Source of the DNA: Deltaproteobacteria bacterium
Lineage (GTDB): Bacteria > Desulfobacterota > Binatia > Binatales > Binataceae
Direction: 5' to 3'
Assembly: GCA_021799495.1 (NCBI GenBank)
Contig: JAJZAI010000002.1
Location: 84,968-148,967, forward strand
DNA: 64,000 nucleotides
This document shows, piece by piece, positions 1 to 64,000 of the stretch (positions are counted from its first letter, which is position 1; each line of letters opens with the position of its first letter). The position numbers and the translations under genes were made by a program. Below the pieces are notes generated by a model. The model made no database searches, was not told where the DNA came from, and saw only the letters and a program-made list of their open reading frames with translations.

Positions 1-90
1 CGGAACCGAGCGCCGCGATCGCGATCACGACGATCGCGAGGGCGCCGAGCACGAAGGCCCCGACTCTGCGTGGACTGGTTCGTTTAGCCA
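1..90 (-). CDS. MlaD/Mce-family substrate-binding protein, N-terminal fragment (runs off window start)
   Basis: ATG at 90 on minus strand immediately after mlaF stop; N-terminus MAKRTSPRRVGAFVLGALAIVVIAIAALGS is a single TM anchor typical of MlaD; not in ORF track because truncated. Confidence 0.5.
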
Positions 91-908
91 TTTTTGGGCG
101 CGCTCTCCAAAAGCGATGCGCCGCGGGTCAGGAACTGGCGCACGCGGGGATTGTCAGAATGATCGCGCAAGTCACGCGGATTGCCGAGCGCGCCCAGCGT
201 GCGCGTCTCCGCGTCCAGAAAGATGCTGTTGTCGCCGATCGTGAAAATGCTCGGCAGCTCATGCGTGACGACGACGATCGTCGCGCCGAGGCTGTCGCGC
301 AGTTCAAGAATGAGCTCGTCGAGCAGGCGCGAGGTCACCGGATCGAGGCCGGCCGACGGTTCGTCGAGAAACAGCACGGCCGGATCGAGCGCGATCGCGC
401 GGGCGAGGCCGGCGCGTTTCTGCATGCCGCCGCTGATCTGGTTCGGATAGTAATCCTCGAAACCCCTGAGTCCGACCAGCGCCAGCTTGAGCGCGGCGAT
501 TTGGCGAATTTCGCCGGGCGCGAGATCGGTGAATTCGCCGAGCGGCAGGCCGACGTTTTCCGCAAGCGTCATCGAGCTCCACAGCGCGCCGCCCTGATAG
601 AGCACGCCGAACCGCCGCAGCATCGCCTCCCGATCTTCGATGTCGGCGGCGGTGAAGTTCTGGCCGTCGTAATAGACCGCGCCGGCGGCCGGCTCGATCA
701 GTCCGATCAGATGGCGGAGCAGGGTGCTTTTGCCGCATCCCGAACCGCCCATCACGATGAAGATTTCGCCGTGCCGCACCGCGAAATTCAGATCGCGCAT
801 CAGCACGAAGTCGCCGAACGCCATGGTCAGATCGCGCACTTCGATATGGACCGGGCGCTGCGCCGCGCGCGGCGCGGGATTTGCGGGAGTGGCTGCCTGA
901 CTGGACAT
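84..908 (-). CDS. mlaF: ABC transporter ATP-binding protein, MlaF-like
   Basis: Walker A GGSGCGKST, ABC signature ISGGMQKR, Walker B VLFLDEP; sits between MlaE-like permease and MlaD-like fragment. Confidence 0.9.
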   Translation of the reverse strand: MSSQAATPANPAPRAAQRPVHIEVRDLTMAFGDFVLMRDLNFAVRHGEIFIVMGGSGCGKSTLLRHLIGLIEPAAGAVYYDGQNFTAADIEDREAMLRRFGVLYQGGALWSSMTLAENVGLPLGEFTDLAPGEIRQIAALKLALVGLRGFEDYYPNQISGGMQKRAGLARAIALDPAVLFLDEPSAGLDPVTSRLLDELILELRDSLGATIVVVTHELPSIFTIGDNSIFLDAETRTLGALGNPRDLRDHSDNPRVRQFLTRGASLLESAPKNG

Positions 909-920
909 TTTGGACGAATT

Positions 921-2060
921 CTAAATGTTGAGTATATGGAAGAGCACCGCGAAAACGCCGCACGCGACGACGATCGCGACGATGCTCTCGACCACAGCGC
1001 GGGTCGCCGCGTCGCCGACGGCCGACGAACTGTTGCCGCATCGGAACCCTTCGTAACATCCGGCGAGCGCGATCAGGACGCCGTACACGACGCTTTTGAC
1101 CAGGCCGCCGATCAGGGTCGCGGTGAGAATCGCGGCGGAACTTTCCCGCAGATAGGTGTTCAGCGACAAGTTGAGCATCGTGAATCCGACCGTCGCGCCG
1201 CCGAGGATGCCGACCAGATCGGCATAGAGGCAAAGCAGCGGCATCATCAGGACGAGCGCGACGATGCGCGGCGCGGTGAGGAATTCCATCGGCGGAATTC
1301 CCATGGTCGCGAGCGCGTCGATTTCCTGCGTCACCTTCATCGTGCCGAGCCGGGCGGCGAAGGCGGCGCCGGTGCGGCCGGACATGATTATGCCGGTCAT
1401 CATCGCGCCCATCTCGCGGACCATCCCGATCGCGACGAGGTCGGCGACGTAAATCGCGGCGCCGAACTGCTGCAATTGAATCGCGCCCATGAAGGCGAGG
1501 ATCACGCCGACGAGGTAGCTGATCAGGGTGACGATGCCGAGCGCGTTGGCGCCGCAATCCTGGATTGCCTCCAGCAGATCGGAGCGGCGAAAACGCGCGC
1601 GCCCGACGCACATCCGGCCGAGCGCGATCGACGCCTCGCCCAGAAATTCCATGAAATCGCCGAAGCCTGCGAATTTTTCCAGCACCGCCGCGCCGACGCG
1701 GTCGAGCAAGGCCGACCGGCTGTCCGCCGCGCGGGCGTCGCGTTTTTCAGGTACGGCCTGCGCTAACGCGATCATCCGGACCAGTCCGTCGGGCAGGGCG
1801 CCGCGTTCGATCGCGATTTGGTGGGCGCCGCAATATTCCTCCAGATGGAGGACGAAGCTGACGAGGCTCGAATCCCACCGGCCTACCGCCGCCTCAAGGC
1901 GTATGGCGCGCGCGCCGGCGGCCTCGATCGCGCGTTCGACCGGCGCCGTCGCTGGCATGCCGTGACGAAGGCGCCAATCGCCGCCGATACGCACCACCGC
2001 GGCGCCCGAATTGTCGCGTTCGACGGCGACGCTGGGGGCGGACGAAGCTGGCGCAATCAT
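921..2060 (-). CDS. mlaE: MlaE-like ABC permease with N-terminal STAS-like domain
   Basis: C-terminal 260 aa multi-TM permease resembling MlaE/Ttg2B; about 120 aa N-terminal extension is STAS-like; ATG at 2060 overlaps upstream gene stop in an ATGA arrangement; alternative start 2087. Confidence 0.85.
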   Translation of the reverse strand: MIAPASSAPSVAVERDNSGAAVVRIGGDWRLRHGMPATAPVERAIEAAGARAIRLEAAVGRWDSSLVSFVLHLEEYCGAHQIAIERGALPDGLVRMIALAQAVPEKRDARAADSRSALLDRVGAAVLEKFAGFGDFMEFLGEASIALGRMCVGRARFRRSDLLEAIQDCGANALGIVTLISYLVGVILAFMGAIQLQQFGAAIYVADLVAIGMVREMGAMMTGIIMSGRTGAAFAARLGTMKVTQEIDALATMGIPPMEFLTAPRIVALVLMMPLLCLYADLVGILGGATVGFTMLNLSLNTYLRESSAAILTATLIGGLVKSVVYGVLIALAGCYEGFRCGNSSSAVGDAATRAVVESIVAIVVACGVFAVLFHILNI

Positions 2061-2779
2061 CCGGAAACGTCGCCCTCCTGATGCCATTGGGCGAGCCGGC
2101 CGGTGAGCGTTTCAGCCCAATAGTCGATCGCGGCGCGCGTATCGTTCCAATTCCAACGCGCGGCGGGTTTGGTCGTGCCGCCGCCGATACGCTGGTCGAT
2201 CCAGGCGAGCAGGGGAGCGCCCGTCGTCGAATCGGTGATTTCGCCGTCGCTCGCGGCGATTCCCGCGAAAGCGTAGGTCGCGGGCGAAAGCTCGGTCACG
2301 GCGCGTGCGAGGCGGTATTCCGGCAAAGGCGACGAGACCGAGCGGAGACCGCTCGCCGCGCCGCCGCGCGCCACGATTACGATTTTCAGCCGCATCACGT
2401 CCGGGCCGGGCGAATCGGCGATGACGAATTGGCTCGCCAGATGGCGCCGCAGCACTTCATACATATAGTCGCATAGAACGATTTGATCTTCGGGAGAAAC
2501 CTTGCCCGCGAAATTGCCGTCCCACGAAGTGACCGGATCGAGCATCACGCGGGAATATCGCGGCCAATCGGCGCCGGGATTGGCGTAATAGCTCATCGCG
2601 GCGCCTTCCGGGCCTTGATGCATCCGCGCGGCATCGGAAGCGGCGAGCGACGACGGCGGCGGCGCGATCACGTAGTGCGGGTCGGCGGGATCGGCGACCG
2701 GACCGCATCCGGCGGCGAGCACGGCCGCGATCAGCATCGCAAATCGGCGGATGCGATTATCGGGCGTAGTCCGGCGCAT
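2057..2779 (-). CDS. lipoprotein, DUF3313-like
   Basis: N-terminus RRFAMLIAAVLAAGC is a lipobox-type signal; stop overlaps mlaE start (translational coupling). Confidence 0.7.
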   Translation of the reverse strand: MRRTTPDNRIRRFAMLIAAVLAAGCGPVADPADPHYVIAPPPSSLAASDAARMHQGPEGAAMSYYANPGADWPRYSRVMLDPVTSWDGNFAGKVSPEDQIVLCDYMYEVLRRHLASQFVIADSPGPDVMRLKIVIVARGGAASGLRSVSSPLPEYRLARAVTELSPATYAFAGIAASDGEITDSTTGAPLLAWIDQRIGGGTTKPAARWNWNDTRAAIDYWAETLTGRLAQWHQEGDVSG

Positions 2780-2782
2780 TAT

Positions 2783-4012
2783 TCAATTCGTCGCGGATGA
2801 CGCCGCCGGCGGTTTGCCGGTTGGCCGTTCCGAATCCGGCGGAGCGCCGGAGCGATCGCTGGCGCGATCGCCGGTGGAAAAGCCGAGTTCATTGCGAATC
2901 ATGATGAAATGGGCGACGGCGGAGCGCGTGACGAGTCCGGTGAGCCGGCCGTTTTCGATCACCAGGAGCCGGCCGGTTTCCGCCTCCGACATCTGGCGCA
3001 GCGCCTGTGCGAGGGTGGCGTCGGGGCCGATTTCGAGCGCCTGACTGATCGGCTTCATCACCTCCGCAACACGTTTGGCGGCGCGCTCGGCCGCCGGACA
3101 GTCGCGAATTTGTGCGATCGCGAGCATCCCCACCGGACGGCCATCTTCGACCACGGGAAATCCGGTGTAACCGTGATGGGCGAAATGCTCGTTCACGGCG
3201 GCCGCGACCGTCGTTCCGGCGTCAATCACCTCCGGATCGCGGACCATCAGATCGCGCACCTGGGCGCCGCCGAGCACTTGCTCCATAATGATTCCCTGAT
3301 AGCTCGACGACGCCGCGCCTTTGAGGAAGAGCGCGATGAAGATCAGCCATAATCCGCCGACCAGCGCGCCGGCGAAAATCTCGAGCGCGCCGAGCGCGAT
3401 CAGGCCCCACGCGATACCGCGGCCCCAATCCGCGGCGCGCGCGGTCGCGCGCCGGAAATCTCCCGTGCGCGCCCAAATCGCGGCGCGCAGAATCCTGCCT
3501 CCATCCAGCGGAAATCCCGGCAACAGATTGAATAGCCCCAGCGCGATATTGATGAAGCCGAGGTAGTCGAAAACCGAGGCCCACATCGGATGGCCATGGC
3601 GGAATCCGAACAAAGTCGGAATCCAGAAAAAGAACACGCCGAGCACGAAACTGGTCAGCGGTCCCGCCGCCGCGATTTTCAGTTCGGCGTTGGCGTCGGT
3701 CGGTTCGTGGCCAAGATGAGCCATGCCGCCAAAAATGAACAATGAGATGCGCTTGACCGGCTGGCCCAACGAATTGCCGACTATCGCATGCGATAGCTCG
3801 TGAATAACTATTGAAGCGAAAAATAGAAAAGTACCGACAATGCCGACCGTCCAGTATTCGGAAGTCGGATAGCCGGGATGAACTTCAGGGAAATAGCCGG
3901 CCGAAAGGCTCCACAGCACCAGGACGAAAATAACCAGCCATGAGTAATCGATGGCGATCTGTACGCCTGCAATTTTGAAAAGATCGAATTCCTGCCGGCT
4001 TTTTCGGTCCAT
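2783..4012 (-). CDS. site-2 protease family (M50) zinc metalloprotease with CBS domain pair
   Basis: HELSHA zinc motif in TM helix, LPGFPLDGG motif, C-terminal tandem CBS-like region; start at MDRKSRQ (ORF extends to 4090). Confidence 0.85.
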   Translation of the reverse strand: MDRKSRQEFDLFKIAGVQIAIDYSWLVIFVLVLWSLSAGYFPEVHPGYPTSEYWTVGIVGTFLFFASIVIHELSHAIVGNSLGQPVKRISLFIFGGMAHLGHEPTDANAELKIAAAGPLTSFVLGVFFFWIPTLFGFRHGHPMWASVFDYLGFINIALGLFNLLPGFPLDGGRILRAAIWARTGDFRRATARAADWGRGIAWGLIALGALEIFAGALVGGLWLIFIALFLKGAASSSYQGIIMEQVLGGAQVRDLMVRDPEVIDAGTTVAAAVNEHFAHHGYTGFPVVEDGRPVGMLAIAQIRDCPAAERAAKRVAEVMKPISQALEIGPDATLAQALRQMSEAETGRLLVIENGRLTGLVTRSAVAHFIMIRNELGFSTGDRASDRSGAPPDSERPTGKPPAASSATN

Positions 4013-4225
4013 CTGATGCCTCTCCAGTCCGGGATGACAAGATCGTGGTTTGAGGCGGCGTCGAATCTTCGATATGAACCGGCACCGCACCCGCTCGATA
4101 AAATGATGCCTGAACGCTGGCGAAGGGTCTATGCAAAGCCAGCGGCGAGAAATCCGCGTGGCGCCGCCAAGGCTCCGTGCGGCCGTCAGCGGAGCGCCGT
4201 ACCCGCCGAATCCCGGCGAAACGGC

Positions 4226-4732
4226 CTACGGCGATGGTTCCGGCGAGGGACTGGGAGTCGGCGCCGCTTGCAAAGTTTTGACGAACTCGAGATGGAGCGT
4301 CATCACGCCCGCGGCGACGTTCAGGCCCTTGTTGCCCTCGATGCTCAACGGTTGAAGCGTGATGGATTTCTCCGAGCCGCCGATCAGAATCTGAAAGCCG
4401 CCGCCAACGCCCAGGGTCGCGCTGCCGGCTACGCCCGCATAATCGCCAGCGAGGGAGCCGGGGCCGAGATGCATGTTCTGGCTGTACACGCCCCAGAGCA
4501 TCACCGCCGAAGAGAGATAACCGATATCGGCGCCGTATTTGTCGATGCGCCCTTTGTATTCATCGGTGCGTCCATCGACGGTCGCGTAAGTGCAAACGAC
4601 GTCGCGGGTGGAACCGAAGATGAAGCCGAAGCCGCCAGCGACGTTGCAGGTTAGAAATCCCGCCGAAGGCTTCGTGCGCGGGGCTTTAAGCCGCTGCGCG
4701 GCGGCGGGGAATTGAAGCATGCCCAGCGCCAT
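4226..4732 (-). CDS. secreted hypothetical protein (possibly DUF992)
   Basis: ORF track gives 4226..5212 but the upstream 160 aa are Arg-rich junk; internal ATG at 4732 gives MALGMLQFPAAAQ signal-like N-terminus; Gly-rich mature region ending in a PSPSPEPSP tail. Confidence 0.55.
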   Translation of the reverse strand: MALGMLQFPAAAQRLKAPRTKPSAGFLTCNVAGGFGFIFGSTRDVVCTYATVDGRTDEYKGRIDKYGADIGYLSSAVMLWGVYSQNMHLGPGSLAGDYAGVAGSATLGVGGGFQILIGGSEKSITLQPLSIEGNKGLNVAAGVMTLHLEFVKTLQAAPTPSPSPEPSP

Positions 4733-4818
4733 CGCCGCGGCGGTCGCGGTGAAGCGAAAGGATCGCTGCGCGCCAGCGGCGGGCCAATTGAGTCGTCGGC
4801 GCTTGCGCGGCGCGCGGT

Positions 4819-5637
4819 TCAACTTGCCGTTGGCGCGAAGAACGCGATCGTTCGCGCTTCGATACTTTCGCGCGGCGCCGCGCCGGGCGGGGTCGCCGCA
4901 TCCTCGAACGCCGAATGGGCGGTGTAGCGCGCGCGATTCGGATCGGAATCGAAGCACTTGAGCAACAGTACTTCGTCCGGCCGCATCCGCGAGAAGTAAT
5001 ACCATCGATGCCGCGGATTGTAGCGGACCGAATAAACTTCGCCGATGCGGTCGCGATAGACGAGGTCGGTGGCGATAAAATCGCTCTGCGTCATGCTGCG
5101 CGCGTCGCAAACCGCCAGCGCCGATTGCTCGACCGGGCCGCGTATCGGACGCCATACGTTGATAAAGACGTACCTGTGCTGGAGCACGCGTTCGGCCTCC
5201 GCATCGCCGCACAGTTCGCGCACGCGCTGCGGTCCCGATTTCAAAGTGTAGTCGTTATGGGCGAAACGCACCGGCTCCCGGACGCCATATTTGGCGCGCG
5301 CCTCTTTCGAGCCGTTGCGCACGTTGTGGTCGAAGACCAGCACGCGGGCCGCGCCGAGAATTTCGCGCACCAGCCGTTCCATCTCGGGGTAATAGACGCG
5401 CCTGACTTCGCTCTCGTCGTAAAAATTGCCGATCGCGCTGCGATGACCGGTGAGCATGAAGCCTTCGACGTCCAGCGACGGCTGGGCGCCGACCGTGCGG
5501 CCGTCGATGATCGGAACTTCGTGTTTGACGGTGCGGCCGGTTCGCGCGGGCGTTCCGGGCGGCGGCGCGTAGGTATAGTTGACCGGTTTTTCGGACATGT
5601 CGTCGAGATAGTTGAGTACGCCCTGAACCTGTTCCAT
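4819..5637 (-). CDS. hypothetical protein, possible CmcJ/NvfI-like oxidoreductase
   Basis: 273 aa from MEQVQGVLNYLDD; globular, non-repetitive composition; family assignment from memory only. Confidence 0.5.
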   Translation of the reverse strand: MEQVQGVLNYLDDMSEKPVNYTYAPPPGTPARTGRTVKHEVPIIDGRTVGAQPSLDVEGFMLTGHRSAIGNFYDESEVRRVYYPEMERLVREILGAARVLVFDHNVRNGSKEARAKYGVREPVRFAHNDYTLKSGPQRVRELCGDAEAERVLQHRYVFINVWRPIRGPVEQSALAVCDARSMTQSDFIATDLVYRDRIGEVYSVRYNPRHRWYYFSRMRPDEVLLLKCFDSDPNRARYTAHSAFEDAATPPGAAPRESIEARTIAFFAPTAS

Positions 5638-5916
5638 CGCACACTCCGTGTCCGGCGTTCGCCTGCCGGCTCGATTTACGATTCTATAGCCCGTTTCGGC
5701 CTCAAGGAAAATCCGCGCATCGCCGCCATAGTGGTGCGCGCATGGAGGCCGATCTGGAGTTGGCGTGGACAATTCGAGCGAAGGGGGTTGCTTTGCTGGC
5801 GGCGCCATAGGAAAAAATTATTGGAGATCGAGTCGTCATTATGAACCGCCGTTTGATCTTGTCGATGCGAGGGATCGCCGTGCAGCGCGCAGCCGGACGT
5901 CCAGAATAACGCCGTC

Positions 5917-8364
5917 ATGGCCGTACCTTCAGTTGCGGAGAACAACCGCCAGCTTTTCATCCGGCTGATTGACCACCATATTCGCTTCACGCTCGCGAAA
6001 CGGCGGGTTCAGCTCAGCAAGCATGACTGGTACCGGGTCGCGGCGCTCGCGGCGCGCGATCTTCTGGTCGAGAAGATGCTGGATACGCAGGCGCGTTTCG
6101 AGCGCGCCAATCGTAAGAAGGTCTGTTACCTGTCGCTTGAATTCCTGATCGGCCGTTCGCTCGAAAACAATCTTCTGAATCTCGGGATCATCGACGATTG
6201 CCGGAATTTCCTGGGTGAAAACGGCGTCGATCTGCAACTCCTTTTCGATGAGGAGCCCGACGCCGCGCTCGGCAACGGCGGCCTTGGCCGCCTGGCCGCC
6301 TGCTTTCTAGATTCCCTCGCGACGCTGAATCTGCCCGGCTACGGCTATGGAATCAATTACGAATACGGCCTGTTCCGGCAGGAGATTCGCGACGGCCATC
6401 AGGTTGAGCGCCCCGACAGTTGGCAGCGGGAAAGCTCGCCGTGGCTGGTGCCGCGTCCGGAAGAGGCCTGTTTGATACCGGTTTACGGCCGTATCGAGCA
6501 CCGTATCGACCGCGAAGGCAAATACAACCCCGCATGGGTTGACTGGCGGTTGCTTGCCGGCGTGCCGTCGGACCTGCCGATCGTCGGCTACGGCGGCGAC
6601 ACGGTGAATTACGTGCGGCTTTACTCCGCCGGCGCGTCGAGCGAATTCGACATGCAGATTTTCAACGCCGGCGACTACATGAAGGCGGTCGAGCAGAAGA
6701 TGGTTTCGGAAACCATCTCGAAAGTGCTCTATCCGTCGGACGCGGTGCAGGCGGGCCGGGAGCTGCGCCTTTTGCAGGAATATTTTTTCGTCGCCTGCGC
6801 GATTCGCGATATCGTGCGCGGTTTCCTGCGCCGCGGCGAGGATCTTTTCGATTTTCCGGGGAAAATCGCGATTCAGCTCAATGACACCCATCCGGCGCTC
6901 GCGGTCGCGGAATTGATGCGGCTGTTCGTGGACGAATACGATTTGCGCTGGGAATTGGCGTGGGACCTGACGCGCTCCGCCGTCGCCTACACCAATCATA
7001 CGCTGCTGCCCGAGGCGCTCGAGCGCTGGCCGCTGTCGTTGCTTGAGCGCGTCGTGCCGCGCCATTTGCAGATTATCCAGGAAATCAACCGCCGCTTTCT
7101 GGCCGAGGTGCAAAGCGCATGGCCGGAGGATCCTGACCGCGCGCGGCGGATGTCGATTATCGAGGACGGACATGAGCCGCAGGCGCGGATGGCGCATCTT
7201 GCGATCGTCGGCAGCCATTCCGTCAACGGCGTCTCCGCGCTTCATTCCGACCTGCTGAAGCGCCGCCTGATGCCCGATTTCAGCGAACTCTGGCCGCAAC
7301 GCTTCAGCAACAAGACCAACGGCGTGACGCAGCGCCGATGGCTGCTGGCGGCGAATCCGGGATTGTCGGAACTGCTGGACGAGACGGTCGGCCCCGGCTG
7401 GGAGACGAACCTCGAGGACTTGCGCGGACTCGAGTCATACGCCGGCGATGCGGCGATGCAGACGCGCTTCGGCGCGATCAAGCGCGCCAACAAGGAACGC
7501 CTCGCCCGGATCGTTAACCGTATCGCGCACGTCGATCTCGATCCCGCGGCGATCTTCGACGTTCAGGCCAAACGTATCCACGAATACAAGCGCCAACTGC
7601 TGATGGCGCTCGGAATCGTGCATCAGTATCTCGCCATCATCGAGGACGGCGCCGAGCCGCCCGCGCCGCGCGCCTATCTGATGGCGGGCAAGGCGGCGCC
7701 GGGTTATTGGGCGGCCAAGATGATCGTCAAGCTGATCAACAATCTGGCCGAAACGATCAACGCCGACAGCCGCACGCATGGGCTGATCAGAGTCGCGTTT
7801 TTACCCGATTACAAAGTCTCGCTGGCCGAGAAAATCATTCCGGCCGCGGACATATCTGAACAGATTTCGACCGCCGGGATGGAGGCGTCGGGAACCGGCA
7901 ACATGAAATTCGCGATGAACGGCGCGCTGACGATCGGCACGCTGGACGGCGCCAATATCGAAATCCGCGCGGCGGTCGGCGCCGAGAATATCCATATTTT
8001 CGGACTGACCGCGGAACGAATCGCGGAACTCAAACGAACCGGCGCATACCGTCCGCAGGAGTATTACGATCGCGACCCGCGCATCCGCCGCGTGCTCGAC
8101 GCGCTCGCCTCGGATCGATTCTGTCCGGATGAACCGGGGCTTTTCCGATGGATTCGCGACGTGCTGCTGAATCGCGACGAATATTTCCTGCTCGCCGATT
8201 TCGCGGAATATATAGAGACGCAGGCGGCGATGACGCATGATTATGTCGAGCCGGAGAAATGGTATCGCAAGGCGATTCTTAACGTCGCGCGCATCGGCTA
8301 TTTTTCGAGCGATCGCACGGTCCGGGAATACAGCCGCGACATCTGGGGCCTGACCCCGGCGTGA
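5917..8364 (+). CDS. glgP: glycogen/alpha-glucan phosphorylase
   Basis: 815 aa; PLP-site motif EASGTGNMKFAMNGALTIGTLDGANIEI; full-length GT35 architecture. Confidence 0.95.
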   Translation: MAVPSVAENNRQLFIRLIDHHIRFTLAKRRVQLSKHDWYRVAALAARDLLVEKMLDTQARFERANRKKVCYLSLEFLIGRSLENNLLNLGIIDDCRNFLGENGVDLQLLFDEEPDAALGNGGLGRLAACFLDSLATLNLPGYGYGINYEYGLFRQEIRDGHQVERPDSWQRESSPWLVPRPEEACLIPVYGRIEHRIDREGKYNPAWVDWRLLAGVPSDLPIVGYGGDTVNYVRLYSAGASSEFDMQIFNAGDYMKAVEQKMVSETISKVLYPSDAVQAGRELRLLQEYFFVACAIRDIVRGFLRRGEDLFDFPGKIAIQLNDTHPALAVAELMRLFVDEYDLRWELAWDLTRSAVAYTNHTLLPEALERWPLSLLERVVPRHLQIIQEINRRFLAEVQSAWPEDPDRARRMSIIEDGHEPQARMAHLAIVGSHSVNGVSALHSDLLKRRLMPDFSELWPQRFSNKTNGVTQRRWLLAANPGLSELLDETVGPGWETNLEDLRGLESYAGDAAMQTRFGAIKRANKERLARIVNRIAHVDLDPAAIFDVQAKRIHEYKRQLLMALGIVHQYLAIIEDGAEPPAPRAYLMAGKAAPGYWAAKMIVKLINNLAETINADSRTHGLIRVAFLPDYKVSLAEKIIPAADISEQISTAGMEASGTGNMKFAMNGALTIGTLDGANIEIRAAVGAENIHIFGLTAERIAELKRTGAYRPQEYYDRDPRIRRVLDALASDRFCPDEPGLFRWIRDVLLNRDEYFLLADFAEYIETQAAMTHDYVEPEKWYRKAILNVARIGYFSSDRTVREYSRDIWGLTPA

Positions 8365-8431
8365 TCCTTTCCGACATTCCATCCTCAGCGCCATACCTGT
8401 TCGGATTTCCGGCAAGGTACGGAGAAAGGGC

Positions 8432-10252
8432 GTGACGATGAAACGCCGCCATCATGGAGCGCGCCGCGCCGCCGCGCACGCGCCGCGCCGTTCGCAAGCC
8501 GTGGAGCGTGCGGCTCGGATGCGTGGAAGGCGCATGCTGGTTGCGATGTTCGCGGCCCTCGCGCTGGCCGTGTGCGCGCCGATTCGGCAGGCGAGAGCGC
8601 AAACCGCCGCGCCGGGGGCGGCCGCGTCGCCGGCGGCCAGCCCGGCTGGCGCCGCAATCCAATCGCTGGCGGCTGCGGGGAAACTGCCGGAGCTGCATTG
8701 GCCCGATTTTTCCGATTACCGTTCGGCGGTCGTCGAGTTCTACGGCGCCGGCGGATGGACGCCGGCGTGGACCGCGGACGGCGCGCCCACCACCGCCGCG
8801 CTCGGCATGATCGATCTTTTCCGGCAGGCGCGGCTCAAAGGACTTAATCCCGACGATTACGACGGCGGCTTATGGCCGGCGCGGCTCGCCCGATTGCGTT
8901 CCGAAGGCGCGCGCGCCACGCCCGCCGATATCGCGCGGTTCGACGTCGCGATGACGGTATGCGCGATGCGATACCTGTCGGATTTGCATATTGGCCGGGT
9001 CAATCCGAACGATGTGAAATTTTTTCTCGACGCCGGATCGAAGAAGCTCGATCTGGCGCAAACCCTGCGCGTGGACTTTATCGGCGCGGCGGATCCCGCC
9101 GCGATCGTCACCCAGGTCGAGCCGCCGTACGCCGAATATCAGCGTGCCGAAGTCGCGCTCGCACACTATCTTGAACTGGCGCGCGGCGGCGACGAGCCGG
9201 TCCTGCCGCCGCCGGCCGCATCGGTCCATCCGGGCGACGCGTATCCCGATCTCACGCAACTCGCTGCGCGCCTGAAACTGGTTGGCGACCTTCCGGCCGA
9301 TGTGAGCGTGCCCACCGGATCCACCCGCTATCAAGGAGCGATCGTTGACGCGGTGCGGCATTTCCAGCGCCGGCACGGTCTCGCGACCGACGGCGTACTG
9401 GGCAGGGCGACAATCGCCGCGCTGAACGTGCCGCTGCGCGTGCGGATCGAGGAACTCGGCTACACGCTGGAGCGGTACCGCTGGATGCCGCTGGATTTTC
9501 CGGAGCCGCCGATCGTCGTCAACCTGCCAGAATTCATCCTGCGCACGATGCGCCGGCAGCCGGCGCCGTTTCTTGAAATGCGCGTCGTGGTCGGAAAAGC
9601 CTATCGCCATCAGACGCCCGTTTTCACCGGGATGATGCGTTACGTGATTTTCCGGCCGTGGTGGAACGTGCCGTATTCGATCACGCGCGCCGAGCTCATT
9701 CCTAAGATACTCAAGAATCGCAATTACCTGGCCGCCAACAACTTCGCCGTATTCACGTCGGGCGGAACGATGGTCAGCGACGGCGCGGTTACTGACGGCA
9801 TCCTGGCTGGATTGCGCTCCGGTTCGCTGAATATCCGGCAGAAGCCCGGCCCGAAAAACGCGCTCGGCCTGGTCAAGTTCATATTCCCCAATTCTTACAA
9901 CGTCTATCTGCACAGCACGCCCGCGCCCGAGTTGTTTGAAAAGTCCCGGCGCGATTTCAGCCACGGATGCATCCGCGTGCAGAACCCGGTCGGACTGGCG
10001 GCGTGGGTCTTGCGCGGGATGCCCGCGTGGACCACCGACCGGATCGTGCAGACGATGAACGGCGGCCAAACGCTGCAAGTCAATCTGCCCCGGCCGATTC
10101 CGGTGCTGATCATCTATCTGACCGCCGAGGTCGAGCCGGACGGCGAAGTGCGCTTCTTCGACGATATTTACGGGCACGACGCCGAGCTGCGCCAGGCGCT
10201 CGCCGCGCGCCGGCGGCTCGCCGCGGCGTCCGCGTCGGAAGCCGCGCCGTGA
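8432..10252 (+). CDS. L,D-transpeptidase with peptidoglycan-binding domain (YcbB/LdtD-like)
   Basis: Catalytic motif HSTPAPELFEKSRRDFSHGCIRV; PG_binding-like RHFQRRHGLATDGVLGRATIAAL; signal peptide MLVAMFAALALAVCAPIRQARA (start may be 8519). Confidence 0.85.
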   Translation: MTMKRRHHGARRAAAHAPRRSQAVERAARMRGRRMLVAMFAALALAVCAPIRQARAQTAAPGAAASPAASPAGAAIQSLAAAGKLPELHWPDFSDYRSAVVEFYGAGGWTPAWTADGAPTTAALGMIDLFRQARLKGLNPDDYDGGLWPARLARLRSEGARATPADIARFDVAMTVCAMRYLSDLHIGRVNPNDVKFFLDAGSKKLDLAQTLRVDFIGAADPAAIVTQVEPPYAEYQRAEVALAHYLELARGGDEPVLPPPAASVHPGDAYPDLTQLAARLKLVGDLPADVSVPTGSTRYQGAIVDAVRHFQRRHGLATDGVLGRATIAALNVPLRVRIEELGYTLERYRWMPLDFPEPPIVVNLPEFILRTMRRQPAPFLEMRVVVGKAYRHQTPVFTGMMRYVIFRPWWNVPYSITRAELIPKILKNRNYLAANNFAVFTSGGTMVSDGAVTDGILAGLRSGSLNIRQKPGPKNALGLVKFIFPNSYNVYLHSTPAPELFEKSRRDFSHGCIRVQNPVGLAAWVLRGMPAWTTDRIVQTMNGGQTLQVNLPRPIPVLIIYLTAEVEPDGEVRFFDDIYGHDAELRQALAARRRLAAASASEAAP

Positions 10253-10255
10253 CGA

Positions 10256-11497
10256 TCAGGCGCGGGGCTTGAGGCGATAGCGCACCGGCATGTGCTTGAT
10301 GCCGCCGACGAAACTCGAGCGCATTCGCTGGATCGGCCCGTTCAGCTCGATCGCTTCGAGCCGTTCCGCCAACTGCCGGAACATCACCTGCAATTCCAGC
10401 CGCGCCAGGTTCGCGCCGAGGCAGAAGTGCTCGCCAATCCCGAACGCGATATGCGGATTCGGATTGCGGCCGATGTCGAATTCGTCGGGGTGGTCGAAGA
10501 CGGCCTCGTCGCGATTCGCCGACGGATAGATGAGGCAGAGCAGGTCGCCGGCGCGGATTTTTTGGCCGTTTAATTCCGTGTCCGCGACGGCTTCGCGGTT
10601 GAACTGAATCACCGGCGACGTCCAGCGCACGATCTCCTCGACCGCGTGCGGCACGAGCGACGGATCGGCCTTTAGCCGCCGCCACTGGTCGGGATGGTTG
10701 ATGAACGCGAAGAGGCCGCCGGTGGTGGCGTTGCGGGTGGTTTCGTTGCCCGCGATTATCAGCAGCGCGAAATAGGACATCAGCTCGAAAATCGGCAGCG
10801 GTTCGCCGTTCACCTTGCCGTTGGCGAGCGCGCTGGCCAGGTCGTCGCGCGGATTTTTGCGACGGTCTTCGACCAGCGCGTTGAAATACTGGAAGAACTC
10901 CATCCGCGCCAGCTCGAGCGTCTCCTTGACGGTATTGCTTCCGCCGTATTCCGGATCCGACGGCCCGATCATCATGTTGCTCAGCCGGAACATCGCGTCC
11001 CAATCCGAACGGGGAATGCCGAACATTTCCGCGATTACGGCGAGCGGCAGTTTGGCCGAGACGTCCAGCACGAAATCGCATTCCTCGCGGCCGACGAGGC
11101 CGTCGAGGACCTCAGTCGTGATGGTCTCGATTTGCTGCCGCAACACCTGCACGCCGCGCGGCGTGAAGCGGCGATTCACAACCCCGCGATAGGCGCCGTG
11201 CTCGGGCGGATTCATGTTGAGGAGCTGGCGCAGGATGCCCTCGTTGGGATCGGGCGCGCCCTCTTCGTCGATCGTCATGAACAGGCGCTGGATGCTTTTG
11301 AAAAGCGCGGGTTGGCGCGAGACTTCGACGATTTGCGCGTGGCCGGTGACCGCCCAGAAGGGATCGACGTTGGGCCGCTCGTAACGGTACACCGGCGCTT
11401 CCCGGCGCAGCAGCGCCCATTCCTGATGCGGATAGCCGCGGGAGACGTAGAGATCGGGATCGACGATATCGATCGTTTCGAGCTTGAGCGCGCTCAT
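10256..11497 (-). CDS. cytochrome P450
   Basis: Heme-binding loop FGIGEHFCLGANLARLE, ExxR motif, 413 aa. Confidence 0.95.
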   Translation of the reverse strand: MSALKLETIDIVDPDLYVSRGYPHQEWALLRREAPVYRYERPNVDPFWAVTGHAQIVEVSRQPALFKSIQRLFMTIDEEGAPDPNEGILRQLLNMNPPEHGAYRGVVNRRFTPRGVQVLRQQIETITTEVLDGLVGREECDFVLDVSAKLPLAVIAEMFGIPRSDWDAMFRLSNMMIGPSDPEYGGSNTVKETLELARMEFFQYFNALVEDRRKNPRDDLASALANGKVNGEPLPIFELMSYFALLIIAGNETTRNATTGGLFAFINHPDQWRRLKADPSLVPHAVEEIVRWTSPVIQFNREAVADTELNGQKIRAGDLLCLIYPSANRDEAVFDHPDEFDIGRNPNPHIAFGIGEHFCLGANLARLELQVMFRQLAERLEAIELNGPIQRMRSSFVGGIKHMPVRYRLKPRA

Positions 11498-11558
11498 GCG
11501 ATGCGATTACCTCTCGGCCGGTTTGATTTCATGGCGATCCGCCGCGGGCGCGGCGGTC

Positions 11559-11753
11559 CTATTTGTCAAGCACGCGAATCGCCTGGCGCGGACAAAGCCG
11601 CGCCGCGAGCTCAACCTTGCCGCGCAGCGACGCGGGCGGCTGTTCCTCGAGCACATAGCTTCGATCGTCGTCGCGCAGTTCGAAAATTCCCGGCGCCGCC
11701 TCGACGCAGCGGCCGTTGCCCTCGCAAAGATTATGATCAACGACAATTCTCAT
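11559..11753 (-). CDS. ferredoxin (single-cluster, P450-associated type)
   Basis: 64 aa, CEGNGRC...CP cysteine pattern; immediately upstream of and co-oriented with the P450. Confidence 0.85.
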   Translation of the reverse strand: MRIVVDHNLCEGNGRCVEAAPGIFELRDDDRSYVLEEQPPASLRGKVELAARLCPRQAIRVLDK

Positions 11754-11942
11754 CGTGGCTTCCCCATTGGCGCACAGATTCGCCGCCGCGCGCGCGACGA
11801 CGCCGCTCCGCGAACGGCCGCCGCCGGATGCTCCGACGATACTGGCGTCCGCGGCGCCTTCGCAATCAGGAACTTGCGGACGGCGTTCCCCGGTTCATTG
11901 AACATTTCGGGGAAATGGCGGCCGGCGAAGGCCCGGAGCGGA

Positions 11943-12335
11943 TTACTGCGACCAGCGGGTTACGTCGAATCCGTCGGGCAGTTCGACGAACATCACGCGG
12001 GCGGGACCGTCAATGACGCGGGTGGAGTGGCCGCGGCCGGTCAAATCGTCGGCGATAAAGGCCTGGCCGGCGCCGGCGCGGCGCCTTTGGCCATCGGTGG
12101 TCTCGACTTCGACCACGCCCGCCAGCACCATCACGATTTGCCGGGCGGGCGCATGATGCCACGGCTGGTCGAGTCCGGCCGGAAGTTCGACAAAGCGGAC
12201 GCCCGGCGAAGGCCATGCGTTCGATTGCAGCAGCGCCGTCCCGGAGGAGTTCGGGCGCGGCTGATCGATCGGAACTTCGATTTCCTGAAAGCGCGATTCG
12301 CCTTCAGGCGTGGCGTGAAATCGGATCAGCTTCAT
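11943..12335 (-). CDS. cupin domain protein
   Basis: Small beta-barrel protein with HH..G..E type cupin spacing; start at MKLIRF. Confidence 0.6.
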   Translation of the reverse strand: MKLIRFHATPEGESRFQEIEVPIDQPRPNSSGTALLQSNAWPSPGVRFVELPAGLDQPWHHAPARQIVMVLAGVVEVETTDGQRRRAGAGQAFIADDLTGRGHSTRVIDGPARVMFVELPDGFDVTRWSQ

Positions 12336-12378
12336 TCGGCGCTCCGGATGGCGCACAGTTCCGACGCGGCGCGCGCCG

Positions 12379-12930
12379 TCACTTCACCTTGAGTTTGTCG
12401 CCGGTCGCGGACGCGGGCGACGCGAAAGACGCATCCATTTTAGAGCCGGGCTCGTAATAGCGCCGCGCCCAAATTCCCGAATACGGCTCCTCGGCGGCCG
12501 GCATCCGCCATGTCGTGACTTTGGCCTTCGCGCGCGCGAGGCCGATCAGGGCGCGCGGCTGATCGCGCGTTTCGGTCAAATAGTAATCCGCCGAAGCTTC
12601 ATCGACATAGCGGCAGGCGATTCGCCGGTAAACGTCGTCCCATTTGCGATCCTCGCCGACCTCGAACAGGATTTCCGCTTCGCCCTCGAAAAGCGCCTTG
12701 CGATAACGGCCCGTATCCTCGTCGATCGTGATCGCGACGCGCGGATCGCGCCGGATATTCGCGAGAAAGACGGAATGCTTGCGCGGCGTGATCAGCACGC
12801 GCCCGTCCTCGAAAATGAACCACACCGGCACGACGCCGGGCGCGCCCGACGATCCGATCGTCGCGATCCGCGCCAGATGGCCGCGCTCGGCGAGAAACCC
12901 GAGCAGTTCGCGTTCCGTAAGTTTCGGCAT
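12379..12930 (-). CDS. pyridoxamine 5'-phosphate oxidase family / PPOX-class F420-dependent enzyme
   Basis: N-terminal LAERGHLARIATIGSSGAPGVVPVWFIFEDGRVLITP typical split-barrel FMN/F420 fold. Confidence 0.75.
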   Translation of the reverse strand: MPKLTERELLGFLAERGHLARIATIGSSGAPGVVPVWFIFEDGRVLITPRKHSVFLANIRRDPRVAITIDEDTGRYRKALFEGEAEILFEVGEDRKWDDVYRRIACRYVDEASADYYLTETRDQPRALIGLARAKAKVTTWRMPAAEEPYSGIWARRYYEPGSKMDASFASPASATGDKLKVK

Positions 12931-12963
12931 CGTAAAATATATTCCGTTCCGGGATGCGGATGG

Positions 12964-13362
12964 CTATTTGCCGAAGGCGCGCGTCACCAGTTCCGTGTCG
13001 AGATACTCGGTCAATTCCCTGATTTTCCCATTCACGATGCGGAAGACGTGACAATAAGTATTGTTGTAATCGACGCCGTTCTTCGACCGCGCCTTGCCGT
13101 GCGCCTGCATCGCGACGTATTCGCCGTCGGCGATCAGATTGTCGGGCGTGAGCTCGATTCCGCCTTCGAGCTGCTGGGTAAGCGGATGGAGCAGGCGGTT
13201 TATCATGTCCTGCTTGCCGTTGTATATGCCCGAATACTTGCCCGTGCCGATAATCGTGTAGCGCACGTCGTCGGCGAAATTGCCGAGAAACCCTTCGGCG
13301 TCGCCCTTCGCCAGTTCCGCGAACATTCCGCGAATCATCTCTTTGTTTTCGGCTGCGCTCAT
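12964..13362 (-). CDS. SnoaL-like / NTF2-fold protein (ketosteroid-isomerase-like)
   Basis: 132 aa, EMIRGMFAELAKGDAEGFLGNFADDVRY typical SnoaL_2 N-terminus. Confidence 0.75.
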   Translation of the reverse strand: MSAAENKEMIRGMFAELAKGDAEGFLGNFADDVRYTIIGTGKYSGIYNGKQDMINRLLHPLTQQLEGGIELTPDNLIADGEYVAMQAHGKARSKNGVDYNNTYCHVFRIVNGKIRELTEYLDTELVTRAFGK

Positions 13363-13411
13363 CTTTGACCTCGATTTTGAAGAATCTCGAATACCGTGTG
13401 GGCTTCGCGGC

Positions 13412-14020
13412 TCATTCGCCCTTGCCGCGCCCCGCGATCAGCTGCTCGCGCGCGGCCGGCGATTCCGGATTTTTCAGCATATCGCTGAATTTCGCGCGCA
13501 GTTTCGCCATTTTCGGAGTGATTACATATTGGCAGTAGGGAGCTTCGGGATTGTTGCGATAATATTCGCGATGGTAATCCTCGGCCGGATAAAATCTTTC
13601 GAGCGGAGCGATCTGCGTAACCACCGGCCGGTCGGTGAATACCGATCGGTTCAATTCGGCTATAATCTCCTCGGACAGCCGCTTTTGATCCGGCGTCGTG
13701 TAAAGAATCGCCGACCGATACTCAGTGCCGACGTCGGCGCCCTGGCGATTGAGCGTGGTCGGGTCGTGGGTCGAGAAGAAAACGATCAGCAATTCCTGAA
13801 AGCCGATCGCCGCCGGATCGAACTCGACGCGGACCACTTCGGCGTGTCCGGTGCTTCCCGATCCCACCTCGCGATAGGTGGGATTCTCTTTGAATCCGCC
13901 GGCATAACCGGGCATCACCGCGACCACGCCGCGCAAGCGCTCGAACACCGCTTCCGTGCACCAGAAACATCCGCCGCCGAACACCGCGATTTCCGTATTG
14001 CCCATAACCGCCATCTTCAC
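13412..14020 (-). CDS. msrA: peptide methionine sulfoxide reductase MsrA
   Basis: Active site GGGCFWCTEAVF, full-length 202 aa. Confidence 0.92.
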   Translation of the reverse strand: MKMAVMGNTEIAVFGGGCFWCTEAVFERLRGVVAVMPGYAGGFKENPTYREVGSGSTGHAEVVRVEFDPAAIGFQELLIVFFSTHDPTTLNRQGADVGTEYRSAILYTTPDQKRLSEEIIAELNRSVFTDRPVVTQIAPLERFYPAEDYHREYYRNNPEAPYCQYVITPKMAKLRAKFSDMLKNPESPAAREQLIAGRGKGE

Positions 14021-14071
14021 GCTCGATCTTTATAGAACCGAAAGTTCCCCGGACGCCACGATTCGATCCCG

Positions 14072-15286
14072 CTATCCTTCGCACATCCCGCCGGAGATTT
14101 TGGCGATCTCCGATGGTCCGTAGCCAAGTTCCCGCAGGACCGCCGCGGTGTCGGCGCCGATATCCGGCGCGGGCGAAGGCTGGCGCTTGGTCACGCCGTT
14201 AACGAAAACGGGGCTGTTGACCGTTTCGAGCGATCCGACTCCGGGATAGTTCAGCTTCACGATCGCGCCGGCCGCGCGCATCTGCGAATCCTGAACGACG
14301 TCGTCGAGCCGCGGCAACGGCGCCCATTTGATATCGTTGGCCTTGAAAATCATCCGCCACTCGCTCAGGTCGCGGGTTTCGAACTGCGCCTGTAAAATCG
14401 CGTAGAGCGCCCCGGCGTTTTCGGCGCGCGCCTGGTTGGTCGCGAACAGATCGTTCGTCGCGAGCTCGGGCTGGCCGAACGTATGGCAAAGCCGCGGAAA
14501 CTCGTTGTCCGGATCGATTTGCACCAGCAGGAACATTTTGGCGTCGCGGCTCAGATAGACGGCGGTCAGCGGGTTCGGCGGATGTTTGTCGGCGCCGCGC
14601 TGCGGAAAGACCGCATTCAGCAATTTCGCCTGAATATCGCAGGCGTTGGCCCACGCTCCGCTGGCCATCAGCGAGGTCGTCACCCGCGAGCCTTTGCCGC
14701 TTCGCTCGCGCCGGTACAGCCCCAGCATGATCGCGCCGAACAGGGACATCGAGGTCGGATGGTCGCCGATGCCGGGACGGGGCGAACCCGGCGATCCGTC
14801 GGCCCCGGCGACGCCGGTCATCAGGCCGGACCGCGCCCAGTAGGCCAGGGCGTCGAAGGCGGGATCGTCGGCGTCTTCCCCGGCGTCGCCGTAGCCGGTC
14901 AGATGGGCGTAAATAAGGCGATCGTTGACCGCCGACAGGTCGTCCCATCCCAACCGGAATTTATCCAGCAAGGTTCGCTGATAATTCGTGACGAACACGT
15001 CGGCGGTGCGGACCAGCCGAATCAGCGCGTCGCGGCCTTCAGGCCGGCCAAGGTCGATCGCCACGCTCTTTTTGTTGCGGCTGGTGAGCACCGAGCACCA
15101 ATCGAGTTCGGATTTGGCGCTGCCCGGCAATCTGGAAAAGAGCCGCCAGAGGTCGCCGCCGCCCGGCCGCTCGATCTTGATGACTTCCGCGCCGAAGTCG
15201 GACATCACGGTGGCTGCGGCGGGGCCGGCGACATAAGTTCCGCAATCGATCACGCGCAGTCCCGCAAACAAAGATTCTTCAGGCAT
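14072..15286 (-). CDS. CoA-transferase family III (CaiB/BaiF)
   Basis: N-terminal LRVIDCGTYVAGPAAATVMSDFGAEVIKIE signature, 404 aa. Confidence 0.9.
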   Translation of the reverse strand: MPEESLFAGLRVIDCGTYVAGPAAATVMSDFGAEVIKIERPGGGDLWRLFSRLPGSAKSELDWCSVLTSRNKKSVAIDLGRPEGRDALIRLVRTADVFVTNYQRTLLDKFRLGWDDLSAVNDRLIYAHLTGYGDAGEDADDPAFDALAYWARSGLMTGVAGADGSPGSPRPGIGDHPTSMSLFGAIMLGLYRRERSGKGSRVTTSLMASGAWANACDIQAKLLNAVFPQRGADKHPPNPLTAVYLSRDAKMFLLVQIDPDNEFPRLCHTFGQPELATNDLFATNQARAENAGALYAILQAQFETRDLSEWRMIFKANDIKWAPLPRLDDVVQDSQMRAAGAIVKLNYPGVGSLETVNSPVFVNGVTKRQPSPAPDIGADTAAVLRELGYGPSEIAKISGGMCEG

Positions 15287-15411
15287 TTCCCCGTACTCCC
15301 GAAGCGATGGATCGCTTTCAGGCTCTAATACAGGCGCTGCGGGACCGCAAGGCGCGGTCGCTCAGGACGGATCGGATTGGCTTTCGATAATTCGAGATAA
15401 TTAGCGCTAAT

Positions 15412-16857
15412 TTATGCTTTCAGCGCCTCGATAACTCGTTCCATCGCCAGCCCGCGCGATCCTTTGACCAGCAGAATATCGCCCGGACGAACGATCGGGC
15501 TGACGATCTCGCCGGCGGCGCCGCTGTCCGGAACGGTTGCGACGATCGGCGCGATCGCCTTGCGTCCGGCCACGCCCAGCCGCGCGAGCGCCGCGCCAAA
15601 TTCCGGCCCGGCCAGCACCACGGCGTCCGCACGCGCCTCGCGCAGGTCCGCCAGCGCGCCGCTGTGCATCGACGGCGACAGTTCGCCCAGTTCGAGCATA
15701 TCGCCCATCGCGACGAGCAGCCGTCCGCCGAGGCTGTCGGCGGTCTCGCGCGCCGCCGCGAGCGCGACCCGCACCGACCGCGGATTGGCGTTGTAGGTGT
15801 CGTCGATAACCACCACACCGCCAATCGTTCGCGTCGCCAGCCGGCCGGAGACCGGCTCGACCGCGCCGAGCGCGCGCGCTATCGCGGCGAGCTGCTCGCG
15901 TCCGAGCGGACGGCCAAAAGCCGCGACCGCCGCCGCGACCGCCGCCGCGCAATTCGTCGCGGCCGCGGCGCCAAGCAGGCCGATATTCGCCTCCAGCGAT
16001 GGCTCGACGCCCGGAGCGGCCAGCGTTCGGCCTAAAGCGAGCGCGATCCGTTGACGGCCGGGCGCGATCACGGCGCGGCTGACCAGTCGCAGGTCGGCGC
16101 CGGCGTCCGCGCCGAAGGTCATTTGTTCAAGGCCGTGCGGGACCCTTGAGGCGATCAGATTCTCCGCCGGCGAAAAGACCGCGATCCGCGCGGTCGAAAA
16201 GAGCGCCGCTTCCTCGTCGGCGACGCCTTCGAGCGAGCCAAGGCCTTCGGTGTGTTCGATATCGGCATTGAGCACAAGCGCGACGTCGGGCTCGACGATC
16301 GCGGCGAGGCGCGCGATTTCACCGGCCCGATTGGTTCCGCATTCCAGCACCGCTGCGCGTTCGGCGCCGCTGAGCGTAAGAATCGTCATCGGCACGCCGA
16401 TCAGATTGTTGAGATTGCCCGGCGTCGCCAGAATTTCTCCGAACAGCGCGCGGGCGGCGGCCGACGCCAGTTCTTTCGTGGTGGTTTTGCCGGCCGCGCC
16501 GCCGATCGCGATCACCGGCGAATTGTGCCGGCCGCACACGCGATGCAGATGGAAATGGGCGAGCGCGCCGAGCGCCGCGAGCGTGTCGCCGGTCTCGAAA
16601 CAGGGCAGGCCCGCGATCGCGCGGCCGCGTTCCACGATCGCGGCCGCGGCTCCTCGCCGCGCCGCCGCGGCGAGGAATTCATGGCCGTCGCGCACGCCGC
16701 GCAAGGCGACGAACAGCGCCCCCGCTTCGAGCGAGCGCGTATCGATGCTTACGCCGGCGGTTGCCGCGGCGCAGCCCGGCGGCGCTTCAGCTCCGATCGC
16801 GCGAATAATCTCCGCGGTCGTGAAACGGCATCGGTTCAGCGGTATCGGCGTGGCCAT
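15412..16857 (-). CDS. murF: Mur ligase family, UDP-MurNAc-tripeptide--D-Ala-D-Ala ligase-like
   Basis: ATP-binding P-loop IGGAAGKTTTKE, MurF-type N-terminal and C-terminal domains; start at MATPIPL (ORF extends to 16902); not embedded in a dcw cluster. Confidence 0.8.
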   Translation of the reverse strand: MATPIPLNRCRFTTAEIIRAIGAEAPPGCAAATAGVSIDTRSLEAGALFVALRGVRDGHEFLAAAARRGAAAAIVERGRAIAGLPCFETGDTLAALGALAHFHLHRVCGRHNSPVIAIGGAAGKTTTKELASAAARALFGEILATPGNLNNLIGVPMTILTLSGAERAAVLECGTNRAGEIARLAAIVEPDVALVLNADIEHTEGLGSLEGVADEEAALFSTARIAVFSPAENLIASRVPHGLEQMTFGADAGADLRLVSRAVIAPGRQRIALALGRTLAAPGVEPSLEANIGLLGAAAATNCAAAVAAAVAAFGRPLGREQLAAIARALGAVEPVSGRLATRTIGGVVVIDDTYNANPRSVRVALAAARETADSLGGRLLVAMGDMLELGELSPSMHSGALADLREARADAVVLAGPEFGAALARLGVAGRKAIAPIVATVPDSGAAGEIVSPIVRPGDILLVKGSRGLAMERVIEALKA

Positions 16858-16961
16858 CCGGATTCCTCGCGGCGCTGGTTCGCGGTCCGCGTTGCTTGAC
16901 AACGCCGCCGCCGCTCTTCAGCTTCATTCGATTGTAGCAACAAGCATGGAGGCTGGATCGA

Positions 16962-17456
16962 ATGGCGACGAGTGAAACGCCGCGCGTCGGCGTAATCATG
17001 GGCAGCAAGAGCGATTGGGAGTACATGTCGGCCGCGGCCGAGGTCATGGCCGAGCTCAAGATCGCGCACGAATGCCGTGTGCTGTCCGCCCATCGCACGC
17101 CCGACTTGACGCTCGAATACGCCGCCGGCGGCGCGGCGCGCGGCCTCAAGGTGATAATCGCCGGCGCGGGCGGCGCGGCGCATCTGGCGGGCGTCGTCGC
17201 GGCCAAGACTCTGCTGCCCGTGATCGGCGTGCCGATGCCGACCACGAGCCTCAACGGGATGGATTCGCTGCTGTCGATCGTGCAGATGCCGAAAGGCATT
17301 CCGGTCGCCACGATGGCGATCGGCAAGGCGGGCGCCGCCAATGCCGGATTGTTCGCCGCCGCCATTTTGGCGCTTGAAGATTCCGCGCTGGCCGAACGGA
17401 TCGCGGCGTGGCGGGCGGGCCGCGTCAAGGAATTGCTGGAGCAGAAACTGCCCTGA
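16962..17456 (+). CDS. purE: 5-(carboxyamino)imidazole ribonucleotide mutase
   Basis: VGVIMGSKSDWEYM and GAGGAAHLAGVVAAKTLLPVIGVP motifs, 164 aa. Confidence 0.95.
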   Translation: MATSETPRVGVIMGSKSDWEYMSAAAEVMAELKIAHECRVLSAHRTPDLTLEYAAGGAARGLKVIIAGAGGAAHLAGVVAAKTLLPVIGVPMPTTSLNGMDSLLSIVQMPKGIPVATMAIGKAGAANAGLFAAAILALEDSALAERIAAWRAGRVKELLEQKLP

Positions 17457-17530
17457 ATCGCGGATGCGAAGCGCAGGCGTCCGCGCCCGCGCGCGTTGCG
17501 CCCGGAGCGCGTCCGCGATGTAATTGAACG

Positions 17531-18397
17531 GTGATGAAACCTTGTCTCGCAGGAGCGCTGGCCGCATGCGCGATTCTGATGGCGTTCGCGCCGCCGGCGC
17601 GAGCGATCGATCTGCGCAAGGCCGGCAAACTCTCGATTCCGGCGAACGCCGAGGTGGTGCCGTTTTCCACCGATCCGACGGTCGCGATGGTGCTGCGTCA
17701 GGACTTTCATGCCGAACGGCGGTCGGCGTCCGCGACGGCGGCCACGCCGGTGACCCTGACGGTTTCGATTATCGAACAGCCGCTCAAGCCGGGCGTTTCG
17801 CTCGAAGACCTTGCGCCGGGCGATCCCGATGTGCCGAAACTGCTCAAGGAGGCGGGTGAAACGCCGCCGCCTCTCGGCGATACCGGCGTCGCGCCCGATC
17901 AAGCCGCCGTCGCCCGCCTGCGCGCGCAACAGACGGTCCCGCCCGACACCATCACTCAATCCGAACAGGCCGCGAACGCGATGGGCGGACCGTTCGCGTG
18001 GGCTGGTCCGATGATGGCTGGTCCGATGATGGCCGGTCCAATGATGGGCGTGCCGATGATGGGGGCGCCGATGATGGGCGCGGCGCCCGCCGGCGGATGC
18101 CTGCCGGGAACCTATCCTTGCCTGCCGGCCGCCGCCGCGACGCCGCGGCCGCAGCCGGGCGATCCGGGCTACGTTGGCGATACGCAGGCGTATATGCAGC
18201 AAGGATCGGCGCTGAGCAATTTTCAGGGCGCTCAAGCCGACAACAATAACAACTATGACCGGGTGATAATCGCGCGCGCTTCGACCAGCGGCTCCGACGA
18301 CGAAATGACGGTGCTGGCCGTCGTCCATCCGGGCGAGGATCAGCGCGCCGCGAAGCGCCTGGTCGCCGAGGAGATCGCGAACGCCGTGCTGCAATAG
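17531..18397 (+). CDS. secreted hypothetical protein with Met-rich (GPMMA)5 tandem repeat
   Basis: Signal peptide MMKPCLAGALAACAILMAFAPPARA; central PFAWAGPMMAGPMMAGPMMGVPMMGAPMMGA stretch; no recognised domain. Confidence 0.7.
   Translation: MMKPCLAGALAACAILMAFAPPARAIDLRKAGKLSIPANAEVVPFSTDPTVAMVLRQDFHAERRSASATAATPVTLTVSIIEQPLKPGVSLEDLAPGDPDVPKLLKEAGETPPPLGDTGVAPDQAAVARLRAQQTVPPDTITQSEQAANAMGGPFAWAGPMMAGPMMAGPMMGVPMMGAPMMGAAPAGGCLPGTYPCLPAAAATPRPQPGDPGYVGDTQAYMQQGSALSNFQGAQADNNNNYDRVIIARASTSGSDDEMTVLAVVHPGEDQRAAKRLVAEEIANAVLQ
18005..18079. repeat. 5 copies of a 15-nt in-frame tandem repeat (ggtccgatgatggcN) encoding GPMMA
   Basis: Read directly: ggtccgatgatggct ggtccgatgatggcc ggtccaatgatgggc gtgccgatgatgggg gcgccgatgatgggc. 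Confidence 0.9.
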
Positions 18398-18418
18398 CGC
18401 CCGGCGCGCCGCCCGGCC

Positions 18419-19537
18419 TTACACCCGATAGAAGTTCCTCGCGTTCACCGAGAGGATTTTGTCGATCGATTCTTTCGGCAGCGCCGCAAGATATTCGCGC
18501 GCCTTGGCGACCGGATGGACGAAGCCCTCGGCGTGCGGATAGTCCGAGCCGATGAAAAACTTGTCGTCGCCGGCGAACTGCACGATATATTTGAACATCT
18601 TTTCTTCCGGGTCGCCGCTGACCCAGATATTGCGCGCGAAATATTCGCCGACCGGCCGCTTCATTTGCGACGTTCCGCCCATGTAGCGATAGCGGTAATC
18701 GACCCGCTCCAGCCATTCGCCAACCCATCCGACCATCGCTTCGACCGTGGCGACCCGCAAGCGCGGAAAGCGCTCGAACACCCCGTCCACGACCATCGTG
18801 GTCAGCGCCTGGCGCGGGTCCTGAATCAGGTTCATCGTGAAGTACATCAGGCCCGGCTTCGGCTCCTTGTACCACGCGCTGCCGGTGTAATGGCGGTGCG
18901 AAACCAGATGCAGGCCGATCGAGATGTCGAGTTCCTGCGCCGCCGCCCATACCGGATCGTAGTCCGGATGGCCGAAGCTGCGGCCGGCGATCGGCGCCGC
19001 CGAAACGAACGCGGTGCGGCATCCCAGTTTCGCCACGCGATTAAGTTCGGCGACCGCAAGGCCGGCGTCGCGCATCGAGATGTGCGCGGCGGGAAAGAGG
19101 CGGTCGCGATGGCCGCTGACGAGCTCAAAGGCCCATCGGTTGTACGCGCGGCAGAGCGCGTCGGCGAGGATCGGATCGTCGAGTTCGCCCTCCCAGATTA
19201 TGCCGATGCTCGGAAAGATGACCTGCGCGTCGATTTCCTCGCCGTCGAGGAAGCGGACGCGCGCGTCCATGTCCTGCCATTGCTCGCTGAACGCGCGATA
19301 GCGATCGAAACCTCCGATCTGCGCGCCGCCTTCTTTCTGTCCGTATCCGGAAAGCAGCCCCAGCACTTCTTCGACATCGCGCAGCTTCAGCGGACGGTTG
19401 TCGCAGAGCATCGCGCGCTTGCCGGTCGCGGGATCGGCGGCGAGCTTTACCGCGCGGTCGCGGAATTGGGGTTCGATATACCGCTCGAACATCTCGAGCG
19501 GCTCCATGAAATGGCTGTCGCCGTCGAACGCGCGCAT
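18419..19537 (-). CDS. amidohydrolase family 2 (ACMSD-like metal-dependent hydrolase)
   Basis: 372 aa; FDGDSHFMEP N-terminal metal ligands, HxH...D pattern of TIM-barrel amidohydrolase_2. Confidence 0.85.
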   Translation of the reverse strand: MRAFDGDSHFMEPLEMFERYIEPQFRDRAVKLAADPATGKRAMLCDNRPLKLRDVEEVLGLLSGYGQKEGGAQIGGFDRYRAFSEQWQDMDARVRFLDGEEIDAQVIFPSIGIIWEGELDDPILADALCRAYNRWAFELVSGHRDRLFPAAHISMRDAGLAVAELNRVAKLGCRTAFVSAAPIAGRSFGHPDYDPVWAAAQELDISIGLHLVSHRHYTGSAWYKEPKPGLMYFTMNLIQDPRQALTTMVVDGVFERFPRLRVATVEAMVGWVGEWLERVDYRYRYMGGTSQMKRPVGEYFARNIWVSGDPEEKMFKYIVQFAGDDKFFIGSDYPHAEGFVHPVAKAREYLAALPKESIDKILSVNARNFYRV

Positions 19538-19656
19538 CGCCGTCCCTCCGCATCGCGAATTTATGATCCGTTTAGCAAAACGGGCGCGTCACCGACAAAT
19601 TTACGAGCCTGTCGCGGCTTGGCCTGAGCGCGGGCGATGTCGGAGCGGACGACTTC

Positions 19657-20109
19657 CTAGCGGGCGGCGCCGTTGGGGCGGGGCGGTTTTTTGCGCGGCA
19701 CGGCTTTCAATTCGGGGCGCCGGAAACGCGCGTCGAAGCCGCGGATGCCGAACCATCCCACGACTATGTAGAACGCCGCGAAGCCGGCTTCCATCGCGGC
19801 GATGCGGCGGTCGATGCGCCATTGCATCGCGGCGAGAAACGCGGTCCCAAGCACTATAAATACGGTCAGGCGCGGGATGAACATCCGAATCGGCGATTCC
19901 GGATTGGCGGTCGCGCGGGCGGCGAGCGCCAGCCATGCCGTCACGAGCGCGAAGGTTGCGCCGAGACATGCCAGCGCCGGAAATTGTTGTTCGGCGTTGT
20001 TGAAGTAGAGCGAAAGAGCAAACAAAACGACGGCCGCCGGCGCGAAGACAATCCCGCGCCACGAAATCGTAACGCCTGCGACGTTCGTATCGGGTCCGCC
20101 GGAAGCCAT
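19657..20109 (-). CDS. hypothetical membrane protein
   Basis: Four predicted TM helices; ORF track extends to 20244 but start at MASGGPD avoids overlap with downstream gene. Confidence 0.45.
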   Translation of the reverse strand: MASGGPDTNVAGVTISWRGIVFAPAAVVLFALSLYFNNAEQQFPALACLGATFALVTAWLALAARATANPESPIRMFIPRLTVFIVLGTAFLAAMQWRIDRRIAAMEAGFAAFYIVVGWFGIRGFDARFRRPELKAVPRKKPPRPNGAAR

Positions 20110-20235
20110 CGGCGGCCAGTATCCGCAAGCCGCGCCGGATAGACAAGCCGCGCCGGCGATGGCACGCTCGCGCAAGCCACGGCCGCGGCGAATCCGTGAC
20201 GATATCGCCGCGCCGATCGCACGCGGAGGTTCAAG

Positions 20236-21015
20236 ATGTATCAATCATTCGAATATTCGGTCACCGACGGAATCGCGCTGGTGCGCCTTAACCGTCCGAA
20301 CAAGCTCAATTCGATCGACGCCGCGATGGTGCGCGAGTTCGGCGAGCTTGCGAACAACGTCCGCAACGACAGAGACGTGCGGGTGGTCGTCTTCACCGGC
20401 AACGGCCGCGCCTTTTGCGCCGGCGCCGATATCGCCAATCTCAACAGCATCAACAACAGCGGCGAGTTCATGGGCTTTATCGAGCGCGTGCAGTTGGCGT
20501 TCAACGCGATCGAAGATCTCGACCGGCCGACGATCGCGGCGATCAACGGCATCGCGTACGGCGGCGGATGCGAACTGTCGCTCGTCTGCGATTTCCGCAT
20601 CATGGCCGAGGAGACCACGATCGGCGTGCCGGAAATTCTGATCGGGGTGCTGCCCGGCGCGGGCGGCACGCAGCGCCTCTCGAAGATGCTGCCGCCGCCG
20701 ATCGCCAAGCGCATGATCTATCTGGGCGAGCCGCTGACCGCCGCGCAGGCGCTTCAATTCGGCCTGGTGAACGATACCGCGCCCGGCGCGAAAGTGCTCG
20801 ACACGGCGATGGATCTGGCGCGGCGGCTGATCAAGATGCCGCCGCTGGCCGTCCGCTGCGCCAAGCTGCTGGTGCATACGGGAATGAGCGCCGATTTGAA
20901 GAGCGGAATCGAGGCTGAACGGCAGGCGATGGCGTTTCTGTTCGGCACCGAAGATCGGGTCGAAGGGATGGGCGCGTTTCTGGGCAAGCGGCAGGCGTCG
21001 TTCAAAGGGCGTTAA
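20236..21015 (+). CDS. enoyl-CoA hydratase/isomerase family protein
   Basis: Crotonase fold: FTGNGRAFCAGADI and IAAINGIAYGGGCELSLVCDFRI motifs. Confidence 0.9.
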   Translation: MYQSFEYSVTDGIALVRLNRPNKLNSIDAAMVREFGELANNVRNDRDVRVVVFTGNGRAFCAGADIANLNSINNSGEFMGFIERVQLAFNAIEDLDRPTIAAINGIAYGGGCELSLVCDFRIMAEETTIGVPEILIGVLPGAGGTQRLSKMLPPPIAKRMIYLGEPLTAAQALQFGLVNDTAPGAKVLDTAMDLARRLIKMPPLAVRCAKLLVHTGMSADLKSGIEAERQAMAFLFGTEDRVEGMGAFLGKRQASFKGR

Positions 21016-21219
21016 AGGCGTTGAATTCCAACCGGCCGTTTGCTTGTTTTTTGCGAACGAACCGCGCTATAAGCCGCACTGTTCCGATGTATTAGGAGTT
21101 TTCACAGAAGAAGAGTATAGGCAAGAAAAAACCTGAAATCGGGCCGGAGGGAGCGCCGGCCCTGAACGGCCAGCGCCGCTGTGTGGGGACATGGCGCGCG
21201 CGGCAAGGAGGCAAAGAAA

Positions 21220-22938
21220 ATGGCGGAGTTCGACACGATCATAAGGGGCGGAATGGTCGTTGACGGCACCCGGATGCCGCGCTACCGCGCCGACGTGGGG
21301 ATCAAGGACGGCAAAGTCGCGCAACTCGGCAAGCTCAAACCGCATCAGGGCGCGAAAGTGATCGATGCCGACGGGCAGATCGTGGCGCCCGGTTTTGTCG
21401 ATCTGCATACCCATTACGACGCCCAGCTTTTCTGGGATCCGTACTGCACGATCTCGAGCTGGCACGGCGTGACCTCGGTGGTGATCGGCAACTGCGGGTT
21501 TGGCTTCGCGCCGGTCAGGCCGGAGATGCGTGACCGCGCGATGCTCACGATGACGCGCACGGAAGCGATTCCATACGCGTCGATGAAGGCGGGACTGCCG
21601 TGGGACTGGGTGACCTATCCGGAATTCCTCGACAGCGTCGAACGCCACGCGAAGGGCGTCAACATGCTGCCGTTCGTGCCGATGGCTCCGATCATGACGT
21701 GGGTGATGGGCCTCGACGAGGCGAAGTCGGGCCGGAAGCCGACCGAAGCCGAAACCAAAGAGATGTGCCGGCTGATCAACGAGGCGATGGATCACGGCGC
21801 CTGCGGATGGTCGGCTCAGCGCTTCGGACGCAACAGCGTGCAGGCGGATTATGACGGCACGCCGATGGTCACCGATTTGATGCATGATGAGACCGCGCTG
21901 GCGCTGGCGCGCGTGCTGGGCGAACGCAACGAAGGCTTCATCCAGATGTCCTACATCCCGGACGCCAGCAAGTATGAAGGCGACATCCAGGATCATACCG
22001 AGAAGCATTTCGAGGAATTGGCGATGGCGGCGGGCCGGCCGATTCTCTACAACGCGATCGCGATCAACGATGCGCATCCCGAGCGCTTCCGCCGCCAACT
22101 GCATTGGATCGAAAACTGCGCCAGGCGCGGCATCCGGGTGTTTGGCCAATCCGCGACGCTCGAAGTCGGCTTCGTCTTCACCTTCAAGGACTGGAACCTG
22201 TGGGACGACATGCCGGAGTGGCGCGAAGTCACGACAGGCACGATCGAAGACCGGCTGATGAAGCTCTCCGACCCGGAGCGCCGGCCGGGATTGCGCAAAG
22301 TCGATGAGATGACCGGACTCATCACCAACGACGTGCGCGATATCTTCATTCTCGAGTGCAAGGCGCCGGAATTGAAGAAGTACGAGAACATGACGGTCGG
22401 CGAAGTGGCGGCGCGCGAGAACAAACATCCGGTCGACGCGATGCTCGATATCGCCTGCGCCGACGGGCTGAACACGGATTTCTACACGCCGCCGATCAAC
22501 GTGCGCAACGACTATCTGAAAGAGATGGTAACCTCGCCCGGCATGGCGATTTTCGGCGTGTCGGACGGCGGCGCGCATACGAAATTCTTCTCGGGCGGAC
22601 GCTATTCCACCGAGGCGATCATCAAGATGGGGCGCGACAACGATATTCTGCCGCTCGAGGAGATTCATTTCCGCCTGAGCGCCCATCCCGCGATGTGCGC
22701 GGGCTTCCGCAACCGCGGCACGCTGGTCGAGGGCAATTGGGCCGACGCGGTGATTTACGACCTCGATCGCCTCGCGATCAAGCCGATGGAGATCGTGCAT
22801 GATTTTCCCGGCGGCGAATGGCGCCGCGTGCAGCGTCCGGAAGGATACTCGGCGGTGATGGTCAACGGCGACGTGATTATCGACCATGGCCGGGAAACCA
22901 GCGCGACGCCGGGCAAACTGCTGCGCCGTGGCGGCTGA
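21220..22938 (+). CDS. N-acyl-D-amino-acid deacylase / D-aminoacylase family amidohydrolase
   Basis: MAEFDTIIRGGMVVDGT...GFVDLHTHYD metal-binding N-terminus of amidohydrolase_3; strong RBS aaggaggcaaagaaaATG. Confidence 0.85.
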   Translation: MAEFDTIIRGGMVVDGTRMPRYRADVGIKDGKVAQLGKLKPHQGAKVIDADGQIVAPGFVDLHTHYDAQLFWDPYCTISSWHGVTSVVIGNCGFGFAPVRPEMRDRAMLTMTRTEAIPYASMKAGLPWDWVTYPEFLDSVERHAKGVNMLPFVPMAPIMTWVMGLDEAKSGRKPTEAETKEMCRLINEAMDHGACGWSAQRFGRNSVQADYDGTPMVTDLMHDETALALARVLGERNEGFIQMSYIPDASKYEGDIQDHTEKHFEELAMAAGRPILYNAIAINDAHPERFRRQLHWIENCARRGIRVFGQSATLEVGFVFTFKDWNLWDDMPEWREVTTGTIEDRLMKLSDPERRPGLRKVDEMTGLITNDVRDIFILECKAPELKKYENMTVGEVAARENKHPVDAMLDIACADGLNTDFYTPPINVRNDYLKEMVTSPGMAIFGVSDGGAHTKFFSGGRYSTEAIIKMGRDNDILPLEEIHFRLSAHPAMCAGFRNRGTLVEGNWADAVIYDLDRLAIKPMEIVHDFPGGEWRRVQRPEGYSAVMVNGDVIIDHGRETSATPGKLLRRGG

Positions 22939-23049
22939 TTGATCGAACGGACGCGGGCGCCGCGGATTTCCCCGGCGCCCGCGCGGTACGTCGAAAACAG
23001 CGTCGCGAATGCGGCGCGCGCATTTGGAAAATCGGGAGGGGACAAGCGA

Positions 23050-23547
23050 GTGGGAAAATCCGGATGGGTCATGGGGCTGATAGGCGCAACTGCTCTGGCG
23101 TGCGCGGTATCGGCGCCGGCGTATGCGGCGGGCGGCGCCAAGGCGGAAATCGTCGCCTTCGAGCACAAATGCATCCAGGCGCAAACCACCGATCAATCGA
23201 TGGCCTGCGTCGATAAGAACGACGTTACGTTTTACGACTTCGTGCCGCCGCTCAAGTATTCGGGCGCGGAAGCGGTGCGCAAGGATTTGGCCGCCTTCTT
23301 CGACAACGCCACGGATATCAAGGCGAAATTCCTTGAGCTCGACGTCGTTACCGACGGCAGGTTGGGCGTCGCCAACAGCATCCAGCACTTCACCTGGAAA
23401 GATAAATCGGGCAAGGAGATGTCAGGAAATTTCCGCGTTACCGATTGTCTCCATAAAGTGGACGGCAAGTGGAAGATCTTCCATTCGCACATCTCGGTGC
23501 CGGTTGATCCGGCGACCGGCAAAGCCGTGATGGATGCGAAAATGTAG
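23050..23547 (+). CDS. secreted SnoaL-like/DUF4440 (NTF2-fold) protein
   Basis: Signal peptide MGLIGATALACAVSAPAYAAGG; NTF2-like fold; GTG 23050 preceded by GGGAGG; alternative ATG 23071. Confidence 0.6.
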   Translation: MGKSGWVMGLIGATALACAVSAPAYAAGGAKAEIVAFEHKCIQAQTTDQSMACVDKNDVTFYDFVPPLKYSGAEAVRKDLAAFFDNATDIKAKFLELDVVTDGRLGVANSIQHFTWKDKSGKEMSGNFRVTDCLHKVDGKWKIFHSHISVPVDPATGKAVMDAKM

Positions 23548-23667
23548 AATTTTTTCTGGAACCATGACGGCGTGAGCGCGGAGGGTCGCCAAACGGCGGG
23601 CCTCCACACATTTTTTAATGCGGTTCCGTTACCGCCAACGATTGCCTATGATAGTGCATTGCCGCTC

Positions 23668-24552
23668 ATGGATTTTGTCGTAAAGCTCGCCGGCTGGATG
23701 CCGCCGTCGTGGCGTGACGCGCTCGACGGTCTCAGGTCGCGCCATCCTCGTTTCAACGCGTTAATCAAGCGTTTCATCTTGGTTGCGAGCAGGGGCGACG
23801 CGACGATAGCGCGAGGCGTCGGCGAGGGACTGCGATTCAACGCCGCAAATTCCGCGATGGGCTTTCTGATGGGCACGCACGACCCGATTTCGCAGGGCGC
23901 GCTCAAGATGCTGCTCAAGCCTGGCATGGCGTTTTTCGATATCGGCGCCAATGTCGGCTTCTTCTCGGTTATCGCGGCGCGGTTGGTCGGCCCCGGCGGA
24001 CAGGTGGTCGCGTTCGAGCCGTTGCCGGCGAACGCGCGCGCGCTCGCGCATAATGCCCGGCTCAACGGATTTCGCAACCTCGCGGTGCGGCAGGAAGCGC
24101 TCGCCGCGTCGGATGGCGAGGCTACGTTTTTGCTTTCCGCCGAGCCGACCTGGGGTAAATTGAGCGGCGCGGGCAAGCCTCCGGATCAGCAAGACGGCGA
24201 AACGACGGTCGCGGTGCGCCGTTTGGACAACGTGATCGAGCGCGATGGTCTTCCGGTTCCGAACGTGATGAAAATCGACGTCGAAGGCGCCGAGGTCGAT
24301 CTGCTCGCGGGCGCGGAGCGGACGCTGCGCGAGCGCCGGCCGGTAATTTTAATGGAACTCCACGGAACCAACCGCGATATCGCCGCGAAGCTGGCCGCGC
24401 TGAACTATGTCGCCGCGGTGCTGGGCGCGCCCGATGAGGTCGCCGTCGCGCACTGGAACGCGAACATAATCGCAATTCCGGCCGAGCGCGCCGATCTCGC
24501 GCCGCTCGTCGCGCAGTTGCGCTCTCCCGACGCCGCGGCGCTCGCCGCCTGA
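23668..24552 (+). CDS. FkbM family methyltransferase
   Basis: FFDIGANVGFFS SAM motif and VMKIDVEGAEVDLL motif characteristic of FkbM. Confidence 0.8.
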   Translation: MDFVVKLAGWMPPSWRDALDGLRSRHPRFNALIKRFILVASRGDATIARGVGEGLRFNAANSAMGFLMGTHDPISQGALKMLLKPGMAFFDIGANVGFFSVIAARLVGPGGQVVAFEPLPANARALAHNARLNGFRNLAVRQEALAASDGEATFLLSAEPTWGKLSGAGKPPDQQDGETTVAVRRLDNVIERDGLPVPNVMKIDVEGAEVDLLAGAERTLRERRPVILMELHGTNRDIAAKLAALNYVAAVLGAPDEVAVAHWNANIIAIPAERADLAPLVAQLRSPDAAALAA

Positions 24553-24553
24553 C

Positions 24554-25714
24554 GTGCCGCCGCTCAGCCGCCGCCGGCTTCTCACGATCGGACATTCCTA
24601 TTGCGTCGCCCTGAATCGGCGCCTCGCTCACGAGATGGCGCGGGCTGGAGCCGATCGCTGGGAGGTGACCGCCGTCGCTCCCGATTTTTTCCACGGCGAC
24701 TTGCGCGATATTCCGCTTGAAGCGATTCCGGACGAGGCTTGCCGCCTCGAACCGGTTCCGGCGCGGCTGTCGCGCCGGATTCATCTTTTCTTTTACGGCG
24801 CGAAATTGGCTTCGCTCATGCGCGCGGGCTGGGACGTCGTGCATTGCTGGGAGGAGCCGTACATCGTCGCCGGCGGTCAAATCGCGCGTCTCACGCCGCG
24901 CTCGGCCGCGCTGGTCTATTGGACCGGCCAGACGATCGCCAAGCGTTATCCGCCGCCGTTCGCGATGATCGAGCGCTACAGTATGGCGCGCGCCGCCGGA
25001 TGGGCCGCGCGGGGAAATATCGGCGCTGAGACGCTGAAAGCGCGCGCCGGCTACGATCGCTTGCCCTGGCGGGTGCTGCCGCTTGGAATCGACGCCGAAA
25101 TTTTCAGGTCCGACCCGGCCGCGGGCCGCGCGATCCGCGAACAACTCGGATGGGCCGGCGACGGCGCGCCGATCGTTGGTTACCTGGGGCGGATGGTCGA
25201 GGCCAAGGGCGTTTCAATGCTGATGCGCGCGCTCGAAAACGTGGCGGCGCCGTGGCGCGCGCTGTTCGTGGGCGGTGGACCGATGGAACCCGAAATCAAG
25301 CGATGGGCGGACCGCTTTCCGGGCCGCGTGCGTATCGCCACCGTGCCGCACGCCGAAGTTCCGGCTTATCTGAACGCGATGGATCTGCTTTGCGCGCCGA
25401 GCCAGACCACGCCGGGATGGCGCGAGATCTTCGGCCGGATGATAATCGAGGCGTTCGCCTGCGGCGTGCCGGTCGTCGCCAGCGACAGCGGCGAAATTCC
25501 GGCCGTGGCCGGTGGCGCCGCGATGGTCGTGGGCGAGCGCGATCAACCCGGATGGGCCGCGGCGATCGCGGAATTGATCGGCGATCCGAAGCGGCGGCGC
25601 GATCTCGCGGCGCGCGGACTCGAGCGCGTGCGCGCCAACTACGCCTGGCCGATCGTCGCGCGGATGCATCTCGAATTTTTCGATGAAGTGCTCGCGCGGC
25701 GCGCGCCGGCCTGA
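24554..25714 (+). CDS. glycosyltransferase family 4 (GT-B, GT1 superfamily)
   Basis: GTG start; C-terminal IIEAFACGVPVVASDSGEIP and EX7E-like region. Confidence 0.88.
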   Translation: MPPLSRRRLLTIGHSYCVALNRRLAHEMARAGADRWEVTAVAPDFFHGDLRDIPLEAIPDEACRLEPVPARLSRRIHLFFYGAKLASLMRAGWDVVHCWEEPYIVAGGQIARLTPRSAALVYWTGQTIAKRYPPPFAMIERYSMARAAGWAARGNIGAETLKARAGYDRLPWRVLPLGIDAEIFRSDPAAGRAIREQLGWAGDGAPIVGYLGRMVEAKGVSMLMRALENVAAPWRALFVGGGPMEPEIKRWADRFPGRVRIATVPHAEVPAYLNAMDLLCAPSQTTPGWREIFGRMIIEAFACGVPVVASDSGEIPAVAGGAAMVVGERDQPGWAAAIAELIGDPKRRRDLAARGLERVRANYAWPIVARMHLEFFDEVLARRAPA

Positions 25715-25747
25715 ACGCTCATCCTGTTAGCAACGGCGCGATTTGTC

Positions 25748-26860
25748 TCACCCGGCCTTGGGCGGCAGCGCTTCGAACCATGGCGCGACCAGCTTTTCGT
25801 TTATCGAATAGGGAAATGCATGTCCCCATTCGGGGAGCTCTTCGTATTTGAGGTTGTAGCCGATCGCGCTCAGCAGTTCGTTGGTCTGCCGCGTAAAAGC
25901 GACCGGGAAAATGAAATCGTGCACGCCGTGAATCACGAAAATCGGCGTGTCCTTGCCGCGTCCCTCGCGCAACATCGGATCGGCCGCCATATGCAGCGCG
26001 CCGGCGACCGGCGCGATGCCGCGGAAACGCTCGTGATGTTCGAGGCCCAGGATGTAGGTGAAGATGCCGCCGTCGGAGAGGCCACTGAGATAGATTCGCG
26101 AAGGATCGATCGGATAATCGCGAGCGACTTCGTCGATCATCGCCAGCACCGAGCGCGCGTCGGAACTGCGCAAATTCATTTCCCAGGTGTTGCCCCATGA
26201 TTTTGGCGCCAGCAGCGCCCATCGCCGGCTCCGCGCCGGCCGAAGCCACGTCCAGATATATTCCGAGCCTTGACCGTAGCCGCCGTGCAGCGCGACCACC
26301 AGCGGCATCGCCGCGCCCGGCGCGTAGTCCTCGGGAATGTAGAGCGTGTAATCGGATCGGGAATCGTTGCGCGGATGCTGCGTGAAGCCCGCCGCGGCCG
26401 ATCCCGCGTGACGTTCGGTGATGCGTGGCGCCGTGGCGCCCGCGCTCAGAAAATGCGCGTCGGCCAGCGGCATCAGCTCGCGCAATTCGTACATCTGGTA
26501 CAGGCCGGAGCAGAAAGCGCGGCGGCTGTAGAGAAACGCCAGCGTCCAATCGCGATTCGGCGGCGCCATGAAGAGATTGCACGATTTGCCGAATTCGGTG
26601 GCCGCCGCGCAAATCCGCTCGTGACGATCTTTGAATTCTTCCGGCGGCGCGAGCGGCGCGAATTCCTTTTCGAAGCGGCGGAACGTGGCTCCGACCGCCG
26701 CGACCAGGCGGGCCTGGCTGTCTTTTACGTCGCCGAGGCGCAAGTTTTCGTGGATATCCTCGAATACTTCGAGGAACTTCACGAGTTCGCGTTCCAGTTC
26801 GTTCCACGCCGCCTGATATTCAGCTTGGGTCATCGCGCTTCTCTCCGTTTGCGCGAGCAT
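25748..26860 (-). CDS. alpha/beta-hydrolase esterase (phospholipase/carboxylesterase or PHB-depolymerase-like) with N-terminal domain of unknown function
   Basis: GLSDGG nucleophile elbow, HGVHD acid/His region; 150-180 aa N-terminal helical region without match. Confidence 0.75.
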   Translation of the reverse strand: MLAQTERSAMTQAEYQAAWNELERELVKFLEVFEDIHENLRLGDVKDSQARLVAAVGATFRRFEKEFAPLAPPEEFKDRHERICAAATEFGKSCNLFMAPPNRDWTLAFLYSRRAFCSGLYQMYELRELMPLADAHFLSAGATAPRITERHAGSAAAGFTQHPRNDSRSDYTLYIPEDYAPGAAMPLVVALHGGYGQGSEYIWTWLRPARSRRWALLAPKSWGNTWEMNLRSSDARSVLAMIDEVARDYPIDPSRIYLSGLSDGGIFTYILGLEHHERFRGIAPVAGALHMAADPMLREGRGKDTPIFVIHGVHDFIFPVAFTRQTNELLSAIGYNLKYEELPEWGHAFPYSINEKLVAPWFEALPPKAG

Positions 26861-26966
26861 AGCCGCTTGCGCGCCGTTCGGCACGTCCGCCGCGTCTCGC
26901 CGATCGGAATGAAGAGGTGTAAGTTGGCCGCTGGTTATACCCGCGCGAAAGGATTTGGGTCCCGCC

Positions 26967-28007
26967 ATGTTGGATTTTGGCTTGCTGTTCGCCTTCCGCC
27001 GTCCGGATTTCGGGCGCGATTCGTTCGTCGAGCTCTATCGCAAGCATCTCGACCTTTGCGTCGCCGCCGAGGAGTTGGGGTACGACACGGTATGGCTGAC
27101 GGAGCATCATTTTGTTCCCGACGGCTACTCGCCGTCGCTGCTGCCGATCGCGGGCGCGATTGCGGCGCGCACCAGGCGCATCCGTATAGGAACCTTCGTG
27201 CTATTGCTGCCGCTGCACGATCCCTTGCGCGTGGCCGAAGACGCCGCGACCGTCGATATCATCTCGAACGGCCGGCTCGATCTCGGCCTTGGCCAGGGCT
27301 ATCGCGTGCCCGAGTTCACCGGCTTCGGCGTGCCGCGCAAGGAGCGTGGCGCGCGCCTCGAAGAAGGAACGGAAATCATCCGCCGGGCATGGACCGAAGA
27401 CGGATTTTCGTTCGACGGCCGGTTCAACCGCTTGAGCAATATCACGCTCGTGCCCAAACCCGTCCAGCAGCCGCATCCGCCGCTCTGGCTCGCGGGCCGC
27501 GGACCGAAATCGATCGCGCGCCTGGCGCGCCACGGCTACAACCTCTGCGGCACCGGCGGACCGGATCAGCAGCAAATGTACGACGCGGCGTTGCGGGAGC
27601 ACGGCAAAAATCCGGCGGATTTCAAAATCGCGCAGTTGCGCAACGCCTTCGTCGCGCGCAATCCCGGAGAGGCGTGGGATCATTCCGAGCGCGGCCTGCA
27701 TTACATGCTCTCGTGCTACGGCGAATGGTTCCGCGAGGCGAGCGATCTTCCCGGCGACGAGCTGTACGGCCAGAACATCCCGCCGGTCGGTGAGTTGCGC
27801 CACAGCGACACGGCGCGATTTTTCGGCGAGCCGCCGATCGTCGGCACGCCGGCGGCCGCGATCGAGCTGATCGAGGATTACTTGCGCCGCACCCGCGTGA
27901 CCCATCTGGTGCTCTACATGGCCGTTCCCGGCGCCGACGCGGCGGCGGTGCATGAGAGCATGAAACTGTTCGCGGCGGAGGTGATGCCGCATTTCCGCCA
28001 GCGCTGA
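26967..28007 (+). CDS. LLM-class flavin-dependent oxidoreductase (luciferase-like monooxygenase)
   Basis: WLTEHHF, TIM-barrel LLM signatures; TTG 26955 also possible. Confidence 0.88.
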   Translation: MLDFGLLFAFRRPDFGRDSFVELYRKHLDLCVAAEELGYDTVWLTEHHFVPDGYSPSLLPIAGAIAARTRRIRIGTFVLLLPLHDPLRVAEDAATVDIISNGRLDLGLGQGYRVPEFTGFGVPRKERGARLEEGTEIIRRAWTEDGFSFDGRFNRLSNITLVPKPVQQPHPPLWLAGRGPKSIARLARHGYNLCGTGGPDQQQMYDAALREHGKNPADFKIAQLRNAFVARNPGEAWDHSERGLHYMLSCYGEWFREASDLPGDELYGQNIPPVGELRHSDTARFFGEPPIVGTPAAAIELIEDYLRRTRVTHLVLYMAVPGADAAAVHESMKLFAAEVMPHFRQR

Positions 28008-28137
28008 CAACATCGCTCCCGCGCCTGGGTCCAGCGGGCCGCACGGAACGCGATCGCAAATCGACTAGGCCGGCGTTTGGGATGTCGTCCGCCGGCCCGG
28101 ATTAATTTATGGCGCAAGCGCGCGTTGAGCGTGCGCG

Positions 28138-28977
28138 TCAAGATTTTCCCAGGCGCCCGTTCAGCTCGCCGATCTTGAGCTCGCCCGCGCGGGTTTGTCC
28201 CCCGATTTCGAGGAACCTGCGCATATTGCGTTTTCCGCTTTCGGTGCGCACGAGTTGCTGGAACAGATAGCTCTCGTCTCTGAGGCCTTCGGCGAGAGGT
28301 TTCTCGGCCGAATTGATCGCCTGCTTGGTCAGCCGCACCGCTTCGGCCGGAAACGAGGCGATTCGTTGCGCCAGCCATTCGACGTACTGTCCGATCTGCC
28401 CGGCGTCGAAAACGCGATTCAGATAGCCCCAGCGTTCCGCGGTTTCGGCGTCCAGATCGATTCCGCCGAGGATAACCTCGACCGCGCGATTTCTGCCGAT
28501 CAATCGCGGCAGGCGTTGCGTGCCCGTGCCGCCGGGAAGAATTCCGAGCGGCACCTCCATCTGATTCACGATCGTTTTGCCGCGCACGCCGAAGCGCATG
28601 TCGAACGACATCGCCAGCTCCGATCCGCCGCCGCCTGCGCGGCCCTCGATCTGCGCTATCGTGATCTTGTCCATCAGACGGAAGCGCTCGCACATGTCGT
28701 GATAGAACGCGTTGGCGTAATCTTCGTGGCGCGCGGGCTTGTCGGTCGGAAATTCCAGAATCGCGCTGACGTCGAAGTGTGCGATGAAGAAATCCGGGTT
28801 GGCGCTCCGCAGCACCACCACGAGCAGGTTCGGGTCGGCTTCGAGTTCGCTCGACAGCCGGACGAGGTCGTCCAGCAGCGGCGCGGTGATCAGGTTGATC
28901 GGCGGATTGTCGATCGTCGCGTATGCGACTTTTCCGCGCACCTCCACATTCACGACCTTGTAGTTCTCGTATGCCAT
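28138..28977 (-). CDS. enoyl-CoA hydratase/isomerase family protein
   Basis: Crotonase fold IAQIEGRAGGGGSELAMSFDMRF; start at MAYENYK. Confidence 0.85.
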   Translation of the reverse strand: MAYENYKVVNVEVRGKVAYATIDNPPINLITAPLLDDLVRLSSELEADPNLLVVVLRSANPDFFIAHFDVSAILEFPTDKPARHEDYANAFYHDMCERFRLMDKITIAQIEGRAGGGGSELAMSFDMRFGVRGKTIVNQMEVPLGILPGGTGTQRLPRLIGRNRAVEVILGGIDLDAETAERWGYLNRVFDAGQIGQYVEWLAQRIASFPAEAVRLTKQAINSAEKPLAEGLRDESYLFQQLVRTESGKRNMRRFLEIGGQTRAGELKIGELNGRLGKS

Positions 28978-29329
28978 TGCTTCTCCGTTAGAGCCGTATG
29001 GTTTGGAACGTCGCGGCTCCGCATCTTCATTCCAACCCGGATTCGCGTTTTGCGGGTTGACTATCAATTTGGCGAAGGGTCGTAAAGCCTTTGATGGATG
29101 CCGGTTTGGATGCGACGAGGCGTCGCGGAGCTGAAGCGGTGGAGGATGAGAAGCGCGAGAGGCCTTTCAGCTCTCGTTCAATGGCAGGTCAAGGGTCGAT
29201 TTCGAAGACGTGCGGATAACTTTCGAGCGCGGCCTGCCCGGCACAGTTTCTTTGCCAGACGATGGCCGCTGATGGTACTTACTGAATTAGCAGGCGCTTT
29301 CAAGACTGCGCGCGCAGGAGCCAACGACG

Positions 29330-30220
29330 ATGAGCGAGGACTACGTTCGATACATCGACCGGACACGCGAATATTACCTTGCCGAGGGCTACAAGACGCC
29401 GTACAAATGGGCCCATTTCGACGACATCCCGTTCGCGCGGCTCGAAAAGCCCCTCGCCCGATGCCGCGTCGGGCTGGTGACGACCAGCGATATCGCCGTC
29501 AGGACGGAGAGCGGCGCGCGCGAAAGCCACGATGCGGCGGCGTTGGTCGGCAACGTCTATTCGATTTCCGTCGATACTCCGATCGAGCGCCTTTACAGCC
29601 GCAACGAGCACTACGATCAGCACGCGACGACGCTGGACGATGTCAACGCTTATTGCCCGCTGACCCGGCTGCGCGAACTGGCCGATGCGGGGCGAATCGG
29701 CGCGCTCGCGCCGCGCTTTCACGGCGTTTACACCTCATACAGCCAGCGCATCACGCTGGAACGTGACGCGCCTGAGGTGCTCAAGCGCTGCCGCGAGGAC
29801 GAGGTCGACGTCGTCTTGCTCACACCGGTCTGACCGGTCTGCCACCAGACCGTGAGTCTGGTCGCACGCCATCTCGAGGCCAAGGGCATCCCAACCGTGG
29901 TTTTCGGCGCCGCCCGGGACATCGTCGAATATGCCGGCGTGCCCCGCTTCGTCTTCACCAACTTCCCGCTCGGCAGCACCTGCGGCAGGCCGTTCGACGC
30001 CGCGATGCAGCGCGAGATCGTCGAGGTTGGCCTGCGCCTGCTCGAAACCGCACAGGCGCCCGCGCCGACTGTGGTGACGCCGTACAAATGGAGCGACGAC
30101 GACAGTTGGAAGCGACTGATCTTTACCAAGGAGCAACCGTTCCTCGAGGGCGAAGCCTACGAGCACTGGATGCAGGCTAAGGAGAAGTATCGGCAGTTGA
30201 AGCAGTCAGGCAAGGCCTGA
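29330..30220 (+). CDS. candidate selenoprotein, GrdB/PrdB (glycine/sarcosine/betaine/proline reductase protein B) family-like; in-frame UGA at 29831-29833 read as Sec
   Basis: ORFs 29330..29833 and 29852..30220 are in the same frame separated by one TGA; joined product ...DVVLLTPV-U-PVCHQTVSLVARHLEAKGIPTVVFG... has a U-x-x-C redox motif; RBS AGGAG 9 nt upstream of ATG 29330; SECIS-like hairpin directly downstream of UGA. Confidence 0.65.
29834..29862 (+). promoter_or_regulatory. SECIS-like stem-loop immediately 3' of in-frame UGA
   Basis: cggtctg-ccac-cagaccg (29835-29852) and alternative accagac-cgtga-gtctggt (29844-29862); second hairpin starts 11 nt after UGA with a GU-containing apical loop, matching bacterial SECIS geometry. 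Confidence 0.5.
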
Positions 30221-30245
30221 GCGCCGCGCCTGTCCGGAGTCCGCA

Positions 30246-30479
30246 ATGCAGGACGTAATCGTATACTCGACCCCGCTGTGCGCGCCCTGCGAGCGGCTCA
30301 AGCGCCATCTGCGCGAGCGGGGCGTCGCTTTCAAGGTCGTGGACATCATGATGGACGAGGATGCGGGCGCCTTCCTCGAAAGCCGCGGCATCCGCAGCAC
30401 GCCGGTGCTCTCGGTCGATGGCGAGCTCGTGGTCGGTTTCGACCCGCAGCGCATCGATCAGCTCCTGAAGAAGCATTGA
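30246..30479 (+). CDS. glutaredoxin-like / NrdH-like thioredoxin-fold protein
   Basis: 77 aa, CAPC active site near N-terminus, MQDVIVYSTPLCAPCERLKRHL. Confidence 0.8.
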   Translation: MQDVIVYSTPLCAPCERLKRHLRERGVAFKVVDIMMDEDAGAFLESRGIRSTPVLSVDGELVVGFDPQRIDQLLKKH

Positions 30480-30783
30480 CGCGCGGGGTACTGTCTACTG
30501 TCGAGCGCCTGAGCCGCGCGCGGCGTTGGAGTAGACGGGCGATGGCGCGCCCGCCCTATCTCGACAAATCCGATCTGCCGGCGGAAAACCAGGTTCATAG
30601 CCGCATTCGCGCCGCATGAGCCAGATACAGCGGTATGCGGGTTCACGATCCGGTCAAGAACCGCGGTTTGGACTGGCCGTGCGCGCAGCCGGGGTTTCGG
30701 AGCCTGCTGGATTGTCTCGGGAACTTCGACGCGTTCAAATCCCATGAAGCCGGGCGCCGGCGGCAAGGAGACCAAAGTTAACG

Positions 30784-31017
30784 ATGACTGCTGGAGATAG
30801 TGGATCCGGCGCTGGCGCCGGGTCGAAACGCCAATTCAGACGCTTTATGTGCCTCGGCTGCGGCTTTCTCTACGACGAGGAACGCGGATGGCCGGAGGAG
30901 GGGATAGCGCCCGGCACGCGATGGGACGATATTCCGGCGGACTGGCGATGTCCGGATTGCGGAACCGCGAAGGCGCAGTTCGAGATGGTCGAAATCCCAT
31001 ACTATCGGGCGGCGTGA
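30784..31017 (+). CDS. rubredoxin
   Basis: [11 protein letters not shown]...W.DIP.DW.CPDCG classic two CxxCG knuckles; core may start at ATG 30847. Confidence 0.88.
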
Positions 31018-31031
31018 TACGGAGCGGCGTT

Positions 31032-31781
31032 ATGGCGGATTATTTCGTGCTGAGGGACGGCGAACGCGGCCACAGCCATCTGCCGTCCACGGGCAGCTTC
31101 GCCGAGTATGTGGCCGGCCATCCCGACGGATGGATCGATCGCGAATCAAGCTTCAATTTCCGTGAATATCAGAGCGGCCGGCCGGGCTTCGGCAAAATCC
31201 GCGTGTTTGGCGACGAGGTCTTCAGCGGCGCCGGCGCCGGCTACAACATGCACCCGCATCGCAACTTCATCATTATGGCGTTCGTGCTGCGCGGGGCGCT
31301 GACGCATATCAACACGATCGGAAAAATCGACGTGCTCAAGCCCGGCGATTATTACATCTTTTCGGCGGGTTCCGGTGGCAAGCATTCGGAATTGAATATC
31401 GAACCCGGCGAGATGAACGCGATCTACATCTGGGCGCTGCCGGGAAGATTGTTCGCGCCGCCGTCGTATCGCCGGGGAAATTTCGATTGCGGACGGCGCG
31501 CGAATGCGATCGCGGAGTTGATCGGCGACGCGCCCGGCGCCTTGCCGATCGATCAGGACCTCAAAGTCTCGCGCCTGTTCAGCGACGCCGTCGCCGACTA
31601 TGAATACAGGCCCGCGGACCGCAGCCACGGCGTCTATATTTTTGTGCTCGAAGGCGGTGCGCGCTTTGCCCAGGCTGAATTGCGCCGGCGCGACAGCCTC
31701 GGCGTCTGGAATTCCACCGCCGTCGAATTCGAAATCACTGCCGAGCGAAGCGATCTCCTGATCGTCGAGACGGCGCTCTGA
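31032..31781 (+). CDS. pirin family protein (bicupin)
   Basis: HPHRNFIIMAFVLRGALTHINTIGKIDVLKPGDYYIFSAGSGGKHSE matches pirin metal site; ORF-track N-terminal extension to 30849 overlaps rubredoxin and is rejected. Confidence 0.85.
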   Translation: MADYFVLRDGERGHSHLPSTGSFAEYVAGHPDGWIDRESSFNFREYQSGRPGFGKIRVFGDEVFSGAGAGYNMHPHRNFIIMAFVLRGALTHINTIGKIDVLKPGDYYIFSAGSGGKHSELNIEPGEMNAIYIWALPGRLFAPPSYRRGNFDCGRRANAIAELIGDAPGALPIDQDLKVSRLFSDAVADYEYRPADRSHGVYIFVLEGGARFAQAELRRRDSLGVWNSTAVEFEITAERSDLLIVETAL

Positions 31782-31972
31782 AGCCGGCTTCGGTCCGGCC
31801 GTCGCGGCCGGGCCGTTTACGATGGGAGCTGGAAGACGAATCGGATTTTTATGCTGCTCGCGCCGGCAACCGCCGATAGCGGAATCGCCTGATGGATTTG
31901 CGGAGTGATTGCCGCGAACGATTGCGGTTGTGGAAATTTTTGCGCAGGAGTAATGAATGAGCGTTCAGCCGC

Positions 31973-32002
31973 TTGACAGAGGGAGCAAGGTTTCAGTATA
32001 AG
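31973..32002 (+). promoter_or_regulatory. candidate sigma70-type promoter TTGACA-N18-TATAAG
   Basis: ttgaca at 31973-31978, tataag at 31997-32002; 75 nt upstream of the di-iron oxygenase start, which has GGAGG 5 nt before its ATG. Confidence 0.45.
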
Positions 32003-32079
32003 CAAGCAAGCGTTTGGTATTAAGCGCCTGCAAAACGCGCCAACCTAAAAGGTGACGACCAGATTTCGCGGAGGCTTTG

Positions 32080-33090
32080 ATGACTGAAACCGAACATCGT
32101 ATCCAGAGCGAATATGAGACTCTCTATCAGCGGGAATACGCCGTGCTTGCGCCCGATATGCGGCGGCTCTACGAAAACGCCAAGCGCGACCAATGGAACG
32201 CGTCGCGCGATATCGATTGGTCGCAGCCGGTCGATCTGGACAAGGGAATTTTCGCCGACGGCCTGATCGACGGCTACGGCAGCGAGTTCTGGAACAAGCT
32301 CGACGAGAAGACCCGCCGCGAACTGAACGTCGAATTTTCCTGTTGGCGCATCTCGCAGCTTCTTCACGGCGAAGAGGGCGCGATGCTCGCCTGCAGCCAA
32401 CTGGTCGATATGGTGCCGACCAACGACGCCAAATTCTTCCAGTCGACCCAGGTGGTGGACGAAGCGCGGCATACCGAGGTGCTCAGCCGCTATCTCAACG
32501 AGAAGTGCGGCGGCCGCGTCTATCCGATGAACCACAACGTCAAGCATTTGTTCGATTACCTGCTCGGGCAGGGCAAATGGTTCATCAAAACGGCGGGCTT
32601 GCAACTGATTGCGGAGACCTTCGCGGTGGGACTGTTCCGGATGCTGGCGGAGACCGCGCAGGATCCCGTGCTGAAGTCGATCAGCAAGCGGATTTTGCTG
32701 GACGAATCGCGGCACATGGGCTTTTCGGTGATCGGCCTGCCCGACATGGTCGCGAACTTGTCGCCGGCGGAGATGAGCGAGCTTGAGGATTTCGTCGCGG
32801 AAGCGTGCCGGCTGGTGTTGCGCGGCCAGTTCCCGCGCGAAGCCTTCGAGAAGGTTGGCTTCAGCAAGAGCGAGATCGACCAGGTTCAGAAGATCCGAGT
32901 CGAAAGCGCCAAGAGCAACGATTACGCATTCTTCCGCCAGGTCTTCCGGCGCGAGATGTACACGCAGGTCGTTTCCAACATGAAGAAGGTTGGCCTGATG
33001 ACCCCGCGCACGGCGGAAAACTTGCGGAAGTTGGGAATCGATTCCACAATTGATGGACGAGCCGCCACTCTCGAATCGCCCGGCGCCTGA
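32080..33090 (+). CDS. ferritin-like di-iron carboxylate oxygenase (AurF/CmlI N-oxygenase-like)
   Basis: Two E...X(28-35)...DEXRH motifs (HGEEGAML...DEARH and AETFAVGLF...DESRH). Confidence 0.65.
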   Translation: MTETEHRIQSEYETLYQREYAVLAPDMRRLYENAKRDQWNASRDIDWSQPVDLDKGIFADGLIDGYGSEFWNKLDEKTRRELNVEFSCWRISQLLHGEEGAMLACSQLVDMVPTNDAKFFQSTQVVDEARHTEVLSRYLNEKCGGRVYPMNHNVKHLFDYLLGQGKWFIKTAGLQLIAETFAVGLFRMLAETAQDPVLKSISKRILLDESRHMGFSVIGLPDMVANLSPAEMSELEDFVAEACRLVLRGQFPREAFEKVGFSKSEIDQVQKIRVESAKSNDYAFFRQVFRREMYTQVVSNMKKVGLMTPRTAENLRKLGIDSTIDGRAATLESPGA

Positions 33091-33142
33091 ACGCGAGCGA
33101 AATCTCGCGGGGTCGGCCGGCTGGAAGGAAGAAAGTTGACCG

Positions 33143-33739
33143 ATGCCCGCGAGTTCTTCGCAAGTGACGCTGCGCGCGCCGCGGCAGGATAATCGCCGCG
33201 CCCAACTGCTCGACGCGGCGGCGCAACTATTCAGCGAGCGCGGCTTTCACGCCACGTCGATGCGGGATATCGCAAAGACGGTCGGGATGCTTTCGGGTTC
33301 GATTTATTATCACTTCGAATCCAAGGAAGAGATGCTTCTGGCCGTTTATGAAGAAGGTAAACGGCGGATCGCCGACGAGGTTGACGCGGCGGTGGCGAAC
33401 ACGACCGAGCCATGGATGCGGCTCGAAGCCGCATGCGCGGCGCATCTGCGCGCCTTGTTATCCCATCGCGATTATTCGCAGGCGATGATTCGCGCGCGTC
33501 CGCAAGAGGCCGGCGCTTTCGCGGGGCGGATTCGCGAACTTCGCCAGGATTACGAGATGCGGTTCCGGCGCTTAATCGAGGATTTGCCGCTACCGCCCGA
33601 AATCGATCGTCATTATCTTCGCTTGCTTTTGTTCGGCGCGCTAAACTGGTCGCAGGTCTGGTACCATTCAGGCGGCGATTCGCCGGAAATTGTAGCGCGC
33701 CATTTTGTTAGTATACTTCGCAGACCACTTCAGGCCTGA
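33143..33739 (+). CDS. TetR/AcrR family transcriptional regulator
   Basis: N-terminal HTH LLDAAAQLFSERGFHATSMRDIAKTVGMLSGSIYYHFESKEEML. Confidence 0.9.
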   Translation: MPASSSQVTLRAPRQDNRRAQLLDAAAQLFSERGFHATSMRDIAKTVGMLSGSIYYHFESKEEMLLAVYEEGKRRIADEVDAAVANTTEPWMRLEAACAAHLRALLSHRDYSQAMIRARPQEAGAFAGRIRELRQDYEMRFRRLIEDLPLPPEIDRHYLRLLLFGALNWSQVWYHSGGDSPEIVARHFVSILRRPLQA

Positions 33740-34565
33740 TGCGGCATCGCGGGGCGCCTCGGGGCGCCGATGCGCCGCCGTCGGCCGCGTTCGATTCGCC
33801 CTTCCGGCGCTCGCGATTTATTTGCTGCTGGCGGTCCTGATTGGGCCGCGCGCGGCGAATGCGACCGATTTCTACGAAATTCAGATTTATTCGTTCGATA
33901 CCGTGCCTCAGGACCAACTGATGGCCGAATTGCATCTGAATTACGTCAGCACCGCGGTCGGCATGGCCTCGAAATCGAATCTTCCGCTGTATCAGACTCA
34001 TGCGACCTATGAATTCACCTACGGCCTGCTGCCGTACTTGGAAGTGGGACAATATGTCTGCACGGCGATGTTCGAGCCGGGGCAATGGGAGTACGCGGGT
34101 GCGCGCAGCAAGGTTCATTTCGGCATCCCGCAAACCGCGGATTGGCCGGTTCAATTCGGCGCCAATATCGAGCTTCAGTATATGCGCCGCGCCGCAGTTC
34201 CGGATCCGTTCAATATCGAGTTCATGCCGATTATGGAATCTCATTGGCGGCGTTTCACCGCGATAGCCAATCTTTCCTTCGAAAAACAGTTCAGCGGGCC
34301 GGGAACACAGGCAGGAATCTCATTGGAGCCGATGGGTCAGCTAAGCTATCTGCTGACCAAATGGTTTGAGCCGTCTCTGGAATATTTCGGCGATATAGGG
34401 GCGGTCAAAGAACCGTATATCTGGCCGGAACAGCAACAGTTTATCGTTCCGGCCGTGAATCTCTATTTGATACCGCAACTTGAGTTCAATTTCGGCGTCG
34501 GCTTCGGAATTACGCGAAATCAGCGCGGCACGTTCGAAAAAGGCACGATCGGCTGGCTTTTTTGA
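33705..34565 (+). CDS. outer-membrane beta-barrel protein (MetA-pathway/phenol-degradation-like transport family)
   Basis: Long signal peptide ...ALAIYLLLAVLIGPRAANA, alternating beta-strand pattern, C-terminal aromatic GWLF; TTG start overlaps tetR end, true start uncertain. Confidence 0.6.
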   Translation: MLVYFADHFRPDAASRGASGRRCAAVGRVRFALPALAIYLLLAVLIGPRAANATDFYEIQIYSFDTVPQDQLMAELHLNYVSTAVGMASKSNLPLYQTHATYEFTYGLLPYLEVGQYVCTAMFEPGQWEYAGARSKVHFGIPQTADWPVQFGANIELQYMRRAAVPDPFNIEFMPIMESHWRRFTAIANLSFEKQFSGPGTQAGISLEPMGQLSYLLTKWFEPSLEYFGDIGAVKEPYIWPEQQQFIVPAVNLYLIPQLEFNFGVGFGITRNQRGTFEKGTIGWLF

Positions 34566-34749
34566 CACCGCCCGCGCCAGTGCCGCCACACGGCACCATT
34601 CGACGCCCCGCGCTGTACGGCGGCGCCACTTGGCGCCCCGGACTGTACCGCCGCGGTCCGCGACCGCGGCGGATGACCGGAGATGTCCCGCGCCGTCCCG
34701 AACCGGCCGGCGGCGCCATTTCGTGTCTCGGCGGGCGTCGGCGCTGCCG

Positions 34750-35160
34750 TTATTCCTTGCGCGGCGGCATCGGTTCGACCGGACCGCCCGCCGCCTTCCA
34801 TCCGCGGAAGCCGGTTCCGATATGACAGACCGGATCGACGCCCATATCCTTCAGCGCCAGCGCGGCCAGCGCCGAGCGTCCGCCGCCGGCGCAGAAGATC
34901 ACCAGCTTTTTGCCCGCGCCGAAGGCTTCCTTGTAATAGGGGCTTTCGGGATCGACCCAGAACTCGAGCATCCCGCGCGGCGCATGATACGCGCCCGGCA
35001 CGCGGCCGTCGCGCTGCAGCTCGCGGATGTCGCGGATATCGACCAGCATCACGCCGGGATCGTCCTTCATCGCGATCGCTTGTTCGGCGCTGATGGTTTC
35101 GATTTGCGCACTGGCCTCGGCGACCAGTTCTTTTACGCCTTTTTTCAATTTCGTAGGCAT
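34750..35160 (-). CDS. rhodanese-like sulfurtransferase domain protein
   Basis: Active-site loop FCAGGGRS with catalytic Cys, 136 aa. Confidence 0.88.
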   Translation of the reverse strand: MPTKLKKGVKELVAEASAQIETISAEQAIAMKDDPGVMLVDIRDIRELQRDGRVPGAYHAPRGMLEFWVDPESPYYKEAFGAGKKLVIFCAGGGRSALAALALKDMGVDPVCHIGTGFRGWKAAGGPVEPMPPRKE

Positions 35161-35198
35161 GACGGATTCCTTCGTTACGACTTGACGCGGTTCGCGGC

Positions 35199-36005
35199 TC
35201 AGCGGCCCTGATAGTTGGGCTTGCGCTTTTCCATGAAGGCGCGCGGACCTTCCTGCGCGTCGCGGGATTTCATCACCGGGCGCGTGACCTCGTTTTCGAT
35301 CGTGAAGCCTTCTTCATACGGACGGCCGGCGGCGCGGCGCACGCCCTGCTTGATCGCCTTGACGGCGAGCGGGCCATTGGCGGCGATCGCCGCGGCCAGT
35401 TCCTCCGCCTTGGCCATCACCTGATCGGCCGGCATTACGTAATTGACCAGGCCGAGCCGATAGGCTTCGGCGGCGTCGATCAGATTTCCGGTCAGCAGGA
35501 TTTCCATCGCCTTGCAGTAGGGCATCTGGCGCTGCAGCCGGACGAGCGAGCCGCCGGCCGGAACGATCGCCCATTTGACCTCCTGCAGGCCGAAGCGCGC
35601 GTGCTCGGCGACGACGCGGAGATCGCACGCCTGCATCAGCTCGAACCCTCCGGCGATACAGAAGCCGTTGACGGCGGCGATAATCGGCTTGTCGACGTCG
35701 AATTTGCGCAGCAGGGCGTGGTCGCCGAGCTTGCGGTCGGCGAAGAGTTTCTGGTCCCACTCGTCCTCGGGCTTGCGCGCGCCGGTGAAGAGCGGAATCA
35801 GCTTGCCGAGGTCGGCGCCGGCCGAGAAGGATTTGCCGCCCGCGCCGGTGACGATCGCGGCGCGGATTTCGTCGTCCTCGTTGACGCGCCGCCACGCCTC
35901 GGCCATCCGGACCAGCACTTCGGGATTGAGCGCGTTATGGACTTCCGGGCGGTTGAGGGTGAGATAGGCGATACGGTTGCGGACCTCGAACAGCAAAGCT
36001 GGCAT
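35199..36005 (-). CDS. enoyl-CoA hydratase/isomerase family protein
   Basis: Crotonase fold VTGAGGKSFSAGADL, AAVNGFCIAGGFELMQACDLRV; start ATG 36005 (MPALLFEV). Confidence 0.88.
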   Translation of the reverse strand: MPALLFEVRNRIAYLTLNRPEVHNALNPEVLVRMAEAWRRVNEDDEIRAAIVTGAGGKSFSAGADLGKLIPLFTGARKPEDEWDQKLFADRKLGDHALLRKFDVDKPIIAAVNGFCIAGGFELMQACDLRVVAEHARFGLQEVKWAIVPAGGSLVRLQRQMPYCKAMEILLTGNLIDAAEAYRLGLVNYVMPADQVMAKAEELAAAIAANGPLAVKAIKQGVRRAAGRPYEEGFTIENEVTRPVMKSRDAQEGPRAFMEKRKPNYQGR

Positions 36006-36137
36006 GATGCGGCTCCGTCGCATGGCCGCGTCTCGATGCGGCCGCGTTTGGCGAGAGAGCTAGCGAACTCGTCGCCCACATGCAATCAACGCCATGATCG
36101 CGCTCACGCTTTTCTGCGGCGTTTTCAGATTCGGATC

Positions 36138-36281
36138 AGGGATTCTTCGCCTTCGGCTCAGAATGACAAGCGGGGGTTGGCCTTCGGCCGATCGGCGCCT
36201 CCGGTTCGACGATTTCTACGCCGACCTTCGCGGTCGTTCAAGGCTTTTATTCTGTCATTCTGAGCGCAGCGAAGAATCCCT
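36138..36281. repeat. MITE-like element with 29-bp terminal inverted repeats (agggattcttcgc...gctcagaatgaca / tgtcattctgagcgcagcgaagaatccct)
   Basis: Arms at 36138-36168 and 36253-36281 are near-perfect reverse complements; same 27-mer recurs at 52365; intergenic; encodes the VILSAAKNP-type pseudo-peptide seen in many metagenome annotations. Confidence 0.7.
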
Positions 36282-36337
36282 ATTTGTTTAAGCCCGCTTG
36301 TCGAGTTTATTCGATCGTCGCACAATTTCGCATGAGG

Positions 36338-37234
36338 CTAACCAGCTTTCGCGCTGTTTTTGTCGAAAACGGATTTCGCTTCGAAATGCCGGGATATTCG
36401 GTCGAGCTGCTCTTCGAATAACGGCGGATCTTCGGCCGCGCGATGAATTGCGTCGCTGAGCGTGCCATAAATTTCAGCGAATGAAGGAAACCTGCGCTTG
36501 AAATCTTCTGGCAGCGTTTCATTGTATTTTTTGCAGAGCTCATCGCCGCGGATGGCGTCGTCGTTTATCACCGACCTCATGAATTGTTCGATTAATGTTC
36601 TGAGCATGAACAACGCGGGCAAGATTTGTCCGGAGTTAAAAGCTATCCGCGCTTGTGAGTAGTATTTTCGTTGAGCCTTTGGAATATATTCGGGCGCTTT
36701 TACCTCCTCGAATTCGCTTCTTCCGGTAAGAGTCAATTTCAATCCTTTGCGGGTCACCATGAAAAGTATCGGATCGCTCTTACAGCCCTGGCATTGGAGC
36801 GGAAGGCAAAGAACCTGAAATGTCGCCTTTCTCGGCGGCGCGCTAAACTGGGTTGTAAATGGACGTTCTTGATCTAAATTGAGGTTAAACGGAGTTCTAG
36901 CGTCGCATTGAGAACAAAAGTTCCATACATTCGGAAATCTAAAAGTAAACCCATTAACAGGCTCCGAATTTTGCGCCTTTTGCAATGGTAGCCAAGGTTG
37001 TTTCTCGAACTTCTGCGTAAGAAATTGATCGAGAATTCTTCCAATTCGTCCGCCATTATGCTCCTTGTACAATCGGTTGCGATCTATATTGAGAGATTGA
37101 TAGAGGTGCCTTTCGTTAAGAAGCTTTTCAAAGGCTTCATTTACGAGCTCCCCGGCAATTTTGAGCAATTTAGCGGCTGCGGCCCTTTGGTCAGTTGACA
37201 GGATGCTCCTCAATTCGGGGAATTCGATCGCCAT
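36338..37234 (-). CDS. hypothetical protein with central Cys-rich zinc-ribbon-like motif, third gene of the higBA-like locus (possible DUF4145-like C-terminus)
   Basis: 298 aa; CSQC...CLPLQCQGC cysteine cluster; C-terminal YSQARIAFNSGQILPALFMLRTLIEQFMRSV helix pair; lies in the low-GC island; 58 nt after the antitoxin gene. Confidence 0.6.
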   Translation of the reverse strand: MAIEFPELRSILSTDQRAAAAKLLKIAGELVNEAFEKLLNERHLYQSLNIDRNRLYKEHNGGRIGRILDQFLTQKFEKQPWLPLQKAQNSEPVNGFTFRFPNVWNFCSQCDARTPFNLNLDQERPFTTQFSAPPRKATFQVLCLPLQCQGCKSDPILFMVTRKGLKLTLTGRSEFEEVKAPEYIPKAQRKYYSQARIAFNSGQILPALFMLRTLIEQFMRSVINDDAIRGDELCKKYNETLPEDFKRRFPSFAEIYGTLSDAIHRAAEDPPLFEEQLDRISRHFEAKSVFDKNSAKAG

Positions 37235-37292
37235 CTGCGCGCCTTCCGATTTTCCAGTGGTTCGCGGGATTCAACCGACCTTAACCTATCGG

Positions 37293-37598
37293 CTATGCCG
37301 CGCGTAATTTGACGCGGCGGGGGCCGAAGGTCGCGACAATTTCTAACTCGCCGCCCAACGCTGCGACATAGCGTTGTAGAGTGGAGAGACGGTAATCCGA
37401 ACGGCTTTCAAGGCGCGAGATTTCCGATTGCGCTTTCTTAAGCGCTTCCGCCAGCTCTTCCTGCGTTTTGCCGGCCGCCTCGCGCAGCTCCCGCAAGTCC
37501 ATTTCGAGCAGTTCATCCGCAACGGCGCGATCGATTTCCTTTAATTCTTCCGGCGAAAACTTGCGCGCCCGGATTTCACGCCACGGCTTCGTCTTCAT
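37293..37598 (-). CDS. higA: HigA-like antitoxin, XRE-family HTH (addiction module antidote protein)
   Basis: LRELREAAGKTQEELAEALKKAQSEISRLE HTH and C-terminal LSTLQRYVAALGGELEIV typical of antidote family; 4-nt overlap with upstream toxin gene. Confidence 0.8.
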   Translation of the reverse strand: MKTKPWREIRARKFSPEELKEIDRAVADELLEMDLRELREAAGKTQEELAEALKKAQSEISRLESRSDYRLSTLQRYVAALGGELEIVATFGPRRVKLRAA

Positions 37599-37954
37599 TT
37601 CTCACGCTCCCCTTTTTGCAAATAATTCAAATAGTCATTCCAAATCCGCTCGGCGCGCGGAATGAACGTTTCGTAAAACCTGTTGTCGCCCGTCTTATCG
37701 CCGCCGATGAGCAACACCGCCCGCCGAATCGGATCGAATGCGTAAAATACCCGCAACGGACGCCCGGCGGATTGAATCCTGAGCTCGCGCAGCGCCCGCG
37801 ATCCTTTAATTTCGCTGCTATAGGGAAAACCGAGGGCCACGCCCCTTTCCTCAAGCAGGCCGATTACGCGCGAAACCGCATCGGAATCTCTTTTGGCAAG
37901 CTCCAGAAACCAAATTTCAAATTCCTCGGTACCTTCAATCTCAACCATCGCCAC
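37595..37954 (-). CDS. higB: HigB-like toxin of RelE/ParE superfamily (addiction module killer protein type)
   Basis: ALRELRIQSAGRPLRVFYAFDPIRRAVLLIGGDKTGDNRFYETFIPRAERIWNDYL matches the killer-protein family pattern ELRI..G..YRV.Y......ILLL.GGDK; toxin-first order typical of higBA. Confidence 0.78.
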   Translation of the reverse strand: MAMVEIEGTEEFEIWFLELAKRDSDAVSRVIGLLEERGVALGFPYSSEIKGSRALRELRIQSAGRPLRVFYAFDPIRRAVLLIGGDKTGDNRFYETFIPRAERIWNDYLNYLQKGEREK

Positions 37955-37968
37955 CGCCCGCCGGATGA

Positions 37969-37998
37969 ATTATGCGTCCAAACGCATATATTGTCAAG
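37969..37998 (-). promoter_or_regulatory. sigma70-type promoter (TTGACA-N18-CATAAT on minus strand) with operator-like 7-4-7 palindrome
   Basis: Plus-strand tgtcaa 37993-37998 and attatg 37969-37974; palindrome tatgcgt-ccaa-acgcata 37971-37988 overlaps -10/spacer; 15 nt upstream of higB ATG (near-leaderless). Confidence 0.55.
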
Positions 37999-38053
37999 CG
38001 CATATACGAATGCAAGCGATCGTGCGTCTGTTTCCGCGAACTTGTTGATTCTC

Positions 38054-38082
38054 AAAAAAAAGCGGATCGCGCTATAGTCCGC
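38054..38082 (-). terminator. intrinsic-terminator-like hairpin plus U8 on minus strand
   Basis: Minus-strand reading agcgga-ctatagcgcga-tccgct followed by TTTTTTTT (plus-strand A8 at 38054-38061); sits at right edge of the low-GC island. Confidence 0.45.
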
Positions 38083-38128
38083 TCGTGCGCCTGAGCGATG
38101 CGCGCCGGGCAGTCTGTATGGAGCGATT

Positions 38129-39253
38129 TTGGCCATGAGCGAAAAGGTGTTGCACACCGCGATCTGCGATCTGTTCGGAATCAAATATCCGATCATGCTG
38201 GCCGGGATGGGCGGCGCGTCCACGCCGGCGCTGGCCGCCGCCGTCTCGAACGCGGGCGGACTTGGCGTGCTCGGCGCAGCCGCCTGCGCGCCCGACGAAC
38301 TGCGCCAGTGGATCCGGCGCACGCGCGAGCTGACCGACAAGCCCTTCGGCGTCGATACCCTGCTGCCCTCGACCGTGCCGGCGGGAGGCAGCGCGCAGAA
38401 GTTCAAGGCGGAGTTGCCGCAGGCGCATATCGATTTCGCGCGCGAGTTCAAGCGCCGCCATAATCTGCCGGATCCCGACCCGGCGAAGATGCACGGGCGC
38501 GGGCTCGCCTTTTCGCGCGAATTCTTCAACCAGCAGATTGAGGTCGTGCTCAACGAGCGCGTGCCGGTCTATGTCGCCGGATTGGGCGATCCCGGCTTTA
38601 TGATTCCGGAAGCGCACAAGCGCGGGATGAAGGTGATGGCGATCGCGGGCGCGGTGAAGCACGCGCGGCGCTTCGTCGATTCGGGCGTGGACGTGATCGT
38701 CGCGCAGGGAACCGACGGCGGCGGCCATAACAGCCGCGTCGGCACGATGGTGCTGGTGCCGCAGGTGGTCGATGCGGTGCGGCCGATTCCGGTGCTGGCG
38801 GCCGGAGGAATCGCCGACGGGCGCGGACTGGTCGCGGCGCTGGCGCTGGGCGCGGCGGGGGTATGGATCGGCACGCCGTTTCTGGCGACGCCGGAATCGG
38901 GAATCGAGGATTTCCAGAAAGAGGCGATCGTCGAGGCGAATTCGGAAGACACGGTCGTCGCGCGCTGCCTGACCGGCAAGCCGGCGCGCTTTATCAAGAA
39001 CAAGTGGGCGGAAGAGTTCGAGGCGTCGGGATTGAAGCCGCTGCCGATGCCGTTCCAGGGATTGATCGCGATGCCGGTGATGGAAGCGGCGCGGCAGGCC
39101 GGGCGCAAGGATATAGTGCCGGGCTTCGCGGGGCAGTCGATCGGGATGATCCGCAAGATCCGGCCGGCGGGAGAGATCCTTGAAGAGATGGTGGCGGAGG
39201 CGGTCGAGATTCTCTCCAAGAGCATGCCGGCGACGGTGCGTTTCGCGGGCTGA
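38129..39253 (+). CDS. nitronate monooxygenase (NMO / 2-nitropropane dioxygenase-like, FMN-dependent)
   Basis: GIKYPIMLAGMGGASTPALAAAVSNAGGLGVLG N-terminus and central GTDGGGH motif; TTG 38129 or ATG 38135. Confidence 0.9.
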   Translation: MAMSEKVLHTAICDLFGIKYPIMLAGMGGASTPALAAAVSNAGGLGVLGAAACAPDELRQWIRRTRELTDKPFGVDTLLPSTVPAGGSAQKFKAELPQAHIDFAREFKRRHNLPDPDPAKMHGRGLAFSREFFNQQIEVVLNERVPVYVAGLGDPGFMIPEAHKRGMKVMAIAGAVKHARRFVDSGVDVIVAQGTDGGGHNSRVGTMVLVPQVVDAVRPIPVLAAGGIADGRGLVAALALGAAGVWIGTPFLATPESGIEDFQKEAIVEANSEDTVVARCLTGKPARFIKNKWAEEFEASGLKPLPMPFQGLIAMPVMEAARQAGRKDIVPGFAGQSIGMIRKIRPAGEILEEMVAEAVEILSKSMPATVRFAG

Positions 39254-39274
39254 GCGGGTCATCTGCGAGGAGGC

Positions 39275-40489
39275 GTGAGGATGGCGAAGGCAGCGCTGGA
39301 CGATCTGAAAGTCGTCGAATACGCCGAGATGGTTTCGGGGCCGATGTGCGGCAAGATGTTCGCCGACCTTGGCGCCGAGGTGATCAAGATTGAGCCGCCG
39401 GGATGCGGCGACGAAGCGCGGCGCCATCCGCCGTACCCCGGCGACGAACCGCATCCGGAAAAAAGCGCCTTTTTCGGCTACCTGAACACGGGCAAGAAGA
39501 GCGTCACGCTGGATCCGGCGACGGCGAGCGGCGCGGAGATTTTCCGCAAGCTCGTCGCGGACGCCGACGTGCTGATCGAGAACTATCCGGTCGGCCATCT
39601 GGCGCGGCTCGGGCTTGGCTACGACGCGCTGAGCGCGATCAATCCGAAGCTGGTGATGGCCTCGATTTCGCCGTTCGGGCAGACCGGGCCGTATCGCGAC
39701 TGGCAGGGCACGGACCTGATCGCGTGGGCGATGAGCCTCACGGGCTACAACACGCCCACGCTGGTGGATGACGGCGAGCGGGAAAATCCGTTGCGCGCGC
39801 CGGGCCATCCGGCGGAAATGATGGGCGCGGCGAACGCGGCGGCGGCGGCGATGGTCGCGCTGGCAGCGCGCGACGCCACCGGACGCGGCCAGTGGATCGA
39901 CGCGCCGTGCTGGCAGGCGACGGCGAACACGGCGAAGCTGGAGATGGCGGCGTACTCATACGTGGGGATTCCATTCAGCCGCCTGCGCGCGAACGTCCAA
40001 GTGGGGCTGGAACCGCTGCCGTGCCGCGACGGCTATATCTACACGCTGTGGGCGGCCGAGGCGCATTGGCGGGCGCTCAAGCAGTTGCTGGGAAATCCGC
40101 CGGAGCTGGACAACGAGATTTTCGACGATCTCGCCGGCCGGCACGAAAACGACGATATCCTGCGCACGCTGATTCGCGGAGAATTGGCCAAGCACGACAT
40201 GGATTATCTGGTGACGGAGGGGCAGCGGCTGGGGCTGACGATCGGCCCGGTGCATACGGTGGAGCAGGCCGCCAACCATCCGCATCTCGCGGCGCGCGAG
40301 GCGTTCGTCGATATCGCTCATCCGATGGCGGGAACGATCCGGATGCCGCGGACGCTGGTGCGGATGACGGCGACGCCACCCGAATCGCGGCGGGCGCCGA
40401 TGCTGGGGGAGCATAACGGCGAGATTTTCGCGCGGCTCGGAATCGAGGCCGGGGCGCAGGCGGGATTGCGCGCGGCGGGCGTGATTTAG
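39275..40489 (+). CDS. CoA-transferase family III (CaiB/BaiF)
   Basis: LKVVEYAEMVSGPMCGKMFADLGAEVIKIEPP signature. Confidence 0.9.
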   Translation: MRMAKAALDDLKVVEYAEMVSGPMCGKMFADLGAEVIKIEPPGCGDEARRHPPYPGDEPHPEKSAFFGYLNTGKKSVTLDPATASGAEIFRKLVADADVLIENYPVGHLARLGLGYDALSAINPKLVMASISPFGQTGPYRDWQGTDLIAWAMSLTGYNTPTLVDDGERENPLRAPGHPAEMMGAANAAAAAMVALAARDATGRGQWIDAPCWQATANTAKLEMAAYSYVGIPFSRLRANVQVGLEPLPCRDGYIYTLWAAEAHWRALKQLLGNPPELDNEIFDDLAGRHENDDILRTLIRGELAKHDMDYLVTEGQRLGLTIGPVHTVEQAANHPHLAAREAFVDIAHPMAGTIRMPRTLVRMTATPPESRRAPMLGEHNGEIFARLGIEAGAQAGLRAAGVI

Positions 40490-40518
40490 GCCGCGCGGTA
40501 ACGGAGGGGACGTTCACG

Positions 40519-41739
40519 ATGGGACGGCTGCCGCTGGAAGGACTGAGGGTCGCGGACTTCAGCTGGATTATAAACGGGCCGCAAATCGCGCAGTGGTTCG
40601 CGACGATGGGCGCCGAGGTAATCAAGATCGAGTCGCAGACCTATATCGATATCGGGCGGACCAATCCGGCCGGGATGGCGGATCGGAAGCCGGGGATGAA
40701 CCGGAGCGGTTTTTATCACGCGCTGAATTACGGCAAGAAGGCGATCAATCTCAACCTGAAGCATCCGAAGGGGCGCGAGCTGGCGCACGAGATAATCCGG
40801 CGCAGCGATTTCGTGCTGGAATGTTTTCCGCGCGCGACAGCGGAAGGGCTCGGCCTCACGTACGACGCGATGCGCAAGGTGAAGCCGGACATAATCATGA
40901 TTTCGGTTTCGCTGCTGGGAAAATCCGGGCTCGATCCGTCGCGATGGGTGGGATGGGGGCCGATGGCGTGCGCTTTCGTCGGGCTGTTCGACGCGCAGGG
41001 CTATGCGGGCGGGCCGCCGCGCCAGACCGGAGGCACGTGGCCGGACTACGCGGTCGCATCGACGGTGGTGTTCCACGCGCTCGCGGCGCTCAGGCATCGC
41101 AACCGCACCGGCGAGGGGCAGTGGATCGATGCGAGCATGGGCGAGACGGTGATCGGGCAGATGCACGAATGGTTCACCGACTATTTCATGAACGGGCGCG
41201 ATCGGCGGCAGTGGGAGAATCGCGACGACGTGATGGCGCCGCACAACACCTATCCATGTCTCGGCGAGGACAAGTGGATCGCGATCGCGGTCGGCGACGA
41301 CGAGCAGTGGGCGGCGCTCCGCGGCGCGATGGGCGATCCGGAGTGGGCGCGCGATGCGAAGTTCGCCGATCAATACGGCCGCTGGAAGAACCGCGATGCG
41401 ATCGACGCGCGGCTGCGCGAGTTCACGCGCACGCGCGACCATCTGCAACTCGCGGCGGAGCTGCAAAAGGCGGGCGTTCCGGCCGGTCCGGTGCTCGACA
41501 GCGTCGAGCTGCATCAGGACCCGCATCTGTGGGAATGGGGCTACTGGTGGAAGATGGACCATCACGAAGTCGGCGAACGGATTCTGCCGGGGATGCCGGT
41601 GAAGCTGAGCGCCGACGAGAAACTCAACTATTCGTATCCGCCGGACCTGGGACAGCATAACCGCGAAATCTTCGGCGGGCTGCTGGGACTGTCGGACGCG
41701 GAGATCAAAATCCTGATGGAGGAAAAGGTCATCTACTGA
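40519..41739 (+). CDS. CoA-transferase family III (CaiB/BaiF)
   Basis: LRVADFSWIINGPQIAQWFATMGAEVIKIE signature; second paralog in tandem. Confidence 0.9.
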   Translation: MGRLPLEGLRVADFSWIINGPQIAQWFATMGAEVIKIESQTYIDIGRTNPAGMADRKPGMNRSGFYHALNYGKKAINLNLKHPKGRELAHEIIRRSDFVLECFPRATAEGLGLTYDAMRKVKPDIIMISVSLLGKSGLDPSRWVGWGPMACAFVGLFDAQGYAGGPPRQTGGTWPDYAVASTVVFHALAALRHRNRTGEGQWIDASMGETVIGQMHEWFTDYFMNGRDRRQWENRDDVMAPHNTYPCLGEDKWIAIAVGDDEQWAALRGAMGDPEWARDAKFADQYGRWKNRDAIDARLREFTRTRDHLQLAAELQKAGVPAGPVLDSVELHQDPHLWEWGYWWKMDHHEVGERILPGMPVKLSADEKLNYSYPPDLGQHNREIFGGLLGLSDAEIKILMEEKVIY

Positions 41740-42923
41740 TGGACACGCTCAAGGACAAGGCTTGCATCGTGGGCGTGGGCGAAAGCGCCTTCACGCGCGG
41801 ATCGGGCAAGACCGAACTGAGGCTGATGCTGGAGGCGTCGCTCGCGGCGATCGGCGACGCGGGATTGAAGCCGCACGATATCGACGGCATCGTCGGGCCG
41901 CCGATCGGATCGGTGGCGGAGCATTTCGCGGCGAATCTCGGAATCGAGGATTTGCGCTTCGCGACGACGGTACACATGGGCGGCGCGAGTCCGGTGGTGT
42001 CGCTGCAGGCGGCGGCGATGGCGGTGGCGAGCGGAATCGCGACGAACGTCCTGATTCCGCTGGGCTGGAACGGCTATTCGTCGAACCCCGTGCGGGGCGG
42101 CGGCGCACGCGCCGAGACCGGCGAAAAGCCGATGCCTGAACCGAATCCGATGATGAACACGATCGGCGCGTTCTATCTGCCGTACGGCGCGACCGTGCCG
42201 GTCCAGTGGTACGCGTGGCTGGCGACCCGCCACAAGCATCTGTACGGCACGCCGTTCGAGACGATGGGGGCGATCGCGGTGAACGGCCGCGCCAACGCGC
42301 ATCTGAACGAAAAGGCGATGATGCGCGGCCGGCCGCTGACGATGGACGACTATCTCGCGGCGCGATGGGTGTCGTATCCGTTCCGGCTGTACGATTGCTG
42401 TCTCGAAACCGATGCGGCCTGCGCGGTGGTGGTGACGTCGGCGGAGCAGGCGCGCGATTTGAAGCATCCGCCGGTCTATATTTCCGGCGTCGCCGAGGGC
42501 CATCCGTATCCCGCCGACGACATTCCGGCGCGTCCCGATCCGTTCGTGATCGGGCTGAGCTTCGCCGCGCCCAAGGCGTTCGCGATGGCGGGCGTGACGC
42601 ACAAGGACGTCGATTTCCTTGAGGTGTACGACTGCTTCACTTACGTCGTGATGCTGCAGATCGAGGCGATGGGTTTCTGCAAACGCGGCGAAATCAAGGA
42701 TTTCATCACGCCCGAGCTCATCCGGCTCGGCGGCGAGCTGCCGCTCAACACGCACGGTGGCCTGCTGTCCGAGGCGCACGTGTGGGGCATGAACCATATC
42801 GTCGAAGCGGCGCGCCAGTTGCGCCGGCAGTGCGGTCCGCGCCAGGTCAAGGACGCGGAAATCGGGCTGGTGACGGGATGGGGCGATTTCGGCGACGGCG
42901 GGCTGGCGATTCTGAGGAGATAG
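41739..42923 (+). CDS. thiolase-like protein (SCP-x / lipid-transfer-protein type)
   Basis: ACIVGVGESAFTRGSG N-terminal thiolase motif, C-terminal NTHGGLLSEAHVWGMN; start overlaps preceding stop. Confidence 0.88.
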   Translation: MDTLKDKACIVGVGESAFTRGSGKTELRLMLEASLAAIGDAGLKPHDIDGIVGPPIGSVAEHFAANLGIEDLRFATTVHMGGASPVVSLQAAAMAVASGIATNVLIPLGWNGYSSNPVRGGGARAETGEKPMPEPNPMMNTIGAFYLPYGATVPVQWYAWLATRHKHLYGTPFETMGAIAVNGRANAHLNEKAMMRGRPLTMDDYLAARWVSYPFRLYDCCLETDAACAVVVTSAEQARDLKHPPVYISGVAEGHPYPADDIPARPDPFVIGLSFAAPKAFAMAGVTHKDVDFLEVYDCFTYVVMLQIEAMGFCKRGEIKDFITPELIRLGGELPLNTHGGLLSEAHVWGMNHIVEAARQLRRQCGPRQVKDAEIGLVTGWGDFGDGGLAILRR

Positions 42924-42929
42924 GGCGCG

Positions 42930-43346
42930 ATGGCCGACAAAATGTACAAATTGCCGACGCCGCGAGTCGGCGGATATTCGGCGGAATTCTACAAGTTCTG
43001 CAAGGATCACGAACTGCGCTTTCAGCGTTGCACTGGATGCGGCGCGTGGCGCCATATTCCGCGCGACATGTGCGCGAAGTGCGGATCGTTCGAGTTCGAA
43101 TGGGCGCGCTCGAAGGGCCGCGGCAAGGTGTTTTCGTGGACAACGGCGCACCAGCCGATGATGGCCCAGTTCGCCGCGCACATTCCGTACAGCCCGGTGA
43201 TCGTCGAGCTGGACGAAGGCGTCAGGATGGTGACGTGGCTGACCGGCGTGAAGCCGGAAGAACTGGAGCTAGCGATGCCGGTCGAGGTGGTTTTCGACGA
43301 CGTGACGCCCGACGTGTCGTTGCCTAAATTCCGGCGCGCGGCGTGA
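42930..43346 (+). CDS. Zn-ribbon OB-fold protein (DUF35 family)
   Basis: CTGCGAWRHIPRDMCAKCGS rubredoxin-like zinc ribbon followed by OB fold; obligate partner arrangement with SCP-x thiolases. Confidence 0.88.
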   Translation: MADKMYKLPTPRVGGYSAEFYKFCKDHELRFQRCTGCGAWRHIPRDMCAKCGSFEFEWARSKGRGKVFSWTTAHQPMMAQFAAHIPYSPVIVELDEGVRMVTWLTGVKPEELELAMPVEVVFDDVTPDVSLPKFRRAA

Positions 43347-43361
43347 GCCGCGCCACGCGGA

Positions 43362-44231
43362 TCAATGCGGAATCCAGAGCGGCGCCGCGCCAAAGAGGCG
43401 ATCGACGATGCCGATCCGGTAAGCGAGCACGAGTCCGAAGCCGAAGCTGAGCAGGCCGGAGCCGGCGATTAGCGCCTCGTGCAGATGCGCGAAGCGGCGC
43501 GCGGCGAACACGAACGGCGTGGCGATCGCGATCGTCAGCAACGCCATTCCGAGGATTACGCCGGCGCAGAATATCGCCAGGTAAGCCGCGGCCCACACTG
43601 GCTGCGGAATTGCGCTCAGCACCAGCAGGGCGATCGCCGCGCTGCCCGCCAGGCCGTGGACAAGTCCTACCGCGAATGATCGCATGAGCGGCCTGGCGGC
43701 GGCGAAACTTGCAAAGAATCCGTATCGCGCGGGTTCGTCGGCGAGCGCCAGGTGTTCGTGCCCGGCATCGACAGCGCCGGCATGGGCGACGCCGTGAACA
43801 TGCGGATGGCGGTGCGCGAAACTGTCGCGTGAACCCTCGCGAAAATGGACATGCCGATGCGAATGAACATGTGAGTGCGAGGGGATTTCTTCAGCGCCAT
43901 AAAAAATTTTTCGCACCAGCGAGCGCGCTAAATTAATCGCCGCGCTCGCGCCCAATGCGATTAGCGCCAGCGCGACGGCGAACTCCATGGCAAGTCCAAG
44001 CCGCGCGGGAATGGCGATTTTCAGAATGATGATCGCCGCTCCCACCGCCATCAGGGTCAGCGTGTGGCCGAGGCCCCAGACCGCGCCGATTCGCGCCGCC
44101 GCGCCGACCCTGCGCTCGCGGCTCAAGATCGCGGTCACCGCGACGACGTGGTCGGCGTCGGTCGCGTGGCGCATTCCCAGGATCAATCCCAGCGCCGCAA
44201 TTCCGGCGGGTTCTGTGGAGACGAGGCTCAT
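43362..44231 (-). CDS. nickel/cobalt transporter, NicO/RcnA-type (HX4DH family) with His-rich loop
   Basis: GMRHATDADH signature in TM2; cytoplasmic loop HSHVHSHRHVHFREGSRDSFAHRHPHVHGVAHAGAVDAGHEH; ORF extends to 44273. Confidence 0.8.
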   Translation of the reverse strand: MSLVSTEPAGIAALGLILGMRHATDADHVVAVTAILSRERRVGAAARIGAVWGLGHTLTLMAVGAAIIILKIAIPARLGLAMEFAVALALIALGASAAINLARSLVRKIFYGAEEIPSHSHVHSHRHVHFREGSRDSFAHRHPHVHGVAHAGAVDAGHEHLALADEPARYGFFASFAAARPLMRSFAVGLVHGLAGSAAIALLVLSAIPQPVWAAAYLAIFCAGVILGMALLTIAIATPFVFAARRFAHLHEALIAGSGLLSFGFGLVLAYRIGIVDRLFGAAPLWIPH

Positions 44232-44361
44232 CGACGCAAAAATCCGATTGCGCCAATGAGTATGCGATTTCACACGGAGAGTAAATCTCCTGACAACCGC
44301 GGGCGCGGCGCGCGAATCCAGCTTGAAGATCCGCGCGCCACGCCGTCTCCGGTTTCTCGGC

Positions 44362-45252
44362 TTAATTTTTCGCCTTCCTGACCGGCTGGGAGCCGAAGAA
44401 CAGGAAGAAGTTCGTCGGCACGTCGCCGATTACGTCGCCCGATTTCTGCGCCGCCCGCAGCGCCTTGACCGAGGTGATGCCGCTGCCGCCGTCGGCGCTC
44501 GGCCAGTCGGCCTCGTTCGTCACCAGTTCGGTCACGACCTGCCACCACACCGGCCGGCGCTGGGATGCGTCCGTATTGATCACGTGGCTGTGATTCGGCG
44601 TGGGCGTGAAGACGTTGGTGTTCGCGGGCACTTCGCCCTTGGTGAGGATATTCAGGGCGGGGCCGAGATCGAGCCGCGACGCATGCATCGTGCAGCTTCC
44701 CGGCGGATCGCCCGGCGCCGGACATTGGACCGGCACGGCGGGAGTCTGCTTGTACGCTTCGGGAATTGTCCCGAACAAGCTGATCAGCGCGTTGCCCAAA
44801 TCGGCGCCGCACAGCGTGACCGGCAGATTCGGATTTTGGCCCGGATTCCCATTTGGATCGTTGTAAGGATTGTTCGTGTTGTCGCACGCGATCGCGTCGT
44901 TCGGGTTGGTGTCTTTGACGCCGCCGTGGTCGAACATCGGAACCAGAACGTAGAGCTTGTCGGTGCTTTGTATCTTCGCGCCGGTGGGATCGCGCGGCGG
45001 TTCGTCGGTGACCTGGCAGATCGGAATCTGCAGCTCGGCCGGATCCGACTGAGCGGGGACTTTGTTGAAATTGAGGTCGTCGGTCGGCTGCTCCACGCAA
45101 TCGTAGTTTTCGGCGTAGGTGAAGATGAAAGGCCTGCCGAAGGCGAAAGCCGCCGTCTGGTTCGGCGCGAGAGTCTGGGCTCCCGCGCCACCCGCCGCCG
45201 CGATCAGGCCGATCGCCGCGCCCGCGATTGCCGCTCCAAGTTTTTGTCGCAT
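44362..45252 (-). CDS. secreted hypothetical protein (Cys-containing, Pro/Asn/Asp-rich)
   Basis: RBS GGAGGA then ATG 45252; signal peptide MRQKLGAAIAGAAIGLIAAAGGAGAQT; no recognised domain. Confidence 0.6.
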   Translation of the reverse strand: MRQKLGAAIAGAAIGLIAAAGGAGAQTLAPNQTAAFAFGRPFIFTYAENYDCVEQPTDDLNFNKVPAQSDPAELQIPICQVTDEPPRDPTGAKIQSTDKLYVLVPMFDHGGVKDTNPNDAIACDNTNNPYNDPNGNPGQNPNLPVTLCGADLGNALISLFGTIPEAYKQTPAVPVQCPAPGDPPGSCTMHASRLDLGPALNILTKGEVPANTNVFTPTPNHSHVINTDASQRRPVWWQVVTELVTNEADWPSADGGSGITSVKALRAAQKSGDVIGDVPTNFFLFFGSQPVRKAKN

Positions 45253-45331
45253 ATGCTCCTCCGATTCTCCGGCTCGGAATTTGCCGGTCATCGGATATAC
45301 GGAGCGGCGCGGCGTTCGGATCGTGCGGACG

Positions 45332-46177
45332 TTATGGTTCGGGCGGCGGATTAGCGCGCCGGAATTCCTCGGCGGCTTCGCGCATCGTGACGAAGCGCAC
45401 GCCGGCCCGCATCCGCATCTGCTCGACCAGCCGCTCGAGCATCAGCAAGCGATGGCCCCGGCCGATCGATTGGGGATGCATCGTCAAAATGTAGACGCCC
45501 GCGCCCAGCCGGTCGTACAAATACTCGAAATCGCCCCACCAGATTTCGAACATCCGCGACGGCGCGGCGAGGCCGGGGTTCACGCCGTTGCGCGTCCATA
45601 CGTGTTCGAAGGCGGGAAAATCGTCGAGCCCCCAGGTGAACGGCAATTCGACCAACGATGTCGGCGTGCCCCATACGAAGGGTCCGTCGGCCGGCGCCTG
45701 ATCGCCGATCCGGCAATAGTAGGGCGTGAAATCGTCGCCCATCATGCTGCTGTCGTAAAGAAAGCCGCGTTCGCGCAGACATTCGAGCGTCGATGGCATC
45801 AGGCCCGCCGCCGGCGATCGGTAGCCGACAGGAACCTGGCCGGTGACGCGTTTGAGCGCGGCGGTCGCGCGATCGAAATCACGCTCTTCTTCCTCGAGCG
45901 ACGGCGGGCGATCGTGAAAATATCCGTGATGTCCGATTTCGTGGCCGGCGGCCGCGATTTTTTCGACCGTGGTGGGAAAGGCGTCCGCAGTGTGGCCGGG
46001 GATGAACCAGGTCGATTTGATTCCCCATTCGCCGAGCATCCGCAGCAGGCGTTCGCTGCCGACGCGGCCGAATTCGCCGCGCGAAATCGCGCTGGGCGAT
46101 TTCGCATGGAAAGTTCCGATCCAGACCGAGATCGCGTCGAAATCGAAACTCAGACATACGGTGACGTTCTTGTTCAT
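45332..46177 (-). CDS. polysaccharide deacetylase family protein (NodB homology)
   Basis: VCLSFDFDAIS, HEIGHHGYFHD metal-binding motifs of the NodB domain. Confidence 0.85.
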   Translation of the reverse strand: MNKNVTVCLSFDFDAISVWIGTFHAKSPSAISRGEFGRVGSERLLRMLGEWGIKSTWFIPGHTADAFPTTVEKIAAAGHEIGHHGYFHDRPPSLEEEERDFDRATAALKRVTGQVPVGYRSPAAGLMPSTLECLRERGFLYDSSMMGDDFTPYYCRIGDQAPADGPFVWGTPTSLVELPFTWGLDDFPAFEHVWTRNGVNPGLAAPSRMFEIWWGDFEYLYDRLGAGVYILTMHPQSIGRGHRLLMLERLVEQMRMRAGVRFVTMREAAEEFRRANPPPEP

Positions 46178-46741
46178 TTCGAGCAGGCTCCTTTTGGACC
46201 TTGACTGGCCGCCGGTTCCGGTTCGATCTGTACTGCGCCGGGAAGACCGGCGTAAAGCGAATTCGGGCCGCGCCTATGGTCGCGCGCGGCGCCGGCGCGT
46301 GCCTGCGCAAGCGCTGGCGGAGGCGTGCGAGGTTCGCTCATTTTCAAATGCCGTCCGGACTGGCGGGTATCGTTTTCTCTCCGCCCGCGCCGGAGCGTTT
46401 TCGCCGTCTGGCGCGGCGTCGCGCGTCATCGCGCGCCGCGGGGAAGCTTCGCTTGACAGCCCCGTCGGCCATGTTGTAAGCCCTTGCAGAACTTTGGACC
46501 CGGGGGTTCCCGGAGAGCGGCATCTTTATCTCTTGACGAGCGCTTTCGGGGATTGGGGATAATGCGAGCGAACTGACCTGCGGAGCGATGCGTCCGCGTT
46601 TTTTCCTCGCGCCGGGAGGCGCGGGCGGGCAGATGCGAAAGTTGCGCGCCGGAAGTCGTTGCCACGGCGCGTTTTGAGCATGTGCCGCGAATGTACAACG
46701 CCGCCGACGGAGTTCGACGCGAATAATGAGGTAGTCGAGGT

Positions 46742-47770
46742 TTGAAATTTCAGCCAATGCGTTCCAGCAAATTTACGATCGTAGCGGCCGCGGCCGCCTG
46801 CCTTCTGACAGTGGCGGCGACGGCGATTACCGCTGACAGCGCTACCGAAGGCGTCAAGCGTACCTCCGCGCCGTCGTGGCTCAGCCTGTTCGGCGTCGCG
46901 ATTCGTCCCGACAACGAGATCTTCGTCGTCGGCTCGAAGGCGCTGCTGCTGACTTCGACTGACCAGGGCAAAACCTGGCTTCAGCGAACGATGCCGGAGC
47001 GCCCCGGCGGACCGCTGTTCCAGGACCGCGACCTCTACTCGATCCGCTTCGATTCGTCGGGCAAGTCAGGATGGGTCGTCGGCGAGGAAGGAATCATTCT
47101 TCATACCGCCGACGGCGGCGACACCTGGAGCTTGCAAAAGAGCGGAACCACCAAGAATCTGTTCAAAGTAGCCGTCATTGACGACAAGAACGTGGTAATC
47201 GCGGGAGCCGACGGCACGATTCTTCGCACTGCCGACGGCGGCGACACTTGGCAGTCGATCAAATCGCCGAAAGACGTCACCTGGTTTGACGTCACCTTCA
47301 CCGATCCGCAGCACGGATGGATGGTGGGCGAATTCTCGACCATTCTCGCCTCGACTGACGGTGGGCAAACTTGGACGGTCAATTACGGGGGCAATACGGG
47401 AGATTTCACGATCGGACCGTTCTTTACCGTGACTTTCACCGATCCGCAGCACGGCGTCGTCGCCGGTCTGGCCGGCGATACCGCCGTCACCAGCGACGGA
47501 GGCAAGACCTGGCAGAAGCAGAAACTGCCCGATCCCGTGGCCAGCTATGTGGTTGCGGAAGACCAGGCGTCAAAGGCGCTTTGGGCCGGCGGCGCGGGCG
47601 GAAGGATGTTCGAACAGGCCGCCGGGGGCGAGTGGAAGCCTTCCGATCGGGCGACCTTTCATGATTTGACGGATTTGGCGTTCGCGGGAAAACTCGGCGT
47701 CGCGGTGGGTCTAAACGGAACCATTCTGCTGACGGATAATGCGGGAGAGCAATGGCAAGCAGTTCAGTAA
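46742..47770 (+). CDS. Ycf48-like / BNR-repeat beta-propeller protein (secreted)
   Basis: Signal peptide; at least 6 repeats of T.DGG.TW (TSTDQGKTW, TADGGDTW x2, STDGGQTW, TSDGGKTW, TDNAGEQW). Confidence 0.8.
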   Translation: MKFQPMRSSKFTIVAAAAACLLTVAATAITADSATEGVKRTSAPSWLSLFGVAIRPDNEIFVVGSKALLLTSTDQGKTWLQRTMPERPGGPLFQDRDLYSIRFDSSGKSGWVVGEEGIILHTADGGDTWSLQKSGTTKNLFKVAVIDDKNVVIAGADGTILRTADGGDTWQSIKSPKDVTWFDVTFTDPQHGWMVGEFSTILASTDGGQTWTVNYGGNTGDFTIGPFFTVTFTDPQHGVVAGLAGDTAVTSDGGKTWQKQKLPDPVASYVVAEDQASKALWAGGAGGRMFEQAAGGEWKPSDRATFHDLTDLAFAGKLGVAVGLNGTILLTDNAGEQWQAVQ

Positions 47771-50178
47771 AAATGACCTCCCTGCGGATCGGCGATTTCG
47801 TCGTCCGCAACAGGGCCATCGTCGGTGCAATCCTGCTGATTATCAGCGCCTTCTTCGGCTTCGAGTGCACCAAGGTCGTCGTTCAAACCAAGTTTGACGA
47901 CTTTTTCCCGAGCTATCATCACGACGTGCAGCTCTATCAGGAGTGGCACAAGTATGGCGGCGCGCAGACGCTGGCCGTGATGGTTCAGGTCAAGCACGGC
48001 GACATTTTCAATTTCGACACGCTGGAGAAGATTCAGAAAATCCAGCGCGACGTGGACAAGCTGCCGGGCGTCGACCACAACGAAGTCCTGTCGCTCGCTT
48101 CCTATCGCGTGAGCTACGCGGAAGCGACGCCGGGTTCGCTGACGATCAAGCCCTTCATGTTTCCCGAGGTGCCGAAGGACGCCGCCGGAATCGCGGCTCT
48201 GAAGAAGACCGTTCAGGCCAACCAGTCGAACATTTCCCAGTTGGTCAGTTCGGATCTTACGAGCGCCATGGTGACCGCCTCATTTAACGAGCGCGGACTG
48301 GACTACAAAAAGCTCTTCTACCAGGTTCAGGATATCGTCAAGCAGTATCAGGACGATAACAATCGCATCTATATCGCGGGCGAACCGATCGTTCGCGGCT
48401 ACGGCTATTACTATGAGTCGACCGTCCTGACGCTGTTCCTGGTCGCGGTCGGCGTAATGATCTTCATCCTGTGGATTACCGGCAGCCAGCGCAGCCGATG
48501 GTGGGCGCCGATCGTCACCGGGTTCCTGTCGGCCATCTGGGGCCTCGGCTTCGTTGGCCTGATGGGTTACGACTTCGACCCGGTCATGCTGGTCATACCG
48601 TTCATCCTGACCGCGCGCGACATGTCGCACGGTATTCAGTGGCAGGGCCGGTTGCATGACGAGCTCGACCGCTTGGGCGACAAGCTGGCGGCGTGCGCGG
48701 CCACGACCGACTTCATGTTGCCGCCGGGATTGCTGTCGATTCTGGCCGATATCAGCGGCATCATCTTCATCTCGTTCGGCGGCATCCCCGTCCTGCAGCA
48801 TATCGCGCTGGCCGGCACCGTATGGCTCGCCGGCAGCCTCACGATGGTCTTCATCTTCCAGCCCATCCTGATGAGCTATCTGCCGACGCCCGAAATCAAG
48901 CATCGCAAGCAGCGTGACGGGTCGGACGCGCGGAGCGCGGTGCGCGAATTCCTCGATTGGTTCGTGCACGTTCCGACTCGTCCGGGCACGCTGCGCAAGG
49001 TTCTGCTTTGGGGATCGTGCGGGTTCCTGGTGTACGGCGTAATTTCCGGCCTGGATTGCAAAATCGGTTATTCGACCGCCGGCACGCCGCTCTACAAGAA
49101 CAACTCGAAGGTCAATAAGGACATTCTGGCGGTCGGCAAGAAGTTCCCGCTCGAAGAGGGATGGATCATCCTCACTACTCCGTCCTATCCCGACAAGCAG
49201 TCGGTGTTGGGGCCTGACGTTTTGCGGATGGTCGACGACATGCGCGCCTATCTTTTCGAAGATCCGAAAGTAGCGCAGGTCGTCTCCTTCTCATCGACGG
49301 TGTCGGAGCCGTTCAACGAGATGTTCCACTACGGCTTTCCGAAATATCTGGCCGTGCCGGATTCGGTCGAGATGTCCGGCAACTTGTGGTTCCTTTATCT
49401 GAACGGATCGGCGCCCGGCGAATTGGAGCGCTTCATCTCGAACCGTTCCAACAACGACACCTGTATCCGGGTGCTCCTGCGCGACCACAACTACGACACC
49501 CTTGAAAACATCCGCGAGCGCATCAAGCAGTTCGTTGACGAGCGGGTCTCGCCGGATCCGTCGCTGAACAAAGTCCACGTCGATTATCTGGCCGGAATCG
49601 CGGGCCTGTATCTCTCCGCCAACGACGTGTTGAAGCAACTCGACTTCTACAACATTACGTTCGTGCTGGGCGTGGTGTGGGTGTTCTGCTTGTTTTCGTT
49701 CCGATCGTTCGTCGCGGCGTTCATGTTCCTGTTCGCCTGCGTTCTGGCCAACTTCGGCGCTTTCATTTACATGAATGCGCGCGATATCGGCCTGACGATC
49801 GATACGATTCCGGTCATCTCGCTGGGTATCGGACTCGGCGTCGATTACGGAATTTACATGGTCGCCCGAATCCGCGACGAGGTCATGGGCGGCATGGACG
49901 TCGACGACGCGATCGTGCTCGCGCTGCAGAGCACCGGCGTCGCGGTGTTCAACACCTTCCTCGTCATGATCGGCGGCATTTTCCCGTGGATTTTCTCGCC
50001 GCTGCTGTTCCACAACGAGATGAGCACGCTGCTGATCTTCCTGATGGGCACGAACATGATCGCCGGCTGTATCATCCTGCCGTGCTATCTGTCGTGGGCG
50101 CGTCCAAGCTTCGTGTTTGGCGGCCGCGGCGCGATGAAGGAGCGCGAAAAGCCGAGCGCGACGGCAGCGGCGTCGTGA
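47752..50178 (+). CDS. MMPL/RND-superfamily transporter (two 6-TM bundles with periplasmic domains)
   Basis: 808 aa, duplicated TM blocks with GxxxD/sterol-sensing-like segments; start overlaps Ycf48-like gene by 19 nt. Confidence 0.88.
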   Translation: MASSSVKMTSLRIGDFVVRNRAIVGAILLIISAFFGFECTKVVVQTKFDDFFPSYHHDVQLYQEWHKYGGAQTLAVMVQVKHGDIFNFDTLEKIQKIQRDVDKLPGVDHNEVLSLASYRVSYAEATPGSLTIKPFMFPEVPKDAAGIAALKKTVQANQSNISQLVSSDLTSAMVTASFNERGLDYKKLFYQVQDIVKQYQDDNNRIYIAGEPIVRGYGYYYESTVLTLFLVAVGVMIFILWITGSQRSRWWAPIVTGFLSAIWGLGFVGLMGYDFDPVMLVIPFILTARDMSHGIQWQGRLHDELDRLGDKLAACAATTDFMLPPGLLSILADISGIIFISFGGIPVLQHIALAGTVWLAGSLTMVFIFQPILMSYLPTPEIKHRKQRDGSDARSAVREFLDWFVHVPTRPGTLRKVLLWGSCGFLVYGVISGLDCKIGYSTAGTPLYKNNSKVNKDILAVGKKFPLEEGWIILTTPSYPDKQSVLGPDVLRMVDDMRAYLFEDPKVAQVVSFSSTVSEPFNEMFHYGFPKYLAVPDSVEMSGNLWFLYLNGSAPGELERFISNRSNNDTCIRVLLRDHNYDTLENIRERIKQFVDERVSPDPSLNKVHVDYLAGIAGLYLSANDVLKQLDFYNITFVLGVVWVFCLFSFRSFVAAFMFLFACVLANFGAFIYMNARDIGLTIDTIPVISLGIGLGVDYGIYMVARIRDEVMGGMDVDDAIVLALQSTGVAVFNTFLVMIGGIFPWIFSPLLFHNEMSTLLIFLMGTNMIAGCIILPCYLSWARPSFVFGGRGAMKEREKPSATAAAS

Positions 50179-50256
50179 CGGCAAATCTGGTTGCGAGGCG
50201 AGCAGCTGAATCGGCATGATTTGCCGGTAAGAGCGCATCAATTCGACCAAGCCAGC

Positions 50257-50291
50257 GTGGCGGACGCCAAAAGCGTCCGCCACATTTTTTA
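50257..50291 (+). terminator. rho-independent terminator
   Basis: gtggcggacgc-caaaa-gcgtccgccac perfect 11-bp stem followed by attttttat, 79 nt after MMPL stop. Confidence 0.8.
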
Positions 50292-50349
50292 TCGTGCCAT
50301 GTGGCGCTTTAGTTGTCCGGTCGGCGGGTCAGAGGATTTCGGACATTCC

Positions 50350-50379
50350 CCGGATTAGTGGTTATAATTAGCTGGAGAT
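50350..50379 (+). promoter_or_regulatory. candidate promoter cGGACA-N18-TATAAT
   Basis: Perfect -10 tataat at 50374-50379; weak -35; about 140 nt upstream of paralog A. Confidence 0.35.
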
Positions 50380-50520
50380 CGCAAATCCGGGGCGTAATTG
50401 CGAACAATCCGGCCGCGATTGAAGTTTTCGCCCGAATTTGTCGTCCATTATGAGGATTTCGACCCGGCGCAGGCGGCAGGCTTCGAGTCGGATGGCTGAA
50501 GGCGCGGGAGAGCCACGTTT

Positions 50521-51366
50521 ATGATGCGGAAGCTGATTCTACTGACAGTTGCGGGACTTGCGGGCGCGCTGTTCATCGCGTGCCAAAAGCAGTCTCAGGC
50601 GACATTCGACACCCGAACCGCGAGCGATTTTTTCCCGCTTCCGCCCAAAGCCGTCTGGACGTACAAGGTTGACAGCAAAAGCCAGCATACGACCTACGTC
50701 GTTACGGATACGGTGGTGGGGCAGAAATATGTTCCGGCGCTAAACGTGACCGGAATGGTGGTCGAGGAATATTACAACCTCGATCGCGGCGGCGTGCGGC
50801 CGATCGTTTATACCAGCCACAACGGCTATCTCGATCGCCTGTCCGGACTGGCCTATCAAAAGCAGGATATCGAGGCGCCGGCGTGGGGCCGTTCCGAAGA
50901 GGGCGAATTCATGCCGCAACTGCTTGCGCCAAATCTGAACTGGAAGAGCAAGATTTATCCTTTCGGCCACATCTCAGGGGCCTTCGATATCAATCAAACC
51001 CATCACACCTATTTTGAGCCCGAAGCGATCGCGGTGCCGGCGGGAAGTTTCCTCGGTTGCGTCCGCATCGATACCGACGCGAGATATGAGGGCGGCACCT
51101 ATGCGCAGAAGGGCAACAAGAATCTGAAATTGATGTATCGCGACTGGTACGCGCCGCATGTCGGATTGATCAAGACGATCGCGCTGGAAGGCGGGCCGGG
51201 CGGCTCGGAGATGGAGCACGTGGAATTGCTGCGCTACTCGATTCCACCCGCGGCGGGCGGCGCATCCGGCGCGGCGGACAATCCAGGAGCGCCGAGCGTT
51301 GGCAATTCCGCCGCTGATGCGCCACAATCCGCGAAATCGCCCGCGGTCGCGGCCAAAACCAACTAA
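50521..51366 (+). CDS. hypothetical lipoprotein, paralog A
   Basis: Lipobox LFIAC; shares long collinear blocks with paralog B (VWTYKVDSKSQHTTYVVTDTVVGQKYVPAL / WYAPHVGLIKT). Confidence 0.7.
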   Translation: MMRKLILLTVAGLAGALFIACQKQSQATFDTRTASDFFPLPPKAVWTYKVDSKSQHTTYVVTDTVVGQKYVPALNVTGMVVEEYYNLDRGGVRPIVYTSHNGYLDRLSGLAYQKQDIEAPAWGRSEEGEFMPQLLAPNLNWKSKIYPFGHISGAFDINQTHHTYFEPEAIAVPAGSFLGCVRIDTDARYEGGTYAQKGNKNLKLMYRDWYAPHVGLIKTIALEGGPGGSEMEHVELLRYSIPPAAGGASGAADNPGAPSVGNSAADAPQSAKSPAVAAKTN

Positions 51367-51492
51367 GACCGAAAATTCGGGCGTCAACTGCTGTTTTCGG
51401 CATCGGGGACCGGCGACGTCTGATCGCTGCCGGTTAGCCGGGACGGCATTGCTCTCGCGCCATCGGGACGGCGCGAACGGGGGACAATAACG

Positions 51493-52320
51493 ATGCGCGA
51501 TTGGTTTGCGGCGGCCGGTCTGGCCGCGCTCGTGACCATTGCGGCGGCATGCAGCAGGCCTGCGCCCGCCAAAATCGATCTCCGCGCCAACTTCTTTCCG
51601 CTCAAGACCAACATGGTCTGGACCTACCGGATAGACAGCAAGAGCCAGCACACCTCCTATGTCATCACCGACCGCGTGGTTGGAAGCCAATACGTGCCCG
51701 CACTCAAATTGACCGGGTTGGTGGTTGCGGAGTTTTACAATCTGGATCGCGCCGGCCTGCGCCCGATCGTCTATGTCGATGATTCCGGATATCTGACGCG
51801 ATTGTCGGGCCTGGATTACGACAATCATCGCATCGTCACGCCCGCATGGGGAAAGTCGGAAGAAGACGATTTCCTGCCGGCGCATCTGGCGCCCAATCTG
51901 GCCTGGAACAACGAGCTCTTTCCGTACGGTAAACTTCCAGGCGGATTCGAGATCGTGCAGCGCCACAAGAGTTTCGGCGAACCGTCCGCGATTGCCGTGC
52001 CGGCGGGCCATTTCGCCGGATGTATTCGGATTGAAACGCGGGCGCGCTATCAGGGCGGCGCGTACGCCGAATCGAAACAGCAACTCAAACTGACCTACGA
52101 AGATTGGTACGCGCCGAATGTCGGCCTAATCAAAACGGTCGCGTATCAGGGCGGTCCCAATGGCCCGGAGATGGAGCGGGTCGAATTGATGAGATTCGAC
52201 GTCGCGTCCAAACCAAACCAGCTCTCGCCAGCTCAAGGAATCCGGCCGGCGGCGAACCGGCCGCAGGCGAGCGAAGGAGCTTCAGCGCGCAAGGCGCGAA
52301 AGCGGGCGATCGCCGGATAA
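51493..52320 (+). CDS. hypothetical lipoprotein, paralog B
   Basis: Lipobox IAAAC; roughly 50-60 % identical to paralog A by eye over the full length. Confidence 0.7.
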   Translation: MRDWFAAAGLAALVTIAAACSRPAPAKIDLRANFFPLKTNMVWTYRIDSKSQHTSYVITDRVVGSQYVPALKLTGLVVAEFYNLDRAGLRPIVYVDDSGYLTRLSGLDYDNHRIVTPAWGKSEEDDFLPAHLAPNLAWNNELFPYGKLPGGFEIVQRHKSFGEPSAIAVPAGHFAGCIRIETRARYQGGAYAESKQQLKLTYEDWYAPNVGLIKTVAYQGGPNGPEMERVELMRFDVASKPNQLSPAQGIRPAANRPQASEGASARKARKRAIAG

Positions 52321-52364
52321 GGGCGCTAGGGTCATGTCTCACAACTATGAGTAACGACTTAAAC

Positions 52365-52458
52365 GTCATTCTGAGCGCAGCGAAGAATCCCGGCTTCCGC
52401 AAAAAAATCGCACAAAAATCAGGGATTCTTCGCTCCGAGGACTCCGCTCAGAATGACA
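52365..52458. repeat. second copy of MITE-like inverted-repeat element (gtcattctgagcgcagcgaagaatccc ... agggattcttcgc-[12 nt]-gctcagaatgaca)
   Basis: Arm 52365-52391 identical to 36255-36281; partner arm 52421-52458 with 12-nt insertion; 29-nt A-rich spacer; intergenic. Confidence 0.7.
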
Positions 52459-52708
52459 ATGTGGGGGCTGGTGCAGTTATCGATATTTGCGAGACGCGAC
52501 CCTAGCGCTCTATCTCAGACTTGCAGAGCTGAGTTTTGCGGATTTTGCGTCAATCGCGCAAAAGTCCGTGCGGCCAGCTTCTTCTTCGTCGCGTCCGGAA
52601 ATGTCGTTTATAGGTCGCGGCATGCTGCAGGCGCGATTCAGACACAACTGGACGCTAGCAGCCGATAAAGAAAGGCTCGTAAAGACCCGCGACGCCCTGT
52701 TTGCGAAG

Positions 52709-53290
52709 CTAGCCGTTTGGAGGCGGTGCCGGCATCGAGACCGTCGGCGAACCCGGGCCGAACAACGGCTGGTTCTTTTGATGGACGTAGTTGATCGCCA
52801 CCGCGTCGATATAGAACCCGTTGTGGCCGACCTCGCCGATGCGCCGGGTATGTTCGGCCGCCTGAATGTAATCGGCCGACGTCGCATAGGCGTTTTTCTC
52901 GGTCGTTTCCGTCATTTGTTCGTTGGGGGAGGCGCGATAAAGCAGATTCTTGATATCCTGATGCTCGCTGTTGATGATCACAAGCGCGTCGGCGCCGGTT
53001 TCGCAAGCTTTGCGCTGTAGAGCCGGCATGACGTCGGTTTGTTCGTCGCGTTCGTCCGCCCATGCTTCGACGATCGCGACCTGCTTAAATCGCGTCAGCG
53101 GCATCTTGTCGAGCAGCGGCATATTGCAGCTGGGCGGTTTGGCGGCGCGATTGTACGGCGCTATCTGCGTAAGCTGGACTTGGAGCGGCTGCTTTTCCGC
53201 AGCGCATCCGGCGACCATCGCGAGCGTTAGAATCAAGCTGGCCGTCCAACGAAACGACCCGCTTACGCGACGGTGGGCGAGGCTGACCAT
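52709..53290 (-). CDS. hypothetical lipoprotein
   Basis: LILTLAMVAGC lipobox; no recognised domain. Confidence 0.5.
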   Translation of the reverse strand: MVSLAHRRVSGSFRWTASLILTLAMVAGCAAEKQPLQVQLTQIAPYNRAAKPPSCNMPLLDKMPLTRFKQVAIVEAWADERDEQTDVMPALQRKACETGADALVIINSEHQDIKNLLYRASPNEQMTETTEKNAYATSADYIQAAEHTRRIGEVGHNGFYIDAVAINYVHQKNQPLFGPGSPTVSMPAPPPNG

Positions 53291-53452
53291 ACTATTGATT
53301 TCCATCCCCGGCCTCGCGCGACATCGCTTGTCGCGCTACATAGCTGACGGCAGATTAGCATAAACCCGTTCCAAAATCGCTAACGCCGGCCCAGGAAGTC
53401 GCACGCGAGTTCAAGGTTTTTGGAACTGGTCGATTAGAGTAAAATAATCGGC

Positions 53453-54301
53453 ATGGGGCGCGCGGCGCGAATTCTGCTGGGCCTATGGTTGGCCGGCGCG
53501 ATGACGCTTGCTCAAGCGTGCGCCGGACCAGCCAGTAGTGCGCGCAACTATGGTTCCGGCGCGTCCAGTGTCGGCTCCGATGCGGCGTCAAACTCCGGGC
53601 GGCCGCCGGTCGCGCCTGGCGGCGCGCCGAATATGAACGGCATGGTGGTCGATAAGGACGCAAGCCTGGCCTTGACCGCCCATTTTAAGCGCAATCGCCT
53701 GCCGTTGGTCGGCGGGCAAGTCTTGCGGAATTCATCGACCGGCCAACGGGCCGTCGTGCTCTACGGGTACGTCGCATCCGATCGCGGAAAATCGGACGCA
53801 CAGCGGCAGGCCGAAGACTATATCAACGATCCGGAAGTTGACGTTGAAAACCGGGTCGTCGTCGATCCGCAATTGCTGGCTGCGAGCGGTTCCGGCGGGC
53901 CGGGCGCAACAGGCGCGAATAATTCGGCGGGCGGCTACTACGATCCGAATTCCGCACAATCCGCGAACTCGACGCCCGGAGCGCAGAGCTATTACGACCA
54001 GCAAAATCAGTCAGCGCAGATTCAGCAATACCAGCAGAATCAACAGCCGAGCGCGCAAAGCATGAGTTCGATCGCGCCATTGATCGCGCTGCTGGGAATT
54101 TTGAGCGCGGGGATGGCCACGGGCGGTCCGGGAGGGTTCGGAGTTGGCCCGGGCTATCCTTCAACGTATGGCTATTCCGGCGGAGCCTATCCGCCTTATG
54201 GCGGATTTCCAGTGCCGACGGCCCCAATGGCGCCGATGTCGCCGTTCGGCTACGGCGGATCACCGTTCGGCTTTAGCGGTCCTTTCCCGACTTTTCCCTG
54301 A
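53453..54301 (+). CDS. secreted BON-domain protein with Q/G/Y/P-rich low-complexity C-terminus
   Basis: Signal peptide; BON-like segment LALTAHFKRNRLPLVGGQVLRNSSTGQRAVVLYGYV; tail YPSTYGYSGGAYPPYGGFPVP. Confidence 0.6.
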   Translation: MGRAARILLGLWLAGAMTLAQACAGPASSARNYGSGASSVGSDAASNSGRPPVAPGGAPNMNGMVVDKDASLALTAHFKRNRLPLVGGQVLRNSSTGQRAVVLYGYVASDRGKSDAQRQAEDYINDPEVDVENRVVVDPQLLAASGSGGPGATGANNSAGGYYDPNSAQSANSTPGAQSYYDQQNQSAQIQQYQQNQQPSAQSMSSIAPLIALLGILSAGMATGGPGGFGVGPGYPSTYGYSGGAYPPYGGFPVPTAPMAPMSPFGYGGSPFGFSGPFPTFP

Positions 54302-54357
54302 TACGGCCCGATTCCCGGCGAATTTTGGTGGATGGAGACGCTTGCCGCCGGTCTGGC

Positions 54358-55512
54358 CTATTGCATCGGGCCAAAGAAGGCGCGGATATCGTCGGCCAAC
54401 AACTGCGGCTGTTCCATCGCCGCGAAATGGCCGCCGACCGGCATCACGGTCCAGCGTTGGATATTGAAGGCGCGTTCGGCCCACGCGCGCGGCGGTTTCA
54501 GGATTTCGCCCGGAAAAATTGCCGCGGCGGTCGGCGTCTCGATCCGCCCGGACCGGTCCGGACGCCACGGATGATGCCGTGCTTCATAGTACAGACGGGT
54601 TGACGAATTGATCGATTGGGTGACCCAATAAATCATGATGTTGGTCAGAACCTGATCCTTGCTCAGGGCTTTTTCCAGATTTCCGCCGCAATCGGTCCAG
54701 GTACGAAATTTCTCGACGATCCACGCCGCCAATCCGGCGGGCGAATCGTTCAGGCCGTACGCCAGCGTTTGCGGCTTGGTTCCCTGAATCCACTGATAAC
54801 CGCTTTCCTCGCGCCGAAAATGATCCATGTCGGCCAGGAAGACCTTTTCTTCGCTGGATAGCTCGCTCGAATTGTCGCGCCGGCCGCCGACGAAGAGCAG
54901 GTTCAAATGGATGCCATAAAGGCTTGCGCCGTGCACCTCGCCGAGACGCGAGGTAATAGCCGAACCCCAATCGCCGCCCTGCGCGCAATAGCGCGAAAAA
55001 CCGAGCACATCGGTCATCAACGCATGGAAAATTTCCGCGATTGCCTGAATGTTCATCGCGCGCGTGCGCGGATGGCCGGAGAAGCCGTAGCCGGGCAGGG
55101 AGGGCGCAATCACCGTAAAAGAATGGTTCGGATCGCCGCCGTGCGCGCCGGGATCGGTGAGCATCGGAATGATGCGTGTGAACTCGCAAATCGAACCGGG
55201 CCATCCGTGCGAAAGCAGGAGCGGTTTGGGATTCGGACCGCGGCCGGGTTCGTGGATGTAATGAATATCGAGTCCGTCGATCTCGACGTGAAATTGGGCG
55301 AAGCGGTTAAGCTCGGCTTCGTGTTTGCGCCAGTCGTAATTCGTGCGCCAATATTCGACCAATTCCTTCATATAGGCGAGATTAGCGCCGTATTCCCATC
55401 CGGTGGCGGGCACTTCGTCAGGAAATCGGGTGCGCGCCAGCCGCTCGCGCAGGTCGCGCAGAACTTCGTCTGAAACTTCGATACGAAACGGAGCGATTGC
55501 GCCGTGCGCCAT
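54358..55512 (-). CDS. epoxide hydrolase (microsomal-EH N-terminal domain + alpha/beta hydrolase)
   Basis: EHN domain with FHVEIDGLDIHYIH, HGWPGS oxyanion motif, nucleophile GGDWGS. Confidence 0.88.
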   Translation of the reverse strand: MAHGAIAPFRIEVSDEVLRDLRERLARTRFPDEVPATGWEYGANLAYMKELVEYWRTNYDWRKHEAELNRFAQFHVEIDGLDIHYIHEPGRGPNPKPLLLSHGWPGSICEFTRIIPMLTDPGAHGGDPNHSFTVIAPSLPGYGFSGHPRTRAMNIQAIAEIFHALMTDVLGFSRYCAQGGDWGSAITSRLGEVHGASLYGIHLNLLFVGGRRDNSSELSSEEKVFLADMDHFRREESGYQWIQGTKPQTLAYGLNDSPAGLAAWIVEKFRTWTDCGGNLEKALSKDQVLTNIMIYWVTQSINSSTRLYYEARHHPWRPDRSGRIETPTAAAIFPGEILKPPRAWAERAFNIQRWTVMPVGGHFAAMEQPQLLADDIRAFFGPMQ

Positions 55513-55864
55513 AGCGAGCCTCCCCGGACCGATTCGCTTTTACCGCGGCCGACAGACGCGAGGCGAGCCGAGTCCGAAGGAATTGCTATAGGCGATCGCG
55601 TGCCGCCGTCAACCGCGCGAACCGTGAAATCGCAGTGAATCTGTGGACGCTGAAGATCGTCGAGCATGGTGCGCCTTGATCCGTTGATTCGCCAAGTGGG
55701 AGAATCTTTGCGACGGCGGCGGACATCGCGTGTCCGCAGGCGCCGTTCGAGAGCCGGATTTGAGCGGCGCGGAAAGATTTACGGCAAGCGGCCGGCTCCG
55801 GACCGCAGCGCGATCCGCCGAGCGGGCCGGCCAACGAAACCCATCACAAGGAATTGGAGCCAAG

Positions 55865-57895
55865 GTGGCACTCGCATTGGATTCGAAACTCACGCAGGCC
55901 GAACTCGACCAACTGTGCGTCAACTCGATTCGCGTACTCGCGATCGACGCGGTGCAAAAGGCCAATTCGGGTCATCCGGGGATGCCGATGGGGATGGCAC
56001 CGGTAGCGTATCTCCTCTTCACCCGCTATCTGAAGCACAACCCGAAAAATCCGCATTGGTACGGACGCGACCGTTTCGTGTTGTCAGCCGGGCACGGCTC
56101 GATGCTGCTTTACGCGTCGCTGCATCTGACCGGCTACGATTTGCCGCTCGACGAACTCAAGCGGTTTCGCCAGTTGCACAGCAAAACGCCCGGCCATCCG
56201 GAGCACGGCTTGACGCCGGGCGTCGAGACGACGACCGGCCCGCTCGGCCAGGGTTTCGGCAACGGCGTGGGGATGGCGATCGCGGCAAAACACATGGCGG
56301 CGCGGTTCGAGCGCGACAATGTGCGCCTGTTTGAGCATCGCATTTTCGCGATCGTCAGCGACGGCGACCTGATGGAGGGAATCGCGAGCGAGGCCGCGTC
56401 GATCGCCGGCCATCTCGGGCTTGGCAACATTGTTTACCTCTATGACGACAATCACGTGACCATCGACGGTCATACCGACCTGTCGTTTTCCGAGGATGTG
56501 ACGCGCCGCTTCGACGCCTACGGATGGCATACGCAGGTGGTCGAGAACGCCAACGACCTCGCCGCGCTTGGCCATGCGATCGACAACGCGATTGCCGAGG
56601 ACGGCCGGCCGTCGCTGATTCGCGTGCGCAGCCATATCGGCTACGGCAGCCCGCATCGCCAGGATACGTCGGAGGCGCACGGCAAGCCGCTCGGCCCCGA
56701 TGAGATCAAGCTGGTCAAACAGTTCTATGGATGGCCGGCGGAGCCGGATTTTTACGTTCCCGACGCGGCGCGCGAGGAATTCCGAAAATGCGTCGAACGG
56801 GGCGCGCAATACGAGCGCGACTGGCAGGACCGCTTCGACGGCTGGGCGAAGGCGCAGCCCGAGCCGGCGGCGCAGTTTCGCGCGATGGTCGCGGGAGAAT
56901 TGCCCGAGGGATGGGACGCCGGCCTGCCGGTTTTCACGAAAGACCAATCGTTCGCGACGCGCGAATCGGCGTCGAAGGCCGAGCGCGCGATTCATCCGCT
57001 GGTGTGGAATCTGTTCGGCGGCGCGGCCGATTTGAACGAATCGACCTTTACCGACGTGGTTGACGGCGGCGATTTCGAGCGCGGCAACTATGCCGGCCGC
57101 AATCTCCATTTCGGCATCCGCGAGCATGGGATGTGCGCGATTCTTAACGGCATCGCGCTGCACGGCGGATTCATTCCGTACGGATCGAGCTTCTTCGTTT
57201 TCACCGACTATTGCCGCCCGTCGATTCGGCTCGCCGCGTTGATGGAACAGCACGTGATTTACGTTTTCACGCACGATTCGATCGGCGTGGGCGAGGATGG
57301 GCCGACCCATCAGCCGGTCGAGCATCTGACGGCGATGCGCGCGATACCGAATTTGACCGTAATCCGTCCGGGCGACGCCAACGAGGCGGTCGAGGCGTGG
57401 CGCGCCGCGATGACGCATCGGGGCGGCCCGGTGATGCTGGTTTTGTCGCGGCAGAAAGTTCCCACGCTGGATCGGTCGGCCACGGCGCCCGCCGCGGAAC
57501 TCGCGCGAGGCGCATACGTGCTGTGCGAGACGGCCGGCCGCACGCCGGAATTGATCCTGATCGGGACCGGCTCCGAACTCCATCTGGCGGTGGGCGCGAA
57601 GGCCGAGCTGGAAAAGCGCGGACATGCCGTGCGGGTGGTGAGCATGCCCAGTTTCGAGCTTTTCGAGCGGCAGTCGCAGGCGTACCGCGACGAAGTGCTG
57701 CCGCCCGCGATTCGCAAACGGCTGGCGGTCGAAGCAGGCGCGCCGGACGGATGGTATCGCTGGGTCGGGATCGACGGCGACGTGGTCGCGATGACGAGCT
57801 TCGGGGCGTCGGCGCCGGCGAACGACGCGATGAAGCATTTTGGCTTCACGGTCGAAAATGTGGCCGAACGGGCGCTCAAGTTGATCGGCCGCTAG
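55865..57895 (+). CDS. tkt: transketolase
   Basis: GTG start after GGAG; [18 protein letters not shown] ThDP motif; 676 aa. Confidence 0.93.
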
Positions 57896-57944
57896 GCCGG
57901 GACCGCGGGCGCGCGCATCCGCGTTCGCGCAGGGAGCAATCGCG

Positions 57945-60794
57945 ATGAGCAATTCAGTAAGTCCGCTCAAGCAATTGGGGCAATTCGGTCAGAGCGTTTG
58001 GCTCGACTACATCCGCCGCCACCTGCTCGTTTCGGATGAATTTCGCAAGCTGATCGAAGATGACGGAGTCGACGGGATGACGTCGAATCCGACGATTTTC
58101 GAAAAGGCGATCGCCGGCTCCAACGACTACGACGAGGAATTGACCGAGCTGGCCCGCGCGGGCAAAAGCGTGGACGAGATCTACGAAGCGCTTTCGACCG
58201 CCGATATCAGGATGGCGGCGGATCGGCTGCGGCCGATCTGGGAGCGCAGCAATGGGCGCACCGGCTACGTCAGCTATGAAGTTTCTCCGCTGCTGGCGCA
58301 TGACACCGACGGCACGATCGAGGCGGCGCGGCGCTATTTCAAGCTGATCGATCGGCCCAACCTGATGATCAAGGTTCCGTCCACGCCGGCCGGAATTCCA
58401 GCGATCGAAAAGCTGATCGCCGAGGGGCGGTGCATCAACGTGACCCTGATGTTCTCGCTCGAGCATTACGAGAACGTCGCGAATGCGTATATCCGCGGTC
58501 TTGAAGCGCGGGCGCGCGCGGGCCAGCCGCTGGATAAAATCGCCTCGGTGGCGAGCGTGTTCGTGAGCCGGGTCGAAACGTTGGTCGATAAACGGATCGA
58601 CGAGAAGCTCAAGGCGAATCCGGACGAAGCGATCGCGGCGATGCGCGGCACGTCGGCTGTCGCAAACGTGAAGATTATCTACCAGCGCTTCAAAGAACTG
58701 TTCGGCGGAGCGGAGTTCAAGGCCCTTGCCGCGCGCGGCGCGCATGTGCAGCGTCCGCTCTGGGCTTCGACGGGAACCAAGGATCCGAAATACAGCGATA
58801 TCAAGTACGTGCAGGAATTGATCGGCCCGGATACGGTGAACACGATGCCGCCGGCGACGATGGACGCGTATCGCGATCATGGCGCGCCGCGCGCCACGCT
58901 GGAAGACGGCGCCGCCGAGGCGAAGGAAACGGCCGAGCGGTTCCGCGGCATCGGAATCGATCTGTACGAAGTCGGGGAAGTGCTGCAGCGCGAGGGCGTG
59001 GACGCGTTCGTCAAGTCGTTCGACGATTTGCTGGCGGTGATCAAGAAGCGGTGCGACGCGATTCTGTCGGGAGCCCACGATCGGCAGCGGATCGCCGCGC
59101 CGGCGGCGGAGAAAGAGATCGCGGCGGCTTGCGCGCGCCTCGATGCCGAGGACTTTCCCTCGCGGTTGTGGCGGAAGGATCCGACGCTCTGGAAAAAAGA
59201 ACCCGCGCATCAGGAGATAATCCGCAACGCGCTCGGATGGCTGACCGTGCCGGAAACGATGGCCGAGCAGGCGGGCGCGTTGCGCGATTTTGCGGACGGC
59301 GTGCGCAAGGAGCGTTACCAGGACGTTGTGCTGCTTGGCATGGGCGGTTCGAGCCTTTGTCCCGAGACGCTGGCGAAGACCTTTTACAGCGCGCCGGGTT
59401 TTCCGCGGATGCACGTGCTCGATTCCACCGTGCCCGACCAGATTCGCTCGATCGAGCGGCGGATCGACATCATGTCAACGCTGTTCGTGGTCTCGTCGAA
59501 ATCGGGCGGCACGGTGGAGACGATGTCGCACTGCGCCTATTTCTTCGAGCAGGCGGCGGCGCGGCGCGGAAACGCGGCGGGACGCAGCTTCGTCGCGATT
59601 ACAGACGCCGGCACGAGTCTCGAAAAACTGGCGCGCGAGCGCGGTTTCCGCCGCATCTTTTTAAATCCGCCGGATATCGGCGGCCGCTATTCGGCGCTTT
59701 CGTATTTCGGACTGGTTCCGGCCGCGCTGATGGGAATCGACGCCGGCGCGCTGGTCGACCGGGGAATCCGGATGACGCACAGTTCGGCGGCGTGCGTGAA
59801 GGCGCGCGACAACGCGGGCGTCAGTCTGGGCGCGGCGCTGGGCGTGCTGTGCAAACAGGGCCGCGACAAACTGACGCTGATCGTCTCGCCGTCGATCGCG
59901 ACGTTCGGCCTGTGGCTGGAGCAGCTTGTCGCCGAAAGCACGGGCAAGGACGGCTTGGGAATAGTGCCGGTTTGCGACGAGCCGGCAGGCGCGCCGGAGG
60001 TTTACGGCGGCGACCGGATGTTCGTCTATCTGCGGCTCGAAAACGGCGCCGATCCGGTGCAGGACGCGGCGGTCGCGGCGCTGGAAAAGGCGGGCCAGCC
60101 GCTGATCCGCGTTTCGATCGAGGACAAGCTCGATTTGGGCGAGGAGTTCATGCGCTGGGAGATCGCGACGGCGACCGCGGGCGCGCTGCTCGGGATCGAC
60201 GCATTCGATCAGCCCAACGTGCAGGAGAGCAAGGACAATACGAACCGGCTGCTCAAGGAGTTCGCGGCGCGCGACAGATTCGCCGAAGAACATCCGGCGG
60301 CGGAGCACGGGATCGTTTCGCTTTTCTGTCCGGATGGCGTGCGCGCGAAGCTGGGCGGCGCGGGCGATTTCGAAGCGCTGCTCAAGGCGTTCCTCGGCCT
60401 CGCGCGGCCGGGAGACTATTTCGCGACGATGGCCTATGTCGCGGCGGATCCGCTGGTTGAGCGCGAGATCGCGCGAATCCGGACGCTGGTGCGCAACCGG
60501 CTTAAAATCGCGACGACCTTCGGCTACGGGCCGCGTTTTCTGCATTCGACCGGGCAGCTTCACAAGGGCGGGCCGAATACGGGATTGTTCCTGCAAATTA
60601 CGCAGGACCATTCGGACAATCCGATGATTCCCAACGCGCCGTATGGGTTCGCGACGCTCAACGAGGCGCAGCATCGGGGCGATTACGAATCGCTCGAGCG
60701 GCACGGCCGGCGCGTCTTGCGGGCGCATCTGCATGGCGACGTGGCGAGCGCGATGGGCGTGCTGCGCGGGGCCATCGCCGAAGCGCTCGGATGA
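57945..60794 (+). CDS. bifunctional transaldolase / glucose-6-phosphate isomerase
   Basis: N-terminal 370 aa transaldolase (MTSNPTIF, Schiff-base K in MIKVPST); C-terminal PGI (VLLGMGGSSL, SKSGGTVET). Confidence 0.9.
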   Translation: MSNSVSPLKQLGQFGQSVWLDYIRRHLLVSDEFRKLIEDDGVDGMTSNPTIFEKAIAGSNDYDEELTELARAGKSVDEIYEALSTADIRMAADRLRPIWERSNGRTGYVSYEVSPLLAHDTDGTIEAARRYFKLIDRPNLMIKVPSTPAGIPAIEKLIAEGRCINVTLMFSLEHYENVANAYIRGLEARARAGQPLDKIASVASVFVSRVETLVDKRIDEKLKANPDEAIAAMRGTSAVANVKIIYQRFKELFGGAEFKALAARGAHVQRPLWASTGTKDPKYSDIKYVQELIGPDTVNTMPPATMDAYRDHGAPRATLEDGAAEAKETAERFRGIGIDLYEVGEVLQREGVDAFVKSFDDLLAVIKKRCDAILSGAHDRQRIAAPAAEKEIAAACARLDAEDFPSRLWRKDPTLWKKEPAHQEIIRNALGWLTVPETMAEQAGALRDFADGVRKERYQDVVLLGMGGSSLCPETLAKTFYSAPGFPRMHVLDSTVPDQIRSIERRIDIMSTLFVVSSKSGGTVETMSHCAYFFEQAAARRGNAAGRSFVAITDAGTSLEKLARERGFRRIFLNPPDIGGRYSALSYFGLVPAALMGIDAGALVDRGIRMTHSSAACVKARDNAGVSLGAALGVLCKQGRDKLTLIVSPSIATFGLWLEQLVAESTGKDGLGIVPVCDEPAGAPEVYGGDRMFVYLRLENGADPVQDAAVAALEKAGQPLIRVSIEDKLDLGEEFMRWEIATATAGALLGIDAFDQPNVQESKDNTNRLLKEFAARDRFAEEHPAAEHGIVSLFCPDGVRAKLGGAGDFEALLKAFLGLARPGDYFATMAYVAADPLVEREIARIRTLVRNRLKIATTFGYGPRFLHSTGQLHKGGPNTGLFLQITQDHSDNPMIPNAPYGFATLNEAQHRGDYESLERHGRRVLRAHLHGDVASAMGVLRGAIAEALG

Positions 60795-61582
60795 GTGCGA
60801 GCGGCGGCGCGAGAAAATCAAATCTGACGGAACGGATGGAGATGAGCGAGCCAAAAATCGTGGTGCTCGACGACGCGCAGGCGCTGCACGCGCACGCCGC
60901 CGAGGAAATTGCGCATCTTGCGGGCGAAGCCGTGTGCACGCACGGCGAATTCACGCTGTGCCTTTCGGGCGGATCGACGCCGGCTTCGGCGTACGCGATG
61001 CTCGGCACGAAATTCATGTTGAGCGTTGATTGGAAGGAAGTGCAGTTTTTCTGGGGCGACGAACGCTGCGTGCCGCCGGACGATCCGGCGAGCAACTATG
61101 CGATGGCGTCGCGCACGCTGCTCTCAAAACTGACATTGAGGCCGAATCAGATTCACCGGATACCCGGCGAGCGTCCGCCGGCCGATGCGGCGGCCGCATA
61201 TGAAGAGGAAATCCGCGGCCATTTCGGTTTGGGAGAGGGCGAGTTCCCGCGCTTCGATCTGGCGCTGCTGGGCTTGGGGGGCAATTCCCATACCGCGTCG
61301 CTGTTTCCTGGAAGTCCGGCGATCCGCGAAGTGAAGCGTCTGGCGGTCGCCGTCGAGGTGGACGATCCGACGCAACGCCATCGCGTGTCGCTGACGGCGC
61401 CGGTCTTCAACAACGCTGCGCATGTGATGTTCATCGTTGCGGGCGAAGCGAAAGCGCAGGCGGTGTGGAACGTGCTGCGCGGTCCGCGCGACGCGGGAAA
61501 ATATCCCGCGCAGGTCATCGCGCCGACCGACGGCGACGTCATATGGTTGCTCGATCGGGCGGCGGCGGCGAAACTGGCGTGA
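60791..61582 (+). CDS. pgl: 6-phosphogluconolactonase
   Basis: FTLCLSGGSTP and FFWGDERCVPPDDPASNY motifs; ATGA overlap with tal/pgi stop. Confidence 0.88.
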   Translation: MSASGGARKSNLTERMEMSEPKIVVLDDAQALHAHAAEEIAHLAGEAVCTHGEFTLCLSGGSTPASAYAMLGTKFMLSVDWKEVQFFWGDERCVPPDDPASNYAMASRTLLSKLTLRPNQIHRIPGERPPADAAAAYEEEIRGHFGLGEGEFPRFDLALLGLGGNSHTASLFPGSPAIREVKRLAVAVEVDDPTQRHRVSLTAPVFNNAAHVMFIVAGEAKAQAVWNVLRGPRDAGKYPAQVIAPTDGDVIWLLDRAAAAKLA

Positions 61583-61643
61583 GCCTTCGCGGCAAATCCA
61601 GGGAAGGGCTGGACGATCTCCGGCCGGGCGCGAAAGGACGAAC

Positions 61644-62231
61644 ATGGCGCGGTTTGCGATTCGTCATCTGACGGCGATTCTGATCCTGGCGGCGGTGGCG
61701 GCATGGGCGATTTTCTACCTGCCCGGCACGCCGTCATGGACGATTTTTCAACTCAAACAGGCGGTGGACGCGCGCGATGGGGCCGGCGCCGCGCGTTTCG
61801 TGGATTTCCAGAAAGTCGTCGTCAACGCCGGCGACGAAATGGTCTCGGACCAATCTGGCGGCGGCAATCTCGTCACCGAATTTCTCGGCAAGGGCGCCGT
61901 GCAACTGTTCTCGGGTCCGATGGCGGCGCTGCTGGAATCATGGGCGGAAAAAAAGGTTGACGACGGCGCCCGGCAGGTGCGGATGCCGGCGCTGGCGGTC
62001 GTCGGCGCAATCCTGATGCTGCATAGCAACGGCGACAGCGCGTACACCCGCTGGCAGGACAACAAGGGCAAGGTTTGGGAAGTGCGGATGGCCCGCGAGC
62101 AGGGCCAATGGAAAATCGTACAGGTCAAGAACGTCAGGCAGTTGCTCGCCCAGCTACAGCGCGAGCAGAACAAGAATCCGTATGGTCCGCCCTATGGCTC
62201 GGCGCCGCCGAGCGCCGCGGCGACGCCCTGA
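61644..62231 (+). CDS. membrane-anchored hypothetical protein (DUF2939-like)
   Basis: AGGA RBS, N-terminal TM anchor FAIRHLTAILILAAVAAWAIFYL; ORF-track start 61437 rejected. Confidence 0.55.
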   Translation: MARFAIRHLTAILILAAVAAWAIFYLPGTPSWTIFQLKQAVDARDGAGAARFVDFQKVVVNAGDEMVSDQSGGGNLVTEFLGKGAVQLFSGPMAALLESWAEKKVDDGARQVRMPALAVVGAILMLHSNGDSAYTRWQDNKGKVWEVRMAREQGQWKIVQVKNVRQLLAQLQREQNKNPYGPPYGSAPPSAAATP

Positions 62232-62351
62232 ACCAGCCTGAATAAGGGTCGTGGCGGACCGCGTTTACTCGAACGGGTTCGGCCGGTAAGATAAAGGATA
62301 CGCGGTCGGCGGGCGTAAGCGTCTCGGCCGCGTATTTATATTCAGGGCGAT

Positions 62352-64000
62352 ATGCGACGGCAGGATATTCGAAATCTCGCGATTGTGGCGCACGTCGATC
62401 ACGGAAAAACCACGCTGGTCGATGCGTTGTTACGTCAGTCGGGCGTTTTTCGCGCCAATGAACAGGTGGTCGATCGGGTAATGGACTCGAACGCGCTGGA
62501 GCGCGAGCGGGGCATCACGATCATGGCGAAAAACACCTCGATCACGTGGGGCGATATCCGCATCAATATTGTCGATACTCCCGGCCATTCCGATTTCGGC
62601 GGCGAGGTCGAGCGGACGCTGTCGATGGTCGATGGCGTGCTGCTGCTGGTGGATGCCTGCGAGGGGCCGCTGCCGCAGACGCGCTTTGTGCTCAAAAAAG
62701 CGCTGGAGGCCAAGCTTCCGGCGGTGGTGTGCATCAACAAGATCGATCGGCACGACGCGCGGCCGGCCGAGGTGCTGGACGAAGTTTACGATCTTTTCAT
62801 CGATCTGGGCGCCGATGAGAATCAGATCGATTTTCCCGTCCTCTATACCAATGGACGCGCGGGTACGGCGGCGGCCAGCCTGAACGAGACGGGACGCGAC
62901 CTGCGTCCGCTGTTTGAAACGATCATCGGCCAGTTGCCGGGTCCGGATGTCGATCCCGGCGCGTCGGTGCAGTTTCAGGTCAACAATCTCGACTACGACG
63001 ATTACGTTGGCCGTCTGGCGATCGGCCGAATCGTCGCGGGTGCGCTCAAGGTCGGCGAAAATTATTCCGTATGCCGTCCCGACGGCACGCGCGCGGCCGG
63101 CAAAATCACGCGGCTATACGGCTGGCAGGGATTGAAGCGGGTCGAACGCGATGAGGCGCGCGCCGGCGACATCGTGATGGTCGCGGGCAGCGACGAGATC
63201 GAAATTGGCGACACGATCGCGGACCTCGAGGCGCCGCGTTCGCTGCCGGGAATCCGCGTCGACGAACCGACCGTCGCGATGACGTTTTCCGTCAACAACG
63301 CTCCGTGGGCGGGCCGCGAAGGCGAATTCGTGACCTCGCGCAAGCTCGGCGAACGGATTCTGTACGAATCGCGGCGCAACGTGAGCGTGCGCGTCGAGCA
63401 GATTAGCGCCGAGGCCTGGCGCGTAATGGGCAGGGGCGAATTGGCGCTCGCCGTGATTCTGGAGACGATGCGCCGCGAGCGGTATGAACTCCAGGTTTCA
63501 AAACCCACGGTTCTCACCCGCGAAGAGAACGGCGCGGTGCTCGAACCGATGGAATTCATCGTATGCGATATTCCGGAGGAGCATATCGGCACGGTCACGC
63601 AACTGCTTTCGGCGCGGAAAGGCCGGATGCGCTCGATGGAAACGCATGCGAGCGGGCGCGTTCGGCTCGAATACGACGCTCCGTCGCGCGGGCTGATCGG
63701 ATTTCGCGGCCGGTTTCTCGCCGAGACGCGCGGACTCGGCGTGATGCATACGATCTTCAACGGATACGCGCCGTGGGCGGGTTCGATTCGATCGCGCCAA
63801 AACGGCGCGATGATTTCAGATCGCGAGGGTGTGGCGACCGGCTACGCGATTTTCCATCTTCAGGAGCGCGGCCGGTTTTTCATCCCGGCCGGCGATCCGG
63901 TGTACGAAGGTATGATCGTGGGCGAATATTCGCGCGAGACCAATCTTCCGGTGAACGTCTGCCGCGAAAAAAAGCTCACCAACATCCGCGCCGCGGGCCA
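62352..64000 (+). CDS. typA: translational GTPase TypA/BipA (3' end beyond window)
   Basis: G1 AHVDHGKTT, G3 DTPGH, NKID; EF-G-like domain order; no stop within window. Confidence 0.93.
   Translation, partial: MRRQDIRNLAIVAHVDHGKTTLVDALLRQSGVFRANEQVVDRVMDSNALERERGITIMAKNTSITWGDIRINIVDTPGHSDFGGEVERTLSMVDGVLLLVDACEGPLPQTRFVLKKALEAKLPAVVCINKIDRHDARPAEVLDEVYDLFIDLGADENQIDFPVLYTNGRAGTAAASLNETGRDLRPLFETIIGQLPGPDVDPGASVQFQVNNLDYDDYVGRLAIGRIVAGALKVGENYSVCRPDGTRAAGKITRLYGWQGLKRVERDEARAGDIVMVAGSDEIEIGDTIADLEAPRSLPGIRVDEPTVAMTFSVNNAPWAGREGEFVTSRKLGERILYESRRNVSVRVEQISAEAWRVMGRGELALAVILETMRRERYELQVSKPTVLTREENGAVLEPMEFIVCDIPEEHIGTVTQLLSARKGRMRSMETHASGRVRLEYDAPSRGLIGFRGRFLAETRGLGVMHTIFNGYAPWAGSIRSRQNGAMISDREGVATGYAIFHLQERGRFFIPAGDPVYEGMIVGEYSRETNLPVNVCREKKLTNIRAAG

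Follow-up and report, generated by a model that had tools for sequence, protein, structure and literature searches.

Positions 29330–30220 of the window, by which we mean the whole 64-kb stretch of DNA that was analyzed, very likely form a single selenocysteine-decoded gene of an orphan PrdB-like family, as judged from comparative sequence analysis. We further propose, with a probability of roughly 55%, that the orphan PrdB-like protein and the redoxin encoded downstream of it make up a self-contained, pyruvoyl-independent two-protein selenoenzyme system that carries out a new reductive reaction in aerobic and facultative bacteria, with an activated carboxylic acid as a possible substrate, and that the "proline reductase" label is wrong for this clade. 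The relevant features of the window are:

29316..29320, + strand: Shine–Dalgarno-like AGGAG, 9 nt upstream of the ATG (29330) of the selenoprotein gene, read directly from the sequence
29330..30220, + strand: predicted PrdB/GrdB-family (PF07355) coding sequence of 296 codons with Sec codon 168 in U-P-V-C, from translation and profile matches
29831..29833, + strand: in-frame UGA predicted to be read as selenocysteine (U168), from TGA conservation and the Cys/Sec alignment
29840–29842, + strand: codon of Cys171, the putative resolving cysteine
29844..29862, + strand: SECIS-type hairpin, stem ACCAGAC (29844–50) with GUCUGGU (29856–62), loop CGUGA (29851–55)
30246..30479, + strand: glutaredoxin-like (NrdH/YruB-type) protein of 77 aa, CAPC at 30279–30290, PF00462
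30847–31017: rubredoxin gene, following the redoxin gene

An earlier, sequence-only reading of this DNA had placed the open reading frames 29330–29833 and 29852–30220 in one frame split only by a TGA, and the sequence agrees. The joined frame runs from the ATG at 29330 through one in-frame TGA (29831–29833) to the terminal TGA at 30218–30220, and its product of 296 aa (167 aa, U and 128 aa) reads ...EVDVVLLTPV-U-PVCHQTVSLVARHLEAKGIPTVVFG..., with U-P-V-C as the expected Sec-x-x-Cys arrangement. Both halves come from one and the same family and not from unrelated ones, given that the match to the PrdB model TIGR04483 crosses the UGA (residues 35–255, E = 1.2e-33). TGA is the normal stop of 26 of the 44 genes in the window, and the TGA at 29831–29833 is the only one in the 64 kb that has coding-type composition on both sides, gene boundaries aside; when the window was scanned for further read-through TGAs, only gene boundaries came up. 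Given that this TGA is unique in the window and is found again in 21 further species and in 77 metagenome loci, we regard the joined gene as an observation beyond chance. A promoter and terminator scan of positions 29050–30900 was uninformative.

Conservation of the interrupting codon and of the frame beyond it points to recoding. The codon is TGA in all 22 genome loci and in all but one of the 78 metagenome loci, and every one of the 99 non-Cys relatives examined, which represent many phyla, has TGA at the Sec position; two paralogues within one MAG (L012 and L015) both carry it. The same column is Cys in Bordetella, Bradyrhizobium, and Roseomonas, and the full-length Cys homologues, about 77 in all, have an invariant Cys at the position of U168 (PV-C-PVCHQT). 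In bona fide PrdB of Peptoclostridium acidaminophilum and Ligilactobacillus salivarius, the residue aligned with U168 is the annotated Sec (codon 151), and U168 thus falls on a Cys/Sec column and not on a gap, as had been predicted for a true selenoprotein. Homologues of 293–294 aa are colinear with the joined protein. Purifying selection is similar on both sides of the UGA (dN/dS of 0.150 upstream and 0.135 across the 128 codons downstream), and an open reading frame of 124–141 codons after the UGA is retained in 20 of 22 species. From this pattern we infer that selenocysteine would actually be inserted at the UGA of 29831–29833. The window with its 10-kb flanks (~84 kb) and ~115 related loci yielded no selA, selB, selD, or tRNA-Sec gene: the tRNA scans, which covered the window and 22 loci, returned no tRNA-Sec, tblastn with approximate queries for E. 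coli SelA, SelB, and SelD matched only the GTPase domain of BipA, and the 10-kb flanks beyond each end of the window contain housekeeping genes only.

That lack of Sec machinery in the window and its flanks, together with the annotation given by every gene caller, would suit a real stop at the UGA, which would leave a pseudogene or two genes (of 167 aa, and of 122 aa from the GTG at 29852) and a hairpin that serves coupling, attenuation, or the like. We consider such an arrangement highly improbable. Conservation within the family peaks at the six codons that separate the UGA from the GTG (PVCHQT), one of which encodes the invariant Cys171, and the reading frame downstream of the UGA keeps its length in 20 of 22 species and evolves under the selection described above. 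A stop held at one codon across phyla and aligned to Cys or Sec is the signature of selenocysteine and not of decay. Finally, the GTG at 29852 is not preceded by a Shine–Dalgarno-like motif comparable with that upstream of 29330.

The single Sec-decoded gene is supported further by the hairpin downstream of the UGA. Two hairpins had been claimed, and both can form in the window sequence; their histories in related species differ. The hairpin at 29844–29862, whose 7-bp stem opens at the 11th nt past the UGA, is conserved: its pairs show compensatory changes, and its synonymous sites are frozen. For 22 species the RNAalifold consensus consists of exactly this 7-bp helix and nothing more, with 100% of cells paired and two compensated pairs; among 96 distinct sequences 95.4% of cells are paired, with three compensated pairs (13 cells), a result that none of 500 shuffles reached. 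Codon entropy at codons 172–177 is 0–0.27 bits, compared with about 1–2.3 bits in the flanks, and a rare AGT Ser codon in the hairpin region is fixed (21/21). Cys forms lack the hairpin (−4.3 or 0 vs. −9.1 kcal/mol). The fold z-score from the window sequence alone is modest (−1.74), and Rfam searches of the whole window at gathering thresholds and of 29780–29920 at permissive thresholds returned no relevant model. The alternative hairpin, cggucug-ccac-cagaccg (29835–41/29846–52), was rejected since, although present in the window, its pair 15–30 is broken in 14 of the 22 species. A lower helix extending the conserved hairpin in the minimum free energy fold of the window was likewise set aside, as the 22-species RNAalifold consensus does not contain it.

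The spacing and loop rules of bacterial SECIS elements come from the work of Bock and of Engelberg-Kulka and from the bSECISearch consensus. As in the SECIS of the E. coli fdhF type, the hairpin of the window lies within the open reading frame from the 11th nt after the UGA and has G and U in its apical loop. Unlike that element, it has a short stem of only 7 bp and a 5-nt CGUGA loop and is without a bulged U, a conserved lower helix, or an Rfam model.

The protein had been described as GrdB/PrdB-like. Homology to both holds; membership of either enzyme does not, given that scores fall below the curated cut-offs and that the partner subunits are absent, and we thus regard the window protein as a relative, and not a member, of PrdB and GrdB. 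Its best NCBIfam match is PrdB (TIGR04483), with 116.5 bits compared with an equivalog cut-off of 300 bits, and its identity to true PrdB is 27–30%. With PrdB (TIGR04483; C. sticklandii, C. difficile) it shares a homologous core (residues 35–255), the Sec column, a SECIS element within the coding region, and the residues U-x-x-C-H, R180, E183, GIPT, P-x-G, G-x-P, and Q227. It differs in having ~30 extra N-terminal and ~45 extra C-terminal residues, in conserved segments, in having TSYSQR where PrdB has a GGGGD loop, in the lack of PrdA, PrdH, PrdD, PrdE, PrdC, and PrdF nearby, in its glutaredoxin-like partner, and in that Cys forms are common.

The comparison with GrdB is similar in outcome. 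The joined protein scores above the gathering threshold of Pfam GRDB (PF07355; 33.6 bits vs. 22), and the match covers only the C-terminal part of the model, in which positions 200–345 (of 347) align with residues 19–165 and stop just short of Sec. The score of 46.4 bits against TIGR01917/TIGR01918 is under every cut-off (602–800; also 65.45). GrdB, GrdF, and GrdH (PF07355, TIGR01917) have in common with the window protein the UxxC motif and the GRDB domain match; unlike GrdB, which has about 430 aa, the window protein has 296 aa, is missing the ~200 N-terminal residues of GrdB, and has no third Cys of the UxxCxxC motif (motif per PMC13188914).

A non-Stickland context had also been suggested, and the neighborhoods bear this out. 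Tblastn with PrdA, PrdH-like, PrdD, PrdE, and racemase queries gave no match in the window or in ~115 loci, and in a positive control PrdA was recovered immediately upstream of true prdB; GrdA, GrdC, GrdD, and GrdE are not among the Pfam-annotated neighbors, a statement that concerns annotation only. These results bear on the idea that the window protein serves a true D-proline reductase, or a glycine, sarcosine, or betaine reductase, as its B subunit, with the partners encoded elsewhere in the genome. Although PrdB is the top NCBIfam match, relatives are publicly annotated as "D-proline reductase (dithiol) PrdB", and selenoproteome papers count the family as proline reductase (PMC1088965, PMC2398784), we give a genuine reductase subunit very little weight. 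The gap in score and the low identity to true PrdB argue against it, as do the additional conserved terminal segments, the replaced GGGGD loop, and the absence of PrdA, PrdD, and PrdE from loci searched by a procedure that does find PrdA beside true prdB. In PrdB, for which a mechanism has been described, the U151C variant is inactive (PMC11229817), in contrast to the many natural Cys forms of the present family, which also occurs in aerobes, among them Bordetella and Bradyrhizobium.

In place of reductase subunits, the relative of PrdB encoded in the window has a redoxin as its neighbor. A CxxC protein had been noted 26 nt downstream; the motif (CAPC) and a glutaredoxin fold are present, and the gap between the stop and the redoxin gene measures 25 nt. 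The redoxin scores 52.3 bits against PF00462 (cut-off 22.9), and its top NCBIfam match is TIGR02196 (YruB; 71.2 vs. a cut-off of 88.55), with TIGR02194 at 54.7 vs. 85.75. It resembles NrdH and YruB in its small size (77 aa), glutaredoxin fold, and N-terminal CxxC, and differs from them in scoring under the curated cut-off, in its CAPC motif, and in its linkage to a PrdB-like gene and not to ribonucleotide reductase. The yruB locus of C. pasteurianum (TIGR02196 description) is presumably similar to the redoxin locus here in that a rubredoxin gene follows. In the orphan clade, 35 of 54 loci have a redoxin gene directly downstream, compared with 1 of 36 in the sister clade, and the other 19 orphan-clade loci lack one. 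In Bordetella the redoxin gene overlaps the stop of the Cys-form gene, and in two loci (L055 and L061) the first Cys of the redoxin is replaced by UGA, giving U-G-P-C with a GGUC-loop hairpin. We therefore consider the redoxin of 30246–30479 likely to be the dedicated reductant of the PrdB-like selenoprotein.

The Pfam-annotated neighbors of the window gene are ECH, luciferase-like monooxygenase, glutaredoxin, rubredoxin, pirin, AurF, and TetR, and the annotation of identical contigs agrees with the rubredoxin, pirin, and AurF-type di-iron oxygenase already named in the sequence-only reading. Among the closest relatives no neighbor besides the redoxin gene is recurrent, and given that it is the sole recurrent neighbor, any substrate is a guess. 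Of 103 loci, 12 have a family III CoA-transferase gene no more than 2.5 kb away; we discounted this enrichment as evidence because such genes already account for ~5% of the genes in the window.

In the mechanism that we envisage, SelB and tRNA-Sec, recruited by the hairpin at 29844–29862, would recode the UGA at 29831 to selenocysteine. The product would be a 296-aa Rossmann-like α/β protein with a core homologous both to PrdB and to the C-terminal region of GrdB, in which Sec168 and Cys171 would occupy the place of the catalytic Sec151-x-x-Cys of PrdB, and it would belong to a separate, widespread "orphan" clade that lacks a pyruvoyl partner. Sec168 would act as the nucleophile and, after turnover, would be trapped in a Se–S bond with Cys171; the co-transcribed NrdH/YruB-like redoxin would reduce this bond through its CAPC motif and would itself be re-reduced by thioredoxin reductase or glutathione. 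We think this Se–S/redoxin relay probable. Fusions to adenylate-forming enzymes in the sister clade hint at an activated carboxylic acid as a possible substrate, a suggestion that we put forward only weakly. A search of the PDB by sequence returned no relative of the window protein.

The UxxC motif and a CxxC redoxin partner would also fit a genuine selenoprotein that has only thiol/selenol-disulfide oxidoreductase or peroxidase activity, within an antioxidant relay with the redoxin, and no PrdB-like small-molecule chemistry. The free interchange of Sec and Cys is typical of redox proteins, and the family has been classed with thiol-dependent redox proteins (PMC1088965). We nonetheless regard a purely antioxidant role as unlikely: the ~30 further residues invariant across the orphan family, among them Y8, Y16, Y25, W27, D96, T100, D104, R180, E183, D197, E200, R206, PLG 213–215, Q227, W254, and W260, exceed what a redox motif needs, and some of them are common to catalytic PrdB. 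The fold is unlike thioredoxin, and the fusions seen in the sister clade also speak against it.

The family that we tentatively interpret as part of a two-protein selenoenzyme system has been catalogued since 2005 and is not new. "Proline reductase PrdB, pfam07355, UxxC" was reported with 42 genes from the Sargasso Sea (Zhang, Fomenko & Gladyshev 2005, PMC1088965), and the marine "PrdB" family of the GOS data comprised 235 Sec and 110 Cys forms (Zhang & Gladyshev 2008, PMC2398784). The window gene apparently belongs to this marine family, to which we matched it by domain and motif description: both have the pfam07355 domain and UxxC, Sec forms outnumber Cys forms, and the hosts are aerobic or environmental bacteria. 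The host here differs in being of a soil/sediment type, a relative at 81% identity being labelled Candidatus Binataceae. The covariation of the SECIS element, the split from true PrdB, and the redoxin partner are all absent from those two papers, and our literature search found no paper that separates or characterizes the orphan PrdB-like protein. PGAP names the family [quoted passage not shown].

For the window itself the result is an ordinary one, namely one more family member, carried by what is probably a MAG of Binatia type. For the family, one of the most abundant selenoprotein families of the aerobic ocean is filed under an anaerobic Stickland enzyme, and if the two-protein system is real, a 20-year-old "proline reductase" label would be wrong for a clade that is abundant in the surface ocean. 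Its function is now testable, given that PrdA is never found alongside, that the operonic redoxin is sometimes itself a putative selenoprotein, and that Cys forms exist in the tractable Bordetella bronchiseptica. In public data gene callers cut the family exactly at the Sec codon nearly everywhere, and the protein catalogues consequently hold thousands of half-proteins; among the cluster representatives at 50% identity, many stop at profile position 164–165 or start at 168/173. The nearly invariant 19-nt hairpin offers a simple rule for repairing these split annotations.

We conclude that the window gene is a genuine selenoprotein gene that has been mis-called by annotation. The two ORFs listed separately in the sequence-only reading lie in the same frame, as it stated, and are parted by one TGA, after which the frame runs on to the next stop; the read-through product is 296 aa (...EDEVDVVLLTPV-U-PVCHQTVSLVARHLEAKGIPTVVFG...). 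The gene and its downstream neighbors are arranged as follows.

29316–29320, plus strand: Shine–Dalgarno sequence AGGAG, ahead of the ATG at 29330
29330–30220, plus strand: PrdB-like selenoprotein gene, one frame from ATG 29330 to TGA 30218–30220, with a single internal TGA (29831–29833)
29844–29862, plus strand: SECIS-type hairpin, stem ACCAGAC (29844–29850) and GUCUGGU (29856–29862), loop CGUGA; the sole helix by RNAalifold in 22 species
30246–30479, plus strand: glutaredoxin-like gene (redoxin), 77 aa, 25 nt downstream of the window gene; CAPC motif, PF00462 at 52 bits
30847–31017: rubredoxin, the first gene past the redoxin, beyond a 367-nt gap
31032–31781: pirin, after the rubredoxin
32080–33090: AurF-type di-iron oxygenase, after the pirin
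33143–33739: TetR, after the AurF-type oxygenase

The GTG at 29852, where the listed second ORF begins, has no Shine–Dalgarno sequence upstream, and a start there would drop the six codons for PVCHQT, the most conserved stretch of the family. TGA serves this organism as its normal stop codon (26 of the 44 window genes of at least 150 aa), so any decoding of the UGA at 29831–29833 must be site-specific; when the whole window was scanned for TGA codons flanked on either side by coding-type composition, only this one emerged, besides two ordinary gene boundaries. Given that dN/dS is similar before (0.150) and after (0.135) the UGA (Nei–Gojobori, 30 pairs) and that the frame beyond it is open for 124–141 codons in 20 of 22 species, we infer that both halves are translated in one frame. 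The post-UGA ORF is shorter in loci L017 (69 codons; 10502 onward, CAVWXK010000001.1) and L025 (109 codons), which probably reflects a MAG frameshift, an assembly error, or a decaying copy.

The homologs place both halves in one family. When the window protein with C put for U is used as the query, the NCBIfam PrdB model TIGR04483 matches residues 35–255, running across the UGA (E = 1.2e-33), with a score of 116.5 bits against an equivalog cut-off of 300 bits. The GrdB, GrdF, and GrdH models give 44–53 bits against cut-offs of 602–800, and Pfam GRDB (PF07355) gives 33.6 bits (gathering score, 22), covering model positions 200–345 of 347 and ending two residues ahead of U. A search of 5.8 billion proteins recovered about 75 full-length relatives (291–313 aa, 45–66% identity) with an invariant Cys in the U168 column (PV-C-PVCHQT); the nearest relatives (75–100% identity) are all called as proteins of about 167 aa ending at the UGA codon. 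Among 1.84 billion cluster representatives searched with a profile, many end at profile position 164–165 and many others start at 168 or 173; the splitting of this family at the Sec codon is an artifact that is seen at scale. When one genome per GTDB species was scanned, 21 loci were found (43–91% identity), all 21 with TGA at the U168 codon followed by PVCHQT, in MAGs labeled as Deltaproteobacteria, Rhodospirillaceae, Alphaproteobacteria, Myxococcales, Anaerolineaceae, Gammaproteobacteria, Pseudohongiella, Spirochaetaceae, and Thermodesulfobacteriota. Metagenome loci have TGA in 77 of 78 cases and TGC in one. Sequencing error is ruled out, since the window's own species shows the identical TGA in ten independent assemblies. 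Two of the loci, L012 and L015, are paralogs within one MAG (YP4.bin102, JAKAVN01); both have the TGA and hairpin, and a redoxin gene lies 3′ of L012 only.

Of two hairpins proposed from the sequence, the preferred one (29844–29862) is the conserved helix, with compensated pairs across 22 species, and the alternative is not conserved. The lower helix of the window's own minimum free energy fold is missing from the 22-species RNAalifold consensus. The conserved helix pairs in 154 of 154 cells in these species, with only two stem substitutions, each compensated (L016, C-G to U-A; L027, G-C to A-U). Among 96 distinct Sec-form sequences 95.4% of helix cells are paired and 13 cells carry double changes, which fall on three of the seven pairs (nine C-G to U-A, two G-C to A-U, and two C-G to G-C); these values are matched by none of 500 shuffles and by no slid register. 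Codon entropy is 0–0.27 bits at codons 172–177 (HQTVSL) compared with about 1–2.3 in flanking conserved codons, and the Ser176 codon is AGT in 21 of 21 sequences from genomes of 54–70% G+C. Cys forms encode the same peptide as ACC-ATC/GTC-AGC-CTG, and their hairpin fold energy is −4.3 or 0 kcal/mol versus −9.1 for Sec forms. The stem begins at the 11th nucleotide past the UGA and the loop contains G and U, which we take to be the geometry expected from the E. coli fdhF minimal SECIS and the bSECISearch consensus. No Rfam model covers positions 29844–29862.

Annotated prdB genes, found by tblastn against plasmids, include those of Peptoclostridium acidaminophilum and Ligilactobacillus salivarius, in each of which codon 151 is an in-frame TGA. 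In a joint alignment this Sec occupies the same column as U168 (TAG-U-GTCHR versus TPV-U-PVCHQ); U168 thus falls on a Sec column in true PrdB and on a Cys column in full-length relatives. True PrdB and the window protein also share R180, E183, GIPT, P213-x-G215, G219-x-P221, and Q227. Overall identity is 27–30%. The orphan family has an N-terminal addition of about 30 residues, with many invariant Tyr and Trp, about 45 extra C-terminal residues, and TSYSQR in place of the GGGGD loop. Canonical loci have the order prdA-(prdH-like)-prdB-prdD-prdE-racemase. The non-Stickland context proposed earlier is borne out, as tblastn with the canonical prd-locus proteins, including PrdA, PrdD, and PrdE, matched neither the window nor any of about 115 orphan-family loci; as a positive control, the same search found PrdA directly upstream of true prdB. 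In true Prd, D-proline is bound to the PrdA pyruvoyl group, Sec151 attacks C-alpha, and a U151C variant is inactive (PMC11229817), whereas natural Cys forms are common in the orphan family. Based on the shared register, low identity, lack of PrdA-type partners, and common Cys forms, the GrdB/PrdB-like assignment stands as homology with the PrdB catalytic dyad retained, but the protein, which scores below the cut-offs, is not a member of either enzyme.

The window gene appears to be a further member of an already catalogued family, on record as "proline reductase PrdB, pfam07355, UxxC" with 42 genes in the Sargasso Sea, where it was third most abundant (PMC1088965), and with 235 Sec versus 110 Cys forms in the GOS data (PMC2398784). 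The "proline reductase" listed among selenoproteins of non-Stickland Anaeromyxobacter and Geobacter (PMC1794560) is probably the same family. Current reviews keep the family under D-proline reductase (PMC9312934, PMC13188914), probably a mislabeling; our literature search found no paper that sets the orphan clade apart, describes the redoxin partner, or tests function.

The redoxin, noted in the first reading as a CxxC protein just downstream, is the only recurrent neighbor of the PrdB-like gene. Its best NCBIfam model is of YruB/NrdH type, with a score under the cut-off. Of the 54 loci in the clade with the window's C-terminal extension (Sec and Cys forms pooled), 35 have the redoxin gene directly downstream, compared with 1 of 36 in the sister clade; the Cys-form gene of Bordetella bronchiseptica has a stop that overlaps the start of its redoxin gene. 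In two metagenome loci (L055:2835–3053 and L061:954–1172) the redoxin itself has TGA at its first Cys (F-U-G-P-C) and a CCUGC-GGUC(N)-GCAGG hairpin about 27 nt past this TGA, indicating a two-selenoprotein operon.

The AlphaFold2 model of a Cys form 66% identical to the window protein (P0001; 77-sequence alignment, pLDDT 88.7, pTM 0.88) predicts an alpha/beta protein in which a helix, preceded by a beta-strand, has C/U at its N-terminus. The system is a single gene with a conserved UGA and SECIS, the PrdB catalytic register, no PrdA, PrdD, or PrdE, and a redoxin operon. We hypothesize that SelB and tRNA-Sec insert Sec168, which would act as the nucleophile, with Cys171 resolving to a Se–S bond by analogy with PrdB; the co-transcribed redoxin would reduce this bond and be recycled by thioredoxin reductase or glutathione. 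No selA, selB, selD, or tRNA-Sec gene was found in the window, in the 10 kb on each side of it, or in the related loci retrieved. Outside the dyad, polar and aromatic residues are conserved, and fusions to adenylating enzymes exist; both make a small-molecule substrate likelier than a purely antioxidant function, with an activated carboxylate as one possibility.

These fusions occur in three sister-clade representatives of 50%-identity clusters (P0139, P0140, and P0142), in which an AMP-binding, adenylate-forming enzyme (PF00501/PF13193) is joined to a full PrdB-like domain of the Cys form (PNCPVCHQ); P0140 and P0142 (58% identity) share a conserved linker and fusion. They are a better functional lead than CoA-transferase neighbors. 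Of 103 loci, 12 have a family III CoA-transferase gene at most 2.5 kb away, a linkage that we dropped as functional evidence because such genes are too common in these genomes. The window has three (14072–15286, 39275–40489, and 40519–41739), along with several enoyl-CoA hydratases and a thiolase-like gene accompanied by a DUF35 gene (41739–43346). Such an unusual wealth of CoA-ester metabolism in the genome makes any argument from neighborhood weaker.

Neighbors other than the redoxin vary among loci. The rubredoxin, pirin, and di-iron oxygenase noted at the outset do follow the redoxin, and none of these or the TetR gene is kept beside the selenoprotein gene in other species; the other neighbors in the window are a divergent enoyl-CoA hydratase and a luciferase-like monooxygenase. 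The succession of a YruB-type redoxin and a rubredoxin resembles the Clostridium pasteurianum rubredoxin locus. On the 421-kb plasmid p546-2 of Roseomonas haemaphysalidis (L038:4965–7350), a Cys-form gene lies tail-to-tail with a gene for SelO, a protein adenylyltransferase, in a single instance. In B. bronchiseptica (L032/L033:3681–6918), the Cys-form, glutaredoxin, and CoA-transferase genes adjoin a TctC-family gene, which lies between this cluster and the divergent pertussis-toxin (ptx)/type IV secretion operon.

Elsewhere in the window are two tandem paralogous lipoprotein-like genes (50521–51366 and 51493–52320; about 280 aa, closely similar, no Pfam match), and a similar protein is encoded close to the L012 selenoprotein gene. 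A HigB/Gp49-like toxin (PF05973) and an HTH_3 antitoxin are encoded on the minus strand (about 37293–37948) amid acyl-CoA metabolism genes. One 949-aa ORF (57945–60794) combines transaldolase (PF00923) and glucose-6-phosphate isomerase (PF00342) and has transketolase and 6-phosphogluconolactonase genes flanking it.

Follow-up and report, generated by a model that had tools for sequence, protein, structure and literature searches.

Composition of the islet and its toxin-antitoxin pair

Between two conserved metabolic genes, coding for a nitronate-monooxygenase-like protein (NMO) and an enoyl-CoA hydratase (ECH), the window (by which the whole 64-kb stretch of DNA that was analysed is meant) holds a low-GC islet at 36290-38090, which carries three minus-strand genes coding for a toxin, an antitoxin and a 298-aa protein, with a MITE-like repeat at its left edge and a terminator-like hairpin on its right. 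All three open reading frames and both flanking features were located where an earlier note on this DNA had put them. The GC content of the islet is 0.508, compared to 0.629±0.025 for all non-overlapping 1.8-kb windows of the 64-kb window (z = -4.85), and windowed GC ranges from 0.43 to 0.57 across approximately 36200-38100, while the flanks reach 0.62-0.72; no 1-kb bins in the whole window are lower than the two of the islet, and the GC minimum of the window lies at 36251. Besides, GC3 amounts to 0.51 for the 298-aa open reading frame, 0.66 for the antitoxin gene and 0.61 for the toxin gene, compared to 0.77-0.86 for the four flanking genes. Windowed GC and GC3 both lie below the values of the flanks, and the compositional signal of horizontal acquisition that the earlier note had seen is real. 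Within the islet, GC is 0.53-0.58 in the toxin-antitoxin (TA) genes and 0.47 in the 298-aa gene. Rfam and tRNA scans of the window gave no match, and hence no tRNA attachment site is apparent.

The TA module extends from about 38048 to 37293 on the minus strand and combines a Gp49/HigB-type toxin and an Xre-HTH antitoxin with a promoter and a palindrome of its own. The toxin gene comes first (37595-37948, minus strand) and codes for a 117-aa protein of the RelE/ParE superfamily when read from the ATG at 37948; an alternative GTG start at 37954 would yield 119 aa (37595-37954), the ATG being preferred by public gene calls. This protein matches Pfam Gp49 (PF05973; E = 5.6e-16, 58.8 bits for a cut-off of 23.9) as well as PHROG 3445, labelled 'toxin' (E = 9e-18). 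It has at least 1973 relatives at E <= 1e-10; PF05973 is present in 120 of 120 relatives among the matches listed, several of which are named RelE/ParE family toxin. The antitoxin gene (37293-37598, minus strand) overlaps the toxin gene by 4 nt (ATGA) and codes for 101 aa, with an Xre-type HTH at residues 35-86 that matches Pfam HTH_3 (E = 1.8e-9, 37.9 bits for a cut-off of 23) and HTH_31 (E = 1.8e-8). The higB/higA-type assignment previously made from the letters of the DNA alone is confirmed by these matches and by the relatives of the toxin. Members of the Gp49 family are described as ribosome-dependent mRNA-degrading toxins, encoded in the order toxin then antitoxin (PMC11980606), and the toxin of the islet, judged by its family, would be a ribosome-dependent mRNA endonuclease. 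The antitoxin is 92% identical to the copy at the sister locus presented below and 87% identical to that of a solitary TA copy; the same module stands alone, with nothing behind it, in a Binataceae MAG, where it occupies an unrelated site flanked by uvrA and a DUF488 gene.

The promoter scan revealed a sigma-70-like TA promoter at 37969-37997 on the minus strand (TTGACA, 17 nt, CATAAT; 11 of 12 matches), the spacer of which contains a perfect palindrome, TATGCGT-N4-ACGCATA (7-N4-7; 37971-37988, minus strand), with a unique match in the window. Both the TA copy that occupies the same site in the sister genome (L101) and one that lies elsewhere, at a site unrelated to it (L104), retain the -35 and -10 elements together with part of the spacer, and the palindrome is, as far as can be judged from its sequence, a probable HigA operator. 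Upstream of this promoter, the minus strand reads a terminator-like hairpin, GAGCGGA...TCCGCT, followed by T8 (38054-38084), which lies roughly at the right edge of the low-GC segment and corresponds to the A8-plus-hairpin reported there before. The hairpin was read from the sequence, a simple terminator scanner having made no call at this place because the loop is 11 nt long. Since it is conserved at the same site in L101 and absent from the TA copy of L104, it is part of the local NMO-proximal DNA and not of the TA module.

A variable slot between the antitoxin gene and a repeat element

The left edge of the islet is formed by a MITE-like element of 144 bp (36138-36281) with terminal inverted repeats (AGGGATTCTTCGC...GCTCAGAATGACA / TGTCATTCTGAGC...GCGAAGAATCCCT). 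Its inverted repeats I8 and I9 are perfect arm pairs of 13 nt each, it folds with -73.6 kcal/mol (z = -4.96), none of 200 shuffled sequences folding as well, and a second, shorter copy is found at 52364-52435. Taken together, these features show that the inverted repeat seen here by the earlier note is real. An identical repeat arm occurs at the equivalent position in L101 and L102, and L028 has a partial copy. The element is thus short, non-coding, bounded by terminal inverted repeats and present in several copies in the window and in related genomes, as expected of a MITE; neither target-site duplications nor a cognate transposase were identified for it.

From the antitoxin stop codon to this repeat extends a variable cassette slot (36282-37292, minus strand), which is occupied in the window by the 298-aa gene (36338-37234, minus strand). 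The cassette starts with the 58-nt spacer that separates this gene from the antitoxin gene (37235-37292, minus strand). A scan of the spacer detected no promoter-like or terminator-like site, its folding is no better than that of shuffled sequences (z = 0.37), and a Shine-Dalgarno-like element, GGAAGG, precedes the ATG of the 298-aa gene by 8 nt. Because the spacer has no promoter, terminator or unusual structure, co-transcription is suggested, and the 298-aa gene, for which no promoter or operator signal of its own is seen, probably depends for its transcription on the TA promoter, which HigA would repress. In this way, the TA pair would set the expression level of the third gene and would, in addition, stabilise the islet by addiction.

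The limits of the slot were set by comparison with the sister genome L101, which is 93% identical in NMO and 90.5% in CoA-transferase and carries the same TA pair at the same site. Its slot contains an unrelated gene with a GC content of 0.50, coding for a 213-aa protein, which begins 30 nt behind the antitoxin gene and has a strong Shine-Dalgarno element. DNA identity between the window and L101 is 84-85% from the CoA-transferase gene via NMO and the TA pair to 37311, where it breaks, and it resumes with 100% over the 28-nt repeat arm at 36253-36280, so that the homology breakpoints are the antitoxin stop codon and the repeat arm. The 213-aa protein shows an hhalign probability of 1% against the 298-aa family and no match in Pfam, PHROG and PADLOC scans, and its single-sequence structure prediction reaches a pLDDT of only 38.7. 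In more distant relatives (NMO 78%, ECH 82-83% identical), the NMO-ECH interval is devoid of the islet genes and holds a luciferase-like monooxygenase gene of host GC; a search of the relatives for a truly empty site found none, this monooxygenase gene lying there in the more distant ones. The locus represents a clean natural cassette exchange, in which the TA pair and its site are common to two close relatives while the genes downstream differ and the breakpoints are sharp to the nucleotide, and as such it bears on how defence islets are assembled by TA modules and small repeats.

The 298-aa protein and its family

The AF2 model of the 298-aa protein (pLDDT 88.3, pTM 0.73), considered together with conservation in the family, divides it into four parts. 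The N-terminal part is helical and carries an invariant HLYQ motif at residues 43-46; residues 47-100 form a variable segment; a beta domain resembling a Cys4 zinc ribbon covers about 101-180, and the C-terminal residues 186-297 make up a helical bundle of HEPN-like type. In the model, beta hairpins immediately ahead of the helical domain carry the two CxxC knuckles, C107/C110 and C148/C151. Across 173 family members, these four cysteines hardly ever vary (C110 is present in 172); the CxxC...CxxxxCxxC cluster that the earlier note had pointed out is thus present as a pattern, although its C143 is not conserved. In the bundle, R212, E216, Q217, Y237, Y256, S260, H264 and H283 are each at least 98% conserved in the same 173 members. 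H264 ends helix 3 (252-264), E216-x3-R220 lies in helix 2 (204-223), with E216 found in 172 of the 173 sequences and R or K at position 220 in 143, and helical inserts (230-248) separate the two helices, all of which agrees with the published description of HEPN domains (PMC3710099). In addition, Foldseek matches the model to 2q00 with a probability of 1.00. However, no arginine stands 4-7 residues before the invariant H264 in the 173 members, meaning that the Rx4-6H motif is absent and the HEPN-like site may be non-catalytic or do different chemistry. In the superfamily, some families are non-catalytic substrate-binding domains, and others, having kept the His and lost the Arg, are described as possibly still active (PMC3710099).

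In terms of annotation, the earlier statement that the protein has no nameable domain holds: neither the 298-aa protein nor 32 homologues gave a meaningful match in Pfam, NCBIfam or PADLOC, PDB sequence profile searches with full-length and C-terminal alignments returned nothing relevant, and a profile search with the zinc-ribbon/HEPN part retrieved the family itself, 120 of 120 among the matches listed being without any Pfam domain. The likeness of the C-terminal helices to DUF4145, which falls within the HEPN superfamily (PMC3710099), stands as regards fold and motif position but not as regards sequence, since Pfam DUF4145 (PF13643) matches none of 32 family members at E <= 1. The sole PHROG match of the protein is phrog_1305, which is also matched by 28 of the 32 family members and whose label, 'DNA binding protein', is an unverified family annotation. 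A weak similarity to the Lar restriction-alleviation protein was found in BFVD (E = 0.08, probability 0.16).

The family comprises 916 representatives of 50% identity clusters at E <= 1e-3 and 597 at E <= 1e-30; all 150 representatives listed are about 190-370 aa long, mostly matched over nearly the full profile. It is seen mainly in environmental metagenomes, and 11 contigs from several samples carry the 298-aa gene itself in intact, identical form; no relative of the protein was returned by tblastn against phage and plasmid collections or by scanning IMG/VR. One member follows the genes of a BglII-like REase and an MT-A70 methylase at a distance of about 30 nt, and others neighbour a Type ISP R-M enzyme, an N6/N4 methylase, SIR2 together with an integrase, further integrases, a terminase or a serine recombinase, while 2 of 11 other sites have no obvious defence or mobility genes. 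With R-M, SIR2, integrase and prophage genes around it, the family fits the initial proposal of a defence or abortive-infection component or mobile cargo. At none of the 11 other distinct chromosomal sites sampled does a Gp49 or HTH relative of this TA pair adjoin the family member, the gene standing elsewhere behind an R-M pair or alone. Of the two observations on the third gene that, according to the earlier note, would together speak against its reading, the gene is indeed found routinely without the TA pair, whereas a housekeeping annotation was never seen.

Reading of the islet and comparison with known systems

On balance, the islet is seen as a composite of three separable pieces between the NMO-like and ECH genes, in which a resident type II TA module would provide its own strong promoter and palindromic operator, the position directly behind the antitoxin gene would serve as a one-gene exchangeable slot, and the MITE-like repeat would close this slot. 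RAZR (PD-T7-4), the ring-activated zinc-finger RNase, is a single-gene abortive-infection system (PMC13017515) found in Vassallo et al. 2022 (PMC9519451). It is activated by ring-shaped phage proteins, its zinc-finger domain is its most variable part, and R146, which is essential, forms the catalytic Arg...His pair with H154 (PMC13017515, where the accession RRL46918.1 is given). Since the slot is exchangeable and the 298-aa protein is built like RAZR, the third gene is best read as a candidate defence gene and not as part of the TA system; with moderate confidence, it is a putative RAZR-like single-gene abortive-infection gene that is locally co-transcribed with the resident TA pair. The 298-aa protein would act as a stand-alone defence effector, which would sense a trigger derived from the invader through its variable surfaces (residues 47-100 and the loop that joins the two CxxC knuckles), and whose conserved HEPN-like site (H264, E216-x3-R220, R212, Y256, S260) would cleave RNA and thereby stop the growth of the infected cell.

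The relation between the TA pair and the third gene could nevertheless be closer or looser than this. A true tripartite system, in which HigA or the HigBA complex would regulate the third gene as a dedicated effector and the slot could be loaded with alternative effectors, is improbable. Sensing would then proceed through derepression of the TA promoter, for instance upon phage shut-off of host transcription and decay of the labile antitoxin, resulting in more effector. Such a system would account for a third gene that follows the antitoxin gene at 58 nt with no promoter or terminator signal of its own, for the similar placement of the replacement gene in the sister genome (30 nt, strong Shine-Dalgarno element) and for the low GC of both cassette genes (0.47 and 0.50). 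It also has precedents, a third gene behind higBA being known from other systems: Caulobacter higX, driven by the higBA promoter, lies 42 bp downstream of higBA and is repressed by HigA and LexA (PMC13384398), and TAC systems, with a SecB-like chaperone as third gene, defend against phage (bioRxiv 10.1101/2024.02.24.581848). However, this type of TA is missing beside the family at 11 of 11 other sites sampled, a copy of the TA module elsewhere has nothing behind it, and co-transcription alone is no proof of functional dependence. The same three-gene arrangement, which the earlier note had suggested looking for in other genomes, was thus found at none of these 11 sites, and the TA pair of the sister genome precedes an unrelated gene. 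A dedicated three-gene system was rejected on these comparative grounds, namely no relative of this TA pair at the 11 other sites, the solitary TA and the exchange in L101, and the third gene is left without a dedicated partner in the TA pair. An accidental juxtaposition, by independent insertions at a permissive, repeat-marked intergenic site and with the third gene as a possibly decaying cargo, is quite improbable. The pieces do differ in GC, as do close relatives in their slot content, a metabolic gene occupies the position in more distant relatives, and one family member elsewhere is apparently truncated or frameshifted (211 aa, N-terminal piece out of frame). Yet the 298-aa gene is intact on all its contigs, retains all family-invariant residues and is preceded by a properly spaced Shine-Dalgarno-like element, and the different cassette gene of the sister genome keeps spacing and orientation behind the antitoxin gene.

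As regards function, it is rather unlikely that the 298-aa protein has no catalytic role and acts by binding nucleic acid or as a regulator, for example as a zinc-ribbon DNA/RNA binder, a mobile-element-associated controller or a restriction-alleviation-type factor, with an HEPN-like bundle for dimerisation or ligand binding. The missing canonical HEPN arginine, the existence of HEPN families with a non-catalytic substrate-binding role (PMC3710099), the label of PHROG 1305, the weak similarity to Lar and the member that ends an R-M operon, where controller and accessory proteins also occur, are all in line with this possibility. Nevertheless, polar residues that stay unchanged or almost unchanged in 173 diverged sequences would be expected of an active site more than of a scaffold, H264 and E216-x3-R220 stand where HEPN domains have their catalytic His and accessory acidic motif, HEPN families of the His-kept, Arg-lost type are possibly still active (PMC3710099), and the PHROG label is unverified. 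Going beyond the RAZR-like reading of this one gene, it can tentatively be proposed that the family is a widespread, unannotated group of immune effectors, each encoded by a single gene and RAZR-like, which numbers at least 900 clusters at 50% identity and has a non-canonical HEPN site (Tyr/Ser/His and helix-2 Arg/Glu instead of Rx4-6H) and an extra conserved N-terminal module, HigBA being, in the lineage of the window, a promoter-and-addiction 'dock' for alternative effector cassettes exchanged beside the MITE. If the family, which is invisible to Pfam, NCBIfam and PADLOC, consists of defence RNases, it would be a large and phylogenetically broad addition to the zinc-ribbon/HEPN class, in which RAZR is the one member for which the analysis found a described mechanism, and its active-site variant, devoid of the arginine that is essential in RAZR, would allow a direct test of how much Rx4-6H is needed.

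Compared to known systems, the TA pair itself is ordinary. It shares with other HigBA modules (PF05973 toxin, Xre antitoxin) the toxin-first order, the 4-nt overlap and a strong promoter with a palindrome lying across it; its two Pfam matches exceed the thresholds and close relatives number in the thousands, the sole oddity being the gene slot directly downstream. As in TAC and in Caulobacter higBA-higX, a third gene follows higA by a few tens of nt and is probably driven by the higBA promoter, but it is neither SecB-like nor a LytTR transcription factor, is swapped between close relatives and normally occurs without a TA pair. The TAC hypothesis was rejected, the model combining a zinc-ribbon domain with a helical bundle and having no SecB-like fold, with no Pfam or NCBIfam match; in the same way, no chaperone-addiction extension is seen in the antitoxin, which, judged by length only, has about 15 residues after its HTH (35-86 of 101). 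An HEPN-MNT toxin-antitoxin was likewise rejected, there being no nucleotidyltransferase gene beside the 298-aa gene or among the called genes at the other sites.

Two HEPN-type systems come closer to the 298-aa protein itself. RAZR, with which it was compared by published description and by PADLOC and Pfam profiles, is also a single polypeptide in which a Cys4 zinc-ribbon-type domain is followed by an HEPN-type helical domain with a conserved His as presumed catalytic residue, encoded by a stand-alone gene in defence or mobile contexts across phyla. In contrast, the protein has 298 aa instead of 219, with an extra helical N-terminus of about 100 aa, carrying the invariant HLYQ before the ribbon, that RAZR lacks; in the place of R146, which in RAZR stands eight residues ahead of H154, it has an invariant Tyr (Y256...H264), with an invariant Ser at -4; and the zinc-ribbon core, hypervariable in RAZR, is highly conserved in the 298-aa family. 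None of 32 family members is matched by the PD-T7-4 PADLOC profile at E <= 10. The second comparison is with HEPN proteins that have kept the His and lost the Arg, namely the PaREP1 type (PDB 2q00/2jpu) and the c2405 family, in which a conserved His likewise ends helix 3 and the stretch 4-6 residues before it has no Arg (Anantharaman et al. 2013, PMC3710099), and in which other conserved basic residues, here R212 and R220, could substitute. These proteins have no detectable sequence relationship to the 298-aa protein, and they differ from it in architecture, PaREP1 being archaeal, stand-alone and about 120 aa long, and c2405 being fused to AbiTii and not to a zinc ribbon (PMC3710099).

Composition, borders and modular structure of the islet

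The islet (36290-38090) stands apart from its surroundings in base composition, with a GC content of 0.43-0.57 over approximately 36200-38100 against 0.62-0.72 on both flanks. The window-wide GC minimum is centered on it, its two 1-kb bins are the lowest among all 64 of the window, and its value of 0.508 lies at z = -4.85 relative to the full set of non-overlapping 1.8-kb windows (0.629±0.025). Windowed GC and the codon check, in which GC3 amounts to 0.51-0.66 in the three islet genes versus 0.77-0.86 in the four flanking ones, thereby bear out the low-GC island claimed in the earlier note, whose ORFs, overlap, spacer and two border features were all found as placed. These are three minus-strand ORFs, namely the toxin (37595-37948) and antitoxin (37293-37598) genes overlapping by 4 nt and, beyond a 58-nt spacer, the gene of the 298-aa protein (36338-37234); a MITE-like inverted repeat at the left edge (36138-36281), with two perfect 13-nt arm pairs and a fold z of -4.96 versus shuffled sequence; and a minus-strand hairpin followed by T8 at the right edge (38084-38054), the previously noted "A8 plus hairpin".

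The hairpin and T8 lie upstream of the toxin-antitoxin (TA) promoter, opposite the start of the nitronate-monooxygenase-like (NMO) gene, and are common to the window and a sister genome, while a TA copy located elsewhere lacks them. The repeat recurs in the window in a shorter form, with the motif GTCATTCTGAGCGCAGCGAAGAATCCC, 16 kb away (52364-52435), and as a partial copy in a further relative (L028). In the sister genome (L101, L102), the cassette slot is closed by a 28-nt arm of identical sequence. The repeat family would seem to be a dispersed one in this lineage, and spurious ORFs across the repeat read '...HSERSEESL...'. In addition, a second, milder GC dip (0.51-0.53) at 34100-34550, just left of the rhodanese gene, coincides with where a plus-strand ORF of 286 aa (33705-34565) has its 3' end.

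Both TA proteins score above the curated Pfam thresholds, the toxin with Gp49 (PF05973, E = 5.6e-16) and the antitoxin with HTH_3 (E = 1.8e-9). At least 1973 toxin relatives are found at E <= 1e-10, and the nearest among the matches listed are 72-78% identical, several being named RelE/ParE family toxins of Candidatus Binataceae MAGs, a hint as to the lineage of the host. In a recent survey (PMC11980606), the Gp49 family counts 22,000 members, toxins that degrade mRNA in a ribosome-dependent manner and whose gene precedes that of the antitoxin; to judge from these matches, the pair is an ordinary one of the HigBA type. The best promoter match of the region lies upstream of the toxin and combines TTGACA and CATAAT at 17 nt (11/12), and its spacer holds the perfect palindrome TATGCGT-N4-ACGCATA (37971-37988), the sole match in the window. 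The hexamers are also kept in the TA copy that the sister genome has at the equivalent position and in one at an unrelated locus of another genome; the promoter therefore belongs to the TA module, with an outer edge near 38048. Besides, the toxin aligns with the last 100 residues of NsnC, a PADLOC model (E = 6.9e-11), Gp49-like domains thus also being part of larger candidate defense proteins, and among the PADLOC HTH models the antitoxin matches HTH_VI and PDC-M64C.

Comparison with relatives resolves the islet further. In more distant relatives, whose enoyl-CoA hydratase (ECH) and NMO are 82-83% and 78% identical to those of the window, DNA homology ends at 36006 and restarts at 38151, and the interval between CoA-transferase/NMO and ECH contains none of the islet genes and is occupied instead by a gene for a luciferase-like monooxygenase, with the GC of the host (L017:2489-3850, L047:931-2157; PF00296, E = 4.7e-30). 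The islet may have replaced this gene, because the window keeps only a 23%-identical paralogue (27048-27698). The sister genome (NMO 93% and CoA-transferase 90.5% identical, DNA identity 84-85%) also carries the TA pair at the equivalent site, with a 92%-identical antitoxin and a 76%-identical toxin. Its homology is unbroken up to 37311, practically at the stop codon of the antitoxin gene, and is then lost: 30 nt behind the antitoxin gene, the slot is filled by a 213-aa ORF of GC 0.50 (L101:2553-3194, also in L102), which has no match in Pfam, PHROG or PADLOC and no relation to the 298-aa family (hhalign probability 1%), and beyond which identity is back at 100% across the 28-nt repeat arm. 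Finally, in a Binataceae MAG, uvrA and a DUF488 gene flank a solitary TA module (toxin 72%, antitoxin 87% identical) that has nothing behind it. By these three comparisons, the TA pair is the older resident; also, its GC (0.53-0.58) is nearer to that of the host than that of the third gene (0.47). On these alignments, the islet is composite, with 37292-36282 being a cassette slot closed by the repeat.

The only stretch aligned by hhalign between the 213-aa protein and the 298-aa family is a Y-x3-S-x3-H motif (VYEETSGFIH), spaced as the family-invariant Y256-x3-S260-x3-H264. The cluster of the 213-aa protein has only two members and its single-sequence model (pLDDT 38.7) is unusable; the motif could reflect chance or a second, very divergent HEPN-like effector. 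Moreover, MBE3602085.1 (ECH) and MBE3602091.1 (NMO) fall in the same >=90% clusters as the flanking genes of the window, and the difference of six between the accessions suggests five intervening genes versus three here, so that this MAG may represent another slot variant.

Family and predicted fold of the 298-aa protein

A single-sequence search returned 39 relatives of the 298-aa protein, none with a Pfam domain, and a profile search over 1.84 billion cluster representatives 916 at E <= 1e-3, of which 597 at E <= 1e-30. Among the matches listed, most measure 270-340 aa and align almost end to end, and by these alignments the family is sizeable, coherent and unnamed. At the sequence level, a single link leads to something with a name, phrog_1305: 28 of 32 members match it (best E 2.1e-7), and in the window protein the match starts at the first knuckle and reaches the helical domain. 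Across 173 diverse members, (nearly) invariant residues are HLYQ (43-46) and W81 in the N-terminal part, C107, C110, C148, C151, R162, G171, R172 and E176 in the zinc-ribbon region, and L205, R212, E216, Q217, Y237, Y256, S260, H264 and H283 in the C-terminal domain; variability and indels concentrate in residues 47-100 and in the loop that joins the two CxxC knuckles. One member, P0032 (L097, L098, 4814-5636), comprises only 211 aa; a short N-terminal-like piece (HLYQ region) is found about 170 nt upstream in another frame, and P0032 is probably a frameshifted or truncated copy.

The confident AlphaFold2 model on the family alignment (pLDDT 88.3, pTM 0.73) predicts a long N-terminal helix, a beta-rich domain with the two knuckles and a C-terminal helical bundle. 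Foldseek gives a probability of 1.00 for 2q00 only, and lower values for Csx1, Csm6 and AbiA. In HEPN domains, the catalytic Rx4-6H ends helix 3, helix 2 bears an acidic residue, often within Ex3[KR], and inserts between the two helices are frequent (PMC3710099). In the model, H264 ends helix 252-264, E216-x3-R220 lies within helix 204-223, and helices 230-248 form an insert between helices 2 and 3. The loose likeness of the C-terminus to DUF4145 proposed earlier is thus upheld by a modelled HEPN-like bundle and motif positions, but not by profiles, neither Pfam DUF4145 nor PADLOC PD-T7-4 matching any of the 32 members.

Genomic contexts, proposed working and likeness to RAZR

Besides the window's own genome (11 contigs, identical arrangement), 11 distinct sites of the family were examined. 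In L107-L111, the gene follows a BglII-like endonuclease and an MT-A70 methylase at a distance of about 30 nt; elsewhere it lies near a Type ISP R-M enzyme (L014), an N6/N4 methylase (L099), a SIR2 gene and an integrase (L008), an integrase (L007), integrases on both sides (L015), a terminase large subunit (L016), a serine recombinase (L097, L098), unannotated small ORFs (L011) or only metabolic genes (L009/L010 and L012/L013). At the first of these, P0048 (305 aa) ends an apparent three-gene operon (L107:2665-4918, also L108-L111), an arrangement with a gap of about 30 nt found on 14 contigs. These neighborhoods are the pattern of a mobile accessory or defense gene and exclude the TA pair as an obligate partner, no Gp49 or HTH relatives of that pair occurring near the 11 other sites (tblastn, E <= 1). 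The defense role advanced in the earlier note was therefore a good idea in view of the defense and mobile neighbors, but not as part of a TA system: the atypical three-gene system is not borne out by the arrangement search, with TA relatives near 0 of 11 other family sites.

We slightly favor a reading in which the 298-aa gene would be co-transcribed from the HigA-controlled promoter, because the 58-nt spacer shows nothing resembling a promoter or a terminator and no unusual structure; its product would be a trigger-activated RNase working through abortive infection, with a specificity presumably set by its variable segments, and the TA pair would supply expression control and stabilization. 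What this reading says on cassette and modularity is much firmer than what it says on biochemistry, and composition, modular structure, family, fold and contexts are regarded as established. A true dock for TA-regulated effectors, with unrelated genes behind the antitoxin in the window and the sister genome on one side and the solitary module near uvrA on the other, is distinctly improbable, and a juxtaposition without meaning very improbable. That the protein is a non-catalytic nucleic-acid-binding or regulatory one appears unlikely: the arginine of Rx4-6H is missing, yet c2405 and PaREP1 are HEPN families with the histidine and without the arginine (PMC3710099), and the top Foldseek match, 2q00, is a representative of PaREP1. 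The interest that remains lies in a large zinc-ribbon/HEPN-like family that lacks annotation and has a non-canonical site, and in sharply bounded cassette exchange behind a TA module.

The closest parallel considered is RAZR (PD-T7-4), a single-gene abortive-infection RNase. The family is not a demonstrable RAZR member, because profile matches are absent, an invariant tyrosine occupies the arginine spacing, an extra conserved N-terminal part is present, and the zinc-ribbon core is conserved whereas it is hypervariable in RAZR. Nevertheless, the two are alike in architecture and in the faint level of their HEPN similarity.
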